Below the pieces are notes generated by a model. The model was not told where the DNA came from. It did no database searches and saw only the letters and a list, made by a program, of their open reading frames with translations. From contig CAZWPX010000011.1 in the NCBI GenBank assembly GCA_964636125.1, positions 18,741-82,740 on the forward strand: a DNA stretch of 64,000 bases, given 5' to 3'. Source of the stretch: an uncultured Desulfobacterales bacterium (GTDB lineage: Bacteria > Desulfobacterota > Desulfobacteria > Desulfobacterales > CAJINA01). Each line of letters begins with the position of its first letter. Within the stretch, counting starts at the first letter, position 1. Shown here piece after piece: positions 1 to 64,000 of this stretch. The translations under genes were made by a program, and so were the position numbers.

Positions 1-1849
1 TGCGTATTTTCAGGATCAGGTCATCGGCTTCGGGGTCGGCAAAACCGACGAAATTGAGTTGAAAAGGGCCGGTCTGGCTGGAGTGCCAAATCTGGTAGAG
101 GTCAGGGTCAATACCCATGGACCAGCCCAGGATCAGGGTGTCGAAATCCAGCTGATTGACTCTTTTTTTAACAAAGACCGACCATTCAATCAGATCAGTC
201 CGCACATCGACCCCAATCCGTTTCCAGGCATCCTGGGCAATGGCCAATATGGCTTTGCGCAGGTTGTTGCCGTTGTTCGTTATCAGGGTGAATTCCATTC
301 GGCGGCCGTCTTTTTCAAGCCAGCCGTCCGTGTTGCGCTGCCAGCCGGCTTCAGCCAGAAGCTTTAAAGCGCCCTGGGGGTCATAAGGCAGCGGCCGGAC
401 GGCCTGGTTATAAAAATCAGTCTGTTTGACAAAGGGCCCGGTAATCGATTCGGCCTGCCCGTACATGACGTAGCGAATAATCTTTTTGGTATCGATGGCC
501 ATGCCCAGCGCCCGCCGGACCCGGGGGTCATTGAACGGTTCCCGGCGCATATTGTAGGCGATGTATGAATAGCCAAAGGAGGTTCCGGAAAATTGCCGGA
601 ATCGGTCGTCTGTTTGCAGCCGTTCAACCTGGTGGGGGAGTACCTGGTAGTTGTCCACGGTGCCGGCATAAAATTCCATCTCCTGGGTCAAGGGGTCAGG
701 GATGATCCGCATGGTGTAGGTGCCATAATTGGGCGGCCCTTCCCAGTAGTCATCAAAGCGCGTGAGTTGAATATAACGGTCGGATTTCCATTCCCGGAAG
801 GCAAAGGGTCCGCAGCCGATGGGCCGGCGGTTAAAACGGCTCTGCCGCAGGGTGAAGTCCGCCGGGTCCTTGCCGGTCTCCCGGGCCTCCGCCGCAAGGG
901 CCTGGTCACTCAGCCGGTGGGCAGGTAGAATGCCCATGCCCCAGGTACCCAGGGCTGGAGAGTATAAACGTTTGTAAGTAATTTTGAGGGTCAACGGATC
1001 CAGCACGGAAACTGATTTCACCGGTTCAAAATCCGACAGCCGGGGTGAACGATTGCGCGGGTTGATGATCGACTGGTATGTGAACCGGACATCTTCAGCG
1101 TCCAGTTCATGGCCGTCATGAAACCGGATTCCCGGTCGCAGGTGAAACAGGATTACCGGGTTGTGTTCCACGGCCGGCACCAGTTCCCGTGACAGGGCGG
1201 CGTGCTGTTCCAGCGGTAGTGCCGGCTGGGTGGTGACATACCTGGCCGGTGTAAAACTGGTGAAGTACTCGTTCCCGAGCAGGTCGGCCAGGTGGTTGAA
1301 CAGTTCCTGGTCGACCCGGTCCAGTGACAACCGGATACGGGCCGGCGCGTTTACCTGGATACGTACAGGCACTGTTTCTTTGGAGATTTGGACCTGGCGG
1401 CTGAGCACTTCTGCCCGTGGGGGCAACAGGTCGATCGCGGTTACATGCTCAAGTTCGGGGATTTTGCGGGCAAGTGCTTTTTGGAGCCAGGCCAACAGAA
1501 GCTGCCCGTCTGTGCGGCTGCCGGTTGGCCCGGGGGCCCTGTCGTTCAGGTAGAAATAAGCTGCTTCAGAAATCTGCCATTTATGCGCCACTCTGCCCCT
1601 GTAGCGCAGCTGGTCATCCCGGTCGATGAGCCCCTCAAACACCATTGATTCAATCTGGCTGCTGGCCGAGTCCGCCGTCAAGATGGGATTGAGCAAGCTG
1701 GCGTCACCGATGGATGCGGTAATATATTGGTTCAGGCGGTTCGGGTTGCCCCGGGTCTGTTCATCATAGGTGGGCACCCAAAAATAAGATTGCAGCAGAA
1801 ACAGGACCACAGTTACAGGAACGATTATGAGGGCACGTCGAGTGGTCAT
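1..1849 (-). CDS. ABC transporter periplasmic substrate-binding protein, family 5 (peptide/nickel, OppA/DppA-like); C-terminus cut by window edge
   Basis: The gene is absent from the ORF track because it has no stop inside the window. Manual minus-strand translation from ATG at 1849 gives MTTRRALIIVPVTVVLFLLQSYFW (signal/anchor), then GIRFHDGHELDAEDVRFTYQSI, PIGCGPFAFREWKSDRYIQLTRFDDYWEGPP and LILGWSMGIDPDLYQIWHSSQ. The frame stays open to position 1. Confidence 0.8.
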   Translation of the reverse strand, partial: MTTRRALIIVPVTVVLFLLQSYFWVPTYDEQTRGNPNRLNQYITASIGDASLLNPILTADSASSQIESMVFEGLIDRDDQLRYRGRVAHKWQISEAAYFYLNDRAPGPTGSRTDGQLLLAWLQKALARKIPELEHVTAIDLLPPRAEVLSRQVQISKETVPVRIQVNAPARIRLSLDRVDQELFNHLADLLGNEYFTSFTPARYVTTQPALPLEQHAALSRELVPAVEHNPVILFHLRPGIRFHDGHELDAEDVRFTYQSIINPRNRSPRLSDFEPVKSVSVLDPLTLKITYKRLYSPALGTWGMGILPAHRLSDQALAAEARETGKDPADFTLRQSRFNRRPIGCGPFAFREWKSDRYIQLTRFDDYWEGPPNYGTYTMRIIPDPLTQEMEFYAGTVDNYQVLPHQVERLQTDDRFRQFSGTSFGYSYIAYNMRREPFNDPRVRRALGMAIDTKKIIRYVMYGQAESITGPFVKQTDFYNQAVRPLPYDPQGALKLLAEAGWQRNTDGWLEKDGRRMEFTLITNNGNNLRKAILAIAQDAWKRIGVDVRTDLIEWSVFVKKRVNQLDFDTLILGWSMGIDPDLYQIWHSSQTGPFQLNFVGFADPEADDLILKIR

Positions 1850-2001
1850 GTCAGTCCAGAGGACGGGGTTTCGTGGGGCAATGCTTTCGGAAGAAATTTA
1901 ATGGAAAATTGGGTGGGCAGGTCCGGAAAAACCTGTCCCGCCAGTGACCCAGGCCTGCGTGCAGGGCTTGAATCACTGGCGCAAATCATTTTTAATGGGT
2001 A

Positions 2002-3354
2002 TCAATGGCCTTTGGCCGCTGCCGTCTGGCCGTCAGCCGGTTCGGATCCGGCCGCTTCAGCCTCGGCCTGTTCCTGGGCGGCCAGGGCTTCCTCAGCCAG
2101 GCGGGTTTCTTCTGCGGTCCGGGCCTGGATTTCAGTGAGTGCGGCATTGAAGATCGCGGTTTTCTGCTCAATCAGTTTAAGCAGGTTTTCATCCGGGTTG
2201 AGTGCTTTGGCTGAATCAAGATGATCCAGGGCAATTTTTAAATCTTCAGTGGTTGCCCGACTGGCCGCTACGTTGGCCTTGTACATGTAGATGGCAATGT
2301 CAATTCCGTCAATACGGGCGTAAACGGAGTGTGTCACTTCACGCGTATGGGCAAACTTGAGTGCTTTGCCCAGGTATGCTTTGATGCCTTCAAAGTCCGG
2401 AAATCCAGGGGCCGCCAGGAGGGCATCCGCCTTGTCGATATAGTAGCCGTAAATCAGCGGGAAGACGTCCTGTTTTTCATACTGAGCCTGGGGGGGCTCG
2501 GCCGGCGCCGGAACACCGGGGAGACTGATCAGCAGCTTTTCCCCAAGGGGCGCAAATTTCCCCTGCCATATCTCAAGCGCCCCATCAGCAGGTTTAAGAT
2601 GGAATTTGTTCGAATTGTTCAAGGAGGCGCCGATAACCAGCAAGAACAGGAGAGCGGCAACCCCAACTGCCCCAAAGGTCACATACTGACCGGTGCGGTC
2701 TACCGGCGGAGCGGCTGCAGCGGCGTCATAAGAGACCGTGACTTTTTCTGCCTCAGCCTTTTCAGCGGCGGCTTTCTCAGCGGCGGCTTTCTCCGCAGCA
2801 GCTTTCTCAGCGGCGGCCTTCTCCGCAGCAGCTTTCAGTCCCTGTTCCTTAATGGCATTCATATCGAAAGCACGTGTTAATACTGCTTTAATACGCTGAA
2901 TCTCTTTTTCATCCGTTCCGGCAATAAAGGGCGCTGGCTCCGGAAATTTCTGGGAGGCGCGTGCGGGTTTAAAAACCGTTTCGGTACGGGGCCAATCGAA
3001 TTTCTGGTGCAGCAGTGCTTTACCCGTGAGTTTTTTGACCGGTGGTTTCCTGGGTGCAGCTTTTTTTGCAGCAACGGTCTTGGCCACTGTCTTCTTAGCA
3101 GCGGTTTTTTTAGGCCCAGTTTTTTTCTTGGGAGCGGCCTTCTTGGGAGCAGCCTTTTTCTGGGGTACTGTTTTTTTCGGAGCGGCTTTTTTCTTAGGGG
3201 TTGCCTTTTTAGGCGCAGCCTTCTTCTTGGGCGCCGCTTTCTTTTTGGCAGCTTTTTTGGCGGCTGTTTTTTTGGCCGGAGCTTTTTTTGCAGCGATCTT
3301 CTTAGCAGCGGCTTTCTTCTTTGAAGTCGATTTGATCAGGCTCTTTTTACCCAT
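2002..3354 (-). CDS. Membrane protein with a histone-H1-like Lys/Ala/Pro-rich N-terminal tail, (AAEKA)n helix, one TM segment and a C-terminal helical domain; function unknown
   Basis: This is a 450-aa ORF. The first ~110 aa are KKAAPKK/AKKTAAKK repeats. AAEKAAAEKAAAEKAAAEKAAAEKAEAEK follows, then the TM segment YVTFGAVGVAALLFLLVIGASL and a ~200-aa non-repetitive domain. An AAGGGG Shine-Dalgarno sequence lies upstream of the ATG. Confidence 0.7.
   Translation of the reverse strand: MGKKSLIKSTSKKKAAAKKIAAKKAPAKKTAAKKAAKKKAAPKKKAAPKKATPKKKAAPKKTVPQKKAAPKKAAPKKKTGPKKTAAKKTVAKTVAAKKAAPRKPPVKKLTGKALLHQKFDWPRTETVFKPARASQKFPEPAPFIAGTDEKEIQRIKAVLTRAFDMNAIKEQGLKAAAEKAAAEKAAAEKAAAEKAAAEKAEAEKVTVSYDAAAAAPPVDRTGQYVTFGAVGVAALLFLLVIGASLNNSNKFHLKPADGALEIWQGKFAPLGEKLLISLPGVPAPAEPPQAQYEKQDVFPLIYGYYIDKADALLAAPGFPDFEGIKAYLGKALKFAHTREVTHSVYARIDGIDIAIYMYKANVAASRATTEDLKIALDHLDSAKALNPDENLLKLIEQKTAIFNAALTEIQARTAEETRLAEEALAAQEQAEAEAAGSEPADGQTAAAKGH
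2745..2840 (-). repeat. Imperfect 15-nt tandem repeat (about 6 units) encoding the (AAEKA)n segment
   Basis: The plus strand reads ttttcagcggcggc tttctcagcggcggc tttctccgcagcagc tttctcagcggcggc cttctccgcagcagc. Confidence 0.7.
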
Positions 3355-3512
3355 AAAAAACCCCTTTGAAATTAGAGAGAATTGGAATATAAGCTGTAAT
3401 TACATATAAATAACCACATATCGAATTAGGTATGGTTTGTAAACACTTATTTAGGGCCAGTGACCATTGATTAGCGGTCCTCACTGGACGCCGCAGCGGG
3501 GGTAGAGAAACG

Positions 3513-4337
3513 ATGCAGACAGGTCATCTCAAGGATAAAAAGAACAAACTGGTCGACCTGTTAAGCAGATTTGATTCGCTTGCGGTCGCTTTTTCCGGAG
3601 GGGCGGACAGCGCCTTTCTCGCAGCGGTGGCCCACGAAGTTCTGGGGACGAAGATGATCGCCTTAAAAGCAATTTCGCCCATACACCCGCAGACAGAACA
3701 CCGGGCCGCCCTGGCCTTCGCCGCAGGATTCGATATTCCGCTGGCAGTGGTTGAGACCAGAGAACTTGAGGTCCCGGGCTTCGCGGACAATTCCACCGAT
3801 CGCTGCTACCTGTGCAAACACTACCTGATGTCCCTGATGGTGGCCCAGGCTGCCCAAAAGGGGTTTGCCCATGTCGCGCACGGTGCCAATATCGATGACC
3901 TGGATGACTACCGGCCGGGATTCAGGGCGGCAAAAGAGCTGGGTATCCAGGCCCCTTTGATCGAAGCCGGCCTGACCAAAACGGAAATCCGCGAGCTTTC
4001 AAGACAGATGGGCCTGCCCACCTGGAACCGGCCATCCATGGCCTGCCTGGCTTCCCGCTTCCCTTATGGGACCCCTTTATCAAAACGGGTGCTCGCGATG
4101 GTGGCCCAGGCCGAACGTGCTCTCTACAACCTGGGTTTCGAAAGTTGTCGAGTCCGGCACCACGATACGGTTGCGCGGATTGAAATTGATCCCGCCGGGA
4201 TCTCACGCCTGGTAAGCGGGCCGGTTCGTACGAAGCTGGTCAAAAAGCTGACGGCCCTAGGTTATAAGCATGTTTGCGTGGATCTGGAGGGGTATATCTC
4301 AGGTAGTCTTAACCGTGATATCGGGGAACTTGACTGA
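3513..4337 (+). CDS. larE: PP-loop ATP-utilising sulfur transferase, LarE-like (TIGR00268-type)
   Basis: The PP-loop motif AVAFSGGADSAFLA is present. Other family-typical segments are DRCYLCKHYL, HGANIDDLDDYRPGFRA and ACLASRFPYGTPL. Confidence 0.7.
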   Translation: MQTGHLKDKKNKLVDLLSRFDSLAVAFSGGADSAFLAAVAHEVLGTKMIALKAISPIHPQTEHRAALAFAAGFDIPLAVVETRELEVPGFADNSTDRCYLCKHYLMSLMVAQAAQKGFAHVAHGANIDDLDDYRPGFRAAKELGIQAPLIEAGLTKTEIRELSRQMGLPTWNRPSMACLASRFPYGTPLSKRVLAMVAQAERALYNLGFESCRVRHHDTVARIEIDPAGISRLVSGPVRTKLVKKLTALGYKHVCVDLEGYISGSLNRDIGELD

Positions 4338-4825
4338 TGGCAAAGAAGGCCGGGGAGGCCAGAATATTGGTGAGTGCCTGCCTTGCTGGCTGCCGCTCAA
4401 GATACGATGGGGGCGTGCCTAAGGTGGTTGATGCGCACATCAGACGCTGGAAGGCTGCGGGCCGGGTCATTTTGTTCTGCCCGGAAACGGCTGGCGGTTT
4501 GCCTACCCCCAGAGATCCGGCGGAAATATCCGGTGGGTTCGGCCAGGATGTCCTGGCGGGTCGCCGCAAGGTGTTCAATTGCCGGGGAGAGGATGTCACC
4601 GTGTACTTTCTGGCAGGGGCCCAAAGGGCACTTGCGGCGGTAAAACTGTTCAACATCCGGGCAGCTGTTTTGAAGGACGGGAGCCCGTCTTGCGGTACGA
4701 CCCGCATATATGACGGCACTTTCCACCATAGACAGGTGGTCGGGCAGGGTGTGACTGCTGCCTTGCTGGCGGCCTGGCAGGTGGCCCTTTTTAACGAGCA
4801 CAATCTGGCGCTGCTGGAAAACTGA
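4337..4825 (+). CDS. DUF523 (YbbK/TudS-like, 2-thiouracil desulfurase family) protein
   Basis: The N-terminal ILVSACLAGCRSRYDGG and the C-terminal LKDGSPSCG cysteine motifs are typical of DUF523. The start overlaps the larE stop (TGATG). Confidence 0.6.
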   Translation: MAKKAGEARILVSACLAGCRSRYDGGVPKVVDAHIRRWKAAGRVILFCPETAGGLPTPRDPAEISGGFGQDVLAGRRKVFNCRGEDVTVYFLAGAQRALAAVKLFNIRAAVLKDGSPSCGTTRIYDGTFHHRQVVGQGVTAALLAAWQVALFNEHNLALLEN

Positions 4826-4974
4826 AGCGTGTTTGTAAGGGCCGCGGTTGATGGCAGTTGATCTACCGCGCCGGTTTTGACCGAAACCAGACCGGCAGCC
4901 TGCTTGACAATGGATTCGGGAATCATTATGTTGTCGCCTGCTGAGTATATGCTCATAAGGAGAAAGGGGCCGTC

Positions 4975-5394
4975 ATGGCACGACCGCAAAAAGAAAGAAT
5001 TGTTGCTTTTAACCCCAATGTCAGCTATTTCAAGCCGCGCGGAATTCCGCTGGTGGAGCTTGAGGAAATCGGCCTGACGATTGATGGGCGTGAAGCGATC
5101 CGACTGGCTGATTTACAGGGACTGTCGCACGAGGAAGCCGGCCGACGCATGGGAGTTTCCAGGGCTACATTCGGACGGATTGTCCAGAAAGCCAGGTACG
5201 CGGTTGCGGATGCCTTGATCAACGGCAAGGCTATCAATGTTGAGGGGGGAAATTACAAGCTTGCCGACCTTGAAAGAAGATTTACATGTGGTCCCTGCGG
5301 TCATAAATGGATCGAACCCCAGGGAACCGGACGCCCGGAAGGCTGCCCCAGCTGTGGCAGCGACAGGTTTTACCGGGTGTCAGATCCCGACTAA
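4975..5394 (+). CDS. DUF134/UPF0251 family putative DNA-binding protein with C-terminal zinc ribbon
   Basis: The N-terminus MARPQKERIVAFNPNVSYFKPRGIP is family-typical. A sigma-70 region-4-like HTH is present (LSHEEAGRRMGVSRATFGRIV). The tail carries CGPCGHKW...CPSCGS. Confidence 0.65.
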   Translation: MARPQKERIVAFNPNVSYFKPRGIPLVELEEIGLTIDGREAIRLADLQGLSHEEAGRRMGVSRATFGRIVQKARYAVADALINGKAINVEGGNYKLADLERRFTCGPCGHKWIEPQGTGRPEGCPSCGSDRFYRVSDPD

Positions 5395-5422
5395 CCCGAA
5401 CAAGTAAGGGAGAGAAAGAAAC

Positions 5423-6265
5423 ATGGTACAGATACAGGACGACATGCCCAAACAAAAGGACCCGAAGGCACAGCAGGATGCCAGAGACGCTGCTGTGGGC
5501 CAGGCCCTGGGCAAAATTAAAAATAAAATACTTGTCATGAGCGGCAAGGGCGGTGTTGGTAAAACCAGCACGTCTGTGAATCTTTCTGTGGCCCTGTCCC
5601 AGAGGGGCTTCAAAGTCGGGCTAATGGATGTGGACCTGCACGGTCCGGATGTTCCCCGGATGCTGGGGTTGGATGGTATGCCGGACGTCAGCGCCAGCGG
5701 GAAGCTTAACCCGGTCAGGTATTCGGATAATCTGTCGGTGATATCGATCGAATCACTGACACCGGGTAAGGACGACGCGATTATCTGGCGGGGGCCGGTG
5801 AAGTACTCTGCCATTCAACAGTTCATTGGTGATGTGGATTGGGGCGATCTTGACTTTCTGGTTATCGATGCACCTCCGGGAACCGGAGATGAACCGCTGA
5901 CCGTGGCACAGACCATCTCCGATGCGAAAGCTTTGATCGTGACAACGCCCCAGGAGGTTTCCCTGGCAGATGTCCGCAAATCAATTAATTTTTGTAAAAC
6001 CGTTAAATTGGATGTCTTCGGGGTTATTGAAAACATGAGCGGCTTTTCCTGCCCGCATTGTGGAGAAGTCATCGATCCCTTCGGTACCGGCGGCGGTGAG
6101 AAGACAGCTGCAGAAACCGGTCTTGATTTTCTGGGACGGGTGCCGTTTGACCCCAGTGTGGTGGCGTGCGGTGATTCGGGTATTGCGATCCAGGTCAAGC
6201 ACGCGGATTCGCCGGTGGCCAAAGCGTTTGACAGTGTGGCGGAAAAACTGGGTAAGTTGGTTTAA
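5423..6265 (+). CDS. mrp: Mrp/NBP35 (ApbC) family iron-sulfur cluster carrier ATPase
   Basis: A deviant Walker A motif (SGKGGVGKTSTSVNLS) is present, along with DVDLHGPDVPRMLG and the CPHC cluster-ligand motif. Confidence 0.85.
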   Translation: MVQIQDDMPKQKDPKAQQDARDAAVGQALGKIKNKILVMSGKGGVGKTSTSVNLSVALSQRGFKVGLMDVDLHGPDVPRMLGLDGMPDVSASGKLNPVRYSDNLSVISIESLTPGKDDAIIWRGPVKYSAIQQFIGDVDWGDLDFLVIDAPPGTGDEPLTVAQTISDAKALIVTTPQEVSLADVRKSINFCKTVKLDVFGVIENMSGFSCPHCGEVIDPFGTGGGEKTAAETGLDFLGRVPFDPSVVACGDSGIAIQVKHADSPVAKAFDSVAEKLGKLV

Positions 6266-6394
6266 CGGCGGCATTGCCGGCAGACCAAAACAAGCAGCGA
6301 CAATTTTAAGTCTTGTCAGCCCCCTTCAAGGGGGTCACCTGATTCCCCCCTGCTCCTCGTGAGGAGAATCAAAGCCGGCTGAATACTTCGGCTG

Positions 6395-6429
6395 AAACGG
6401 CAGAAAGGTTGACCTTTCTGCCGTTTTTT
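6395..6429. terminator. Bidirectional intrinsic terminator between convergent mrp and the acyl-CoA ligase gene
   Basis: A perfect 14-bp stem (aaacggcagaaagg / cctttctgccgttt) with loop ttga is followed by a T-run on the plus strand. Confidence 0.7.
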
Positions 6430-6435
6430 ATGCTT

Positions 6436-8229
6436 CTAATCTTCCGGGTACATGGCGTCGATGCGGTCAGCATGCAGATCCAGGACCACATTCTTCTTTA
6501 CCTTCAAAGTCGGTGTCAGCAGGCCGTTTTCGATCGTAAATTCCGGTACAAGGGTAATTTTTTTGATGGTTTCGAAGGAGGCGAACTCCCTGTTCTTCTC
6601 CGCTACCCGGGCCTCCACATGCTGGACGACTTTTTTATTCACAAGCAGGTCATCGATACTGTTGAAGGCGAGGCCCTGTTCATTGGCCCAGTCCTGAATA
6701 TTCTCTGCGTCCACGGTCACAACAGCGGAGAGAAATTTGCGTTTGTCGCCGACGACACAGACCTGGTTGATAAACTTGGAAGTGGCGATGACTCCTTCAA
6801 TGGCTGAAGGTGCAATATTCTTTCCACCGGCCGTGATGATCAGGTCTTTTTTCCGGCCGGTGATGCGCAGGAAATTTTCCGAGTCGATTTCGCCGAGATC
6901 ACCTGTTCTCTGCCATCCGTCCGGGGAGATGGTCTCCGCGGTCTCCTCGGGCATCTTGTAGTATTCCCGCATGACATTCCGGCCCCGAAACAGGACCTCC
7001 CCGTCTTCGTCGATTTTTTGCTCAACGCCGGGTCCGGGTTGGCCAACCCAGCCGAAACGGTAGTTATCAAATCGATTCAGATTGGTGAAAGAGGTGTTCT
7101 CCGTCATGCCAATGCCTTCCAGGACCAGGACGCCGGCTGCGTGAAAGAATTTGGCAATACTCGGGTTTATGGGGGCAGCACCGCTGATGCACCAGCGCAC
7201 ACGGCCCCCCAGGGCTGCCTGAACCTTGCTGAATACCAGCTTGGTGGCCAGGGCGTATTTGAGATTGAGCCCAAAAGGTATCGGCTGTTTGTTGAGCTTG
7301 CAGTCACTCACCTGATTGCCGACTTCGCAGGCCCAGTTGAAGATTTTAAGGGCCGCGCCGCCTTTGGCTTCCGCACCACTGAATATTTTGGAATAGATTT
7401 TTTCGTAGATGCGCGGCACGCTGGCAAACCAGTGCGGTCGGGCCGTGGCGATATCTTCCACGATTGTTTCCATGCTCCGGGTAAATGTGGTGGTACTGCC
7501 CACCAGCAGGCTGGCATATGTGCAGGTGCGCGCAAAGACGTGTGCCAGGGGCAGGAACAAGAAGACCTCGTCACCTTCCATAATGCGGGTGCTGAACTTG
7601 ACCGACTGGGCGGTAAAGGTCACGTTGTCGTGGGTCAGCACTGCCCCCTTGGGAATCCCGGTGGTTCCGGATGTGTAAACAATACCGGCGACATCTTCCG
7701 GGCTCACCGCGTCGACTCTGGCCTGGAAGTCCTCATCGGGCGTGTCCTGGCCCAGGGCCAGAAATTCATCAAAGCTTAGGACCCAGTCGTCACCCCTGGA
7801 TTTTCCGTTTAAAAGAATCACCTTGCGTACATTCGGAATATCGGCTTTGATTTCATTCAGTTTGGCCAGCTGAACGTCGTTTTCCGCGAAAATCACCACA
7901 CCGTCGGAATGATCGATGATGTACCGGCAGTCCTTGGCGAGGTTGGACTGGTAAATACCCACCGTGGCCGCGCCGATACTGGCAATCCCCATGTCGCACA
8001 GCACCCACCGGAAACAGCTGTAGCTGATGATGTTGACCTTATCTCCCTTTTCAACGCCCAGGGCCATCAGGCTTTTGGACACGCCCTTGACCTGGTCGTA
8101 GAAAACGCCCCAGCTGACCGCTTCGGTCACGCCGGGTTCCGTGAACCATTTATAGGCCGGTACATCAAAATGGCGATCGACCGTTTCCTTGAGCATGTGA
8201 TTGATATTGCGATAGTCGGTAAACTGCAT
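6436..8229 (-). CDS. Long-chain acyl-CoA synthetase (AMP-forming, FadD/ACSL-like)
   Basis: The AMP-binding signature YTSGTTGIPKGAVLTH is present, with TGDLGEID and GRKKDLIITAGGKNI. The ORF track starts at 8289, but the internal ATG at 8229 has a GGGGGAG Shine-Dalgarno sequence 5 nt upstream, so I use that start. Confidence 0.85.
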   Translation of the reverse strand: MQFTDYRNINHMLKETVDRHFDVPAYKWFTEPGVTEAVSWGVFYDQVKGVSKSLMALGVEKGDKVNIISYSCFRWVLCDMGIASIGAATVGIYQSNLAKDCRYIIDHSDGVVIFAENDVQLAKLNEIKADIPNVRKVILLNGKSRGDDWVLSFDEFLALGQDTPDEDFQARVDAVSPEDVAGIVYTSGTTGIPKGAVLTHDNVTFTAQSVKFSTRIMEGDEVFLFLPLAHVFARTCTYASLLVGSTTTFTRSMETIVEDIATARPHWFASVPRIYEKIYSKIFSGAEAKGGAALKIFNWACEVGNQVSDCKLNKQPIPFGLNLKYALATKLVFSKVQAALGGRVRWCISGAAPINPSIAKFFHAAGVLVLEGIGMTENTSFTNLNRFDNYRFGWVGQPGPGVEQKIDEDGEVLFRGRNVMREYYKMPEETAETISPDGWQRTGDLGEIDSENFLRITGRKKDLIITAGGKNIAPSAIEGVIATSKFINQVCVVGDKRKFLSAVVTVDAENIQDWANEQGLAFNSIDDLLVNKKVVQHVEARVAEKNREFASFETIKKITLVPEFTIENGLLTPTLKVKKNVVLDLHADRIDAMYPED

Positions 8230-8306
8230 GTCTCCCCCTTGTGATCCGCATAGTTGACGTTTGCGTGAATGGAAGTTTTGCCATAGCACACCTGTCCGCC
8301 CGGTGT

Positions 8307-9233
8307 CTACCGTTTGATTTTGCCAGGCAGGATGAATTCGTACTTTCTTCTTAAAATATTCTCAGTCAAGGTTCTATCGATCCTCCGCAGAGCCAGGAAA
8401 AGAGACCAGATCAGCTTGTCCTCACGGTAATAGCGTTCGATATCGGCCAGGGAAATCGGCGACAGTTCGGTCGGCAGATGGACATTGATCAAGTCAATGG
8501 CGGCCGGCACCAGGTCACGCCGCTGCTCTTTGATCAGATTGGCTGTCAGATCGATCAGCACCTGGCGGGGGTCATAATAACGGGTCATCACATCTTCAAC
8601 AAACAGCCACCCGATCAACCAGCGCAGGAAAGATGGGGCCGCCTGCAGGAGGAGCTCCGGATCAAGCTGTTCGACTCCCTTGACCCGGATGAAGGGGGTA
8701 CTGGTGTCAATAAAGTAGAGAATCTCCCGCGAGTCTTTCTCCGCAAGGGCCCAGTTGGAAATCTGACCGTCGATGGCCAGTTCGAGATCCGGCTGCAGGG
8801 TGTGGTTGTAGTGCCAGAAACCGGTCAGGGCCTGCAGGATTCGATCCAGCAAACCTGAAAATTCGCGGGCATCCTGCTGCTGGATCAGTCGGTGGGCGAT
8901 GCAGTCAGCCGGTATCTGCAGCTGGGCGATATACAGCACAACGGGCCGGTGCGGCAGGGCTACGACATGCGTAACGCTGTCCGGCAGGTGCAGTCCGGCC
9001 CGGATCAGTTGCTGGCAGTAGGTCGCGTACATGGTGGCGTATTTTTCAGCGGCGGGAATCGTTTTGAACAGCGGCATTCGCTTGTAGGCCCAGGTTGTGT
9101 CGGTCCCGATTTGAAAAATGGCCGATATCTCCCCGAAACCGATTAGCTTCGCTGGAATGGATGAGCGATCCAGGTGCTGTGGATCGAGGCCTGCTTCAAA
9201 GCGCTCGAGGCGCTCTTTGTCGATTCCGGTCAT
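8307..9233 (-). CDS. Conserved hypothetical protein; possible atypical protein-kinase-like / APH-like fold
   Basis: This is a 308-aa ORF. Four kinase-like motifs were read by eye: IGFGEISAIF (Gly-rich loop), WAYKRMP (Lys), AIDGQISNW (D-x4-N catalytic loop) and YFIDTS (metal-binding Asp). It lies 8 nt downstream of the aminotransferase gene. Confidence 0.4.
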   Translation of the reverse strand: MTGIDKERLERFEAGLDPQHLDRSSIPAKLIGFGEISAIFQIGTDTTWAYKRMPLFKTIPAAEKYATMYATYCQQLIRAGLHLPDSVTHVVALPHRPVVLYIAQLQIPADCIAHRLIQQQDAREFSGLLDRILQALTGFWHYNHTLQPDLELAIDGQISNWALAEKDSREILYFIDTSTPFIRVKGVEQLDPELLLQAAPSFLRWLIGWLFVEDVMTRYYDPRQVLIDLTANLIKEQRRDLVPAAIDLINVHLPTELSPISLADIERYYREDKLIWSLFLALRRIDRTLTENILRRKYEFILPGKIKR

Positions 9234-9241
9234 AAAAAGGC

Positions 9242-10495
9242 TCAGCTTTCGTAGAATGTCTGGACATCAGCCAGGGCCAGGTCAAGCCTGGCCAGGACCC
9301 AATCGGCCTGCTCTGTGCGAATATTCAGCGGCGGCAGGAACTGGACCACGGATTTATCATTGTTCGCATACACCATCAAAAGATCATGCTGATAGGCGGC
9401 CAGCGCCAGCAGCGGACCACAGTTGTCGTCTTTCAATTTCAGTCCCATGAACAGGCCCACCTGCCGCAGTTCCTCCATGATGGCATGCTTTGCGGCCAGA
9501 CGTTCAATCCCGGATTTGAAGCGGGCTGCAAGCGTGTTTACATGCGCCAGGAATTCAGGCGCCGCAGAAATTTCAAGGACCTTCAGAGCGACTGCGCAGC
9601 CGGGCTCTGCCCCGCCGAAAGTGGACACATGGATGTGAGGATCCGCATGAAACACAGATTCGAGGGGCGCGCGCAGCACAGTGGCCGTAATGGGGTAGAT
9701 CCCGCCGGAAAGTCCTTTGCCGAGAATGACCATATCGGGCAGGATATCAAAATGTTCAAAACCCCAGAGTTTACCGGTCCGTCCCAGACCGGTCTGGACT
9801 TCATCCATGATCAGCAGGGCCCCGGCCCGGTCACAAAGTTCGCGCACCCTGATGAGATAGCCTTCCGGCGGGACCGGCATGCCCAGCGTAGCGGGGATGG
9901 TTTCAAGAATTACGGCTGCAGTGTCAGCGTTCATGGCCTGTTCCAGGGCCCGGGTGTGGCCAAATGGGACCTGCTTGAAACCCGGGGGCTTAGGTCCGAA
10001 AGGCAGCCTGTATTTTTTATCCCCGGCGGCCAGCGCCAGTCCGGTGTGTCCATGGTAACCGCCTCGTGCGGACAGGATCAAGCTGCGCCGGGTGTGGGCC
10101 CGGGCCACTTTAAAGGCCAGGTCAACGGCTTCACCGCCGCTCACCCCGAAAACGGTGTAATCCAGATCACCCGGCATCAATGCGGCCAGGCGGTGGCCCA
10201 GCCGGGCCCGGGCATGGCTGACCAGATGGCCGTTGCCAATATCGCAATGTTCAAGGGCTTTTATCAGGGTCTGAATGATGACGGGGTTGCGGTGGCCAAG
10301 ATTGAAAGTGCCGCCATTGGTGTGCAGGTTGAATACCTGCTTTTTGCCATCCATATCCCTGGCCAGCGCCCCCTCGCGCGCATCCAGGACCAGCGGCATC
10401 TGCACTGCTTCCCAGAAGTCCGCTTTGGCCGAGTTTACATGCCTGCGAAACCGGTCGAAGGCACGCTGTTTTTCAGGAGAGTAAGCGTCCGCCAT
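9242..10495 (-). CDS. Class-III pyridoxal-phosphate-dependent aminotransferase family protein
   Basis: Family motifs are DEVQTGLGRTGKLWGFEHF, ILGKGLSGG (PLP lysine region) and STFGGAEPGCAVAL. Confidence 0.8.
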   Translation of the reverse strand: MADAYSPEKQRAFDRFRRHVNSAKADFWEAVQMPLVLDAREGALARDMDGKKQVFNLHTNGGTFNLGHRNPVIIQTLIKALEHCDIGNGHLVSHARARLGHRLAALMPGDLDYTVFGVSGGEAVDLAFKVARAHTRRSLILSARGGYHGHTGLALAAGDKKYRLPFGPKPPGFKQVPFGHTRALEQAMNADTAAVILETIPATLGMPVPPEGYLIRVRELCDRAGALLIMDEVQTGLGRTGKLWGFEHFDILPDMVILGKGLSGGIYPITATVLRAPLESVFHADPHIHVSTFGGAEPGCAVALKVLEISAAPEFLAHVNTLAARFKSGIERLAAKHAIMEELRQVGLFMGLKLKDDNCGPLLALAAYQHDLLMVYANNDKSVVQFLPPLNIRTEQADWVLARLDLALADVQTFYES

Positions 10496-10522
10496 AGTTT
10501 TTGCCTTTTACTCCCAGAAATC

Positions 10523-10921
10523 TTACTGAACATCCATGGATTTTTCAACGATCGCCTGTATGATTCCCTGTGTCGCTTCAAGGGTGAACGCGTCGAAAGT
10601 CAGGGTCGTCCAGGTCCGCGTCTGGCTCTCTTTTGGCTTTTCAAGGGTAAAGGTCCTGAATTCAACCGGGCCAACCCGATCAGCACCCAGTTCGATTTTA
10701 TCCTTGAGAAAAGCAATCTGGAGGGTGGACGCTGTTTCTGAAAGGTTGCTGAGTTTGAGCCTCAGATAACGGGTCTGTTGGACGTCGACTGTACCGGTAT
10801 ATATTTCATTGGCCTGCAAAACGATCTGTTCCGGTACCGTTCCGGCCAACGCGGTCGGCCCACAAAAATAGATGGTCAAGAGCAGGGCTGCCATGGTGTA
10901 GCCTATTCTCGTTCTGAGCAT
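10523..10921 (-). CDS. Small secreted protein of unknown function
   Basis: The 132-aa ORF has a signal peptide (MAALLLTIYFCGPTALAG). It is packed tightly between operon neighbours, with gaps of 13 and 27 nt. Confidence 0.5.
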   Translation of the reverse strand: MLRTRIGYTMAALLLTIYFCGPTALAGTVPEQIVLQANEIYTGTVDVQQTRYLRLKLSNLSETASTLQIAFLKDKIELGADRVGPVEFRTFTLEKPKESQTRTWTTLTFDAFTLEATQGIIQAIVEKSMDVQ

Positions 10922-10934
10922 ATCATCCTCCCGG

Positions 10935-11648
10935 TCAGGTCTGCGCCAGTTTCCGGCTGATTGCTTCCACAGTTAAAAAACGAACGCCGATATTTTCAAG
11001 TTCCCGCTGCCCCCGGTCATACAGGCCCGAGAGGGCGTCCCGGGCGACGACAATTCGAAAATCCCGCTCACTGGCCTCGTAGATTGAGGTACGCGGACAG
11101 TTTGGAAAGTTGCACCCGGCAAAAACAAGGGTGGAAATGCCGAGTTCTATTAAATGATCTTCCAGGGTAGTCGCATAGAAAGCGCCCCAGCGGGGTTTGT
11201 AAATGATGACTTCATTAGCAGATACCGCCTGGAGGCCTCCGGCAAGCAGGGTAGGGCAGTCCAGCTGCGGGGTATTTTCCGGCAGAAGGCCGGGTGCAAT
11301 CTGGCAGTCCGGGGTGCCGTCTATGAGTACCATCTCACCGCACTCCACTGCAGACCGCCGACAGAGATCCACATTGCCGCCATCCGGCCGGTAGATGCGT
11401 ACAATGTGTATAATGGGCTTTGCGAATCGGCGAAATGCAGCTGCAAGGCGGCCCATGGCCGGCAAGGCGGTGGCGGTTCCCGGAATTTCAAAGGGCCGGC
11501 CCTTCAATGTGCCGGTCTGGGTATCGATAATGAGCAGGGCGGCCGCTGAGAAATCCGGCCGGGTGTAATCATGCTGGGGCTGCACGTGTTTACTTTCCAT
11601 CGTTGTCAAGGTGTTTAAATTCGTTGGACCGGATGGAATCGGGCCCAC
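10935..11648 (-). CDS. Isochorismatase-family cysteine hydrolase
   Basis: ALLIIDTQ (catalytic Asp region) and TLVFAGCNFPNCPRTS (Cys nucleophile region) are present. The start is either GTG at 11648 or ATG at 11600. Confidence 0.7.
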   Translation of the reverse strand: MGPIPSGPTNLNTLTTMESKHVQPQHDYTRPDFSAAALLIIDTQTGTLKGRPFEIPGTATALPAMGRLAAAFRRFAKPIIHIVRIYRPDGGNVDLCRRSAVECGEMVLIDGTPDCQIAPGLLPENTPQLDCPTLLAGGLQAVSANEVIIYKPRWGAFYATTLEDHLIELGISTLVFAGCNFPNCPRTSIYEASERDFRIVVARDALSGLYDRGQRELENIGVRFLTVEAISRKLAQT

Positions 11649-12025
11649 TATTCACCAGTTTAGTATTGATTCCTTGCATGCTTGTACCGAGCCTTTGAAT
11701 AAACGGTGATGTTTTTTGGAGATCTCAAAACAGTGTGAAATTATCATTTACCGTGGGATACGGCAAGTTCAATCTGAGCAGCGGCAGGTTTGCCCGTTTA
11801 TTAATCTTTTAGCAGATCTGTGACAATCCATCCCATGTGTGCTATGCCTGCAAAGCTTCACACGGTTCCACTGTCCGGCCGATACGGCTCTCATGTCATG
11901 TGCGGGATGTTGATATCGCGGCAGGGCTACGTTGGCAGCGGGTTTCTAAAATCTGACAAACCTGTAATAAGTAAAAGGCTATATTCACAAGAGCTTTAAA
12001 CAGAACCGGGGGAATAGGAAAACGT

Positions 12026-13144
12026 ATGACTCAAACAGATAAGAGCACGCACATCGCGGTTGGGGCTCAAAGCAATGATCACTCCGCACATCTGGCCGGC
12101 ATATCCACAAAGCGCTTCTTCACGGACGCGCAGACCTTTGCAAAGACGCAATTGCTCATCTCAGAATACTACCAGGTCGATGTGCCTTCAAATTTCTGGG
12201 ATGTGTATAATGTGGAGGCCGAGGCTTTGGGACAAGAGATTATCTATCCCGAGGATGGCATTCCGGACGTCGACCGCACCCGCCCATTGATTAGAACACC
12301 CGCAGATCTGGACCGACTCAAGCCGTCGGACCCCTATAAGTCCGGCCGGCTGCCCTGGATCCAGGCGGTCAACCGGTATTATTTAGAGATGACAGGGAAA
12401 CTTGACCGGGTCTACTTTACGGCTCCCTTCAGCCTGGCCGTGAACATCCGGGGTTACGAAAACCTGGTCGGTGACATGTACGCCCGGCCAGACTTTGTTC
12501 ATCGGCTTTTCAAATTTTTATGTGATGACGTCCTGGGACCCCATATCGAAGCCCTGCGCAGCGAGGCCGGTATGCCGGATCTGATGATGGACGGGCGTGA
12601 TGCCTGGGCCTCCCCGCCGTTGATTACCCTTGATATGATGGATGAATATGTGGTCACTTACACAGAGAGGCTGCGAGCCCAATTGGGGGATAATGTGATC
12701 ACCCGCGGGAACTGGGGGGATGCGAAAAGTGGCGATCCCGAACGGTTTTTCGGACAGAAGCTGCGTTGCAGTCCGGGCGCTTTGAGTGTGCTTGACCCGG
12801 ACCTGCATGCAGTTGGCCCGGATCGGGTCAAAGAATTTGCCAACCGGTCCGACGTTGTTGTGGCTGCCGGGGTTGATGCCGCGCTGCTCAAGGACGGGCC
12901 GGTTGAAGACATTGTGGCGCGGATCAAGTTTTATATAGACAGACTGGCGCGTGATGGCCGCTGCATGATCCACCTCAACCAGATCCCGGCGGATACCCCA
13001 CCGGAACATATTCATGCGGCTGTGGCGGCGTGCCACACCTTCGGCAGCCTGCCAGTCGGCGAAGATTTGAATGCAGTTGCGTTTGAAGTTCCCCAAAGGG
13101 AGAGTTTTTCTGAATTCCTTCAGAACAAAGGCATACCCGGTTAA
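12026..13144 (+). CDS. Uroporphyrinogen decarboxylase (URO-D) superfamily protein, MtaA/CmuA-like rather than true HemE
   Basis: The EAEALG motif (VYNVEAEALGQEIIYPEDGIPDV) and overall length fit the URO-D/methyltransferase family. The HemE N-terminal RQAGRYLPEY-type motif is absent. Confidence 0.55.
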   Translation: MTQTDKSTHIAVGAQSNDHSAHLAGISTKRFFTDAQTFAKTQLLISEYYQVDVPSNFWDVYNVEAEALGQEIIYPEDGIPDVDRTRPLIRTPADLDRLKPSDPYKSGRLPWIQAVNRYYLEMTGKLDRVYFTAPFSLAVNIRGYENLVGDMYARPDFVHRLFKFLCDDVLGPHIEALRSEAGMPDLMMDGRDAWASPPLITLDMMDEYVVTYTERLRAQLGDNVITRGNWGDAKSGDPERFFGQKLRCSPGALSVLDPDLHAVGPDRVKEFANRSDVVVAAGVDAALLKDGPVEDIVARIKFYIDRLARDGRCMIHLNQIPADTPPEHIHAAVAACHTFGSLPVGEDLNAVAFEVPQRESFSEFLQNKGIPG

Positions 13145-13347
13145 GGCTGGCCGGGATTTTTGAAATCGGGTACCCGTCTTGACTATATGACAACTTAGAA
13201 ACGTGCAGCAAGGTTGACAATGTGAGGTTGAAAATAGTAAAAATCGTGCGTCGCAGGCAATGCCTTTCTTACACCGGCCCTCTTTCGGAAGATACCTGCG
13301 CAACAGGATTGAACCGAGGGCAATGTTACTAATAAAGAGACCACAAA

Positions 13348-14631
13348 ATGAAAAAAGACATTTCAAAACAGTTGTTTAAAGAAGCAATCGCACTTATTCC
13401 CGGTGGGGTGAACAGCCCTGTCCGTGCCTGTCGGTCTGTGGGGACCGATCCCCTTTTTATCGACAGGGCAGAGGGTGCCCACATATTTGATGCCGATGGA
13501 AACCGGTTTATCGACTACATTGGCAGCTGGGGACCGATGATTCTCGGACACCGCCATCCCTCGGTTCTGGCGGCCATTGAACAGGTGCTGTCACGCGGGA
13601 CCAGTTTTGGTGCACCGACCAACCTTGAGATCGAACTCGCCCGCCTGGTCTGTGAAGCGGTGCCTTCGATTGAAGTTGTCCGGATGGTGAATTCCGGAAC
13701 CGAGGCGACCATGAGTGCCATTCGCCTGGCCCGGGGTGTTACCGGGCGTGATCTTGTGATCAAGTTTGATGGCTGCTATCACGGCCATGCCGATACCCTG
13801 CTGGTGGCCGCCGGTTCCGGTGTGGCGACTCTCGGTATTCCCGGCAGCCCCGGCGTACCCGATTCGGTGGCGGCCAGTACCCTGTCCCTGCCGTTCAACG
13901 ATAGTGAGGCCCTAAAAGCGGTCATGGATGCCAAAGGAGAGAACGTCGCCTGTGTGATCGTCGAACCGGTTGCCGGGAACATGGGGCTCGTGCGGCCGGC
14001 TGAAGGGTTCCTGGAGTCCCTGCGTGCGCTGACCGCTGAACATGGCGCCCTTCTGATTTTTGATGAGGTCATGACCGGCTTCCGGGTGGCTTCCGGCGGC
14101 GCCCAGGCATTGTACAACATTACACCTGACCTGACCTGCCTGGCCAAGGTGATCGGCGGAGGCCTGCCGGTAGGCGCCTATGGGGGCAAGCGCGAAATCA
14201 TGGAGCAGATCGCCCCCCAGGGGCCTGTTTACCAGGCGGGGACTCTGTCAGGGAACCCCCTGGCCATGGCGGCGGGGATTGCAACGCTCAAGGAGCTGAA
14301 AACACCTGGATTTTACGAAGCGTTGGATAAAACTGCCGGCATCCTGGCCGACGGCTTACAGGATGTCGCTGCCCAGGCCGGCGTACCTGTCCAGGTGGAC
14401 CGGGTGGGTTCCATGCTGGGAATGTTTTTCACGGATCAGCCGGTCACCAATTTTGAAGATGCCAAAACCAGTGACCTGGCGCGGTTTACCGCTTACTACA
14501 AGGGGATGCTGGACCGGGGTGTCTATCTGGCGCCGTCGCAATTTGAGGCCGCGTTTGTCTCCGCTGCCCACACAAAAGAGGATATTGCCGCGACTCTTGA
14601 GGCCGCGGCCGAAGTGTTTAAAACCTTATAG
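13348..14631 (+). CDS. hemL: Glutamate-1-semialdehyde 2,1-aminomutase
   Basis: The N-terminus [19 protein letters not shown] is typical. [19 protein letters not shown] and [14 protein letters not shown] are also present. Confidence 0.95.
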
Positions 14632-14718
14632 GCAACTTTGGGGAGTGAACTTGCAGTGCTGATTTCCCCGGCCCCCTTCAGGGGCCTTCCTGACGCCTCC
14701 CGCTATGCGGGTGGCGCA

Positions 14719-15312
14719 TCAGCGGGCGTTTTCAGTAAGATTGTCCTGCAGCAGCCCCAGTTTTTCGCGGTACTCTTTGACCACCGGCCCATCCGATCGC
14801 CAGACATGGCAGGTGTCCAGCACCACATCCATGGCCAACTGGGAAAATTCAGATGGATCGTGGGGTGTGCGTACCACATCCGACCAGAAACCCTGGACCG
14901 CGGCGGGGGCCATGGCCAGCAGCAGGCTCACCAGGTGGGAGCATCCGATCGGGCCGCTCAGGGCCGTTTTAACCCGGTTGGTAAATCCTGAGCTGATGGT
15001 CATCCCGATGACCGGCTGCAGCGAGGATTCAGCTTCCCGGCACTCTTTGCGCGGGGTTTGGGGCATCTTTACCTCGATATCTTCAATAACAAGTTTCGGC
15101 CCTGAGACCACCATCCGCATGATCATGTGGTGCAAGATGCCGGGGGGACGTGTTTCGCCGGTGATCACGTGGGACGTGAAGTGCCGCTCATCTTTCAAAA
15201 CGCCTTCAACGACAATTTTACCCGCATCCAGAGCAAAGACAGCCATGTCCACTTTACGCGAGTGAATTCTGTCGCCAGCGTCGGTTTTTATCCTATTCAT
15301 TATTTTCCTCAA
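14719..15312 (-). CDS. DUF2889-like protein
   Basis: The 197-aa ORF contains ILHHMIMRMVV and GPIGCSHLVSLLLAMAPAAVQG, which I recall as typical of DUF2889. This rests on memory only. Confidence 0.45.
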   Translation of the reverse strand: MRKIMNRIKTDAGDRIHSRKVDMAVFALDAGKIVVEGVLKDERHFTSHVITGETRPPGILHHMIMRMVVSGPKLVIEDIEVKMPQTPRKECREAESSLQPVIGMTISSGFTNRVKTALSGPIGCSHLVSLLLAMAPAAVQGFWSDVVRTPHDPSEFSQLAMDVVLDTCHVWRSDGPVVKEYREKLGLLQDNLTENAR

Positions 15313-15429
15313 ACCTTAAATGTGCTATCATTCATTTTTTTAATCCACATTTAGTAGTAAATTTGTTAAAAAGCAACCCTGTACAGACACCCGGTTGCTA
15401 TGGAATTACCATTGAAATAAGAGGGCTGG

Positions 15430-16359
15430 TTGATGACGCTATCCCCCAACCTCAGCGTTGATATCGGCGGGATTACACTCAAGAATCCCGTACTGACAGC
15501 ATCGGGAACCTTTGCTTACGGTAAGGAATTTGACGATCTGATTGACCTGAATCGGTTGGGAGGCATTGTTGTCAAAGGCCTCTCCCTGGAGCCGTCCAAG
15601 GGCAATCCGCCGCCCCGCATCATTGAGACCCCCTGCGGCATGCTCAACGCCATTGGTCTCGAGAATGTCGGTATCGAAGCTTTTATCAATCGCAAACTGC
15701 GGTTTCTGAAAACACTCGATACGCCGGTGATCGTGAATCTCTATGGCAAGACCATTGATGAGTACTCCCGTCTGGCCCGGCGTATCGATACGGTCGCAGA
15801 GATAGCCGGTGCGGAATTGAATATTTCCTGCCCCAACGTAAAATCCGGCGGGGTCGCTTTCGGGGTCGATCCTGACGTGGCTGAAAGGGTGGTCGCCCAG
15901 GTTCGGGAAAATACATCCAAACCGCTGATGGTGAAGCTTTCCCCCAATGTTACGGATGTGGTGGAGATCGCAAAAAGAGTTGAGTCCGGCGGGGCGGATT
16001 CCATTTCGCTGATAAACACGATTACCGGCATGGCGGTTGATCTGCAGGCCCGCAAACCGGTCCTGGCAAATGTGACCGGCGGGCTGTCCGGCCCGGCTAT
16101 CAAACCAGTTGCCCTGCGGATGGTATGGCAGGTGGCCGGTGCTGTCCGTATTCCCGTGATCGGGATCGGCGGCATCATGACAGCCGCAGATGCCCTTGAA
16201 TTTATCGTTGTGGGGGCTGCCGCCGTCCAGGTGGGGACTGCCAACTTTGTGAATCCGGCGGTGACCATGGAAATCATCGACGGCATTTCCACTTACCTTG
16301 TGGAAAACAAGATCGATGATATTGCTGATTTGAAAGGCACCTTGCAGATACCCGGATAG
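15430..16359 (+). CDS. pyrD: Dihydroorotate dehydrogenase, class 1B catalytic subunit
   Basis: The sequence contains LKNPVLTASGTFAYGKEF, TPCGMLNAIGLENVG, NISCPNVK and GGLSGPAIKPVALR. Confidence 0.9.
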   Translation: MMTLSPNLSVDIGGITLKNPVLTASGTFAYGKEFDDLIDLNRLGGIVVKGLSLEPSKGNPPPRIIETPCGMLNAIGLENVGIEAFINRKLRFLKTLDTPVIVNLYGKTIDEYSRLARRIDTVAEIAGAELNISCPNVKSGGVAFGVDPDVAERVVAQVRENTSKPLMVKLSPNVTDVVEIAKRVESGGADSISLINTITGMAVDLQARKPVLANVTGGLSGPAIKPVALRMVWQVAGAVRIPVIGIGGIMTAADALEFIVVGAAAVQVGTANFVNPAVTMEIIDGISTYLVENKIDDIADLKGTLQIPG

Positions 16360-16411
16360 ATAATGTGCACGTTAAAGGCCAGGCCTACAATGCGCGACTC
16401 TATAATTTGGC

Positions 16412-16435
16412 ATATTTCAAAATATGAAACGCTCA
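16412..16435 (+). repeat. Copy A of a 24/25-nt repeated intergenic element (atatttcaaaatatgaaacgctca)
   Basis: It is identical to 47586..47610 except for one extra A in the second copy. It contains the inverted repeat TTTCA-N5-TGAAA and lies 38 nt upstream of the ATG at 16473. Confidence 0.8.
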
Positions 16436-16472
16436 ACTCAGGTAAAACTCAACTACTGACAGGAGGTACCCT

Positions 16473-17213
16473 ATGAAGAGGTGGATGCTGTGTTGCATGC
16501 TGGTTGGCTGTTTGATTGCTGCACCCCAGGCGCTCTGGGCCGGATCTCCCCTGGAACAGGCGGATGCGCTTTACGAAAAGGGCGGACTGGACAATTTTAA
16601 AAAAGCCATTGCCCTTTACCTGGCTGCGCTTAAAGTGAATCCCGGGGATTACGACACCAACTGGAAATGTGCCCGGGCCTATCGGGATTACGGCAACATA
16701 GCCAAGCGCCAAAAGGTTGAAGGCTGGAAGAAAATTTGTGCGGAGTACGGCAAGAAGGGGATGGAATACGCCAAGAAAGCCATTGATGTTGACCCAAACA
16801 AACCGGACGCGCACTATTATTACGGAATCAGCGTCGGCATTTATTCAGACGGTGTCAGCATCATCACGGCGTTGCGCGAGGGGCTCAAAGACAAAACCCA
16901 GAGCAGCTTTGAAAAGGCGTACCAATTGGACAAAATGTACAACGATGCCGGTCCCATTCTCTCTTTGGGCAGATTCTGGGCTGTGCTCCCGTGGCCGCTG
17001 AAGGACAAGGATGACTCACTGAAATATTACCGGGAATACCAGCAGACGCAGTACTTTGCGGACAGCGACGAAGCGCATATTTATATCGCTGAACTGCTCA
17101 TGGACATCGGTGGCAGCGACAACAAAGCCGAGGCCAAAAAACTGCTTGAAAAGGCGGCCGGGGCAAAAGACCCTTATTTTAGTGACTGGGCCAAGCGATT
17201 ATTGAAAAAATAG
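16473..17213 (+). CDS. Secreted TPR-like helical-repeat protein, function unknown
   Basis: A signal peptide (MLVGCLIAAPQALWA) is present and GGAGG lies upstream. The sequence is helical and TPR-like (AIALYLAALKVNPGDYD). Confidence 0.6.
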   Translation: MKRWMLCCMLVGCLIAAPQALWAGSPLEQADALYEKGGLDNFKKAIALYLAALKVNPGDYDTNWKCARAYRDYGNIAKRQKVEGWKKICAEYGKKGMEYAKKAIDVDPNKPDAHYYYGISVGIYSDGVSIITALREGLKDKTQSSFEKAYQLDKMYNDAGPILSLGRFWAVLPWPLKDKDDSLKYYREYQQTQYFADSDEAHIYIAELLMDIGGSDNKAEAKKLLEKAAGAKDPYFSDWAKRLLKK

Positions 17214-17251
17214 CAAAACCATCACATTCTCCTCGGGGGAGGAGGGGGTAA

Positions 17252-17872
17252 ATGGTACAATTTACAACTATTCGGGGAAAGGAGCTTCCAATGCTGAAAA
17301 AGGTTATTGCCGCAGGTCTTGTCTGTTTGTGTTTATTCGTATTTACCGGCTCAGGGGTTGCGGGGGACCAGAAGATTGCCGGTGTCACGTTTCCGGGTGA
17401 AAAGGTTGTCGCCGGAAAAACCCTTACGCTCAACGGTGTTGCCTTGAAGAAAAAATTCGGGTTCGTCAAAGTATTCGCGGGCGGCTTCTATATGGAAAGC
17501 CCGAGCAGTGATGCCAACACGATTATCAACTCTGAACAGGTCAAACAGTTCGTGCTCCACTACCTGACCAGCAAAGCAACCGCTAAAAAACTTCAAAACG
17601 GGTTTATTGAAGCAATTGAAGATGCCAACCCGCCGGCCATGGTAAAAGCCCAGCAGGCCAATATCAAAAAGTACGCCTCCTGGCTGGATGCGGACATGGC
17701 CCCTGGAAAGATCTCGGTTACAACTTATATTCCAGGTGAAGGGCTGTCGTGCGTCTACCAGGGCGTGAAAAAAGGAACGATCACCGACAAGGATTTTATC
17801 AAGATGTATTTTACCTACAACTTTGGTGCCGAAGCAGATAGCAAGATGCGCAAGGGGTATTCCGGAAAGTAG
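17252..17872 (+). CDS. Chalcone-isomerase-like family secreted protein
   Basis: VTFPGEKVVAGKTLTLNGVALKKKFGFVKVFAGGFYME is typical of the bacterial chalcone-isomerase-like family. The true start is probably MLKKVIAAGL at 17291, which has a signal peptide. Confidence 0.6.
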   Translation: MVQFTTIRGKELPMLKKVIAAGLVCLCLFVFTGSGVAGDQKIAGVTFPGEKVVAGKTLTLNGVALKKKFGFVKVFAGGFYMESPSSDANTIINSEQVKQFVLHYLTSKATAKKLQNGFIEAIEDANPPAMVKAQQANIKKYASWLDADMAPGKISVTTYIPGEGLSCVYQGVKKGTITDKDFIKMYFTYNFGAEADSKMRKGYSGK

Positions 17873-18050
17873 CGCTATAAGACCACTCTTGAAACCGGAT
17901 AGGGCGCGTGCTGTCCTTTCCGGTTTTCGATTTTGTACCAACAAAAGTGATAGCACCACCAAACGGACTCCAAAACCGTTCCCGCAGAGGGCTGCTTCCG
18001 CAAGGCTTACAGAGGTTCTTCGACAACCTAATACTCACCTGGAGCGCTGC

Positions 18051-19589
18051 CTACACGTGCTGGGCTTCGGTCAGGGGATGCGCCTTGAGATATTCTATCC
18101 GGTTCAGCCCATTTACGTAGGCTTTGGCACTGGCCGTGATGATGTCCGGATCCGCCCCTTTGCCCAGGGCGATCAGACCGTTTTCCGACAGGCGCACGGT
18201 GACTTCACCCAGGGCATCGGTGCCGCCTGTCAGCGCGCTGACGGAAAACCGCAGCAGTTCCGAATTCGTCCCCGTCAGCTTGGCGATGGTGTTGAAGACC
18301 GCATCGATGGGTCCGTTGCCATAGCCGGCCCCTTTGACGCTGCGGCCGTGGATGTCCAGTTTCACACTGGCCATGGGCAGCACGGTTGTGCCGGCACTGA
18401 CATGCAGGTACGCCAGGTCGAAAATTTCCGAGGTACGCAACAGCCCTTCGGTGACAATAGCTTCCAGGTCTTCGTCAACGATTTGCTTTTTCTTGTCGGC
18501 CAGATCCTTGAAATTCCTAAATACAATTTTCAGCTCATCGTCACTGAGATCGTAACCCATCTCCTTGAGGTGGGAGCGCAGGGCGTGACGGCCGGAATGC
18601 TTGCCCAGTACCAGTTTATTGGTGTTGAGCCCCACGGTTTCCGGTTTCATGATCTCGTAGGTCATCGGGTTTTTCAGCACGCCGTCCTGGTGGATACCGG
18701 CTTCGTGGGCAAAGGCGTTGGCGCCCACAATGGCTTTGTTGGGCTGCACGATAATGCCGGTGATCATGGACACCAACCGGCTTGACGGGTGAATCTGCTC
18801 GGTATTGATATTGGTGTCCACGGGCAGGAAATTAGGCCGGGTGTGCAATGACATGACCACTTCTTCCAGGGAGGTATTACCGGCCCTTTCGCCGATCCCG
18901 TTTATGGTGACTTCCGCCTGGCGGGCTCCGGCTTTGATTGCGGCCAGGGTGTTGGCGGTGGCCAGTCCCAGGTCATTGTGACAGTGCACACTCAGGACAG
19001 CCTTGTCAATGTTCGGGGTGTTTTCAATGACGTAGCGGACCAGGTGGCCAAACTCTTCGGGTATGGCATATCCAACGGTATCCGGCAGGTTGACGGTGGT
19101 GGCGCCTGCATCGATAGCAGCCTCAAATACCTGGCAGAGAAAATCGGGGTCACTGCGGGAACCGTCTTCGGCTGAAAACTCAATACTGTCGGTCAAGGAT
19201 TTGGCATACTCAACCGCGGACCGGGTCGCGGCAACCACTTCTTCCCGCGACATGTCCAACTTGTATTTCATATGGATGTCCGAAGTGGCGATAAAGGTAT
19301 GAATCCTGGGTTTAACTGCATGCTGAACAGCACCCCAGGCTTTATCGATATCTGCCTTGGACGCCCGGCAAAGTCCGGCCACTTCAAGCTTTTTCATCCT
19401 TTTGGCGATCTGCGAAACCGATTCAAAATCGCCTTCGGAGGCGGCCGGGAAACCGGCTTCAAGAACATCTACCCCCAGTTTTTCCAGCTGAATGGCCAGG
19501 CGCAGTTTTTCGGCGGCATTCATGCTGGCGCCCGGTGATTGCTCGCCGTCTCTAAGGGTGGTATCAAAAATTATAACTTTATCATTCAT
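18051..19589 (-). CDS. leuA: 2-isopropylmalate synthase
   Basis: The sequence contains IFDTTLRDGEQSPG, HCHNDLGLATANTLAA, TINGIGERAGN and a C-terminal LeuA regulatory domain. Confidence 0.9.
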   Translation of the reverse strand: MNDKVIIFDTTLRDGEQSPGASMNAAEKLRLAIQLEKLGVDVLEAGFPAASEGDFESVSQIAKRMKKLEVAGLCRASKADIDKAWGAVQHAVKPRIHTFIATSDIHMKYKLDMSREEVVAATRSAVEYAKSLTDSIEFSAEDGSRSDPDFLCQVFEAAIDAGATTVNLPDTVGYAIPEEFGHLVRYVIENTPNIDKAVLSVHCHNDLGLATANTLAAIKAGARQAEVTINGIGERAGNTSLEEVVMSLHTRPNFLPVDTNINTEQIHPSSRLVSMITGIIVQPNKAIVGANAFAHEAGIHQDGVLKNPMTYEIMKPETVGLNTNKLVLGKHSGRHALRSHLKEMGYDLSDDELKIVFRNFKDLADKKKQIVDEDLEAIVTEGLLRTSEIFDLAYLHVSAGTTVLPMASVKLDIHGRSVKGAGYGNGPIDAVFNTIAKLTGTNSELLRFSVSALTGGTDALGEVTVRLSENGLIALGKGADPDIITASAKAYVNGLNRIEYLKAHPLTEAQHV

Positions 19590-19749
19590 GGGTGTGGTTC
19601 TCCTTTTCGAGGTCGTAATTGCTATCTCAAAAGCAATGGTTTACGTTGACAAGGTTACGGCCGTGCCCGAAATAAGCATGGGCCGCAGGTCTGGAACGGA
19701 GTCCAGGGAACCTGCGGCACGGTGACCTCTCTTTGTACACTTCATCTAT

Positions 19750-21348
19750 CTAATCCTGTTTGGAAAGTTTGTATTGAAAACTATCGGCCAGCGCCATCCA
19801 GCTGGCTTCCATAATATCTTCGGAAACACCGATGGTGCTCCAGACATCGTTCTGGTCGCGGGATTCGATAAGTACCCGTACCCGGGCTGCCGTTCCCGCC
19901 CGCCCGTCAATGACCCGCACCTTGAAATCCACCAGGCGCATGGCATCCAGGTGGGGATAGAATTTATCCAGAGCCTTGCGCAGGGCGTTATCGAGCGCAC
20001 TCACCGGGCCGCTGCCCTCGGCCGCGGTAATTTCATCCTGACCTTCCACGGCGATCTTGATTGTCGCGTGGGCACTACAGGGTTTGTCCTTGTCCTTTTC
20101 AATGGTGATGCGAAAGGATTCCAGGTCGAACAGGGATTTGAACTGGTTGGTGAATTTTTCGACCAGGATCTTGAAAGAACCATCCGCGACATCAAACTCA
20201 TATCCCTGCTGCTCCAGATCCTTAATCTCGGAGACAATTTTTTTGCTGTCAAATCCATTGCCACCCAGGTCAATCCCAAGTTCACGGGCTTTGTATTCGA
20301 TGTTGCTTTTACCGGAGAGGTCCGACACCAGCACCCGCCGGCGGTTGCCAATCCGCTCCGGGTTCATGTGCTCGTAGCCGCGCGGATCTTTCATGACGGC
20401 GCTGACATGGATACCGCCCTTGTGCGCAAAAGCGCTTTCACCCACAAAAGGCCGGGAGTTTACCGGGATCATGTTGGCCGTTTCACTGACAAAGCGGGAC
20501 AGCTTCTTCATGCCGGCCAGGTTTTCCGGCGTCATGCAGGGCCGGTCCATTTTCAGGCACAGGACCGGAATAATCGAGGTCAGGTCCGCGTTTCCGCAGC
20601 GCTCGCCATAGCCATTTATGGTGCCCTGCACCATGGTGGCTCCGGCGTGCACCGCTGAAATCGAATTGGCCACCGCCACTCCGCAATCATTGTGGCAGTG
20701 GATGCCAAGTTTGCAGGGCAGTTTTTCCGGATTGGTGCCTGTTTTTTCAGCGAGTGCTATTTTCACTTCGTCTACAATTTCTGCGACCCGGAAGGGGAGT
20801 GTCCCTCCATTGGTATCGCACAAGACCAGGGTCCCGGCACCGGCTTCAAAGGCCGCACAGAGTGTTTCCAGCGCGTACTGCGGATTGTCGGCATACCCAT
20901 CAAAAAAGTGTTCGGCATCATAGATGATTTCGCGACTGTTTTTATGGAGGAAAGCCACCGAGTCACGGATCATATCCAGATTTTCCGCGAGGGTAATACC
21001 CATAATACCGCTGACATGCAGGTCCCAGGTTTTGCCGAAGATGGCCACGGCCGGGGTCTGACTTTCTAAGAGCGCCTGGAGGTTGCCGTCTTCTTCCGGC
21101 GTTTTCCCGGGTCGCCGGGTGGCCCCGAAAGCGGTCAGCGTGGCATTTTTGAAGCTTGCCCGCTGGGCAAGCTTGAAAAAGGCCATATCACGGGGATTGG
21201 ACCCCGGCCACCCGCCTTCAATATAGTGAAACCCAATGTCGTCAAGCTTCAGAGCGATTTCCAGTTTTTCATCGGCGGAAAAGTTGATATTTTCGCCCTG
21301 TGTACCGTCTCTTAAAGTCGTGTCGTACAATAGTATGGGTGAATGCAT
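19750..21348 (-). CDS. cimA: Citramalate synthase (LeuA-family type 2)
   Basis: The sequence contains LYDTTLRDGTQGENINFS, IEGGWPGSNPRD, HCHNDCGVAVANS and TINGYGERCGNA. I use the start at 21348 (GGAGA Shine-Dalgarno sequence) rather than 21360. Confidence 0.8.
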   Translation of the reverse strand: MHSPILLYDTTLRDGTQGENINFSADEKLEIALKLDDIGFHYIEGGWPGSNPRDMAFFKLAQRASFKNATLTAFGATRRPGKTPEEDGNLQALLESQTPAVAIFGKTWDLHVSGIMGITLAENLDMIRDSVAFLHKNSREIIYDAEHFFDGYADNPQYALETLCAAFEAGAGTLVLCDTNGGTLPFRVAEIVDEVKIALAEKTGTNPEKLPCKLGIHCHNDCGVAVANSISAVHAGATMVQGTINGYGERCGNADLTSIIPVLCLKMDRPCMTPENLAGMKKLSRFVSETANMIPVNSRPFVGESAFAHKGGIHVSAVMKDPRGYEHMNPERIGNRRRVLVSDLSGKSNIEYKARELGIDLGGNGFDSKKIVSEIKDLEQQGYEFDVADGSFKILVEKFTNQFKSLFDLESFRITIEKDKDKPCSAHATIKIAVEGQDEITAAEGSGPVSALDNALRKALDKFYPHLDAMRLVDFKVRVIDGRAGTAARVRVLIESRDQNDVWSTIGVSEDIMEASWMALADSFQYKLSKQD

Positions 21349-21424
21349 GCAAATCTCCATTTGGCCCGGGCGGCCGCGGACATCCAGCGGTCATCCGCGG
21401 CATATCGGGTTTACTGCAGGGTGA

Positions 21425-22477
21425 TTACCGCTGGCGGTTTTCAGGTCGTAGCGCTCTGACCGCCGCACCGGTTTGCCACATCTCGGTATTCTTGATTTCA
21501 TCCAGCTCAGCTTCCAACTTTTCACGGTAGTCGGGGGCACTGTTGACATCCAGTACGCGGCGGGTTTCTTCCCCGGTTTTAACGCTTGCATACAGGTCGT
21601 CAAATACCGGCTTGACCGCGTCCCTGAATTTCGGGGCCCAGTCCAGCGCGCCCCTCTGGGCGGTCGTACTGCAGTTTCCGAACATCCAGTCCATGCCATT
21701 TTCAGCCACCAGGCGAATCAGGCTCTGGGTGAGTTCCTCCACGGTTTCATTGAACGATTCACTGGGGCTGTGGCCATGCTTTCTGAGCAGTTTGTACTGG
21801 GCTTCCATGACACCCGCCAGGCATCCCATGAGCACACCGCGTTCTCCGGTGAGGTCACTGTAGACTTCATTTTCAAAGGTGGTGTGAAACAGGTATCCCG
21901 AGCCGATGGCGATCCCCAGGGCGATGGTTCTCTCCTTGGCCCGGCCGGTGAAATCCTGGTGGATGGCAAAGCTTGAGTTGATCCCGCTGCCATCCAGAAA
22001 GTTGTTGCGTACGCTGCGGCCGGACCCCTTGGGGGCCACCAGGATGACATCCACGTTTTCCGGCGGGATGATCTGGGTCTGCTCCCGGTAGACCACGGAA
22101 AACCCGTGGGAAAAATAGAGCGCATCCCCCTCGTTGAGTCTGGCTTTGACCAGGGGCCAGGTGGCCGTCTGGCCCGCGTCGGACAGCAGGTTTTGAATGA
22201 CTGTTGCCTTTTCAGTGGCTTCTTCCAGGGAGAACAGGGCCTGGCCGGGCACAAAACCGTCTTCAACGGCTTTGTTCCAGGATGCGGTTCCCTCTCTTTG
22301 CCCCACGATAACGTTAAATCCGTTATCTTTCATGTTCAGGGCCTGTCCAGGTCCCTGGACGCCATATCCGAGAACGGCGATAACCTCATCCTTGAGAATT
22401 TCCCGCGCCTTTTCCAGGGAGAATTCATCAGAAGTGATGACTTCTTCGCTCGTTCCACCAAAATCAATCTGTGCCAT
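21425..22477 (-). CDS. ilvC: Ketol-acid reductoisomerase
   Basis: The sequence contains VLGYGVQGPGQALNMKDNG, SHGF and the LSDAGQ region. I use MAQIDFGG at 22477 (GGAGG Shine-Dalgarno sequence). The 39-aa extension in the ORF track overlaps ilvN. Confidence 0.9.
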   Translation of the reverse strand: MAQIDFGGTSEEVITSDEFSLEKAREILKDEVIAVLGYGVQGPGQALNMKDNGFNVIVGQREGTASWNKAVEDGFVPGQALFSLEEATEKATVIQNLLSDAGQTATWPLVKARLNEGDALYFSHGFSVVYREQTQIIPPENVDVILVAPKGSGRSVRNNFLDGSGINSSFAIHQDFTGRAKERTIALGIAIGSGYLFHTTFENEVYSDLTGERGVLMGCLAGVMEAQYKLLRKHGHSPSESFNETVEELTQSLIRLVAENGMDWMFGNCSTTAQRGALDWAPKFRDAVKPVFDDLYASVKTGEETRRVLDVNSAPDYREKLEAELDEIKNTEMWQTGAAVRALRPENRQR

Positions 22478-22580
22478 TTTTCCTCCAATCTTCCATTTCT
22501 GGGTACTTAAAGTCATTAAATCTGCAAAATGCAAAATATCGTTTGACGCATGGTCACCGGTCGCCGACCGCGCCTGTTGT

Positions 22581-23090
22581 TCAGGCGGGTTCACGCAGCA
22601 GTGCGATGGTGCCGGTCCGGGCGATTTTTTTGATCCCGATGGGCTTTAACAGGTTCAAAATTGCCTGAATCTTGCCCGGGTCGCCGGTTACTTCTATGGT
22701 ATAGTGTCCCAAACCGGCATCAACCACCTTGCCCCTGAAAATCTCCACGATACGAAGGATTTCGGCACGATGTGAATCGTGGGCCTTGACACAAATCAGG
22801 GCCATCTCACGGTGCACCGCCTGGGGACCGGACAGGTCACGGACCTTGATGATATTGATCAACTTGTTGAGCTGTTTTTCGATCTGTTCCACAATGCGGC
22901 CATCGGCTTTTGTCACGATGGTAACCCGGGAAACTTCCGGGTCCATGGTTTCCGCCACGCAGAGGCTGTCGATATTGAAACCCCGGCCGCTGAAGAGCCC
23001 TACAATTCTTGAAAGAACCCCGGGCTCGTTGTCCACCAGCATGGTGAAGATGTGCTTTTCTGCTATGTTTACTTCTGCCTGTTTGTCCAT
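22581..23090 (-). CDS. ilvN: Acetolactate synthase small (regulatory) subunit
   Basis: The ACT-domain sequence HIFTMLVDNEPGVLSRIVGLFSGRGFNIDSL is present. Confidence 0.9.
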   Translation of the reverse strand: MDKQAEVNIAEKHIFTMLVDNEPGVLSRIVGLFSGRGFNIDSLCVAETMDPEVSRVTIVTKADGRIVEQIEKQLNKLINIIKVRDLSGPQAVHREMALICVKAHDSHRAEILRIVEIFRGKVVDAGLGHYTIEVTGDPGKIQAILNLLKPIGIKKIARTGTIALLREPA

Positions 23091-23105
23091 GGGTAGCTAT
23101 CCTGT

Positions 23106-24797
23106 TTATACTAAAAGCATGTCGGTGATACTTGCACCGGCCGGGACCATGGGATACACACACTCCTCGCGGTCCACCACAAAATCCATGATAACGGTTT
23201 TATCTGAAAATAGGCCTTCGCGTAAAACCGTTTCCACCTCTGCAGGTTTGGTGGCCCGCAGGCCCACGGCGCCAAATGCTTCGGCCAGTTTTGCAAAATC
23301 GGGGGCGTGCTGCATGTCTGTGAAGGCATACCGGCATTCGTAAAACAACTCCTGCCACTGGCGCACCATGCCCAGGTAACGGTTGTTGAGAATAATGACC
23401 TTCACCGGCAGCCCATATTGCACGGCTGTGGCCATCTCCTGGATATTCATCTGGATGCTGCCGTCACCGGCCACATCTACAACAAGCTTGTCAGGGCACG
23501 CGGCCTGGGCTCCGATGGCGGCGGGCAGTCCGAATCCCATGCATCCGAGTCCGCCGGAGGTAATAAAATGGCCCGGTTGGTCAAAGTGATAAAACTGGGC
23601 GGCCCACATTTGGTTCTGCCCGACTTCGGTGGTTACAATCGCTTTGCCTTCGGTTAGCTCATAAAGCTTTTCAACAACGTATTGGGGTTTGATGACTTCT
23701 TTCTGGTCATAGGCCAGGGGATTGGTATCCCGCCAGTCGGCTATTTGTGCCAGCCAGTCGGTACGACTGGTTTCAAGGTGGGCGATGTATTCCGGATCAA
23801 ACATTTCATTGAGGATGCCCAGGGCAATCTTGCAATCGCCGACCACCGGAATACTGACCGAGACATTTTTACGAATGGAAGTCGGGTCGATATCAATGTG
23901 GACGATCTTGGCATTGGATGCGAAGGTTTTTATTTTCCCGGTTACCCGGTCATCGAAACGGACCCCGATGGCGATGAGCAGGTCGCATTCACCTATGGAC
24001 ATATTGGCCCGATAGGTGCCGTGCATGCCGATCATGCCCAACCAGAGGGGATCCGTACCGGGAAAGGCTCCCAGGCCCATCAAGGAGCCGGTTACCGGGA
24101 TCCGGGTCTTACGGGCAAACTCGGTGAGTTCCTCCGTACCCTTAGAGAGCACAACGCCGCCGCCCGCGAAGATGACCGGTTTTTGAGCCGTTTTAATTAG
24201 CTCGATTACTTTTTTAAGCTGGTTTTTATTGGGCTTGTAGCTGGGATTGTAAGATTTGATACGGATGCTTGCGGGCTCGGTATACTCAATTTGGGTGGCC
24301 CCGATATCCTTGGGGATATCCACCAGAACAGGGCCGGGTCGACCTGATTTTGCGATGAAAAACGCCTCGCGTAAGGTTTTGGCCAACTGCCGCGGGTCCT
24401 TTACCAGGTAGTTGTGCTTCGTACAGGGCCGGGTAATGCCCACAATGTCAACTTCCTGGAACGCGTCATTTCCGATGAGGTGCGTGGGAACTTGCCCGGT
24501 AATGACGACTACGGGTATGGAGTCCATGTAAGCGGAGGCCAGCCCGGTGACGGTGTTGGTGGCCCCGGGACCGGATGTGACCAGGCAGACACCGACCCCG
24601 CCTGTGGCCCGGGAATATCCGTCGGCGGCATGCACCGCACCCTGCTCATGGCGGACCAGGATATGCCTGATATCGGTTTTGACGATTTCGTCGTAAATGT
24701 CAATGACCGCGCCGCCGGGGAATCCGAATATGGTGTCCACACCTTCCTCTTTCAGAACTTTCATCAATACCTGAGCGCCAGTGAGTTCCATTTGCAT
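23106..24797 (-). CDS. ilvB: Acetolactate synthase large (catalytic) subunit
   Basis: TPP-enzyme motifs are FGFPGGAVIDIYD, GPGATN and GLGCMGFGLPAAIGA...GDGSIQMN. Confidence 0.95.
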   Translation of the reverse strand: MQMELTGAQVLMKVLKEEGVDTIFGFPGGAVIDIYDEIVKTDIRHILVRHEQGAVHAADGYSRATGGVGVCLVTSGPGATNTVTGLASAYMDSIPVVVITGQVPTHLIGNDAFQEVDIVGITRPCTKHNYLVKDPRQLAKTLREAFFIAKSGRPGPVLVDIPKDIGATQIEYTEPASIRIKSYNPSYKPNKNQLKKVIELIKTAQKPVIFAGGGVVLSKGTEELTEFARKTRIPVTGSLMGLGAFPGTDPLWLGMIGMHGTYRANMSIGECDLLIAIGVRFDDRVTGKIKTFASNAKIVHIDIDPTSIRKNVSVSIPVVGDCKIALGILNEMFDPEYIAHLETSRTDWLAQIADWRDTNPLAYDQKEVIKPQYVVEKLYELTEGKAIVTTEVGQNQMWAAQFYHFDQPGHFITSGGLGCMGFGLPAAIGAQAACPDKLVVDVAGDGSIQMNIQEMATAVQYGLPVKVIILNNRYLGMVRQWQELFYECRYAFTDMQHAPDFAKLAEAFGAVGLRATKPAEVETVLREGLFSDKTVIMDFVVDREECVYPMVPAGASITDMLLV

Positions 24798-24815
24798 GTC
24801 CTTTGTGCTTTAAGA

Positions 24816-26486
24816 TTATTGAACAATTGCGCCCTGGCTGGCCGAAGAAACACCCCGGGCATAGCGGGCCATGTAACCTTGTTTGATTTTTTGATCAGGC
24901 TGCTGCCAGGCGGATTCCCTGGTTTTCAAAACCTGTGGTTCCACAACCAGAGATATGCGCTTAGAAGGGATATCGATTTCAATCAGGTCACCTTCGGCGA
25001 CCAGCGCGATGGGCCCGCCCTGCATCGCTTCCGGTGAAACATGACCGATGGCGGCACCCCGGGTCCCGCCTGAAAAGCGGCCGTCGGTAATCAGGGCCAC
25101 GTCGGCATCCAGTCCCATACCGGCAATGGCAGCGGTCGGGGTCAGCATTTCGCGCATGCCCGGTCCACCCATGGGGCCTTCATAGCGAATGACCACCACA
25201 TCGCCTTTATTGATTTCACTGGCCATGATAGCCCGGGAAGCAGATTCCTCATCTTCAAACACCCGGGCCGGGCCTTTGTGGTGCATCATTTCAGCGCGCA
25301 CCGCCGACTGTTTGACCACGCACCCTTCGGGGGCAAGGTTGCCGAACAGGACGGCCAGGCCGCCCATGGCATGGTAAGCCGCGTCCACCGGCCGGATGAC
25401 ATCGGCATCCCGCACGCCGGCCGCAGCAAGATTTGCAGTCACGGTTGCGCCTGTAACAGTCAGGCAGTCACCGTCTATCCGGCCGGATGCCGCCAGGGTG
25501 TGCATGACCCCCCCGATCCCGCCGGCCCGGTTGAGGTCCTGAATGTGGTGACTGCCGCCCGGACTCATGGAACAGAGATGGGGCGTTTTTTCACTGACCC
25601 GGTTAATCATTTCGAGGTCAAACGGGACACCGGCTTCAGCGGCAAGGGCGGTAAGGTGCAGGACGGTATTAGTGGAGCAGCCCAGAGCCATATCCACGGT
25701 AAGGGCATTTTCAAATGCCTGCGGAGTCAGGATCTTGGCGGGTGTCAGGTTATTTTCAAGCAGGGCCATGATCTGCATGCCGGTCCGCTTGGCCAGGCGT
25801 GTGCGCGCCGCCATTACAGCGGGTATGGTGCCGTTGCCCGGCAGGGCCAGGCCGATGGCCTCGGTGAGGCAATTCATAGAGTTGGCTGTAAACATGCCGG
25901 CACAGGAACCGCATGTGGGGCAAGCAGCGTCTTCGATTTCATCCAGTTCAGCCGCTGTCATGGATCCAGATCGTACAGCGCCCACGGCTTCGAAAACGGT
26001 GATCAGGTCAATCCGGTTGCCCGGGGGCTTACGCGGGTGGTCCCCGGCCAGCATGGGGCCGCCGCTGATGACAATAGCCGGAATATCCAACCGGGCAGCC
26101 GCCATGAGCATCCCTGGAACAATTTTATCACAATTGGGCACCAGTACCAGGGCATCAAAAGCATGGGCGGTGGCAACGACCTCGATACTGTCGGCAATTA
26201 GTTCCCGGCTGCCCAGGGAGTATTTCATCCCCTGGTGGTTCATGGCAATGCCGTCACACACACCTATGGTGCCGAATTCAACCGGCATGCCGCCGGCCAT
26301 GCTGATGCCTGTCTTAACGGCTGCAACGATGGTGTCCAGCTGAATGTGGCCGGGAATGATGCTGTTGGCCGAGTTGGCAATCCCGACCAGGGGCCTTTTG
26401 ATCTCTTCGTTGGTATAACCCATGGCCTTGAAGAGTGCCCGGTGCGGGGCCCGCTCAATCCCTGATTTGACATGATCACTTTTCAT
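24816..26486 (-). CDS. ilvD: Dihydroxy-acid dehydratase
   Basis: The sequence contains [44 protein letters not shown] and [12 protein letters not shown] use MKSDHVK at 26486. The 24-aa extension in the ORF track runs through the terminator hairpin. Confidence 0.95.
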
Positions 26487-26511
26487 TTTTACACATTCCT
26501 TTTCTTTACCC

Positions 26512-26555
26512 AAAAAAAAATCCGTTATCGGCCTGAGGGCTGATAACGGATTTTT
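26512..26555 (-). terminator. Intrinsic terminator (attenuator) between the leader ORF and ilvD
   Basis: The minus-strand RNA is AAAAA-UCCGUUAUCaGCC-CUCA-GGCcGAUAACGGA-UUUUUUUUU. This gives a 9 + 3 bp stem with one mismatch, followed by a 9-U tail. It ends 25 nt before the ilvD ATG. Confidence 0.8.
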
Positions 26556-26576
26556 CATATAAGCTGGATTATGAAA

Positions 26577-26675
26577 TTAGGCCATTATGTACCCCCGCTC
26601 CTCGTTGCGGATAATAATATCCACGACGAGGACGATAATTAGACCGAGGCTGTTAATAATGGATAGATTTTTCAT
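26577..26675 (-). CDS. BCAA-rich leader peptide (32 aa): MKNLSIINSLGLIIVLVVDIIIRNEERGYIMA
   Basis: Manual translation shows 15 of 32 residues are Ile (8), Leu (4) or Val (3). In the run LIIVLVVDIII, 10 of 11 residues are BCAA. It was too short for the ORF track. There is no strong Shine-Dalgarno sequence. Confidence 0.65.
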   Translation of the reverse strand: MKNLSIINSLGLIIVLVVDIIIRNEERGYIMA

Positions 26676-26705
26676 AATTTATTTTTGTCTGTCACTAATC
26701 TCGGG

Positions 26706-26734
26706 AAAATAACACTAAGGTCAGGGCGTGTCAA
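26706..26734 (-). promoter_or_regulatory. Sigma70-type promoter candidate for the ilv leader/operon
   Basis: The minus strand reads TTGACA, a 17-nt spacer, then TGtTATTTT (a perfect -35 and an extended -10). It lies 9 nt after the topA stop and about 30 nt before the leader ATG. Confidence 0.55.
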
Positions 26735-26742
26735 ACTCTTTT

Positions 26743-29025
26743 TTACTCAATCGGCGCCGTGTGACCGCAATCCCGGCTCAGACAAGCCAGGAACGTGCCC
26801 TTTTTCTTTGTGGTTTTTTCTACCAGGAAAGGTGCCTGGCAGATCGGGCAGGGGCTGTCAACCGGTTTGTCCCAGGTGGCATAGTTGCAGTCCGGGTAAC
26901 GGTTGCAGCCGTAAAAGACCTTGCCGCGTTTGGAATGCTTTTCGACAAGTTCGCCGGTACATTTCTTTTCCGGGCATTTCACACCGGTGGCACTCCCATT
27001 TCCGTTGGCATAGACAGACAGGGTGGTTTTGCAGTCCGGGTAACCGCTGCAGGCCAGGAAGGGGCCGAAGCGGCCCTGTTTGAGGACCATGGGCTTGCCG
27101 CATTTTTCACAGACTTTATCCGTGATCTCTTCTTTCGGGATTTCCACGGGGACAATCCGACCTTTCTCGTCCCGGTTGTAGTTACGCGTATAGCGGCAAT
27201 CCGGGTAGGCATTGCAGGCCAGGTAATGCCCGTTACGGCCGACCTTGATGTGCAGTTCATCCTGTTTACATTCCGGACAGGTCATGCCGGTGCGAATCCC
27301 TACGCCGCGCATGCTCAACATCTGGTCAGCGGCTTTATCCAGGTGGCCCTGGAAGGGTGTGTAGAATTTCGTCAGGATATCACTGGCCGCACTTTTATTT
27401 TCTTCAATGCTGTCCAGCTGGTCCTCAAGCTTGGCTGTGAAGTCCACATCAAACACTTCGGGAAAGTTATCAACCAGCAGGTCATTGACAATGAAACCGA
27501 GTTCACTGGGACGGAAGTACCTCTTAATGAGGTCGACATACCCCTTGTCCCGGATGGTGGAAAGGATGGCTGCATACGTGCTCGGCCGTCCGATGCCGTT
27601 TTCTTCCAATTCCTTTACAAGGGAAGCTTCCGAAAACCTGGGCGGCGGCTGGGTGAAGTGCTGTTTTGGGTCCAGTTTTATAAGGCCCAGCGGCATGTCT
27701 TCGGTCAACGCCGGTAATAGGCCTTTCTTTTTTTCATCTGCCTGGAGGTTTTCTTCTTCAACCGATTTATAGAGCCGCATGAAACCGTGAAACTTGATGG
27801 TCGAGCCCGAGGCTGAAAATTGGTAGTCGCCGGCCTGGATGGTAATGGAATTCTGGTTGATCAGGGCCGTTTGCATCTGGGATGCGACAAATCGCTTCCA
27901 GACAAGCGTATACAGTGCGAACTGGTCTTTGGTCAGGTAGGATTTAATTTTTTCCGGTGTATTGCCAACCGAGGTGGGTCGGATAGCTTCATGGGCATCC
28001 TGGGCTTTTTTCCGGTTTTTGAATTGCCGGGGGCTGTCCAGGGCGTATTCCGGACCGAAGGACTCTTTTATCAGCTGCATGGCCTCGAGGGCCGCTTCTT
28101 CAGAAATCCGGGTCGAGTCCGTACGCATGTAGGTGATCAAACCTTCGGGTTCCCCGGGCCCGATGTCAATGCCTTCGTACAGCTGCTGGGCAACGGCCAT
28201 GGTTTTTTTTGCTGAAAAGCGCAGCTTACGGATGGCCTCCTGCTGCAGTTTGCTGGTGATAAACGGGGGCAGCGGGTTGCGTTTTATGGTCTTTTGCCTG
28301 ACCTTGGCAACCTTGAAGGCGGCCTGCCGTAGATCCGCAACGATTCTGTCGGCAGTAGTGCCATCGGGGATGGCTATTTTTTTATTCTTTTCCCGGGTAA
28401 GCTTGGCTGCAAATGGCGGGGGGGTTTCCCCTTCGAGATTCGCGGTAATCGACCAGTACTCCTCGGGCGTAAAGGCCTGTATTTTTCTTTCGCGTTCACA
28501 GATGATGCGGACCGCCACCGACTGAACCCGTCCGGCACTGAGTCCGCCCTGGACTTTCCGCCAGAGAATGGGAGAGATCTGGTAGCCCACCAGGCGATCG
28601 AGAATCCGGCGTGCCTGCTGGGCTTCATATTTGCTGCGGTCCAGCGGTTCCGGTTTGTCCAGGGCCTGGAGAACGGCATTCTTGGTCAACTCATGGAATA
28701 AAATCCGATGGAATTTACGGCCCTTTTTCTTCAATACTTCAGAAGTGTGCCAGGCAATTGCCTCGCCTTCACGGTCGGGGTCGGGTGCCAGGTAAATGTC
28801 AGCCGTATCACCTGCGGATTTTTTCAGCTCTGTGATAATTTTCTTTTTCCCGGGAATTGTCTTGTATTTGGGTTTAAAATTATCTTCAAAATCAATCCCG
28901 ATTTCACGGGCGGGGAGGTCTTTGATATGGCCGACTGTGGCAGCCACATTGTAATCCTTGCCCACATATTTCTTAATGGTTCTGATTTTAGTGGGGGACT
29001 CAACGACGATCAGTGGTTTGGACAC
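26743..29025 (-). CDS. topA: DNA topoisomerase I with C-terminal zinc-ribbon repeats
   Basis: The TOPRIM N-terminus LIVVESPTKIRTIKKY is present, followed by ITYMRTDS (active-site Tyr region). The C-terminus has several CPxC...C..C zinc fingers. Confidence 0.95.
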   Translation of the reverse strand: MSKPLIVVESPTKIRTIKKYVGKDYNVAATVGHIKDLPAREIGIDFEDNFKPKYKTIPGKKKIITELKKSAGDTADIYLAPDPDREGEAIAWHTSEVLKKKGRKFHRILFHELTKNAVLQALDKPEPLDRSKYEAQQARRILDRLVGYQISPILWRKVQGGLSAGRVQSVAVRIICERERKIQAFTPEEYWSITANLEGETPPPFAAKLTREKNKKIAIPDGTTADRIVADLRQAAFKVAKVRQKTIKRNPLPPFITSKLQQEAIRKLRFSAKKTMAVAQQLYEGIDIGPGEPEGLITYMRTDSTRISEEAALEAMQLIKESFGPEYALDSPRQFKNRKKAQDAHEAIRPTSVGNTPEKIKSYLTKDQFALYTLVWKRFVASQMQTALINQNSITIQAGDYQFSASGSTIKFHGFMRLYKSVEEENLQADEKKKGLLPALTEDMPLGLIKLDPKQHFTQPPPRFSEASLVKELEENGIGRPSTYAAILSTIRDKGYVDLIKRYFRPSELGFIVNDLLVDNFPEVFDVDFTAKLEDQLDSIEENKSAASDILTKFYTPFQGHLDKAADQMLSMRGVGIRTGMTCPECKQDELHIKVGRNGHYLACNAYPDCRYTRNYNRDEKGRIVPVEIPKEEITDKVCEKCGKPMVLKQGRFGPFLACSGYPDCKTTLSVYANGNGSATGVKCPEKKCTGELVEKHSKRGKVFYGCNRYPDCNYATWDKPVDSPCPICQAPFLVEKTTKKKGTFLACLSRDCGHTAPIE

Positions 29026-29092
29026 GGTAATTCCTCAATACTTAGTGTAAATTTTGGCTGAATAAACAAAGTGCAGCCCCGGAGCCATCCGG

Positions 29093-30223
29093 TTATTTAA
29101 TCAAGCCCGCCGCGCGGGCCTGAAGGCTGAACAAACTGCCCGGTTTCTGATTTACCAGGCCCTTTAATTCAAGTTGGAGCAGCGTCGCCGCAAGTTCTCC
29201 TGCTTCCAGTTCAAGCTTGCGTACCAGCGTATCGATATGCACAGGGTATACATCCAGTTCAGCCAGAATTCGGTTCTCCCCGGGTGACACACTCGGTGCG
29301 CCGGACGGGAGTGCCGCCCGCTGGCTGCTGGCAGCCACAGCCTGTAGCTGACAGTCAATCGGCAGTTCTTCCAGAATGTCTCGGGCGTTCTCAACCAGTT
29401 TGGCCCCCTGCTTGATCAGGCTGTGGGTGCCGGTGCTTTTGAACGACTGGATACTCCCGGGTACGGCAAACACCTCACGGTTTTGCTCGGCGGCCAGCCG
29501 GGCGGTAATGAGCGACCCGCTTTTCAGCGTGGCCTCCACAACCAGGGTCCCCAGGGCCATGCCGCTGATGATCCGGTTGCGGGCCGGAAAGTGCCTGGCA
29601 TCCGGCTGGGCATCAAGATCAAATTCAGATACGACCGCTCCGCTCTCAGCAATTGCCCTGAACAGTTTGCGATTTTCCGCCGGATAGATCCTGTTCAATC
29701 CGGAGCCCAGAACAGCCACAGTCCGGCCGCCGGCCTGCAGGGTGCTTGTGTGGGCACAGGTGTCAATACCCAGGGCCATACCGCTGACAACCGTCAGCCG
29801 GCAGGCCGCGAGGTCTGCACACAGGCGGCGGGCAATTGATCTGCCGTAACCGGTTGCATTTCGCGACCCAACCACGGCAATGGCCTGCATTGCCGGTTCA
29901 AGTTTCCCCAAGATGTACAGGCAGGGTGGGGGATCAGGTATCTGTCGCAACAGCCGCGGATATTCGGCATCGTTCAAAGTCAGCACCCGGCACCCGGATT
30001 TTACAATGGCCGCGAGCAGTGTTTCGATGCGCTTGGGCGCTTGTCTGTGATCGGCAATGGAGGCGGCCAGCCTGGCCGAGATGCCTTCGACGGTGGCAAG
30101 CTCCTCACGCGAGGCCTCAAATACCTGCCGGGGCGAGGAGAACTGGTCCACAAGCCGTCTGAAGAGCAGATTCCCAATCCCGGGTACATTTTTCAGGTTA
30201 AACCACGGGATCAGGTGTTCCAT
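29093..30223 (-). CDS. dprA: DNA-processing protein DprA (Smf)
   Basis: The sequence contains AVVGSRNATGYG, VVSGMALGIDTCAH, GSGLNRIYPAEN and FPARNRIISG. Confidence 0.9.
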   Translation of the reverse strand: MEHLIPWFNLKNVPGIGNLLFRRLVDQFSSPRQVFEASREELATVEGISARLAASIADHRQAPKRIETLLAAIVKSGCRVLTLNDAEYPRLLRQIPDPPPCLYILGKLEPAMQAIAVVGSRNATGYGRSIARRLCADLAACRLTVVSGMALGIDTCAHTSTLQAGGRTVAVLGSGLNRIYPAENRKLFRAIAESGAVVSEFDLDAQPDARHFPARNRIISGMALGTLVVEATLKSGSLITARLAAEQNREVFAVPGSIQSFKSTGTHSLIKQGAKLVENARDILEELPIDCQLQAVAASSQRAALPSGAPSVSPGENRILAELDVYPVHIDTLVRKLELEAGELAATLLQLELKGLVNQKPGSLFSLQARAAGLIK

Positions 30224-30266
30224 TTTTATGCAACCTTATGACACAGCCTCGGTGTGTCGGTTTTCT

Positions 30267-31301
30267 TTACTTGGTCCTCTTTTGCCAAATCAGCAAAATT
30301 GGACTGGCCACAAAGATCGATGAATAGGTACCGATTAAAACACCCACAATCATTGCAAACGCAAAATCGTGAATTATCCCGCCGCCCAATATGAAAAGGG
30401 ACAGCAGCACCATGAGGGTTGTCATGGATGTGAGTATGGTTCGGCTGAGCGTTTCATTGATACTTTTGTTAATAATAAATTCCAGTGGATTTTTATGATA
30501 CCGCCGCAGGTTTTCACGGATGCGGTCAAAGACAATAATCGTGTCATTCAGCGAATACCCAATAATGGTCAGCAGGGCCGCAATGATCGGAAGGGTAAAC
30601 TCTTTATCGAACAGTGAGAAAATACCGATAGTGATGGTCACATCATGCACCAGGGCCACAATTGCACCCATGGCGAATTTAAGTTCCAGAAACCAGAACA
30701 GGACCAGGGTTACCAGCAGGGCTGCGGCCATTAAATAGGGGATCGGAACGTCGAAAAGACCCAGGGCATAGACTGCGGAAAAGAGCAGGGCGGCCACCAC
30801 ACCACTGAGCATCCATTTGAGTTCAAACCGGCCGGAAATGTAGATGGTAATAAATAAGAGCGCACAGAACATGGCAAAGAGTGCTTTTTCACGCAGGTCT
30901 TTGCCCACCTGGGGACCCACCATCTCAACCCTGCGTATTTCAACCGCGCTGCCCGTAGCGCTTGCCAAGGCTGACCTGATCCGGCCGGTGAAGTCCTCAC
31001 CGGTCGTCAGTGAGTTATCGGTGCGGATCAGGTACTCGTTGTCGCCGCTGTCCCCGAAAGTCTGAACCGAAGAGCCCTGCAGGGTCATGGAGGCCAGTCC
31101 CGATTTGACGGTGTCCAGTGTAACCGGGTCCTGAAATTTTACCTGGATGAGGGTTCCGCCGGCAAAATCGATGCCATAGCGCGGACCGTGTTTAGCGATC
31201 AGGGATCCAAAACTGATCAGGATGAACACGGCGGATAAGACAAAGGCAATTTTTCTTTTCCCAATGAAGTCCTTGTTAATGTCGGGTTTAATGAACTGCA
31301 T
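30267..31301 (-). CDS. secF: Protein translocase subunit SecF
   Basis: The sequence contains GIDFAGGTLIQV, YSLNDTIIVFDRIRE and multiple TM segments. Confidence 0.9.
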   Translation of the reverse strand: MQFIKPDINKDFIGKRKIAFVLSAVFILISFGSLIAKHGPRYGIDFAGGTLIQVKFQDPVTLDTVKSGLASMTLQGSSVQTFGDSGDNEYLIRTDNSLTTGEDFTGRIRSALASATGSAVEIRRVEMVGPQVGKDLREKALFAMFCALLFITIYISGRFELKWMLSGVVAALLFSAVYALGLFDVPIPYLMAAALLVTLVLFWFLELKFAMGAIVALVHDVTITIGIFSLFDKEFTLPIIAALLTIIGYSLNDTIIVFDRIRENLRRYHKNPLEFIINKSINETLSRTILTSMTTLMVLLSLFILGGGIIHDFAFAMIVGVLIGTYSSIFVASPILLIWQKRTK

Positions 31302-31369
31302 AGATCAGGTCCTTTATGGCGCTTTTTATGGTGACCCGGCGTCTTGATAAAGTGCCGGACGTACAGGTT

Positions 31370-32947
31370 TTAGATACTCAAATTGCGAATCTTCCGCCCT
31401 ATCAGGAAATAGTTGAAGATCGAGCGCGACAGCACCAGTGCCGTGAAGAGGCTGGCAATTACACCCAGGCAGAGGGTGACCGCAAAACCTTTAACCGGGC
31501 CGGTTCCGAACTGAAATAGAACCAGGGCGGCAATCAGGGTGGTGACATTCGCATCCAGAATGGTGAGGGTGGCCCGCTCAAATCCAGCATCCACAGCAGC
31601 CCAGGGGGTTTTCCCCAGGGCCATCTCTTCGCGGATACGTTCGAAAATCAGCACGTTGGCGTCTACTGCCATGCCAATGGTCAGGATAATGCCGGCGATG
31701 CCGGGGAGCGTCAGCGTGGCTTGAAAAGCGGCCAGCCCGCCGGCGATCAGCAGGATGTTCAATATAAGAGCAAAATCCGCTATGATGCCGGAGCCTTTGT
31801 AGTAGACGATCATGAACAGTATCACCAGGATACCGCCCACCAGCATTGAGATCAGACCTGTTTTGATGGAGTCGGCCCCCAGTGACGGCCCGACGGTGCG
31901 TTCTTCAAGAATGGTGACCGGTGCGGGCAGGGCGCCGGCTCTGAGCACGATGGCCAGATCGCGGGCCTCTTCAGTGGTAAAGTTGCCGGTAATCCGAGCC
32001 TCTCCCCCGGTGATTTTATCCTGGATGACCGGAGCGGAGTGGACCTTGTTGTCCAGCACGATGGCCAGGCGTTTTTGCACATTCTGTTCGGTCACCCGGG
32101 CAAAGATACGCCCGCCTTTCTTATCAAATTTTATGGATACATAGGGTTCGTTGTACTGCGAATCGATCTGAACCCTGGCATCGGTCAGGGATGCACCGGT
32201 CAGAACGGCCCGTTTTTTGATGAGCAGGGGTGTTTTCGTGGTGCGGTTGGTCTCGCGGTCTTCGGTCACCTGGTAAAGAATCTCACTGCCCCGGGGTACG
32301 GAACCCTCCAGGGCGGTTTCAATATCTCGGGTTTCATCCAAAAGTTTGAATTCAAGCAGGGCGGTTTTTCCGATCAGGTCTTTGGCCCGCTGGGTGTCAC
32401 TGATTCCCGGGAGCTGGATCAAAATCCGCTTTTCACCCTGACGGCGGATATCCGGTTCGCTGACGCCAAACTGATCAATCCGGTTGCGGATGGTTTCCAG
32501 GGCCTGGTCCGTGGAGGATTTTTTAATCAGGTCCGTCTCTTTTTCAGGCAGGTTCAGCACCATCTCGAGGGTGTCGGCAGCCAGATTTTCATTTTCAATT
32601 CTCAGGTCCGGGAAGTCCGTGTCCAGGGTCTTGCGGAAATTTTCAATGTGTTTATCACCATTGATCTTGATTAAGATATTGGTTTTATCGACATGTTCCA
32701 CAGTCCGGTAGCGGATACGTTCCTTTTTGAGCTGGTCGCGAATTTCGTGGGTCAGGCGCTCAATCCGGCCTTCAACCGCCTTGTCGGTGTCCACTTCAAG
32801 CACTAGGTGCATGCCGCCCTGGAGATCAAGGCCGAGGTTAATCTTTTTACCATGCAGGATGCCTGGTTTAAAGGTCGGCAGGACGTAGACAATTGCGGTC
32901 ACAATTACCGCAATAATAACAACCAGTCTCCATGAAATGTTTTTCAA
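31370..32947 (-). CDS. secD: Protein translocase subunit SecD
   Basis: The sequence contains LGLDLQGGMHLVLEVD, TLPGIAGIILTIGMAVDANVLIFERIREE and TM segments. Confidence 0.9.
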   Translation of the reverse strand: MKNISWRLVVIIAVIVTAIVYVLPTFKPGILHGKKINLGLDLQGGMHLVLEVDTDKAVEGRIERLTHEIRDQLKKERIRYRTVEHVDKTNILIKINGDKHIENFRKTLDTDFPDLRIENENLAADTLEMVLNLPEKETDLIKKSSTDQALETIRNRIDQFGVSEPDIRRQGEKRILIQLPGISDTQRAKDLIGKTALLEFKLLDETRDIETALEGSVPRGSEILYQVTEDRETNRTTKTPLLIKKRAVLTGASLTDARVQIDSQYNEPYVSIKFDKKGGRIFARVTEQNVQKRLAIVLDNKVHSAPVIQDKITGGEARITGNFTTEEARDLAIVLRAGALPAPVTILEERTVGPSLGADSIKTGLISMLVGGILVILFMIVYYKGSGIIADFALILNILLIAGGLAAFQATLTLPGIAGIILTIGMAVDANVLIFERIREEMALGKTPWAAVDAGFERATLTILDANVTTLIAALVLFQFGTGPVKGFAVTLCLGVIASLFTALVLSRSIFNYFLIGRKIRNLSI

Positions 32948-33118
32948 TGATCTGATCCTCTGTCTGAAAAGTTTTGGGTTGCAGTTACCAAATACGAATG
33001 AGAACCCTCCGGGAAAAAGTCAGCCCGACACCATATAAAAGCCCGGTGTGAGAGTGCCGCGAAACGCGGTGCTTCACACGGGGCTTGCGGACGCGAACTG
33101 GAGATGTTTTTCCCCGGG

Positions 33119-33463
33119 CTATTTTTTCTCTTTTTTCGGCGGCGGCGATGTCGATGCGAGCACGGAAACATTACCCCGGGCAATTTTAACCCGGACTTTG
33201 TCCGCGATTTCGACAGTTAACGTATTTTCATCCAATCCGGTAATCCGGCCGTAAAGGCCGCCACTGGTTACGATGCGGTCGCCTCTTTTGAGGCTGCCAA
33301 TCATTTCCCGATGCTCTTTTGCTTTTTTCTGCTGGGGTCGGATCAGTAAAAAATAAAAAATAACGAACATCAGGATCAGCGGAATAAATGAAGTGAAACC
33401 GCCTGCTCCTGCCTGGGCGGATGCTCCGCCGCCCTGGCCCATCGCATATGCTATACTGGTCAA
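33119..33463 (-). CDS. yajC: Preprotein translocase subunit YajC
   Basis: The sequence contains FIPLILMFVIFYFLLIRPQQKKAKEH and GDRIVTSGGLYGRI. Confidence 0.9.
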   Translation of the reverse strand: MTSIAYAMGQGGGASAQAGAGGFTSFIPLILMFVIFYFLLIRPQQKKAKEHREMIGSLKRGDRIVTSGGLYGRITGLDENTLTVEIADKVRVKIARGNVSVLASTSPPPKKEKK

Positions 33464-33688
33464 GTTTAAATCCTCCTGATTTAAGGCTTACCCGAGGCAG
33501 CGGGCCTTGATCCCGGCAACCGCAGGTATTTAAAAATGAGGGCCTCTTTATATAGTATGGTGAGACCTGGAAATGGGGATGTATACAGGATATGGAAAGC
33601 CGCGTCAAATAGTTTTTCAGCTCCCGCTTCCATCCGGTGGTCTCGAATCCGTTCCCGGGTTTATCAGTCTATACACGCAGTCGGTGCA

Positions 33689-34474
33689 TTAATCCGCCGG
33701 TATCCAGATATTTTCGCCATCGAAGCGGATGCGATTGACATTGTGGTAGTCCACCTGATCGAGCAGCTCGAAAACCCGGTCCATTTTGTATACAACGATC
33801 TTTGTCAACGGCCGGAGCAGGTTGATGTCTGCGGTCAGTTGCCGCTCTTTAAGGTTGTAAATGTAGACCATATTTTCTGAGAATTTCAACAGCTTGCCAA
33901 TCCCTGAGCTGTGTCCTGCGCGGTCCGGTTCGTCGGATTCCTCCGGCAGGGTAATGTTATGGTTTACCAGGTAAGCTTTGAGCAGCTTGAAGTGAATGTT
34001 CCAGATGTTGTCCCCCGGTTTGACGACATAGATACCATAGGCCCCCGAGCCGGTAACGCCTGCGGTGGTCAGGTCTTTTTCGGTAATGCCGCCTTCTCGG
34101 GCCTGGATGGATTCGCTCAGTTCCCTGACCGAAACCGTCTGGTCACCGACTTTGATCGCTTCGCCTTCTTTGACGATCATGTCCAGGCCCTCTTTGATGC
34201 CGTAAGAGGCCTTGCGGTCTTCCATCAGCCGGTCCTTGCGGGCCTTATTGTATTCAATAATAGGTTGGTCCTGGACTTTTAATGTACTGCTGTCGGTGGG
34301 CGGCTGAACGGGTTCCCGGGCAGCTTCTTCCGGCTGCCGCAAGAACCACAGCCCGGCGAAAAGAGCCACCAGGAGCCCTACGGTAATGACAACGGTGACT
34401 GTTTTGCGACTGGATTTCGGACGGTCGCCAGGTTGATCGTCATTTCGACTGGTGGTGGGGGTGCTTGTGGTCAT
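33689..34474 (-). CDS. Membrane-anchored hypothetical protein with a possible LysM-like segment
   Basis: An N-terminal TM segment (VTVVITVGLLVALFAGLWFL) is present. YVVKPGDNIWNIHFKLL resembles the start of a LysM motif. Confidence 0.4.
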   Translation of the reverse strand: MTTSTPTTSRNDDQPGDRPKSSRKTVTVVITVGLLVALFAGLWFLRQPEEAAREPVQPPTDSSTLKVQDQPIIEYNKARKDRLMEDRKASYGIKEGLDMIVKEGEAIKVGDQTVSVRELSESIQAREGGITEKDLTTAGVTGSGAYGIYVVKPGDNIWNIHFKLLKAYLVNHNITLPEESDEPDRAGHSSGIGKLLKFSENMVYIYNLKERQLTADINLLRPLTKIVVYKMDRVFELLDQVDYHNVNRIRFDGENIWIPAD

Positions 34475-34482
34475 CGTTCTCC

Positions 34483-35946
34483 TTATTTTTCACAGATGAT
34501 CCGGTTTTCACCGGGAACCATTTTCATGTCGCCTTCTATGGTGATGCTGACATGCCGGCGCTGCTCAAGGTCCAGCAGTTCCTTGCGTTTTTTATTGAGG
34601 ATATAGTCCGCAACAGAGAGCGGTACAATCCCGCGCGCTGCGGTTGTCCCCGGTTTTAACAATTCCAGGCTGAGTTGCCGCAAGAATCCGGTACCCAGGG
34701 CCTCTGCTGAAAGGACCAGTCCTCTACCGTTGCAATGGGCACAGGTTTCAAAGCGCCCGTACTCAATGGAAGGCCGGATACGCTGCCGGGACATCTCCAG
34801 CAGGCCGAATTGCGATATGCGGCCGATTCTTGTCCGGGCCTTGTCATTTTTCACATGGGTTTTTAGGGTGCGTTCAACCTCGGATTTGTTTTTAGAATCG
34901 CGCATGTCGATAAAATCGATAACAATCAGTCCACCCAGATCCCGCAGCCGCAGCTGCCGGGCGATCTCCTCAGCGGCTTCTATGTTGGTTTGCAGGGCGG
35001 TTTCCTCTATGGATTTGGCTTTGGTGGCCTTTCCGGAATTGACATCGACGGCCACCAGGGCTTCTGCCTGTTCCAGGACGATGGAGCCTCCCGATTTGAG
35101 ATTTACCCTGCTTTCGTAGATCGAAGCGATCTGGTTTTCCAGCTGGAATTTAGAGAAAATGGGTTTTTCACCCTTGTACTGCTTGACGATTTTGGCGTGT
35201 TTGGGTGAAATGATCCCCACAAAATCCCGTGCTTCCCGGTATACATCACTGTGGTCGATCAGGATCTCATTGATGTCGGGTGTAAAATAGTCCCGTATGG
35301 ACCGAACCACCAGGTTGCGCTCCTTGTAAAGCAGCGCGGGGGCGGTTTCCTGCATGACCTGGTCCTTGATACTTTTCCACAGGCGCATCAGGTGGCTCAA
35401 ATCCTTGGAGAGGAGGGTCTTGGTACAGCCGATGCCGGCGGTACGCACGATCAGCCCGAAGCCTTCCGGGAGTGTCAGTTTTCCGATAGCTGTTTTAAGT
35501 CGGGTGCGTTCTTTTTCATCGCTGATTTTCCGTGATATGCCGCGGGTTGTGCTTCCCGGCATCAGGACAATATGCCGTCCCGGGAGGGAGATATTGGTGG
35601 TGAGCATGGCCCCTTTTTTCATAATCGGGTCCTTGGTCACCTGTACGAGAAGTTCCTGGCCTTTGTGCACCAATTGGGTGATGTTCCGGTTGCCGGACGG
35701 ATTGTCCTGGTAATAATCGCTGTGAATTTCGTGTTTCTGCAGGAAACCGTGACGTTCGGCGCCATAGTCGATAAAAACAGCCTGCAGGCTGGGTTCTACC
35801 CTGGTGATGGTGCCTTTATAGATGTTGCCATGTGTGATTTCGCGCGAAGCACTTTCAATATGAAACTCTTCAAGTTTGCTGTCGTTTAGTTTGGCGATGC
35901 GGCATTCCTCGGCATCGACTGCGTTGATGAGAATTTTGCATGTCAT
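34483..35946 (-). CDS. rng: Rne/Rng family ribonuclease (RNase G-like)
   Basis: An S1 domain (GNIYKGTITRVEPSLQAVFIDYG) is present, with VAVDVNSGK, GGLIVIDFIDM and a CxxC zinc link. Confidence 0.9.
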   Translation of the reverse strand: MTCKILINAVDAEECRIAKLNDSKLEEFHIESASREITHGNIYKGTITRVEPSLQAVFIDYGAERHGFLQKHEIHSDYYQDNPSGNRNITQLVHKGQELLVQVTKDPIMKKGAMLTTNISLPGRHIVLMPGSTTRGISRKISDEKERTRLKTAIGKLTLPEGFGLIVRTAGIGCTKTLLSKDLSHLMRLWKSIKDQVMQETAPALLYKERNLVVRSIRDYFTPDINEILIDHSDVYREARDFVGIISPKHAKIVKQYKGEKPIFSKFQLENQIASIYESRVNLKSGGSIVLEQAEALVAVDVNSGKATKAKSIEETALQTNIEAAEEIARQLRLRDLGGLIVIDFIDMRDSKNKSEVERTLKTHVKNDKARTRIGRISQFGLLEMSRQRIRPSIEYGRFETCAHCNGRGLVLSAEALGTGFLRQLSLELLKPGTTAARGIVPLSVADYILNKKRKELLDLEQRRHVSITIEGDMKMVPGENRIICEK

Positions 35947-36300
35947 AAAAGTATCTGATTCCTTAATGTATTTATTGATAAGAATGGTTTTTCGGGCCAG
36001 GGATAGCAGCGGGGACTGTCCCGGTCAGACCGGAGTCTGCGTAGCGTGCTCCGGATATTCTCAGTGTCGTGGCAAATTACGTATCTGCCTGTATTTTGAA
36101 TGAATATGTAATTGGTACGGACAAGTCAAACAGTTTATGGATGCAGCCTTGCTATTTTAACGGGGTTGTGGCATTTAGGGGCACACCAACCGCCTGCAGG
36201 GCCTGTGGGCTGAACTGTTTGTAATAACACACTGATAACTGGATACGGGCCTGGCCGGCCAGGCAGATATTCAGACCGTGACGCGAGAGGAACAGATGCG

Positions 36301-38898
36301 ATGGAAGAGAGATACAACCCCCAAGCCATAGAGCAAAAGTGGCAGGCGGCCTGGGAGGCTTCCGGCCTTTTCAAGGTGACTGAAGACCCCTCCAAAGAAA
36401 AATACTACCTCCTGGAGATGTTTCCCTATCCCTCCGGAAAAATCCACATGGGGCATGTCCGCAACTATACCATCGGAGACGTGGTGGCCCGCTACAAGCG
36501 CATGCGCGGATTTAATGTCCTGCACCCCATGGGGTGGGATGCATTCGGCATGCCGGCCGAAAATGCCGCCATTGCCAACGATACCCATCCGGCCAAGTGG
36601 ACGTACGAAAATATTGACAATATGCGGGCCCAGCTCAAACGCATCGGTTTCAGTTACGACTGGAACCGCGAACTGGCAACCTGTCGGCCGGAGTACTACC
36701 GCTGGGAACAATGGCTCTTTCTCAAAATGGCTGAAAAAGGGATGGCCTACCGCAAGGAGTCCTTTGTAAACTGGTGTGATCCCTGTCAGACCGTGCTGGC
36801 CAACGAGCAGGTCGAGGCCGGGATGTGCTGGCGCTGCGGCAAACCGGTCAGGCAGAAGAAACTCTGGCAGTGGTTTTTCCGAATTACGGATTTTGCTGAA
36901 GACCTGCTGGTTCACTGTGACAAACTGCCGGGGTGGCCGGACAAAGTGACCACCATGCAGCGAAACTGGATTGGCAAAAGCCTCGGGGCTGAGATTCAGT
37001 TTGAGATAGAAGGCGCGGGAGAACAAATTTCCGTGTTCACAACCCGGCCTGATACACTGTACGGCGCGACCTTCATGTGCCTGGCCCCGGAGCATCCCCT
37101 GGTGGGCCAACTGGCCGCAGGGCGCACCCAGGAGTCGGCGGTTTCTGAATTTGTGGAGCGGATATCCCTGCAGGATCGTTCCAGTCGGGCCATTGAAAAC
37201 TATGCCAAAGAAGGGGTTTTTACCGGTGCACACTGCATCAACCCGGTCAGCGGCCGCAAAATGCCGATTTACACCGCGAATTTCGCGCTGATGGAATACG
37301 GGACCGGCGCAGTGATGTCCGTCCCCGCCCATGACCAGCGGGATTTTGAATTTGCCCGCAAATACGATCTGGATATTGTCGTGGTGGTGCAGCCTGACGG
37401 CGAGACGCTCAACCCGGCTTCAATGGAGGCCGCCTATGCAGCCCCGGGTACCATGGTAAATTCCGGTCCGTTTGATGGTCAGCCGAACCAGGAGGCCATT
37501 GCCGCCATTACCGGGTACCTGGACGAAAAGGGGCTGGGCCAGAAAACTGTCAGCTTCCGGCTCAGAGACTGGGGTATTTCGCGGCAGCGCTACTGGGGCG
37601 CCCCGATTCCCATGATTCATTGTGACACCTGCGGTATTGTGCCTGTTCCGGAAGAGGATCTGCCCATCGTACTGCCCGAAGATGCGGATCTGCTGGCCGG
37701 CGGTAAATCGCCGCTGCCCTACCTGGAAAATTTTATGAAAACCGCCTGCCCGCGTTGCGGCCGTTCCGACGCCCGTCGGGAAACCGATACCATGGATACT
37801 TTTGTGGAATCCTCCTGGTACTTTGAACGCTACTGCAGTCCCCGCTGCGACACGGCCATGTTTGATACCGCGGCGGTAGATTACTGGATGCCCGTGGACC
37901 AGTATATCGGCGGCGTGGAGCACGCCATATTGCACCTTTTATATTCCCGCTATTTTACGCGGGTTCTCAAGGAACTGGGCCTGGTGCAGTACAAAGAACC
38001 CTTCACGCGCCTGTTGACCCAGGGCATGGTCTGCAAAGAGACCCTGGCCTGCCCGGAGCACGGTTTCGTCCTGCCCGGGGAAGTAACCGCCGGCGAGGCG
38101 GAAAACGAGTGCACGCTGTGCGGCAGCCCGGTGACGGTTGGCCGGGTCGAAAAGATGTCCAAATCAAAGAAGAACGTGATCGATCCCAACCTCTTGCTGG
38201 ATCGCTATGGGGCTGATACCACACGGCTTTTCTGCCTCTTTGCCGCCCCCCCTGAAAGGGACCTGGAGTGGAGCGAACAGGGGGTGGAAGGCGGCGCCCG
38301 CTTTCTCAACCGGGTCTGGCGGTTGGCCGCGGCCCTGATGCCAGGCATCCAGGCCGCCAAACCATATAGCGGCGTCCTGAACGCGTTACCCCCTGATTTG
38401 CTGGCGGCCTATAAGCTCGGGCACCACACCATTGAAAGGGTCACCCGGGATATTGACAGACGGTTTCACTTCAATACAGCCATCAGCGCAGTGATGGAAC
38501 TGGTCAATGCCCTGTCCGGGACCGCCTGCAGCCTGGATGAAAAAGATTCAGAAAAAGCACAGGTGATGCGGTTTTGCCTGGAGACGATTGTCCTTCTGCT
38601 GGCCCCGTTGGTACCCCATTTCTGTGAAGAGCTGTGGGCTGCCCTGGGGGAGAGCGACAGTGTCCTGACGGCGCCGTGGCCTACCTTTCGAAAGGAAGCC
38701 CTGGTCCAGGATGAGGTGACCATCGTGATCCAGGTAAATGGGAAACTGCGCGGCAAGTTTACCAGCGGGGCGGATACCGACAAACAAACGATAGAGACGC
38801 TGGCCCTGGCTGATGAGCATGTTCAAAAGTTCATCGCTGGTAAAGCCGTTCGTAAGGTAATCGTTGTCCCAAACAAACTGGTCAATATAGTGGTTTAA
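36301..38898 (+). CDS. leuS: Leucine--tRNA ligase
   Basis: The sequence contains [17 protein letters not shown] (the HIGH motif) and KMSKSKKN (the KMSKS motif). Length is 865 aa. Confidence 0.97.
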
Positions 38899-38900
38899 AA

Positions 38901-39428
38901 ATGAAACACAGGCTAAATGGATTGAGATGGCTTTGCAGCGGGGTGTTGCTGGCCGGCTTGCTGCTGCCGGCGTGTGGCTATCGGTTTTCCGGCGGTGGTA
39001 GTATTCCTGGTGATGCGGAAACGATCAGCGTCCTGATGCTTCAAAATCGGACCTCGGAAATCGGCATTCAGGCCACCCTGACAGATGATATTATCTATGA
39101 AGTCACCCGCCGCGACAGCTCCCGGATTGCCAAACCGGACAGCGCGGATGCAGTTCTGGCAGGGATTGTCCAGACGGTTCAGGATACCGACATTGCCCAC
39201 ACGGGCACCAGCACAGCCTCCCAGAGGCGGGTGACCCTCACAGTAGATATGATGCTGGAACACCCGGATGGGACTGTGCTATGGCGCCGGAAAGGGTTGT
39301 CTGATTATGAAGCCTATGATGTGGCTGTCGATAAAACCAGGACAGAACTAAACAGGCAAACGGCCATTGAAAGGCTCTCCAAACGCATGGCCGAGCTTAT
39401 TTATAGAAGCATGACCGATGATTTCTAG
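38901..39428 (+). CDS. lptE: LPS-assembly lipoprotein LptE
   Basis: A lipobox (LLLPACGYRF) is present and the size is as expected. The position directly downstream of leuS matches the conserved order in other Proteobacteria. Confidence 0.7.
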   Translation: MKHRLNGLRWLCSGVLLAGLLLPACGYRFSGGGSIPGDAETISVLMLQNRTSEIGIQATLTDDIIYEVTRRDSSRIAKPDSADAVLAGIVQTVQDTDIAHTGTSTASQRRVTLTVDMMLEHPDGTVLWRRKGLSDYEAYDVAVDKTRTELNRQTAIERLSKRMAELIYRSMTDDF

Positions 39429-39691
39429 CTTGCAGCATTGACGTGTTTTGCCAGACGGGAAATAGTGCGGGCAGCGGTACGTTTGTGGATGATGCCCCTT
39501 TTTGCAGCCTTGTCGATGATGGATTTGGCTTCGTCAAGTTTTTCCGCTGCGTTGTCGTCTGCAGCGCGTACACTCTTTACAATGGATTTTACTCTGGTTT
39601 TTACACTTTTGTTGCGCAGCCGGCGGTTTTCGTTCTGACGGGCGCGTTTCAAAGCGGATTTATGATTAGCCAACGGTCTCGCTCCTTTCAA
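39425..39691 (-). CDS. rpsT: 30S ribosomal protein S20
   Basis: The N-terminus ANHKSALKRARQNENRRLRNKSVKTRVK is typical of S20. Confidence 0.95.
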   Translation of the reverse strand: MKGARPLANHKSALKRARQNENRRLRNKSVKTRVKSIVKSVRAADDNAAEKLDEAKSIIDKAAKRGIIHKRTAARTISRLAKHVNAAS

Positions 39692-39753
39692 TTAGTAATA
39701 GCACATGTAAAAAGAACTCCATACAAACTCATAAATGATATGTCAAGCGCTTA

Positions 39754-41406
39754 TTGTTTTTTTTACAGTTCATCTTTAGAAAACAACGGCCGGCATCCCC
39801 AGGCGCCTTGCCTGCACAGGCTGTTGTCGTGAACTCTCCGAGACCCGAAAACGAGCAGGTCGCCCGGGCGGCCGGGATTGTGGGCGGTGCCACATTCTTG
39901 AGCCGGATTCTGGGTTATGTCCGCGACGCGGTCATTGCCTGGCTATTCGGCGCCAGTGCCAGCGCCGATGCCTTTTTCGTAGCCTTCAGAATTCCCAACC
40001 TGCTGCGTCGCATGTTTGCCGAGGGCAGTCTGGGCGTGGCGTTTGTGCCTGTTTTTACCGAAACCCTCCAGCGGGAAGGTAAGGCGGAAGCTCTGAAGCT
40101 TGCCCGGGCGACACTGCTGGGACTGGCCCTTCTGCTCGGTATGCTCACCGTGGCCGGGGTCTGGTTTGCACCGGAAATAGTGCGGATTGTGGGACCGGGG
40201 TTTGGCGATAACCCGACTCTTTTTGCACTGACCGCGCAGCTGACCCGGATCATGTTCCCCTATATCCTGTTTGTGGGACTGGTGGCTGTGAGTATGGCGA
40301 TTTTGAATGTGTTTGGCCATTTTGCAGCACCGGCTCTCTCTCCGGTATTGTTGAACCTGTCCGTAATCGGTGCGGCTCTGCTCAGCGCACCTCATTTAGA
40401 ACAGCCGGTCGTGGGGCTGGCCTTGGGCGTTCTGGTTGGTGGGATCCTGCAGCTGCTTCTGCAGGTCCCGTTCCTGTATCATTTCGGCCTTGATCTGGGC
40501 CGGGGGATTACAGTTTACCACCCGGGTTTGAAGAAAATCGGCAGGCTGATGCTGCCGACGCTTTTTGGGGCCACTGTTTACCAGATCAACATTTTGATCA
40601 ATACCCAATTGGCGACCCTGCTGTCCCAGGGGAGTGTCTCATACCTTTATTATGCCGACCGACTGGTTCAGTTCCCCCTGGGTATCGTGGGCATGGCCAC
40701 GGCCACGGCGCTGTTGCCCAGTTTGTCCCGACAGGCGGCGGCTGGTGATCTGGCGGCTGTAAAGCACTCCTTCGGGTCTGCTGTTAAACTGGTTTTGTTT
40801 ATCACCATACCGGCCATGTTCGGATTGATTTTTTTACGGGACCCGATTGTGTTCCTGCTGTTCAAGCGCGGCGCGTTCGGCCTGGAGGCCGTTCGATTAA
40901 CGGCGGCGGCACTTTTATACTATGCCTGCGGCCTGTGGGCGTTTACAATGGCGCGGCTGGCAGCCCAGACCTTTTTTGCGCTCCAGGATACGCGCACACC
41001 GGTCTGGACTGCCGTAGCCAGCATCGGGGTGAACGTTGCCTGCGGCCTGGTTCTCATGCGCAGCATGGGACACGTGGGGTTGGCCCTGGCCACCACCCTG
41101 GCCTCGGCGGTGAATGCCATCCTGCTCTTAGGGGCCTTGCGGGCCCGGCTCGGCCCCCTGGACATGACCGGTATCTGTGCGGCCGCCGGCAGGGCGACGG
41201 CTTGTTCCCTGGCCATGTGCGTTGGTCTTTACCTGCTGCGGCCGCGGGTCGGTGCAGGTGAGACCGCGGTGGTTTTCCCGGTGGCAATCGGGCTTGCTCT
41301 TGCCATCGTAGCTGGCCTGATTCTCTATTTCGCACTGTCGTGGGTGGTCCGTTCCGCAGAGTTAAAGGCGCTGATCAAGATCATAGGCAACCGGCGGAAC
41401 CCGTAA
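39754..41406 (+). CDS. murJ: Lipid II flippase MurJ (MviN)
   Basis: FLSRILGYVRDAVIAWLFGAS and AFFVAFRIPNLLRRMFAEGS are present, with about 14 TM segments. The real start is probably GTG at 39829. Confidence 0.85.
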   Translation: MFFLQFIFRKQRPASPGALPAQAVVVNSPRPENEQVARAAGIVGGATFLSRILGYVRDAVIAWLFGASASADAFFVAFRIPNLLRRMFAEGSLGVAFVPVFTETLQREGKAEALKLARATLLGLALLLGMLTVAGVWFAPEIVRIVGPGFGDNPTLFALTAQLTRIMFPYILFVGLVAVSMAILNVFGHFAAPALSPVLLNLSVIGAALLSAPHLEQPVVGLALGVLVGGILQLLLQVPFLYHFGLDLGRGITVYHPGLKKIGRLMLPTLFGATVYQINILINTQLATLLSQGSVSYLYYADRLVQFPLGIVGMATATALLPSLSRQAAAGDLAAVKHSFGSAVKLVLFITIPAMFGLIFLRDPIVFLLFKRGAFGLEAVRLTAAALLYYACGLWAFTMARLAAQTFFALQDTRTPVWTAVASIGVNVACGLVLMRSMGHVGLALATTLASAVNAILLLGALRARLGPLDMTGICAAAGRATACSLAMCVGLYLLRPRVGAGETAVVFPVAIGLALAIVAGLILYFALSWVVRSAELKALIKIIGNRRNP

Positions 41407-41440
41407 CTTTTGTTTTGCATGGTCAGGTAAAAACTGTTAA

Positions 41441-41809
41441 GTGTCGCCCACGCAGCTTCTCTTGACTCAGGCTGGATTCAAAGTGAGTAATGGTCATAAA
41501 ATCCTGCTGGCGCTTGTCGCCCTGGTCCTCTTCAATATTCTGCTGGTTATCATCTTCGGTGATCGTGGACTGGTGGAAGTAAACCGTCTGCAGCAGGCGC
41601 GGGAGCGACTGCAGCAGGAGAACAGGCAATTGCAGGACAAGAACCTGTCACTGCGCCGGGAGATTGAGCGCCTCAAAACGGACCCCGCCTACATCGAACA
41701 TGTGGCCCGGCAGGAGCTGGGCATGATTGGCAGGGATGAGGTGATCGTAAGGTTCGACCTGCCGGAAACCAGGTCGGCCAGGCCGGCCGCAAAGGAAAAA
41801 CAGCCATGA
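41441..41809 (+). CDS. ftsB: Septum formation initiator (FtsB/DivIC family)
   Basis: One TM segment is followed by a coiled coil, then DPAYIEHVARQELGMIGRDE. The start codon is uncertain. Confidence 0.75.
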   Translation: MSPTQLLLTQAGFKVSNGHKILLALVALVLFNILLVIIFGDRGLVEVNRLQQARERLQQENRQLQDKNLSLRREIERLKTDPAYIEHVARQELGMIGRDEVIVRFDLPETRSARPAAKEKQP

Positions 41810-42081
41810 CAGCAGACCAACCTTTTTATACGGTTACCATGGCCCGGGTTCATGCCGACCAGGGTAATGTTGAAGAAGCCCGGCGTGTCTATCGCTACCT
41901 GCTCGAGAAGGAACCGGGACGCCCGGACCTGGTGGCGGCCCTGGAAGCGCTTCCTGCCCGCGGGCGCGGCGCGCAGATCGAAGACCTGCAGCCCCTCTTC
42001 AGGCAGTGGCTGGATCTGGTAATGCGGTACAACCGGGTGAAGAAACTGAACAAATTAAAAGAACTCTACAGAGGAAAGTGA
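41806..42081 (+). CDS. Small TPR-like hypothetical protein
   Basis: The 91-aa ORF has an ATGA overlap with fts[27 protein letters not shown] looks like a single TPR unit. Confidence 0.45.
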
Positions 42082-42082
42082 C

Positions 42083-43168
42083 ATGTCAAAAAAAACAGCC
42101 CTGATCACCGGGATAACCGGCCAGGATGGGGCCTACCTGGCTGAGTTTTTGTTGAAAAAAGGCTATGAAGTGCATGGGATCAAGCGCCGGGCATCCCTGT
42201 TCAACACGGATCGGGTGGATCACCTGTATAAAGATCCCCACGAAACCGGGGTGAACTTTTTCATGCACTACGGGGATCTCACCGATTCCACCAACCTGAT
42301 CCGGATTGTACAGGAGGTACAGCCCGACGAGGTTTACAACCTGGCGGCCCAGAGCCACGTCCAGGTCTCCTTTGAATCCCCGGAATACACGGCCAATACC
42401 GACGGCCTGGGGGCCCTTCGGATTTTGGAAGCCATCCGGATTCTGGGCCTTGAGAAGCAGACCCGCTTTTACCAGGCCTCCACGTCCGAGCTGTACGGCA
42501 AGGTGCAGGAGATTCCCCAGACGGAGACGACGCCTTTTTACCCCCGGTCGCCCTATGCCGTATCCAAACTGTTCGCCTATTGGATCACAATCAATTACCG
42601 GGAGGCCTATGGCCTGTTTGCCTGTAACGGGATCCTTTTTAACCACGAATCTCCGGTGCGCGGAGAAACCTTTGTGACCCGCAAAATCACCCGCGCCCTG
42701 GCCCGCATCAAACTTGGCCTCCAGGATTGCCTGTATCTGGGGAACCTGGATGCCAAAAGAGACTGGGGGCACGCCAGGGATTACGTGGAGATGATGTGGC
42801 TCATGCTCCAGCAAGACGCGCCGGACGATTTTGTGATCGCCACCGGTGTCCAGCACAGCGTCAGGGAGTTCGTGGAAACAGCCGCCGGGGAACTCGGCCT
42901 GCCCCTGGCGTGGAGCGGGCAGGGGGCCCAGACCCAGGGCATCTCAGGCGGACGCGCAATTGTCAGGGTGGACCCGCGCTATTTTCGGCCGACCGAGGTG
43001 GAGACCCTGCTTGGTGATCCGGCCAGGGCCAAGGCCAGACTGGGCTGGGAACCCAGGATTACATTCCGGGAACTGGTAACCGAGATGGTTAAAGTCGACC
43101 TGGAAGAGGCCCGCCGGGATGCCCTCTGCCAGCAGGAGGGTTTTGAAATCAAGGATTATTACGAGTAG
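42083..43168 (+). CDS. gmd: GDP-mannose 4,6-dehydratase
   Basis: The sequence contains [37 protein letters not shown] and [19 protein letters not shown]. Confidence 0.95.
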
Positions 43169-43175
43169 GCAGATT

Positions 43176-44300
43176 ATGTTGAAGACCAGTGACAGGATAT
43201 TCGTGGCCGGCCATAACGGGATGGTGGGGTCCGCCCTGGTGCGGAAACTGCAGCGTGAGGGATTTGAAAACATCATTACCCGTACCCGGCAGGCTCTCGA
43301 CCTGGTTGACCAGCAGGCGGTGCGGCAGTTTTTTTCAACTGAGAAGATCGATGCCGTATTTCTGGCGGCTGCCCGGGTGGGGGGGGTGCATGCCAATAAT
43401 ACATTCCGGGCCGATTTTATCTATCAGAACCTGATGATCGAGGCCAATGTGATCCACCAGGCCTTTGAAGCCGGGGTCCGGCAGCTGCTGTTTTTGGGCA
43501 GTTCCTGTATATACCCCCGCCTGGCTGCCCAACCCATGGGTGAGGAGGCCCTGCTCACCGGCCCTCTGGAACCCACCAATGAACCCTATGCCGTGGCCAA
43601 GATCAGCGGAATCAAATTATGCGAAGCTTACAACGCCCAGTATGGGACAGGCTTTCGCTCGGTGATGCCCACCAACCTGTTCGGGCCCAATGATAATTAT
43701 GATCTTGAACAGTCGCATGTGCTGCCGGCCATTATCCGGAAACTGCACCTGGCCAGGCTGGCTGGGCAGGGAGACGTTGGGGCGCTCTTGGCAGACCAAC
43801 AGCGGTACGGGCCGATTCCAGGGGATGTGCGGGCTTGCCTTGATGCTATTTTAGTGGATAGGGGCCATGGGGCTATTTTTGATACCCAGGTTGATGCCCG
43901 GCCGGTGCAACCCGGGATGGTGATGTGGGGGTCGGGCAAACCCCTCCGGGAATTTCTGCACGTGGAGGATATGGCCGCAGCCTGCCTGTTTGTCATGCAG
44001 CTTGACGACGCGGTGTTTCAGAAGATGAGGGTGGAGTCGGGGGTCTCTTTTTTAAACATCGGTTCGGGACGTGAAATCTCTATCCGGGAGTTGGTCGCAC
44101 TGGTAGCCGGCATCGTCGGGTATGCGGGTGAGGCCCTCTGGGATGCCGCCCGGCCGGATGGGTCACCGCGTAAATTGATGGACATCTCCCGGTTAAAACA
44201 GCTTGGATGGCAGCAAACCCTATCCCTTGAAGCTGGCATTCGTCTGGTTTATGAGGAGTATAGCAAGCGCACCGATACACCCACCGAAGGTGAAGCCTGA
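43176..44300 (+). CDS. fcl: GDP-L-fucose synthase (with an insertion of about 45 aa)
   Basis: The sequence contains IFVAGHNGMVGSAL, LGSSCIYP, EPYAVAKI and MPTNLFGPNDN. I use the ATG at 43176 rather than the ORF-track start at 43119. Confidence 0.85.
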   Translation: MLKTSDRIFVAGHNGMVGSALVRKLQREGFENIITRTRQALDLVDQQAVRQFFSTEKIDAVFLAAARVGGVHANNTFRADFIYQNLMIEANVIHQAFEAGVRQLLFLGSSCIYPRLAAQPMGEEALLTGPLEPTNEPYAVAKISGIKLCEAYNAQYGTGFRSVMPTNLFGPNDNYDLEQSHVLPAIIRKLHLARLAGQGDVGALLADQQRYGPIPGDVRACLDAILVDRGHGAIFDTQVDARPVQPGMVMWGSGKPLREFLHVEDMAAACLFVMQLDDAVFQKMRVESGVSFLNIGSGREISIRELVALVAGIVGYAGEALWDAARPDGSPRKLMDISRLKQLGWQQTLSLEAGIRLVYEEYSKRTDTPTEGEA

Positions 44301-44358
44301 TCAAAGTGTGAACGACGACAGTGATTCTAAATCAAGCCTGCCAGGCAGGCGGGTATGC

Positions 44359-45393
44359 TCACATCCGACAGCCTTCACCCTGCAGCTTAAAGTGGATTTT
44401 GGAGCGCGGGGCATCCTTGTCCAGCATGACGGTCTGGGAGATCTTCTTCTGGCTCTGGGGGGGCAGGGACTGGTCTCCGGACCAGGCGACCACCTGGGTA
44501 TAATATTCTCCAGCCTGGATAAAGCCTTTGAAATCCAGAGCGCAAGCTGAATTGTTTTCTATTTCCAGATTAACCGTCAGTTTACCGGCCGATTTATCCG
44601 ATTCTGCGGCGACAATTTTCACACTGCACGTGCCAACTGGATTAATGGGGCCGACTGCAAGCAGGGGAACATTTTCCCAGGTCTTGAATTTTCGGCCGTC
44701 CAGCAAGAGCAGGTTTTGAACCGAGAGCAAAAAGGGCCCGCCGGCAGTGGTTCCCGAGGCTTCTGTTACTTTAAGGCTCTCCTCGCCGGTGGCGGGCCCA
44801 GATGTCTCTTCGGTCAGGTCTCCACCCAATGCAGCCAACTGTTTCTCAAGGTCGGCATCCGCGCTTGCGGCATCCGCTGCGGCGGTTGTGGCGATTGTTT
44901 CCGGCGGTGTCGCAGCCGGGGTGGTGTCCACGGTCACTGTGTTGACGGAGGCAGACTGCTTTTGCGGGGGGGCAAGAAATATTTCTATTTCAGACGCCTC
45001 CATTTTCTGGACGAGCTTTCCATTTTCCCACAGCCCGATGCTCTGCCTGCCATCCGGAAAGGCGTATATACCGTAGCCCGACTTTTTTCCATTTTCCCAC
45101 TCACCGGTGTAGCTCGCCCCGTTGGGCCACGTGTAGGTGCCCAGTCCGTTGCGCTTGTCATTTTTAAAAGCCCCGATGTAGGCCTTGCCGTCTGCCCAGA
45201 GATAGGTTCCCTGGCCATGGAACTTGCCGTTTAAAAACCCCCCGGTATATTTACCGCCGTCAGGCCAGGTATAAATGCCGGGCCCGTTTGCGCAGTCGCC
45301 CTGGGTACACCCCGCCTGAACAGCAGATCCTGAAAGTGTAGTCAGGGTAATGGCCAGAAAAAGATAACCCGCAAATATACATGCCTTTTTCAT
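44359..45393 (-). CDS. Secreted MORN-repeat protein with low-complexity linker and unknown C-terminal domain
   Basis: A signal peptide is followed by at least 5 MORN units (YTGGFLNGKFHGQGTY, YIGAFKNDKRNGLGTY, YTGEWENGKKSGYGIY). Confidence 0.7.
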   Translation of the reverse strand: MKKACIFAGYLFLAITLTTLSGSAVQAGCTQGDCANGPGIYTWPDGGKYTGGFLNGKFHGQGTYLWADGKAYIGAFKNDKRNGLGTYTWPNGASYTGEWENGKKSGYGIYAFPDGRQSIGLWENGKLVQKMEASEIEIFLAPPQKQSASVNTVTVDTTPAATPPETIATTAAADAASADADLEKQLAALGGDLTEETSGPATGEESLKVTEASGTTAGGPFLLSVQNLLLLDGRKFKTWENVPLLAVGPINPVGTCSVKIVAAESDKSAGKLTVNLEIENNSACALDFKGFIQAGEYYTQVVAWSGDQSLPPQSQKKISQTVMLDKDAPRSKIHFKLQGEGCRM

Positions 45394-45546
45394 TATGGTT
45401 TCTCCATTTGACGGGGGTTAGGTGATGACAATTAAGAAAAAAATATTATACCGGATTCGCGCTTAAAATTATACAATTTTGTGATATCCATGGGTAGAAA
45501 ACTAAAAAAGTGCGTTTATATTTGGCAATCTTTACTTGGAGGGTGA

Positions 45547-46212
45547 ATGTTAAAACTTGGAGAGAAAGGCACTATTCTGCAAAGGGATAAGAAAACCTAT
45601 GCCATTGCACCCCATATTCCCTGCGGTTTGGTGACCCCTGAACTTTTAAGGAAAATTGCAGAAGTTGCCGAGAAATACGATGTCGAATTGATCAAAATCA
45701 CGGGTGCCACCCGGTTTGCGCTGGTCGGTCTCCGGGAAGATAATATTGACAGTGCCTGGCAGGATCTCGGGGTGGATAGAGGTGCTGCCGTGGGGCTGTG
45801 CGTGCGCAGCATTCGTGCTTGTCCGGGTATCCAGTACTGTCGCCTGGCCAAGCAGGATGCCCTCACCATGGGGTTGAAACTTGATGAAATATATCACGGC
45901 ATGGCCCTGCCCAATAAAATGAAAATGGCCGTGTCAGGATGCAACCTGAACTGTTCGGAGTCTGTGGTGCGCGACATTGGCCTGGTGGGTAAAGGTGAGG
46001 GGTGGACATTGCTGATTGGCGGCAATGTGGGGCCCAAGCCGAGAATTGCTGTGGAATTGGCGACGGCGCTTGATGATGCCGCGGCTCTCGCCCTGATTGC
46101 CCGCGTGGTTGTCTTCTACCGGGAAAATGGCAAGAGAGGTGAACGCCTCGGAAAGATGGTGGCGCGTACCGGCATGGCACCGTTCAGGGAACTCGCTGCG
46201 CTGGCACCCTGA
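45547..46212 (+). CDS. Small (221 aa) nitrite/sulfite reductase-like siroheme/4Fe-4S protein (assimilatory-type low-molecular-weight sulfite reductase-like)
   Basis: Cluster-binding spacing is CPGIQYC (C-x5-C) and CNLNC (C-x3-C). The size and the N-terminus KGTILQRDKKTYAIAPHIPCG match small alSir-type proteins as I remember them. Confidence 0.6.
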   Translation: MLKLGEKGTILQRDKKTYAIAPHIPCGLVTPELLRKIAEVAEKYDVELIKITGATRFALVGLREDNIDSAWQDLGVDRGAAVGLCVRSIRACPGIQYCRLAKQDALTMGLKLDEIYHGMALPNKMKMAVSGCNLNCSESVVRDIGLVGKGEGWTLLIGGNVGPKPRIAVELATALDDAAALALIARVVVFYRENGKRGERLGKMVARTGMAPFRELAALAP

Positions 46213-46233
46213 CCGAGGTTGCCAGGTCTTAGT

Positions 46234-46677
46234 TCACTGCCTGGACTGCAGCTGCTCCCTTTCCTTTTCGAGCTCGGCGATCAACTGGCGCAGTGTCCAG
46301 GCCTCTGAAACAGGGGTTAACACTGCCCACAGGGCCTGTTTCATTCCACCGGCCCGGCAGGTGTTCATCAGGTTGTGCAGTTCATTTTCACTGATACCGG
46401 CCACGATAATGGCCCGCGGAAGTTCAGAATCACTACCGCTGCCGGTGTTATCAGGCAGTGTCAGCAGTTGCCCGATTTCATCATCAGCCCTCTCTGCGGG
46501 AGCCCACACAACCGCCACCTCCCCAAGGCCGGCATACGCCATTACCTGGCGGAATTTGTCTTCGTGCATGGCGGCAAAACCACACAGGATCAGCTTGCGG
46601 GGCCCGTAGAGTGGTTTTTCAGAACGGGTTACCTTTTCAAATTTAGCGTCACTCATGCTGTATTCTCCTTTGAACAC
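46234..46677 (-). CDS. Hypothetical protein, possibly DUF3783-like
   Basis: The 147-aa ORF has the family assigned from memory only. It overlaps the 3' end of the frameshifted aldo/keto reductase gene. Confidence 0.35.
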   Translation of the reverse strand: MFKGEYSMSDAKFEKVTRSEKPLYGPRKLILCGFAAMHEDKFRQVMAYAGLGEVAVVWAPAERADDEIGQLLTLPDNTGSGSDSELPRAIIVAGISENELHNLMNTCRAGGMKQALWAVLTPVSEAWTLRQLIAELEKEREQLQSRQ

Positions 46678-47493
46678 TTAAATGCACAAAAAGTTTCATG
46701 AAGTATTCGGGCAAAACCTGCTCCCATGACCTTCGGCGTTCTTGCACCCCGATGGGGACCTGCAGTTCAGTTACAACATCATCCACGTAAGCCGTGCGGC
46801 GCATGCCTAGCAGGACAGCGTTCACACCGGCGGTGGACCGGATGGTGCGGATCGCTTTCTGGCTGAAAGAACCCTTGCCCGCCCAATCCGGATCAGCCGC
46901 TTCCAGGGACCTTTTCAGGGCTGCATTCTGCCGGGCACTGTCGGCTGCGTAGATGGAGGCTACGGCGCCGAACGCCGCTTCAAGGCAGATTTCATGGGCC
47001 CGGATCCAGGCATTGAGATTTTCGTTCTGGCCTCCGTGCTGGGCCAGGTATTCAAAAACACCCCTGACCCGGGGTGAATACAATGTTCAAGGTCGGCACC
47101 GTAGGGCACCCTTTCTTTGAACGGCTGGCCGGCGGTTGTTTTCTGGCGGCTCAAGTCAAGATTCCGACCCTGCAGGTATCCGACTTTGGACACAACCACA
47201 ACTTGCTGCCGCTCAAGCGATCCAGCCTTGAACAGGCCATCTAAAATCTTACCAACCAGTATTTCTGATCCGCCGTCTGCATAATTGGTGCTCGTATCAA
47301 TAAGATTCACACCGCGTGAAAGGGCACGTGTCAGCGCGTTGGCGTGTGCCCGGACCCCGCCACTGACCCGATTGCACCCGAAGCCCGCCTGACTCACGTA
47401 AAGTTTGCGGGGCCCGAGTTCATTGTAGGCGATACTGTTGTTTTGGTTTGCCAGGGCAGCTGTGGCCGACCTGGTGGCAAATCCGTTATGCAT
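46649..47493 (-). pseudogene. Aldo/keto reductase interrupted by a frameshift (1-nt deficit in a C/G homopolymer)
   Basis: Two overlapping ORFs in different frames (46960..47520 and 46649..47083) together make one AKR. The N-terminal half contains LIDTSTNYADGGSEILVGKIL. The C-terminal half contains GVNAVLLGMRRTAYVDDV. The junction is at minus-strand CAC-CCC-GGG (plus 47068..47076). Confidence 0.65.
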
Positions 47494-47585
47494 GGCGTTT
47501 CCTTTGCCACAGACTATCATACGATATTAGAAATATTCAATCTCCTAAATTGGAAATCCCAGCGGGTGCCATATTCGTGAATTAA

Positions 47586-47610
47586 ATATTTCAAAAATAT
47601 GAAACGCTCA
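47586..47610 (+). repeat. Copy B of the 24/25-nt repeated intergenic element (atatttcaaaaatatgaaacgctca)
   Basis: See copy A at 16412..16435. This copy lies between the stop of the 47613..48224 gene and the AKR pseudogene start. Confidence 0.8.
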
Positions 47611-47612
47611 TT

Positions 47613-48224
47613 TTAGGAATCTGAATCGTACCGGCTGCCGGCAAGTCGACCGCACAGGAAAGTGCCCAGGGTATAGATGGCGCGTTCATCAAGGTAGGTT
47701 TCGATTGTGGCCTGCAGCAACAGGCTGCACTGGGCCGGGAATGACGCCTCCGCATCATTGAACAGCAGGTGGATCGGGACGCCGGGCAGGGCTTCAAACC
47801 GGATCAACAGGTCATAGCCTTGCGTGTCCGGCCGCACGATTCCGGAGAGCGCGGCGGCGGCACGCTTGAGTTCATCCGGTTGGCCGGAGAAGGTGCTGGT
47901 AATGGTTTTGTTGGTGTTGTTGGCGAAATTGACCGCCAGGGGGCCCGCCCCGTCCAGCTCTCGATAGGAGACGAAGTGGTTTCCTCGGGGGCTGACCCCG
48001 GGGCGATGAAGTACGTAATCTCGAAGCACCGCTATAATCGGTGGTGTTGGCCGCCGGCCGTCGGGGTCTAATATTTCCGTCCGGGTTATGGTATGGGGAA
48101 CCCCGAAAAAAGGAATGCGGAGTCGGCGGCCATCAAAATCGACGCCTGCCCTATTGGCGGCGGTGGCCAGATCGGCCACGGGCAGGGGCGGGTAGGCCGT
48201 TGCAGCCTGGGCCTGGGCTTTCAC
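47613..48224 (-). CDS. Hypothetical protein, possibly DUF3786-like
   Basis: The 203-aa ORF has a GTG start overlapping the upstream stop (TAGTG). The family is assigned from memory only. Confidence 0.35.
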   Translation of the reverse strand: MKAQAQAATAYPPLPVADLATAANRAGVDFDGRRLRIPFFGVPHTITRTEILDPDGRRPTPPIIAVLRDYVLHRPGVSPRGNHFVSYRELDGAGPLAVNFANNTNKTITSTFSGQPDELKRAAAALSGIVRPDTQGYDLLIRFEALPGVPIHLLFNDAEASFPAQCSLLLQATIETYLDERAIYTLGTFLCGRLAGSRYDSDS

Positions 48225-48406
48225 TATGAATCGCCCCGGCGCAGCTCCCGTATCCGGGCAGACAATGCGTCTCTTTCCTCTTCCAGCTGGAAAAGGGCCG
48301 CCATCTGCCAGGGCCGGACCGAATGGGCCGGCAGGCGGCCCTCGGCATCTTCCAGCTTCTCTTCAATTTCTTTGAGTCTTGTTTCCAGTTGGTCAATTTT
48401 TGTCAT
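48224..48406 (-). CDS. Small coiled-coil protein (60 aa), unknown function
   Basis: The sequence is MTKIDQLETRLKEIEEKLEDAEGRLPAHSVRPWQMAALFQLEEERDALSARIRELRR. A GAGAGGG Shine-Dalgarno sequence precedes the ATG at 48406. It appears translationally coupled to the next gene. Confidence 0.45.
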   Translation of the reverse strand: MTKIDQLETRLKEIEEKLEDAEGRLPAHSVRPWQMAALFQLEEERDALSARIRELRRGDS

Positions 48407-48789
48407 GTTCCCTCTCGTCTGGCCGCTGGTGGGGCGCATTGCTGTTTATCCATTGTGAGACCCGGCTGGATTATGTCTGTTTTTAAATATAAGGACCAAA
48501 ACGTCTGCTGTCATTGACGTAAATCAATAACCCAACGCATCGGGTTTCATTGAAAACAGTCGCGGTTGAGTCTGTGGCAGCGGCATCTCCTTGTGTGGTG
48601 TCTGATCAGCAGGGGTGAAACAACTGTATCAGTTCGCAGAGACAGACTGTCTCAAACAGCTGCAATGTGTATTACCCGGTGCCCTGCACGCGCGAAAGCA
48701 TGTTGGCCCGGCACGCATAAACTGTATATAATAAAATAAAAACAATACGTTGTAAATTGTTGGGTGCTGAACGGATCTTCCTGTGGACA

Positions 48790-48804
48790 TGGCACGGTTG
48801 TTGC
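48790..48804 (+). promoter_or_regulatory. Sigma54 (-24/-12) promoter candidate upstream of tpx
   Basis: TGGCACGGttgTTGC matches the core of the YTGGCACGR-N3-TTGCW consensus exactly. It lies 68 nt upstream of the tpx ATG. Confidence 0.6.
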
Positions 48805-48872
48805 CATTATAAACAAGTTACGGACGATGTTCACCCGATTTTGTATGTTTACATTCACAGGAGGACAATAAG

Positions 48873-49472
48873 ATGGCACAGACAGCATTGGAAGGAAAAC
48901 CCTTGAACACATCCGGCGACCTGCCGGCAGTCGGTAGCCAGGCACCGGCTTTCACTTTTACCGGAACAGATATGGCAGATATCACCCTGGACGATTTTCC
49001 AGAGAAAAAAGTGGTTCTGAATATCTTTACAAGTATCGATACATCGGTCTGCGCCCTGTCGGTCAAAAGGTTTAATGCCGAGGCTGCCAAGCATACGGAT
49101 ACCAGGGTTATCAACGTTTCCCGGGACCTGCCCTTTGCGCATGCCCGTTTTTGCGGGGCCGAGGGTATTGAAAACGCATTGTCGGCTTCGGTTATGAAAG
49201 ACCTCTCTTTTGGTGATGATTACGGAGTGGCTTTTACTGAAGGGCCTGTCCAGGGGTTGTTCGGGCGGGCAGTGGTGGTGATCGATGAAAATCGCAAAGT
49301 CATCTATGCCCAACTGGCTGCGGAGCATACCGAGGAGCCGGACTACGACAGTGCCCTGGCTGCCCTGACTGCTTCCGGAAATGACATGGACGCCTGTGTG
49401 GTGACACCCACCGCGGAGCACTCACGGGCAGATGGCTTTGATGAACCCTGTGATGACGGCCGTGCGGGCTGA
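48873..49472 (+). CDS. tpx: Thiol peroxidase (Tpx, atypical 2-Cys peroxiredoxin) with a C-terminal extension of about 30 aa
   Basis: The sequence contains GSQAPAFTFTGTD, VLNIFTSIDTSVCALSVKRF, DLPFAHARFCGAEG and RAVVVIDENRKVIY. An AGGAGGA Shine-Dalgarno sequence is present. Confidence 0.85.
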   Translation: MAQTALEGKPLNTSGDLPAVGSQAPAFTFTGTDMADITLDDFPEKKVVLNIFTSIDTSVCALSVKRFNAEAAKHTDTRVINVSRDLPFAHARFCGAEGIENALSASVMKDLSFGDDYGVAFTEGPVQGLFGRAVVVIDENRKVIYAQLAAEHTEEPDYDSALAALTASGNDMDACVVTPTAEHSRADGFDEPCDDGRAG

Positions 49473-49491
49473 CAGATGGGTGGGCTAAACC

Positions 49492-50880
49492 ATGGGTAAC
49501 AGAATTGAGCGAGATTCTCTCGGGTCGCTGCAGGTGCCCCAGGACGCTTATTTCGGCGCCGGCACCCAGAGAGCGATCGAAAACTTTCCCATCAGCGGGC
49601 AGGTGTTGCCGGGTCGTTTTCTTAAAACCCTGGCTCTTGTCAAGCAGGCTAGCGCCCGGGTCAATGCAGCCCTGGGATTGCTGGCTGGGCCCCTGGCCGA
49701 TGCAATCGAAACTGCCTGTAATGAAGTTATGGCCGGCCGCTTTGAGGACCAGTTCCCGGTGGATGTGTTCCAGACCGGTTCCGGAACGTCCACCAACATG
49801 AATATGAACGAGGTCATTGCCGCCCGGGCCAATGAACTGCTGACAGGTAAAAAAGGCGGGCGCGACCCGGTGCATCCCAATGATCACGTCAATCTGGGGC
49901 AGTCCAGCAATGACGTGATTCCTACGGCGCTGCATGTTTCGGCGGTGATGGCCATTAAAGAAAATCTGGAGCCGGCCCTGGAACAGCTGGCGGTTGCCCT
50001 CTGGGAGCGCGCCGGCGCCTTTGCGGATATTGGCAAGATCGGACGAACGCATCTCCAGGATGCGGTGCCGATAACCCTGGGAGATGAATTTTCAGGCTAT
50101 ACCCACCAGGTGCAAAAAGCGGTTGCCCGGGCTGCCAATGCAACGGCCGAGCTGGCCGAACTGCCCCTGGGCGGCACGGCTGTCGGGAATGGACTGAACA
50201 CCCACCCGGATTTTGCCAATAAAGTTATCGAACGCCTGGCGGTGCAAACCGGTTTTCCCTTTAAGGAAGCCCAGGACCATTTTGAAGCCCAGGGGGCCCG
50301 GGATGCCGCGGTGGCGGCCAGCGGGCTATTAAAAACCATTGCGGTCAGCCTGTCTAAAATTGCAAACGACATTCGCTGGCTGGCTTCAGGTCCCCGCAGT
50401 GGATTGGGAGAGATCCAGCTGCCCGCCATACAACCCGGCTCTTCGATCATGCCGGGCAAGGTCAATCCGGTCATTCCCGAGGCGGTTATTCAGGCAGCCA
50501 CGCAGGTTATCGGCAACGACACGGTTGTCACCCTGGCCGGCCAGGGCGGCTATTTTGAATTAAACGCCATGCTGCCGGTCATGATCTATAACCTGCATCA
50601 CTCTATAGCGCTGCTTTCCTCTGCTGCGGATGTCTTTACACAAAAATGTATCCGTGGTATTCAGGCTGATACTGAAAAATGCCTTGGAACCATTGAGAAC
50701 AGCCTGGCGCTTGCCACCTACCTTGTCCCAGACCTGGGATACGACAAGTCCGCCGATATTGCTCACCGAGCCCATGCGGAAGGTAAAACCATCGAGGCCG
50801 CTGTACGCGCCGAGGGCGCGCTGCCCCCGGAACGGATTGATGCGCTCTTTAAACGATTTCGAAAAAATCAAAATAGATAA
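49492..50880 (+). CDS. fumC: Class II fumarate hydratase (fumarase/aspartase superfamily)
   Basis: QTGSGTSTNMNMNEV, HPNDHVNLGQSSNDV and GRTHLQDAVPITLG are fumarase-like. GSSIMPGKVNPVIPE has an aspartase-like tail, so the substrate call is not certain. Confidence 0.7.
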   Translation: MGNRIERDSLGSLQVPQDAYFGAGTQRAIENFPISGQVLPGRFLKTLALVKQASARVNAALGLLAGPLADAIETACNEVMAGRFEDQFPVDVFQTGSGTSTNMNMNEVIAARANELLTGKKGGRDPVHPNDHVNLGQSSNDVIPTALHVSAVMAIKENLEPALEQLAVALWERAGAFADIGKIGRTHLQDAVPITLGDEFSGYTHQVQKAVARAANATAELAELPLGGTAVGNGLNTHPDFANKVIERLAVQTGFPFKEAQDHFEAQGARDAAVAASGLLKTIAVSLSKIANDIRWLASGPRSGLGEIQLPAIQPGSSIMPGKVNPVIPEAVIQAATQVIGNDTVVTLAGQGGYFELNAMLPVMIYNLHHSIALLSSAADVFTQKCIRGIQADTEKCLGTIENSLALATYLVPDLGYDKSADIAHRAHAEGKTIEAAVRAEGALPPERIDALFKRFRKNQNR

Positions 50881-50971
50881 TCCGGCTGCTGCCGGCAGCT
50901 GAATTGCCATTTCGTGGTCGTTACCGGAGAGGTATACCCGCTTGGGTTAGATAGTTGCGAAAGGTTGATAA

Positions 50972-53146
50972 ATGCCGGATACCCCCCTTGCCATATTGAA
51001 AGAAACTTTTGGTTATGATGACTTCATTTCCCTGCAGGCGGAAATTATTGACAACATTCTCAAAGGGCGTGATGCTCTGGTTATCATGCCAACCGGGGGC
51101 GGCAAGTCCATTTGCTACCAGATACCGGCCCTGGTTTTCAGCAACCTGACCGTGGTTGTCTCCCCCTTGATCTCCCTTATGAAAGACCAGGTCCAGCAGT
51201 TGACTGCAACCGGTGTGAACGCGGTTCTGCTGAACAGTTCTCTTTCCGGGTCGGAATATCGGGACAACCTGGCGGCCATCCGGGCCCGGCAGGCCAAACT
51301 GCTGTACGTGGCCCCGGAGACACTGCTGAAACCAGGCATCCTGCAGCTGCTGGAGCGTGTCAAGGTTGATTGCCTGGCCATTGACGAAGCACATTGTATC
51401 TCCGACTGGGGGCATGATTTCAGACCCGAGTACCGCAAGCTGATCGAGGTCAGGCAGCGATTTGATAAAGCCGTCTGCGTGGCGCTGACGGCCACTGCCA
51501 CCACCCGGGTGCGGGATGATATCAAGCAATCTTTGGGATTTGGTGACTCAGGGGAATTTCTGGCCAGTTTTAACCGTGAGAACCTGTTTCTCAAGGTTTC
51601 TCAGAAAAATAAGGGTAAAAGGCAAATCATTGCTTTCCTGCGCCGGTACCCGGATCAATCAGGCATTATCTACTGCGCCACCCGCAACCAGGTTGAAAGC
51701 CTGGCCGAAGTGCTTGACCGCAAGGGTTTTTCGGTCCGGCCTTACCACGCCGGGCTTGGGGAAGAGGTGCGCAAGGATAATCAGGAGAAATTTGTGCGCG
51801 ATGAGGTCCAGATTATCGTGGCCACGGTGGCCTTTGGCATGGGTATCAATAAGTCGAATGTACGTTTCGTGATACACCATGATATTCCCCGCAATATTGA
51901 AAGCTATTACCAGGAGATTGGCCGGGCCGGCCGGGATGGTCTCGAGGCGGAATGCCTGCTGCTGTTCGGGTACGGTGATATTTACAAGATCAAACATTTC
52001 ATTGCCCAAAAAAGCGAGCAGGAACAACGGGTGGCCAACCTGCAGCTGAATGCGCTCCTGGGTATGATTGAATCTGTCGATTGTCGGCGGGTTCCCCTGC
52101 TGGGCTACTTTGGAGAGGCCCATGCCGGCCGGTGCGGAATGTGCGACAACTGTACCGAAACCCAGGCCGCCCGGGAGGATATCACGGTGGAGGCCCAGAA
52201 ATTTCTGGCCTGTGTGAAGCGCACCGGCGAACGATTCGGGATGAATCACATCATTGATGTGCTGCGGGGGTCAAAAGGCCGGCGGGTCGTAAGTTTGGGT
52301 CACAATCAGCTGTCAACCTACGGGATCGGTCGCGATTATTCCAAACGACAGTGGCAGTCCATGGGTTGGCAGTTCCTGCACCAGGGGTTCATGACCCAGG
52401 ATATGGAATTCGGGGGGTTGCACCTGACCCCGGAGGCCTGGGCCGTCTTTAAAGGTGAAAAGACGGTTTTCGGGCGACCTGCAGCCAAAGAGCCGGAAAA
52501 GTCACCGGCTGACAGAAACCGGAAAATTCTGTTTAAGTACAATCAGGATCTGTTTGAATTACTCCGGCAGGAACGCATGGAAATTGCCCGGAGCCTGAAT
52601 ATTCCCCCGTTTGTAGTCTTTGCCGATAGATCCCTGGCGGAAATGGCGTCCGCCTATCCGCAGTCTCAGGAAAGCCTGCTGGCAATTCATGGTGTCGGCC
52701 GGACAAAATATGAGAAATATGGGCGCCGCTTTATTGAGATCATTACCGAGTATTGTAAGCTCAATGATATTGATGCACCTGAAACGATCCAAACCAGGGC
52801 GAAACCTGTTCAGCCGAAAACGACCGGACAACTGCGGTATTGCCAGGTGGGGGAGCGCTACAACAAAGGGCGTTCCATTAAGGACCTTATGGCGTCGTAC
52901 CAGGTTAAGCTGGACACCGTGCTGGGGCATCTGACGCGCTATGCCGCAGAGGGCAATCCCATTCGGTCTGATGGAATTCTGGAAGCATCCAGCCTGCCGG
53001 CGGAAAAAATCAAAGGGGTGATCAGGCAAATTGACACCCACGGGACGGACTATCTCCAGCCTGTGTTTGCAGCCCTGGAGGGTGAGGTCAGCTACACGGA
53101 ATTGAGACTTATCAGGCTGTACTGCCTGGGTGAAAAGGGTTCTTGA
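50972..53146 (+). CDS. recQ: ATP-dependent DNA helicase RecQ (long form with extra C-terminal domain)
   Basis: The sequence contains FGYDDFISLQAEII, MPTGGGKSICYQIPA, DEAHCISDWGHDFRPEY, IVATVAFGMGINKSNVRFVIH, a zinc-binding CGMCDNC and an HRDC region. Confidence 0.95.
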   Translation: MPDTPLAILKETFGYDDFISLQAEIIDNILKGRDALVIMPTGGGKSICYQIPALVFSNLTVVVSPLISLMKDQVQQLTATGVNAVLLNSSLSGSEYRDNLAAIRARQAKLLYVAPETLLKPGILQLLERVKVDCLAIDEAHCISDWGHDFRPEYRKLIEVRQRFDKAVCVALTATATTRVRDDIKQSLGFGDSGEFLASFNRENLFLKVSQKNKGKRQIIAFLRRYPDQSGIIYCATRNQVESLAEVLDRKGFSVRPYHAGLGEEVRKDNQEKFVRDEVQIIVATVAFGMGINKSNVRFVIHHDIPRNIESYYQEIGRAGRDGLEAECLLLFGYGDIYKIKHFIAQKSEQEQRVANLQLNALLGMIESVDCRRVPLLGYFGEAHAGRCGMCDNCTETQAAREDITVEAQKFLACVKRTGERFGMNHIIDVLRGSKGRRVVSLGHNQLSTYGIGRDYSKRQWQSMGWQFLHQGFMTQDMEFGGLHLTPEAWAVFKGEKTVFGRPAAKEPEKSPADRNRKILFKYNQDLFELLRQERMEIARSLNIPPFVVFADRSLAEMASAYPQSQESLLAIHGVGRTKYEKYGRRFIEIITEYCKLNDIDAPETIQTRAKPVQPKTTGQLRYCQVGERYNKGRSIKDLMASYQVKLDTVLGHLTRYAAEGNPIRSDGILEASSLPAEKIKGVIRQIDTHGTDYLQPVFAALEGEVSYTELRLIRLYCLGEKGS

Positions 53147-53319
53147 GTGAAATTCGATACCCGGACCTGTAAACGGCTGCCATCAACACACTTGAATCGA
53201 TTGTCTGCCATGAACTGGGAGACTTTACCAGCGGAGAGACATCTGTGGGCGCTTTGCATGGCTCTACGGAAGAAGACCAGTTTTAACAGTTACAACTTAT
53301 CCTCTTTGGTCGGGGCGTA

Positions 53320-54183
53320 TTATTTTTTGGAAGGCTTCGCCTTGCGCTCCAGTTCTTCTGCAATAAGGCTGATCAGGTTGCCCAATTGATTGCCTTTTAC
53401 TTTTTTCCCGTTGATGAATACCGAGGGGGTGCCCCGGACTCCGATCTGGCGACCATTTTCCACGTCTTCAAGGATCTGGGCCCGGTTCTCGGGCGACTTG
53501 ATATCACCATTGAAACGGGTCATGTCCAGTCCCAGATCTTTGGCAATAGATTGGATTTTCTCATCGTCAATGGCGTTGTGGTTTTTCAGCAGGGCCTTAT
53601 GGAATGGCCAGAATTTTCCCTGGTTGTGGGCGGCCATGGCACCCATGGCGGCATTAAAGGCGAAACGGTGACTGGACAGGGGGAACTGCTTGGCAATCAG
53701 GCGTACGTCGTTTGGATATCGCTCCAGCACCTGCTGGAGAAGCGCTTCGAGTCGCGCGCAATACGGTCACTGGTAGTCATCGAACACCACCAGGGTGACT
53801 TTGGGCTTTTGGGCGCCCGTTGCAGGCCGGTTTGAGATGTTGATTGTATAGACCTGGTCAAACTTGATGACACTGAGTTTGGCCGGATCGGCGGCCGCTA
53901 CAATCAGCTTTTCATCATTGGCGTAGGCGATCCGGGTGAAGCTCCTGTTCACCGGGATCGGTTCCAGAAAGGTATCGGTGTCTGTGGCATAGACCAGGAT
54001 TTCCCCGGGGGTCAGGGTAAAGATCAGCTTTCCATCGAAAGAAGCAGTCACATCTAGGGCCTGGTTTTTAAGCTTCAGTTCGCGCAGATTTTCCCACTCG
54101 ATACCGGCCTGGACAAGCCCGGGCAGCAGCACCAGCGCAATGCACAGCATCAGGAATTGTTTTAAGGTTCGGTGTGTTTTCAA
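53320..54183 (-). CDS. Periplasmic DsbA-family thiol:disulfide oxidoreductase, probable selenoprotein (U-P-Y-C active site; Sec codon TGA at 53767..53769)
   Basis: Two same-frame ORFs in the track are separated only by a TGA. Read-through gives VTLVVFDDYQ-U-PYCARLEALLQQVLERYPNDVRLIAKQFPL. A signal peptide (MKTHRTLKQFLMLCIALVLLPGLVQA) starts from TTG at 54183, with GGAGG 7 nt upstream. The DsbA C-terminus GVRGTPSVFINGK is present. Confidence 0.7.
53722..53739 (-). promoter_or_regulatory. Candidate bacterial SECIS hairpin
   Basis: The minus-strand RNA CUCCAGC-AGGU-GCUGGAG forms a 7-bp stem with a GU-containing tetraloop. It starts 27 nt after the UGA. Confidence 0.45.
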
Positions 54184-54205
54184 TGGATAGCCTCCAATTC
54201 TCTTT

Positions 54206-55786
54206 TTACAGATCCTGTTTGCGAACTTCAACCTTGTTCACAAGGTATTTCTTGACATCACCGATGGGAACCTCCCGGCGGTGAAAAATTCCGGCTGCCA
54301 GGGCGGACTCGGCTGCGGTACGATTGAACACCTCCGCAAAGTGCCTGGCACTCCCGGCACCGCTGGATGCGATCACCGGTATGGTGACGGCATTTTTAAC
54401 AGTGTTGATCAACTCGATATCAAAGCCGGAATTGGTGCCGTCCCTGTCGATGCAATTGAGCAGGATCTCTCCGGCACCCAGTTCTTCACACGCTTTGGCC
54501 AGTGTGACTGCGTCCAGATCGCGGCCTTCGCGTCCGCCTTTGATGGTACACTGATACCAGCAGTATTCTTCACCGGCCGGGCCGGGTTGAGAGGTTTTGA
54601 TCACGGTGTGTTTGACTTCATCCGGAGAGTGGACATAAACCCTGCGCGGATCAACCGAGATGACCACGGCCTGGTTGCCGTATACCCGCGAGATTGCTTC
54701 GATGGCACTCCGGCCTGTTTTCTGGCCGGTTGCAAGGTACGCTTCGGCAATGATAACGGCATCGCTGCCAATGGAAATTTTGTCCGCCCCGGAGCGAAAA
54801 TACGCTGCCGCCACCTCCAGGGATGTGTAGGTTTTGCCGTTGGCATCCGTGTAGTCCCGGATCCCGCCGCCTATGGTAAGGGGCACAAAAACGTTTTTGG
54901 AAGTCTGTTTCAGGACATCGATCATGGGCATGTCTTCAAGCGGAAAATCCCGGAATCCGGTGATGTTTAAAAACGTAATTTCATCCGCCCCTTCCTGGTA
55001 ATACCGCTCAGCCAGTTCAACCGGTTTGCCCAGGTTTCTCACCGAACCCTTCTCACGGACATCATATTGATCGCCTTTGGTCACCACCAGGTCACCGTGG
55101 TCATTGGCGCGCACATCCAGGCAGGCGATAATCCGCTTGGCCAGTTTCGTGCGGGTCTGGATTTCAGGGGGGCGCACTTTATCCCGGTCGATGGCTAAAA
55201 AATTATCGAGCAATTTTTGCCCGGCCCGGCCGCTTTTTTCCGGGTGGAACTGGGTGCCGATGATGCTGCCCTGCTGCACGCTGCTGGCAAATTCAATACC
55301 GTAATCAGTGGTGGTCAGCGTCACTTCCGGATCTTCCGGGGCAATGTAATAGGAATGTACGAAATAAAATTTTTCATCCCCCTGCAACCCGTTAAAAATA
55401 CGGGATGGTTTCCGGGGATTGATTCCGTTCCAGCCAATGTGGGGGACCGCCAGGTCGATGTCGAAGCGTTTTACCGCACCTTTAAAAATGCCCAACCCTC
55501 TGGTTGCCAAGGCCTCAGCACTGTTTTCAAAGAGGGCCTGCATGCCCAGGCAGATGCCGAAAAAGGGGCGACCGCCGGCCAGAAACGCTTTCAGGGGTTC
55601 TACATAGCCCTTCCGGTTCAGGATCTGCATCATATTCCCGAAGGCCCCGACACCCGGGAAGACCAATCTTTCAGCGTTGGCAATTTCGTCACTGCGTCCG
55701 GTGATCTTTACCGTTTCACCCAGGCTTTCAATGGCGTTGATGACACTGCGGACGTTGCCGGCGCCGTAATCAAGTAATGTAATCAT
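54206..55786 (-). CDS. hisHF: Imidazole glycerol phosphate synthase, fused glutaminase-cyclase (HisH-HisF single polypeptide)
   Basis: The N-terminal HisH part contains LLDYGAGNVRSV, FFGICLGMQALF and TQFHPEKS. The C-terminal HisF part contains RIIACLDVR, FVPLTIGGGIRD, VVISVDPRR and IPVIASSGAG. Total length is 526 aa in one frame. Confidence 0.9.
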   Translation of the reverse strand: MITLLDYGAGNVRSVINAIESLGETVKITGRSDEIANAERLVFPGVGAFGNMMQILNRKGYVEPLKAFLAGGRPFFGICLGMQALFENSAEALATRGLGIFKGAVKRFDIDLAVPHIGWNGINPRKPSRIFNGLQGDEKFYFVHSYYIAPEDPEVTLTTTDYGIEFASSVQQGSIIGTQFHPEKSGRAGQKLLDNFLAIDRDKVRPPEIQTRTKLAKRIIACLDVRANDHGDLVVTKGDQYDVREKGSVRNLGKPVELAERYYQEGADEITFLNITGFRDFPLEDMPMIDVLKQTSKNVFVPLTIGGGIRDYTDANGKTYTSLEVAAAYFRSGADKISIGSDAVIIAEAYLATGQKTGRSAIEAISRVYGNQAVVISVDPRRVYVHSPDEVKHTVIKTSQPGPAGEEYCWYQCTIKGGREGRDLDAVTLAKACEELGAGEILLNCIDRDGTNSGFDIELINTVKNAVTIPVIASSGAGSARHFAEVFNRTAAESALAAGIFHRREVPIGDVKKYLVNKVEVRKQDL

Positions 55787-55815
55787 CTTATTTTCCTGTT
55801 GGATTTAAATGCCCG

Positions 55816-56013
55816 CTATGACCCCTGCATGATTTTAAGAATGATCGGGACTACTATGATGACGACCAGAATAATAATACCTGGAAGCGTCAGGTAGGGT
55901 TTAAACCAGGGCAGGTTCAGGGCCCGGGCCTTTTTTAATTCGTCCAGAAAACTGTTTCCCACAATCAGGGCCGCTACCAGGACCGCGATTGCTTTGATAA
56001 TCGAGACCAGCAT
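55816..56013 (-). CDS. Small two-TM membrane protein, unknown function
   Basis: The 65-aa ORF has two hydrophobic helices (IKAIAVLVAALIVG and LPGIIILVVIIVVPIIL). Confidence 0.4.
   Translation of the reverse strand: MLVSIIKAIAVLVAALIVGNSFLDELKKARALNLPWFKPYLTLPGIIILVVIIVVPIILKIMQGS

Positions 56014-64000: not shown

Follow-up and report, generated by a model that had tools for sequence, protein, structure and literature searches.

The DNA upstream of ilvD in the window analysed here (the whole stretch of 64,000 nucleotides) contains a leader that we propose to be a ribosome-mediated, leader-peptide transcription attenuator sensing isoleucine, leucine, and valine (ILV) together. Judging from the sequence and the folding models, we put the probability of this reading at roughly 85%. 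Between the topA stop codon (26743) and the ilvD ATG (26486), on the minus strand, lie a leader ORF rich in codons for the end products of the operon, a terminator with no promoter between it and ilvD, an antiterminator that excludes this terminator, and a leader stop codon positioned to bring a terminating ribosome onto the antiterminator 5′ strand. The initial annotation had offered an attenuator as a candidate explanation of this region, and these elements support it, as do the conservation of the mini-ORF in relatives and its linkage to ilvD.

Leader ORF and downstream genes in the window and its relatives

The promoter, ORF, and terminator are all found where the initial annotation had placed them on the minus strand (Table 1). 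The sigma-70-type promoter scores 10/12 plus TG, higher than any other sigma-70-like site in the 12 kb scanned; an A-rich tract lies upstream of it, and topA ends 8 nt upstream of its −35 box. Among 10 orthologous leaders, TTGAC is invariant, TGnTA is nearly invariant, and the spacing is identical. From this arrangement, transcription would start near 26699, about 24 nt before the leader ORF.

Table 1. Features of the ilvD leader and the genes downstream of it (window coordinates)
Feature	Position	Strand	Description
Promoter, sigma-70-type	26706..26734	−	−35 TTGACA 26734..26729, 17-nt spacer ending TGT, −10 TATTTT 26711..26706
Leader ORF, 32 codons + TAA	26577..26675	−	MKNLSIINSLGLIIVLVVDIIIRNEERGYIMA; 8 Ile, 4 Leu, 3 Val
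Regulatory codon run	26610..26642	−	L I I V L V V D I I I, codons 12–22, read from sequence
Region 1	26643..26662	−	CCAUUAU ... GCCUCGGU, codons 5–11; pairs with region 2 in untranslated RNA (predicted, minimum-free-energy fold)
Central hairpin within ORF	26599..26632	−	7+7 bp, loop UUAU, over codons 15–26; −20.7 kcal/mol
Region 2 (antiterminator 5′ strand)	26582..26596	−	GGGGGUACAUAAUGG, codons 27–31
Region 3 (common to antiterminator and terminator)	26535..26549	−	CCGUUAUCAGCCCUC; partners are region 2 or region 4
Intrinsic terminator	26512..26555	−	A5 tract, stem CCGUUAUC(A)GCC / GGC(C)GAUAACGG, then U9
ilvD	26486..24816	−	NCBIfam
ilvB	24797..23106	−	NCBIfam
ilvN	23090..22581	−	NCBIfam
ilvC	to 21425	−	NCBIfam
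cimA	21360..19750	−	NCBIfam
leuA	19589..18051	−	NCBIfam

The earlier count of 15 Ile, Leu, or Val residues among the 32 of the leader peptide is confirmed, and corresponds to a binomial P of 0.002 against the 23.6% ILV content of 16 genes in the window. The Leu codons of the leader avoid CTG, which makes up 58% of Leu codons in the window genes, and use CTA (2%) twice. As the initial annotation remarked, the leader ATG has no obvious Shine-Dalgarno sequence; none is found in the window or in 11 relatives, all of which share the ATG and an A/U-rich stretch ahead of it, whereas ilvD itself is preceded by AAGGA(G). The missing Shine-Dalgarno sequence speaks against the attenuator reading, and translation of the ORF is putative.

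We compared the window with 11 other Desulfobacterales-type contigs that carry the leader upstream of ilvD and whose IlvD proteins are 64–87% identical. The closest IlvD relatives are encoded by Desulfobacteraceae and Desulfosarcina MAGs (73% identity) and a metagenome contig (87%). All 12 sequences contain an ILV-rich leader ORF of 26–33 codons with an ILV content of 45–59%, which answers positively the question, raised by the initial annotation, of whether the mini-ORF is conserved upstream of ilvD in related genomes. An equivalent of the LIIVLVVDIII run is present in 11/11 relatives. T occupies codon position 2 in 62% of alignment cells and position 1 in 6%, and every invariant T of the ORF falls at position 2. 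The 3′ part of the ORF behaves differently. Its region 2 motif, G(N)GAUAAUGG, is preserved at the RNA level, with three reading frames in use across it. Across these three frames, the leader stop codon always lies inside region 2 or at most 3 nt after it (12/12 sequences); in the window, TAA (26579..26577) follows region 2 by 2 nt. This geometry lets a terminating ribosome cover the antiterminator 5′ strand in all 12 sequences.

All six genes downstream of the leader, as well as topA upstream of it, score above the curated NCBIfam cut-offs. The products of the operon are Ile, Leu, and Val, with Ile made by the citramalate route. The ilvD start at 26486 is established by alignment of the 556-aa product with its relatives from residue 1 and by an exact 556-aa entry in the protein collection, from which the 580-aa extended form is absent; the longer ilvD reading frame had already been dismissed as spurious, correctly so. 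The six-gene operon put forward in the initial annotation is plausible but no more than partly supported. The order ilvD-ilvB-ilvN-ilvC-cimA is kept in leader-bearing loci, but a 160-nt gap separates cimA from leuA. This gap holds no amino-acid-rich ORF and no U-tailed hairpin that would indicate a second leader (fold z = −1.8). Both cimA and leuA are probably cotranscribed with ilvD-ilvBNC.

Alternative hairpins and the position of the ribosome

The 201-nt leader folds at −66.2 kcal/mol, with a z score of −6.3 relative to dinucleotide shuffles. Its terminator hairpin (26555..26516, with U9 extending to 26512) is paired in 91% of alignment cells over the 12 sequences and is also recovered by RNAalifold. 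The terminator motif is single in the window, occurs exactly once in each leader-bearing locus (11/11), and is absent from the other 149 loci. Because the 25 nt between the end of the terminator and the ilvD ATG leave no space for another promoter, the terminator is obligatory for ilvD transcription. The gene upstream of the leader varies among loci, being topA, thiC, or a divergent dehydrogenase, phosphoesterase, or AlgH-like gene; the terminator therefore belongs to the ilvD leader rather than to the upstream gene.

No convincing antiterminator had been recognised by eye in the initial annotation. We find one in the pairing of region 2 (26596..26582) with region 3 (26549..26535), and the folding proposed there as a check does yield two mutually exclusive structures, a terminator of −20.9 kcal/mol and an antiterminator of 13 pairs and −16.4 kcal/mol. 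Over the 12 sequences, the antiterminator is paired in 89% of cells, with covariation, and the energies range from −12 to −23.5 kcal/mol for the antiterminator and from −16 to −25 kcal/mol for the terminator. Alignment column 145, in region 3, covaries both with column 93 in region 2 and with column 159 in region 4. The terminated-state structure as a whole is 83% paired, a value equalled by 0/500 shuffles, and slid registers reach 29–55%.

The hairpin that was originally assigned to codons 16–26 and given a central part in remodelling the leader is indeed present, with 7+7 bp, but it is not the switch itself, which consists of region 2 (codons 27–31) set against the terminator arm. This central hairpin is paired in 81% of cells over the 12 sequences, shows compensatory changes at four pairs, and is independently predicted by RNAalifold. 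Its role is probably to stabilise the closed leader or to act as an RNA polymerase pause hairpin. Another candidate helix, of 9 bp at the start codon (~26681..26673 with ~26574..26566), is paired in 49.5% of cells and is equalled by 88/500 shuffles; we attribute it to chance.

Region 1 is the weakest part of the model. An upstream partner for region 2 exists in 12/12 sequences, at differing codons. The evidence for the region 1:2 pairing is weak: in most of the sequences, codon-shuffled controls pair as well, because AUUAUC, made up of Ile codons, is by its nature complementary to GAUAAU. ILV codons are complementary to region 2 as a class, without a fixed register. Since the pairing does not exceed the codon-shuffled controls, the behaviour of the untranslated leader RNA is uncertain.

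In full-length folds of the window leader, the terminator is favoured wherever the ribosome is placed, and no equilibrium switch is seen; the switch in the window would hence have to be kinetic. The informative calculation is the one on truncated transcripts, not the masked fold of the whole leader at equilibrium. When window transcripts end ahead of region 4, region 3 pairs with upstream sequence at P = 0.87, and this value drops to 0.1–0.5 once a simulated ribosome has its A site at codon 26 or beyond. The same pattern is followed by 11/12 sequences, the exception being locus L012. With the A site at codons 12–22, the nucleotides covered in the simulation end before region 2. Three relatives (L004, L005, and L002) switch even at full-length equilibrium, from the antiterminator with the ribosome in the ILV run to the terminator with the ribosome at the end.

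Proposed switch and alternative explanations

In the mechanism that we propose, RNA polymerase would begin transcription ahead of the leader ORF, and a ribosome would follow it into the ORF. When charged Ile, Leu, and Val tRNAs are plentiful, this ribosome would reach the stop codon and cover region 2, that is, the last five sense codons, so that region 3 would pair with region 4 and the resulting terminator would halt RNA polymerase at U9. If any one of these amino acids runs short, the ribosome would be expected to stall within LIIVLVVDIII, where it would melt the central hairpin together with region 1 and leave region 2 exposed. Region 2 could then pair with region 3 as soon as the latter is made, blocking the terminator and allowing read-through into ilvD-ilvBNC, and probably into cimA and leuA too.

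Viewed in the window alone, the hairpin and U9 could be taken for a constitutive topA terminator. The ORF would in that case have arisen by chance in AT-rich intergenic DNA, and ilvD would depend on leaky read-through or an unseen promoter. In favour of this, topA ends only 8 nt ahead of the −35 box, the interval from topA to the hairpin contains no other terminator, and the hairpin is symmetric (A5 ... U9), like general bidirectional terminators. The relatives make this extremely unlikely, given that leader and terminator precede ilvD beside divergent or unrelated genes as well (L002, L081, L082, L003, L004, and L001) and that the length, frame, and ILV content of the ORF are conserved in 12/12 sequences. 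Moreover, with the U tract so close to the ilvD ATG, all ilvD transcription crosses the terminator. The same conservation invites a different question, namely whether the ORF is a gene for a small hydrophobic protein with a function of its own, either a membrane peptide or one resembling type I toxins, and whether the RNA structure serves its expression rather than that of ilvD. We consider this very unlikely. The conserved peptide does have a transmembrane-like core of ~18 hydrophobic residues, is already called as a protein in public collections, and gives faint, non-significant matches to small membrane-protein models; yet its residues are nearly all I, L, and V instead of a general hydrophobic mix, and its 3′ part, G(N)GAUAAUGG, is read in three frames, often with a stop codon, so that it is the RNA and not the peptide that is conserved there. 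The element also shows strict linkage to ilvD, shares its orientation, and comes with the terminator/antiterminator pair; it is unique in the window and neither mobile nor multicopy, whereas toxin loci tend towards being mobile or multicopy.

Alternatively, a trans factor that binds CCGUUAUC/GAUAACGG might control the switch, with the position of the ribosome playing no part; such a factor could be an RNA-binding protein, an uncharged tRNA, or a small molecule. The invariance of the terminator stem down to 64% IlvD identity is unusual for a plain hairpin and would fit such a site, and the missing Shine-Dalgarno sequence also favours this alternative. This invariance is, however, explained by several constraints on the same bases: region 3 has to find a partner in both region 2 and region 4, and regions 1 and 2 code for peptide as well. 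The distance between the stem arms differs by several nucleotides, as would suit a hairpin but not a fixed protein site; neither the window nor its relatives match a T-box, a riboswitch, or any other Rfam family; and the signature of the ORF and the placement of its stop codon would be left unexplained. We judge a trans-acting switch of this kind to be highly improbable. There is likewise only a slight chance that the leader peptide (~30 residues, hydrophobic) or the ~185-nt terminated RNA acts in trans, or that the CCGUUAUC/GAUAACGG stem binds a second regulator in addition to its role in the proposed attenuator. If the peptide or leader RNA did act in trans, branched-chain amino acid (BCAA) status might be tied to membrane or other targets; trans action of a leader peptide and a leader RNA has been reported for peTrpL and rnTrpL of Sinorhizobium (PMC7298713, PMC6614838).

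Relation to known leaders

At the gathering score, Rfam gives no match in the 64-kb window or in 15 related loci, and at E ≤ 10 a 500-nt region yields chance-level matches only (E ≥ 0.8). T-box, riboswitch, and known leader families are ruled out for the ilvD leader by these searches at both thresholds. The NCBIfam leader-peptide models match neither the window peptide nor those of five relatives, and Pfam IlvGEDA_leader (PF08046) has no match in the window, with one relative at E = 0.25 and 11.4 bits (cut-off 25). We found no description of an ilv leader in Desulfobacterales in the literature searched. An earlier prediction is possible; the surveys likeliest to treat attenuators of delta-proteobacteria are those of Vitreschak et al. 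2004 (FEMS Microbiol Lett) and Lopatovskaya et al. 2010 (Mol Biol).

The ilvD leader is a sound but ordinary type of regulator in a sulfate-reducer-like bacterium of a little-studied lineage, and it leaves the understanding of how attenuation works unchanged. What it offers is a concrete model of how BCAA synthesis, the citramalate route to isoleucine included, may be regulated in Desulfobacterales-type bacteria, and a 12-member alignment as a possible basis for an Rfam-style family. To our knowledge, almost no cis-regulatory RNAs of Desulfobacterales-type bacteria have been described.

Among known systems, the E. coli/Salmonella ilvGMEDA leader (ilvL; E. coli IlvL is MTALLRVISLVVISVVVIIIPPCGAALGRGKA) has a 32-codon ORF rich in all three BCAAs, follows a multivalent Ile/Leu/Val logic, can form either a terminator or an antiterminator hairpin, and carries its terminator immediately ahead of the first biosynthetic gene; all of these features recur in the present leader. 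The two share no sequence homology and belong to Gammaproteobacteria and Desulfobacterales-type bacteria, respectively; in addition, the operon here is ilvD-ilvBNC-cimA-leuA, with the citramalate route to Ile, and the leader lacks a Shine-Dalgarno sequence. In its pairing scheme, the leader resembles the four-region model of Yanofsky and co-workers for the E. coli trp attenuator, with region 2 pairing with region 1 or 3 and region 3 with region 4, a stop codon placed for a terminating ribosome to block region 2, and a terminator somewhat more stable than the antiterminator, which implies a kinetic choice. It differs from the trp attenuator in having Ile, Leu, and Val codons instead of Trp codons, an extra covarying hairpin between regions 1 and 2, and a diffuse region 1, in which many ILV codons can pair with region 2 in a register that varies among relatives.

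The BCAA T-box leaders of Firmicutes occupy the same position and likewise report aminoacyl-tRNA status through a choice between terminator and antiterminator, but the sensor here is predicted to be a translated ORF, not a tRNA-binding RNA; T-boxes are known in Geobacter too (PMC3766115). Closer in kind are the lineage-restricted ILV- or Leu-rich uORFs, each with a terminator before ilv genes, that comparative genomics has identified in Corynebacterium (ilvBNC; uORF/ilvB-II motif), Staphylococcus, and Listeria (PMC10272879, PMC11857589, PMC5794164, PMC5864092). The ilvD leader shares their lineage restriction and their combination of ILV-rich uORF and terminator before ilv genes, whereas the sequence and hairpin layout are unrelated, and the leaders in these Gram-positives stand before ilvB or ilvD. 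Further unrelated ILV leaders with a terminator before ilvD occur in our data set in Veillonella and two other lineages. This suggests that leader-peptide attenuators arose repeatedly and independently in unrelated lineages, and the ilvD leader described here adds to the evidence for such repeated origins.

Layout and conservation of the ilvD leader

The 256 nt of the minus strand between the topA stop (26743) and the ilvD ATG (26486) hold a promoter-like site, an open reading frame (ORF), a spacer, and a hairpin, and the initial annotation had described its promoter, 32-codon ORF, and terminator with nine U's correctly in every particular (see table). The promoter-like site is the top of 14 in a 12-kb scan (score 10/12 plus TG), and the 201-nt leader folds at -66.2 kcal/mol (z = -6.3 versus dinucleotide shuffles). 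Position 26486 is the true ilvD start and the longer ORF spurious, as had been proposed: IlvD proteins of relatives align from residue 1, and a public protein collection contains the exact 556-aa IlvD and lacks the 580-aa extended form.

Features of the ilvD leader and other elements of the window
Feature	Position	Strand	Details
Promoter-like site	26734..26729 (-35), 26711..26706	minus	TTGACA, 17-nt spacer ending TGT, TATTTT
Leader ORF	26675 (ATG) to 26579..26577 (TAA)	minus	32 codons; peptide MKNLSIINSLGLIIVLVVDIIIRNEERGYIMA
Region 1	26662..26643	minus	partner of region 2 in the minimum-free-energy fold
Central hairpin	26632..26599	minus	leader codons 15-26; -20.7 kcal/mol
Region 2	26596..26582	minus	GGGGGUACAUAAUGG; antiterminator 5' strand; leader codons 27-31
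Spacer			33 nt between leader ORF and terminator hairpin
Terminator	26555..26512	minus	AAAAAUCCGUUAUCAGCC-CUCA-GGCCGAUAACGGAUUUUU, 3' side running into nine U's
Region 3	26549..26535	minus	CCGUUAUCAGCCCUC; antiterminator 3' strand and 5' arm of the terminator
cimA-leuA gap	19590..19749	minus	160 nt; 9+5-bp hairpin CCGCAGGU...ACCUGCGG
Separate long ORF	57586..64000	plus	more than 2,100 codons; continues past the window end

Among species-representative genomes, the closest IlvD relatives (64-73% identity) come from Desulfobacteraceae, Desulfosarcina, and Desulfobacterales MAGs, and a metagenome scan yielded further contigs with IlvD at 72-87% identity. All 160 fetched loci (designated by L numbers) were scanned over the 450 nt preceding ilvD for an ATG ORF of 26-33 codons with a run rich in Ile/Leu/Val (ILV), and behind it the motif CCGTTATC...ATAACGG and then a T tract. 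This arrangement, which includes the branched-chain amino acid (BCAA)-rich mini-ORF that the initial annotation suggested seeking in relatives, is present in 11 of these loci (L001-L005, L009, L012, L081-L083, and L089); each carries a single copy of the motif, as does the 64-kb window, and the remaining 149 loci have none. The octamer CCGTTATC also precedes ilvD in L086 (-181) and L087 (-223), where it has neither a paired ATAACGG arm nor an ILV leader and is probably due to chance.

In the alignment of 12 leaders, all share the ATG, each T that is invariant within the ORF lies at codon position 2 (T share 62% there versus 6% at position 1), and ILV content is 45-59% in each; together these features bear the mark of selection for NUN codons (Ile/Leu/Val) in one constant frame. 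Conservation extends to the promoter, with TTGAC invariant, TGnTA nearly invariant, identical spacing, and an A-rich tract upstream. None of the 12 leader ORFs is preceded by a Shine-Dalgarno sequence, as had been noted for the window, and ilvD itself has AAGGA(G). Leader initiation would have to depend on a short A/U-rich 5' end, and this missing sequence is the main weakness of the attenuator model. Leu is encoded four times in the leader, twice by CUA and twice by CUC and never by CUG; over 16 window genes, CUG accounts for 58% of Leu codons and CUA for 2%. This choice, which recalls rare-codon use in the E. coli leu leader, lends minor support to attenuation, but could instead reflect RNA-structure constraints.

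Alternative pairings and the position of the stop codon

No convincing antiterminator had been identified by eye; one nevertheless exists, formed by regions 2 and 3 as 7 bp, a 2-nt mismatch, and 6 bp. The antiterminator (2:3, -16.4 kcal/mol) and the terminator (3:4, -20.9 kcal/mol) share region 3 and are thus the mutually exclusive structures for which a search had been proposed. Regions 2 and 4 are near-identical, each complementing region 3 (in L003, GGGG-C-GAUAAUGG and GG-C-GAUAACGG). Over the 12 sequences, the antiterminator ranges from -12 to -23.5 kcal/mol and the terminator from -16 to -25 kcal/mol, the antiterminator being the stronger in 6.

Pairing is retained in 89% of cells for the antiterminator helix and 91% for the terminator. 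The whole terminated-state structure is 83% paired, which 0/500 shuffles reach; slid registers give 29-55%. The stem is mostly invariant, and its invariant positions are uninformative on pairing, for or against. Region 3 varies at one position only, alignment column 145 (G, C, or A). This position covaries with both column 93 in region 2 (U/C, G, U) and column 159 in region 4 (C/U, G, U), the three-way covariation that two alternative pairings predict.

The RNA motif G(N)GAUAAUGG is kept across leaders yet read in three frames, as GCG AUA AUG GNC UAA in the window, L083, L003, and L004, as GGU UGA in L089, L082, and L005 (GGC UGA in L001), and as CGA UAA in L002 and L081; the L012 and L009 leaders likewise stop within their own versions. 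What is conserved is therefore the RNA sequence and not the peptide. In all 12 sequences the stop lies inside region 2 or at most 3 nt after it, so a terminating ribosome would occlude the antiterminator strand. In simulated transcripts ending just before region 4, with a 30-nt ribosome footprint masked, region 3 was paired upstream with P = 0.87 in the window (0.6-1.0 in 11/12) for an A site up to about codon 24, falling to 0.1-0.5 at codons 26-33. In the exception, L012, region 3 is little paired upstream for the majority of ribosome placements.

These conserved features and folding models support ribosome-mediated attenuation, as initially proposed. With ample charged tRNA, the ribosome would get to the leader stop codon and mask region 2, whereupon the 3:4 hairpin would form and transcription would stop at 26512. 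If Ile, Leu, or Val were scarce, it would stall at codons 12-22 with its footprint ending before region 2, the 2:3 helix would form first, and polymerase would continue into ilvD. Full-length equilibrium calculations show the expected flip in L004, L005, and L002; in the window the terminator wins whatever the ribosome position, and hence the decision there would have to be kinetic, like that of the E. coli trp attenuator.

The central hairpin is also conserved (81% of cells paired, compensatory changes at four pairs) and is recovered by RNAalifold along with the terminator; we infer that it stabilizes the closed, untranslated leader or acts as a pause hairpin. In all 12 minimum-free-energy folds, region 2 finds its partner (region 1) among earlier leader codons, which vary from one sequence to the next. 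Codon-shuffled leaders pair nearly as well (per-sequence P 0.007-0.63) because GAUAAU is intrinsically complementary to Ile codons such as AUU-AUC. Region 1 is accordingly regarded as diffuse, and its pairing with region 2 as plausible but not demonstrated.

Terminator ownership and the proposed transcription unit

The terminator belongs to ilvD rather than topA. topA adjoins the leader only in the window, L083, and L005; the upstream neighbor is a divergent short-chain dehydrogenase in L002 and L081, a divergent metallophosphoesterase in L082, a divergent AlgH-like gene in L003 and L004, and thiC in L001. The U tract ends just 25 nt before the ilvD ATG, so every ilvD transcript must cross the terminator. 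The hairpin is symmetric (A5 ... U9) and the sole terminator after topA; where topA is the upstream gene (the window, L083, and L005), it probably terminates topA transcripts as well, and read-through from topA would run into the ilvD leader.

NCBIfam models, above curated cut-offs, identify topA, dprA, and secF upstream, and ilvD, ilvB, ilvN, ilvC, citramalate synthase (cimA), and leuA downstream. Of the single six-gene unit initially proposed, the genes stand, as does the order through cimA, which is constant in loci with enough downstream sequence; leuA, behind its gap, may differ. The gap (fold z = -1.8) lacks an amino acid-rich mini-ORF, and its hairpin has no U tail. An internal promoter or processing site may lie there, so control of leuA and ilvD may not be strictly shared.

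Relation to known attenuators

Neither the window nor its relatives match Rfam, and the leader peptides match no leader-peptide model of NCBIfam or Pfam. By sequence, the element is in no family described there, and surveys may already predict delta-proteobacterial ilv attenuators. The public protein collection lists the leader peptides of the window (32 aa) and L003 (33 aa) solely as predicted proteins without a name, in singleton clusters; gene callers sometimes annotate such ORFs as hypothetical proteins. In a 2013 survey, Ile/Val attenuators were unrepresented in Rfam and amino-acid attenuators were considered essentially gammaproteobacterial (PMC3766115). Lineage-specific BCAA leaders were found later in Corynebacterium, Staphylococcus, and Listeria (PMC10272879, PMC11857589, PMC5794164, PMC5864092), and a convergent origin of leader peptides has been proposed (PMC2965389).

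Unrelated ILV-rich leader ORFs, each followed by an intrinsic terminator, precede ilvD in Veillonella (L064:3650-4003, L068, L139, L145; for example MLGLVVVIISLLIIIDIIVIS..., with a strong Shine-Dalgarno sequence) and in L078 (3770-4003; peptide MISEMNFNRHIDHIILWISLIILLVDRREGAV) and L148, where the ORF end carries a copy of the terminator's 3' arm. These look like independent origins of the same device. The element is a well-conserved addition to a very well-known class, of modest interest, its main value lying in annotation and in the regulation of BCAA synthesis in Desulfobacterales. Functionally, the evidence supports the classical leader-peptide attenuator, the most similar system being enterobacterial ilvGMEDA, which, as here, has a 32-codon multivalent ILV leader.

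Follow-up and report, generated by a model that had tools for sequence, protein, structure and literature searches.

Here we ask whether a TGA codon that lies in the active-site motif of a predicted DsbA-type enzyme ends translation or is read as selenocysteine (Sec). The codon is located on the minus strand of a 64,000-nucleotide stretch of DNA, which was analyzed as a whole and is hereafter called the window. If the TGA is a stop, the locus encodes two fragments; if it is a Sec codon, the locus encodes one exported selenoprotein. Below, we consider the reading frame, the homologs of the joined protein, the RNA structure that follows the TGA, the protein domains and the genomic context.

Gene structure and reading frame

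Two minus-strand ORFs, 53767..54231 and 53320..53730, had been described in the initial annotation as lying in the same frame and being separated only by a TGA at 53767..53769. Translation bore this out: the TGA is the sole interruption of a single frame, and the joined reading gives ...KPKVTLVVFDDYQ-*-PYCARLEALLQQVLERYPNDV...GVRGTPSVFINGK. In the immediate surroundings of the codon, the minus strand is translated as ...KVTLVVFDDYQ-[TGA]-PYCARLEALLQQVLERYP...GVRGTPSVFINGK..., and the resulting motif, F-D-D-Y-Q-[U]-P-Y-C, agrees with the proposal that the TGA occupies the first Cys of a DsbA CxxC motif. The UGA (53767..53769, minus strand) would thus encode Sec139, at the first, nucleophile position of the U-P-Y-C motif (53758-53769), where it aligns with a conserved Cys.

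Based on the translation, the full-length Cys homologs and the Pfam matches described below, the coding sequence of the putative selenoprotein was delimited to 53320..54183 on the minus strand; it comprises 287 codons including that of Sec139, followed by a TAA at 53320-53322. The likely start codon is the TTG at 54183, which is preceded, with a 7-nt spacer, by a sequence that reads as a Shine-Dalgarno element, GGAGG (54191-54195, minus strand), 10 nt past the stop codon of the upstream hisHF gene.

The identical sequence, with the same TGA, was found in two independent Logan assemblies (SRR24302412 and SRR24302413), and therefore the codon is not an assembly error. A sequencing error was likewise rejected as the source of the TGA, given its presence in both of these assemblies and in the genomes of many species. 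In the Logan gene calls, the gene appears as two products, 138 and 136 aa long, in line with the earlier expectation that the locus would be mis-annotated as two fragments.

Conservation of the TGA codon and of its cysteine counterpart

A search of 5.8 billion proteins yielded 441 relatives, the best 120 of which were inspected. These 120 relatives, several of them from Desulfosarcina genomes, are 40-56% identical to the joined protein, and more than 100 of them, with lengths of 270-290 aa, cover 90-98% of its sequence. It had been asked whether homologs stop at the position of the TGA; none of them does, and the more than 100 proteins of 270-290 aa all span the junction. In an alignment of 18 homologs, D136, Y137, Q138, Y141, C142, R144 and L145 are invariant, and a Cys stands opposite the TGA in 17. 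The 18th homolog, P0008, has a Trp at this position in the database, which might be taken to indicate that the UGA is decoded as Trp or Cys by a near-cognate or suppressor tRNA, or under an alternative genetic code. However, the DNA of its contig has a TGA at this site, and the Trp is an artefact of the ENA gene caller, which used code 4; P0008 is therefore another Sec form. The check proposed for residue 139 of uninterrupted homologs thus returned Cys in 17 of 18 cases and a code-4 artefact in the remaining one. Within the window, moreover, TGA terminates 14 of the 44 long ORFs at their expected ends, recQ and tpx among them. This indicates that there has been no genome-wide codon reassignment, and genetic codes 4 and 25 were rejected on the same grounds. 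Together with the G-containing loop described in the next section, these observations make a read-through that does not involve Sec very unlikely. No other in-frame TGA that would be a selenoprotein candidate was found in the window among the matches listed, which were upstream non-coding TGAs or normal stops only.

Next, the DNA pattern D-Y-Q-TGA-P-Y-C-x-R-L was scanned over one genome per GTDB species, a collection in which about 0.5 chance matches are expected as estimated from the degeneracy of the pattern. At least 119 species-representative genomes contain it, and all 119 listed loci are DsbA-like genes. In every one of these 119 loci the frame remains open past the TGA, for 44-195 codons and in most cases for about 140-160, the few short frames being ended by contig or locus edges. 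Among the matches listed, the TGA form occurs in Thermodesulfobacteriota, Nitrospirota, Chloroflexota, Acidobacteriota, Methylomirabilota and Rubrobacteraceae, and its carriers include Desulfosarcina (with the complete genome of D. alkanivorans PL12), Desulfobacula and Geobacteraceae. When 80 metagenome loci were retrieved by protein homology, the active-site codon was TGA in 42 and TGY in 31. Among the relatives at the DNA level, Sec forms therefore appear to be at least as common as Cys forms.

We also compared the two halves of the protein with those of three orthologs (L111, L123 and L124), the first of which comes from the Delta4 endosymbiont of Olavius algarvensis. Identity to the three was 54-59% in the N-terminal half and 70-71% in the C-terminal half; for the Delta4 ortholog the values were 59% and 71%, which suggests that both halves are under purifying selection. 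These values bear on the possibility that the locus is a pseudogene or a truncated gene, in which the TGA is a true stop, the gene yields no more than a 138-residue product with the signal peptide and the N-terminal domain, and its DsbA half is decaying. TGA is indeed an ordinary stop elsewhere in the window, and gene callers do yield products of 138 and 136 aa. A decaying remnant, however, would gather stops and frameshifts, whereas the 148 codons past the TGA are undamaged, and the protein sequence they encode is 70-71% identical to that of orthologs with the same TGA. In addition, the TGA with an open downstream frame is present in more than 160 distinct sequences from several phyla, and it is followed by a SECIS-type hairpin with compensatory changes (see below). 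We thus consider decay or truncation highly improbable. On the sequence evidence, the locus is almost certainly a single gene for a 287-residue exported thiol-disulfide enzyme in which the TGA is read as Sec.

A putative SECIS hairpin downstream of the UGA

The initial annotation had pointed to a hairpin, CUCCAGC-AGGU-GCUGGAG, at 53722..53739, beginning 27 nt after the UGA and within the spacing range of bacterial SECIS elements. The coordinates and the offset proved correct. On the minus strand, the element consists of a 7-bp stem (CUCCAGC/GCUGGAG) and the loop AGGU, and it encodes the residues L-Q-Q-V-L-E of helix alpha-1. The distance from the UGA to the loop is 34 nt and, folded alone, the hairpin has a free energy of -11.8 kcal/mol (z = -2.2 against shuffles). 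In the published bacterial SECIS model, a stem of 4-16 bp carries a loop of 3-9 nt; one of the first two loop positions is a G, and the next nucleotide is usually G or U. The UGA-to-loop distance in this model is 16-37 nt and the minimum free energy is -7.5 kcal/mol or lower (PMC13188914). The hairpin falls within this model in every respect (4-nt loop AGGU, 7 bp, 34 nt, -11.8 kcal/mol), so that the spacing claim was also borne out, although the 34 nt lie close to the upper limit of the bSECISearch consensus (PMC13188914).

To this we added a covariation analysis, for which 116 distinct Sec-form segments were aligned without gaps. Pairing at the six core pairs is kept in 96-99% of these 116 Sec forms, and A38 and U41 of the loop are invariant. 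Several pairs of the stem show compensatory base changes: across the same 116 forms, 89 have CG and 23 have GC at pair 34:45, pair 35:44 is AU in 99, GC in 12 and GU in 4, pair 33:46 is CG in 103 and UA in 7, and pair 36:43 is GC in 97 and GU in 12. None of 500 shuffles reached the observed covariation scores, and controls with a slid register were only 30-50% paired. Part of the sequence conservation of the hairpin is at the protein level, because the hairpin overlaps the conserved peptide LLQQVLE. Pair 34:45 ties a Gln/Glu codon, at its first position, to the synonymous third position of a Leu codon, and this coupling reflects selection on the RNA rather than on the protein.

The hairpin was also far more frequent in Sec forms than in Cys forms. 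In a fixed register with at least 5 bp, it was present in 111 of 118 Sec forms (94%) and in 6 of 28 Cys forms (21%). When the sequences were clustered at 60% protein identity and a G was required in the loop, which accounts for phylogeny in part, the counts were 22 of 23 Sec against 2 of 18 Cys (p = 2e-8). Three Cys forms that retain the hairpin, L150-L152 (L153 is apparently the same sequence), are probably recent Sec-to-Cys conversions. The Chloroflexota subfamilies have other G-containing hairpins, which lie nearer to the UGA. SelB-dependent recoding has a specific signature, namely a conserved G-containing apical loop that lies at the canonical distance (PMC13188914); its presence here argues against the non-Sec read-through considered above.

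Between the UGA and the SECIS stem, the minimum-free-energy fold contains a further, small hairpin, GCGC-GACUCGAA-GCGC (53742..53757, minus strand). In homologs the equivalent helix varies in register, and its pairing reaches only 64% when the register is fixed; it may be an auxiliary or lower-stem structure.

The position of the hairpin is also relevant to a reading in which the locus makes two polypeptides, the first ending at the TGA and the C-terminal part starting on its own at the GTG at 53730. This GTG (53728-53730) does open the second ORF in the mechanical ORF list. It sits, however, within the SECIS stem-loop and, as had been noted for the downstream half, there is no Shine-Dalgarno sequence before it. 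A product that started here would be without the UPYC active site altogether and without the beginning of helix alpha-1, whereas few codons in the family are as strongly conserved as those that separate the TGA from the GTG (PYCARLEALLQQ), and the Cys homologs are all single proteins. We give virtually no credence to separate initiation at this GTG, and we retain the single gene with an internal Sec codon.

Domain organization

A Sec-type signal peptide can be read from the sequence at residues 1-26 (54106..54183, minus strand; MKTHRTLKQFLMLCIALVLLPGLVQA, then G), with cleavage probably after VQA26. It has neither a twin-arginine motif nor a lipobox, the latter because a Leu precedes Cys14 and Cys14 is not conserved, and the homologs have an equivalent hydrophobic N-terminus. 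The signal peptide is followed by an all-beta domain of about 95 aa (residues ~27-120; 53824..54105, minus strand), in agreement with the signal peptide and the extra N-terminal domain of about 100 aa reported earlier. A Pfam scan of this N-terminal domain gave no match, and the domain belongs to no Pfam family. Its AlphaFold models have 6-7 strands and pLDDT values of 87-93 (87 for the window sequence itself), and it resembles two blades of a beta-propeller; the Foldseek matches are partial only, to two blades of WD40/YVTN propellers. Matches to the domain were obtained by tblastn in 129 of the fetched loci.

Residues 120-266 (53386..53826, minus strand) form a thioredoxin-fold domain of the DsbA type, which carries a helical insertion. 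When Cys was put in place of U, this region matched Pfam PF13462 (Thioredoxin_4; 95.7 bits against a cutoff of 23.2, E = 4e-27) and PF01323 (DSBA; 83.7 bits against a cutoff of 25.6, E = 2e-23). The window protein was modelled for its N-terminal part, and for the catalytic fold we relied on P0001, the closest Cys homolog (56% identical), whose AlphaFold model (pLDDT 93, pTM 0.83) shows an all-beta N-terminal domain and then a thioredoxin fold with a helical insertion. Foldseek aligned the P0001 model with 3gyk, 6eez, 7rgv, 3eu3 and 4pwo (TM 0.6-0.8 on the target, E = 1e-10 to 1e-12). A helix (H129-144 in the P0001 model) comes after U139-P-Y-C142, and in the cis-Pro loop, G-T252-P253, the family alignment has G251 and P253 invariant and T252 nearly invariant.

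Comparison with known selenoprotein and Dsb families

Selenoproteins of the 'DsbA-like, UxxC' type were first described in 2005 from the Sargasso Sea by Zhang, Fomenko and Gladyshev (PMC1088965). They were subsequently found in Anaeromyxobacter, Desulfovibrio and Desulfotomaculum by Zhang et al. in 2006 (PMC1794560), the Delta1 symbiont of Olavius has two DsbA-like selenoprotein genes (PMC1976440), and the family is listed in a 2026 review (PMC13188914). The recoding type is therefore established, as the initial annotation held, and has been since 2005 (PMC1088965, PMC1794560, PMC1976440). The window protein and the 'DsbA-like protein form 1' (PF01323, UxxC) share a DsbA-type thioredoxin domain with Sec in the first position of UxxC. 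The window gene also resembles the family in having its predicted SECIS element in the coding region shortly past the UGA, in its widespread Cys homologs and in a host range of anaerobic Deltaproteobacteria/Thermodesulfobacteriota. Unlike the family as published, the window subfamily has the extra all-beta N-terminal domain of about 95 residues; this comparison with published members (e.g. NIP15863.1) was made by description, and we found no account of a beta domain joined to a Sec-containing DsbA domain in the papers on DsbA-like selenoproteins that were consulted. The locus is thus a further member of the known DsbA-like UxxC family and belongs to a subfamily whose N-terminal beta domain is uncharacterised.

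Among NCBIfam models, the best match was NF041057, the Rcas_1661 family of thioredoxin-like (seleno)lipoproteins of the Roseiflexus type. This family is also DsbA-like, carries a selenoprotein annotation and shares the D-Y-Q-U-P-Y-C motif, and Roseiflexaceae loci (L014, L048 and L082) are also among the DNA-pattern matches listed. The window protein departs from NF041057 in its N-terminal region and in its SECIS hairpin, and it lacks a lipobox. Given the missing lipobox and a score of 55.6 bits against a cutoff of 190, membership of this family was rejected.

With respect to Dsb proteins, the catalytic domain, as seen in the P0001 model, is nearest to ScsC (7rgv, 4xvw), Wolbachia alpha-DsbA2 (6eez), 3gyk, BdbD and the DsbA/TsdA of C. 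diphtheriae. ScsC, alpha-DsbA2 and, by analogy, DsbC and DsbG are likewise exported proteins in which an N-terminal non-catalytic domain precedes a DsbA-like domain. However, the ScsC/alpha-DsbA2/DsbC group uses Cys rather than Sec, and its N-terminal domains are helical or of the DsbC type, not propeller-blade-like.

Selenocysteine machinery and genomic context

ARAGORN found no tRNA, tRNA-Sec included, in the whole 64-kb window, and an Rfam scan of the whole window gave no match, the SECIS family included. To our knowledge, there is no general Rfam model for bacterial SECIS elements, and these null results are therefore uninformative with regard to SECIS. Pfam scans of the 22 other window ORFs that were put through them revealed no selA, selB or selD. 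Among the named relatives, the closest is the Delta4 endosymbiont of Olavius algarvensis, whose HisHF is 84% identical and whose gene order is the same. This symbiont is a documented user of Sec, with 23 selenoproteins including SelD (PMC1976440), and from this relationship it is very likely that the source organism is also competent for Sec insertion.

Immediately upstream of the gene lies a fused hisH-hisF (54206..55786, minus strand; NCBIfam TIGR01855 and TIGR00735), whose stop codon is at 54206-54208, leaving a gap of 22 nt to the TTG start. Apparent co-transcription across a 22-nt gap had been noted previously. We obtained the same gap, and a terminator scan found no terminator between the two genes; from the sequence, the selenoprotein gene is probably co-transcribed with hisHF. 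The terminator and promoter scans around the gene yielded nothing decisive. The order of hisHF and then dsbA(Sec) is kept in L111, L123 and L124, and the linkage is restricted to the closest relatives. No conserved redox partner (such as DsbB, VKOR or DsbD) was found beside the Cys homologs in the neighbourhoods of Desulfosarcina widdelii and a Desulfobacteraceae MAG, so that the context offers no functional clue beyond the linkage with hisHF.

Proposed mechanism and function

Based on these results, we consider it highly probable that the locus encodes an exported DsbA-like selenoprotein with a U139-P-Y-C142 active site and SECIS-directed insertion of Sec. We propose that the ribosome would read the UGA at 53767-53769 as Sec rather than as a stop, with the hairpin at 53722-53739 acting as the SECIS element that recruits SelB-GTP-Sec-tRNA(Sec) to the ribosome, and that the 148 further codons would be translated after insertion. 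Guided by the signal peptide, the protein would then pass the Sec translocon and reach the periplasm, its presumed location. There, the Sec139/Cys142 pair may cycle between the selenol/thiol and selenenylsulfide states and exchange disulfides with substrate proteins, an exchange in which the cis-Pro loop of the thioredoxin fold (G-T252-P253) would take part. The two-blade-like domain probably serves in oligomerisation or substrate binding, as the N-terminal domains found in ScsC, DsbC and alpha-DsbA2 suggest by analogy.

A selenol is more nucleophilic than a thiol and has a lower pKa, and Se-S bonds tend to be less oxidising than S-S bonds. Because of this chemistry, fast exchange, as in an isomerase or reductase, would be favoured over strong oxidase activity, and an isomerase- or reductase-like role would also fit the likeness to ScsC and alpha-DsbA2 and the presence of the extra N-terminal domain. 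It is known that natural and designed two-blade fragments assemble into complete propellers. A rather speculative idea, to which we assign a low probability, is that the two-blade N-terminal domains homo-oligomerise into a full propeller and thus produce a multi-headed periplasmic seleno-disulfide isomerase/reductase comparable to trimeric ScsC. If this were true, it would represent a previously undescribed architectural class of Dsb proteins.

Implications for annotation

The main value of this locus concerns annotation, and knowledge of Sec recoding itself is unchanged. Since gene calling splits the gene and no NCBIfam model reaches its cutoff for the window protein, the subfamily may be systematically mis-annotated. 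The protein-database search returned essentially Cys forms only, in contrast to the 42 Sec and 31 Cys forms among the metagenome loci; gene callers stop at TGA, and the Sec forms are therefore nearly invisible in protein databases. Surveys at the protein level may accordingly understate how much selenium is used for redox chemistry in the periplasm by sulfate reducers, Nitrospirota and Chloroflexota. The locus also illustrates a dual constraint, in which one stretch of 18 nt serves both as codons for part of helix alpha-1 and as the predicted SECIS stem, with synonymous changes at Leu offsetting the replacement of Gln by Glu or the reverse.

Hairpins downstream of the UGA codon

The SECIS hairpin of the Sec-dsbA gene is also present in some homologs that have a Cys codon in place of the UGA. 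Our computations found the full 7-bp stem and AGGU loop at the SECIS position in three Cys-form metagenome homologs (L150, L151 and L152), and the sequence of the Cys-form homologs L150–L153 reads CPYCAGLEPLLRQVSE... We consider L150–L153 to be probably recent Sec-to-Cys conversions, in which the SECIS element is now a fossil. The fourth of these metagenome loci, L153, apparently has the same sequence as L150–L152.

Between the UGA codon and the stem of the SECIS there is a second, small GC hairpin (window 53742–53757, minus strand), which may belong to an extended SECIS. Relatives have a counterpart, for example CGGC-UUGA-GCCG, the register of which varies; when the register was fixed, the equivalent helix was 64% paired.

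Other subfamilies of U-P-Y-C DsbA-like genes are those of Chloroflexia (L004, L022, L025, L035 and others) and Dehalococcoidia (L011, L018, L042 and L101). Their downstream hairpins are different and nearer to the UGA, and include CUGACG-CGGGU-CGUCAG, located about 22 nt 3' of the UGA, and GCGUUUC-CGUGAY-GAAACGC, located about 10 nt 3' of it. It appears that, inside a single protein family, SECIS elements have undergone diversification.

Database entries and bin labels

One protein-database homolog, P0008, has Trp at the active-site position, and the corresponding DNA (L003:340-1200) has TGA there, so that genetic code 4 was used by the gene caller. The apparent W variant is in fact a Sec form. 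In addition, a Roseiflexaceae-type U-P-Y-C gene occurs in two MAGs titled ‘uncultured Klebsiella sp.’ (L059 and L114). Its protein is nearly identical to those of loci L014, L068 and L074, and these two bins are probably mislabelled or contaminated.

Gene neighborhood

The gene immediately upstream of Sec-dsbA is a hisH–hisF fusion, a single ORF of 526 aa (54206–55786, minus strand), in which TIGR01855 matches residues 2–198 and TIGR00735 matches residues 215–521. The MAG of the Olavius Delta4 symbiont (L111) and two metagenome contigs (L123 and L124) share both the fusion and this location.

Elsewhere in the window, a giant plus-strand ORF of more than 2100 aa (approximately 57655–64000) extends past the window end; it contains RHS/YD repeats and DUF6531, after which come repeated modules that resemble beta-sandwiches, and looks like a gene of the toxin or surface-protein type. 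A cluster of small genes of redox or unknown function (45547–48224) includes a 221-aa NIR_SIR 4Fe-4S protein (plus strand), a DUF3783 protein and a DUF3786 protein (minus strand), and genes for thiol peroxidase Tpx (48873–49472) and a class II fumarase/aspartase (49492–50880) lie close to it. An aldo/keto reductase at 46649–47520 (minus strand) is spread over two reading frames, with the N-terminal part (PF00248) in ORF 46960–47520 and the C-terminal part in ORF 46649–47083. This split is a frameshift, due to the gene being a pseudogene or to an error in the assembly, and is not an instance of TGA recoding.
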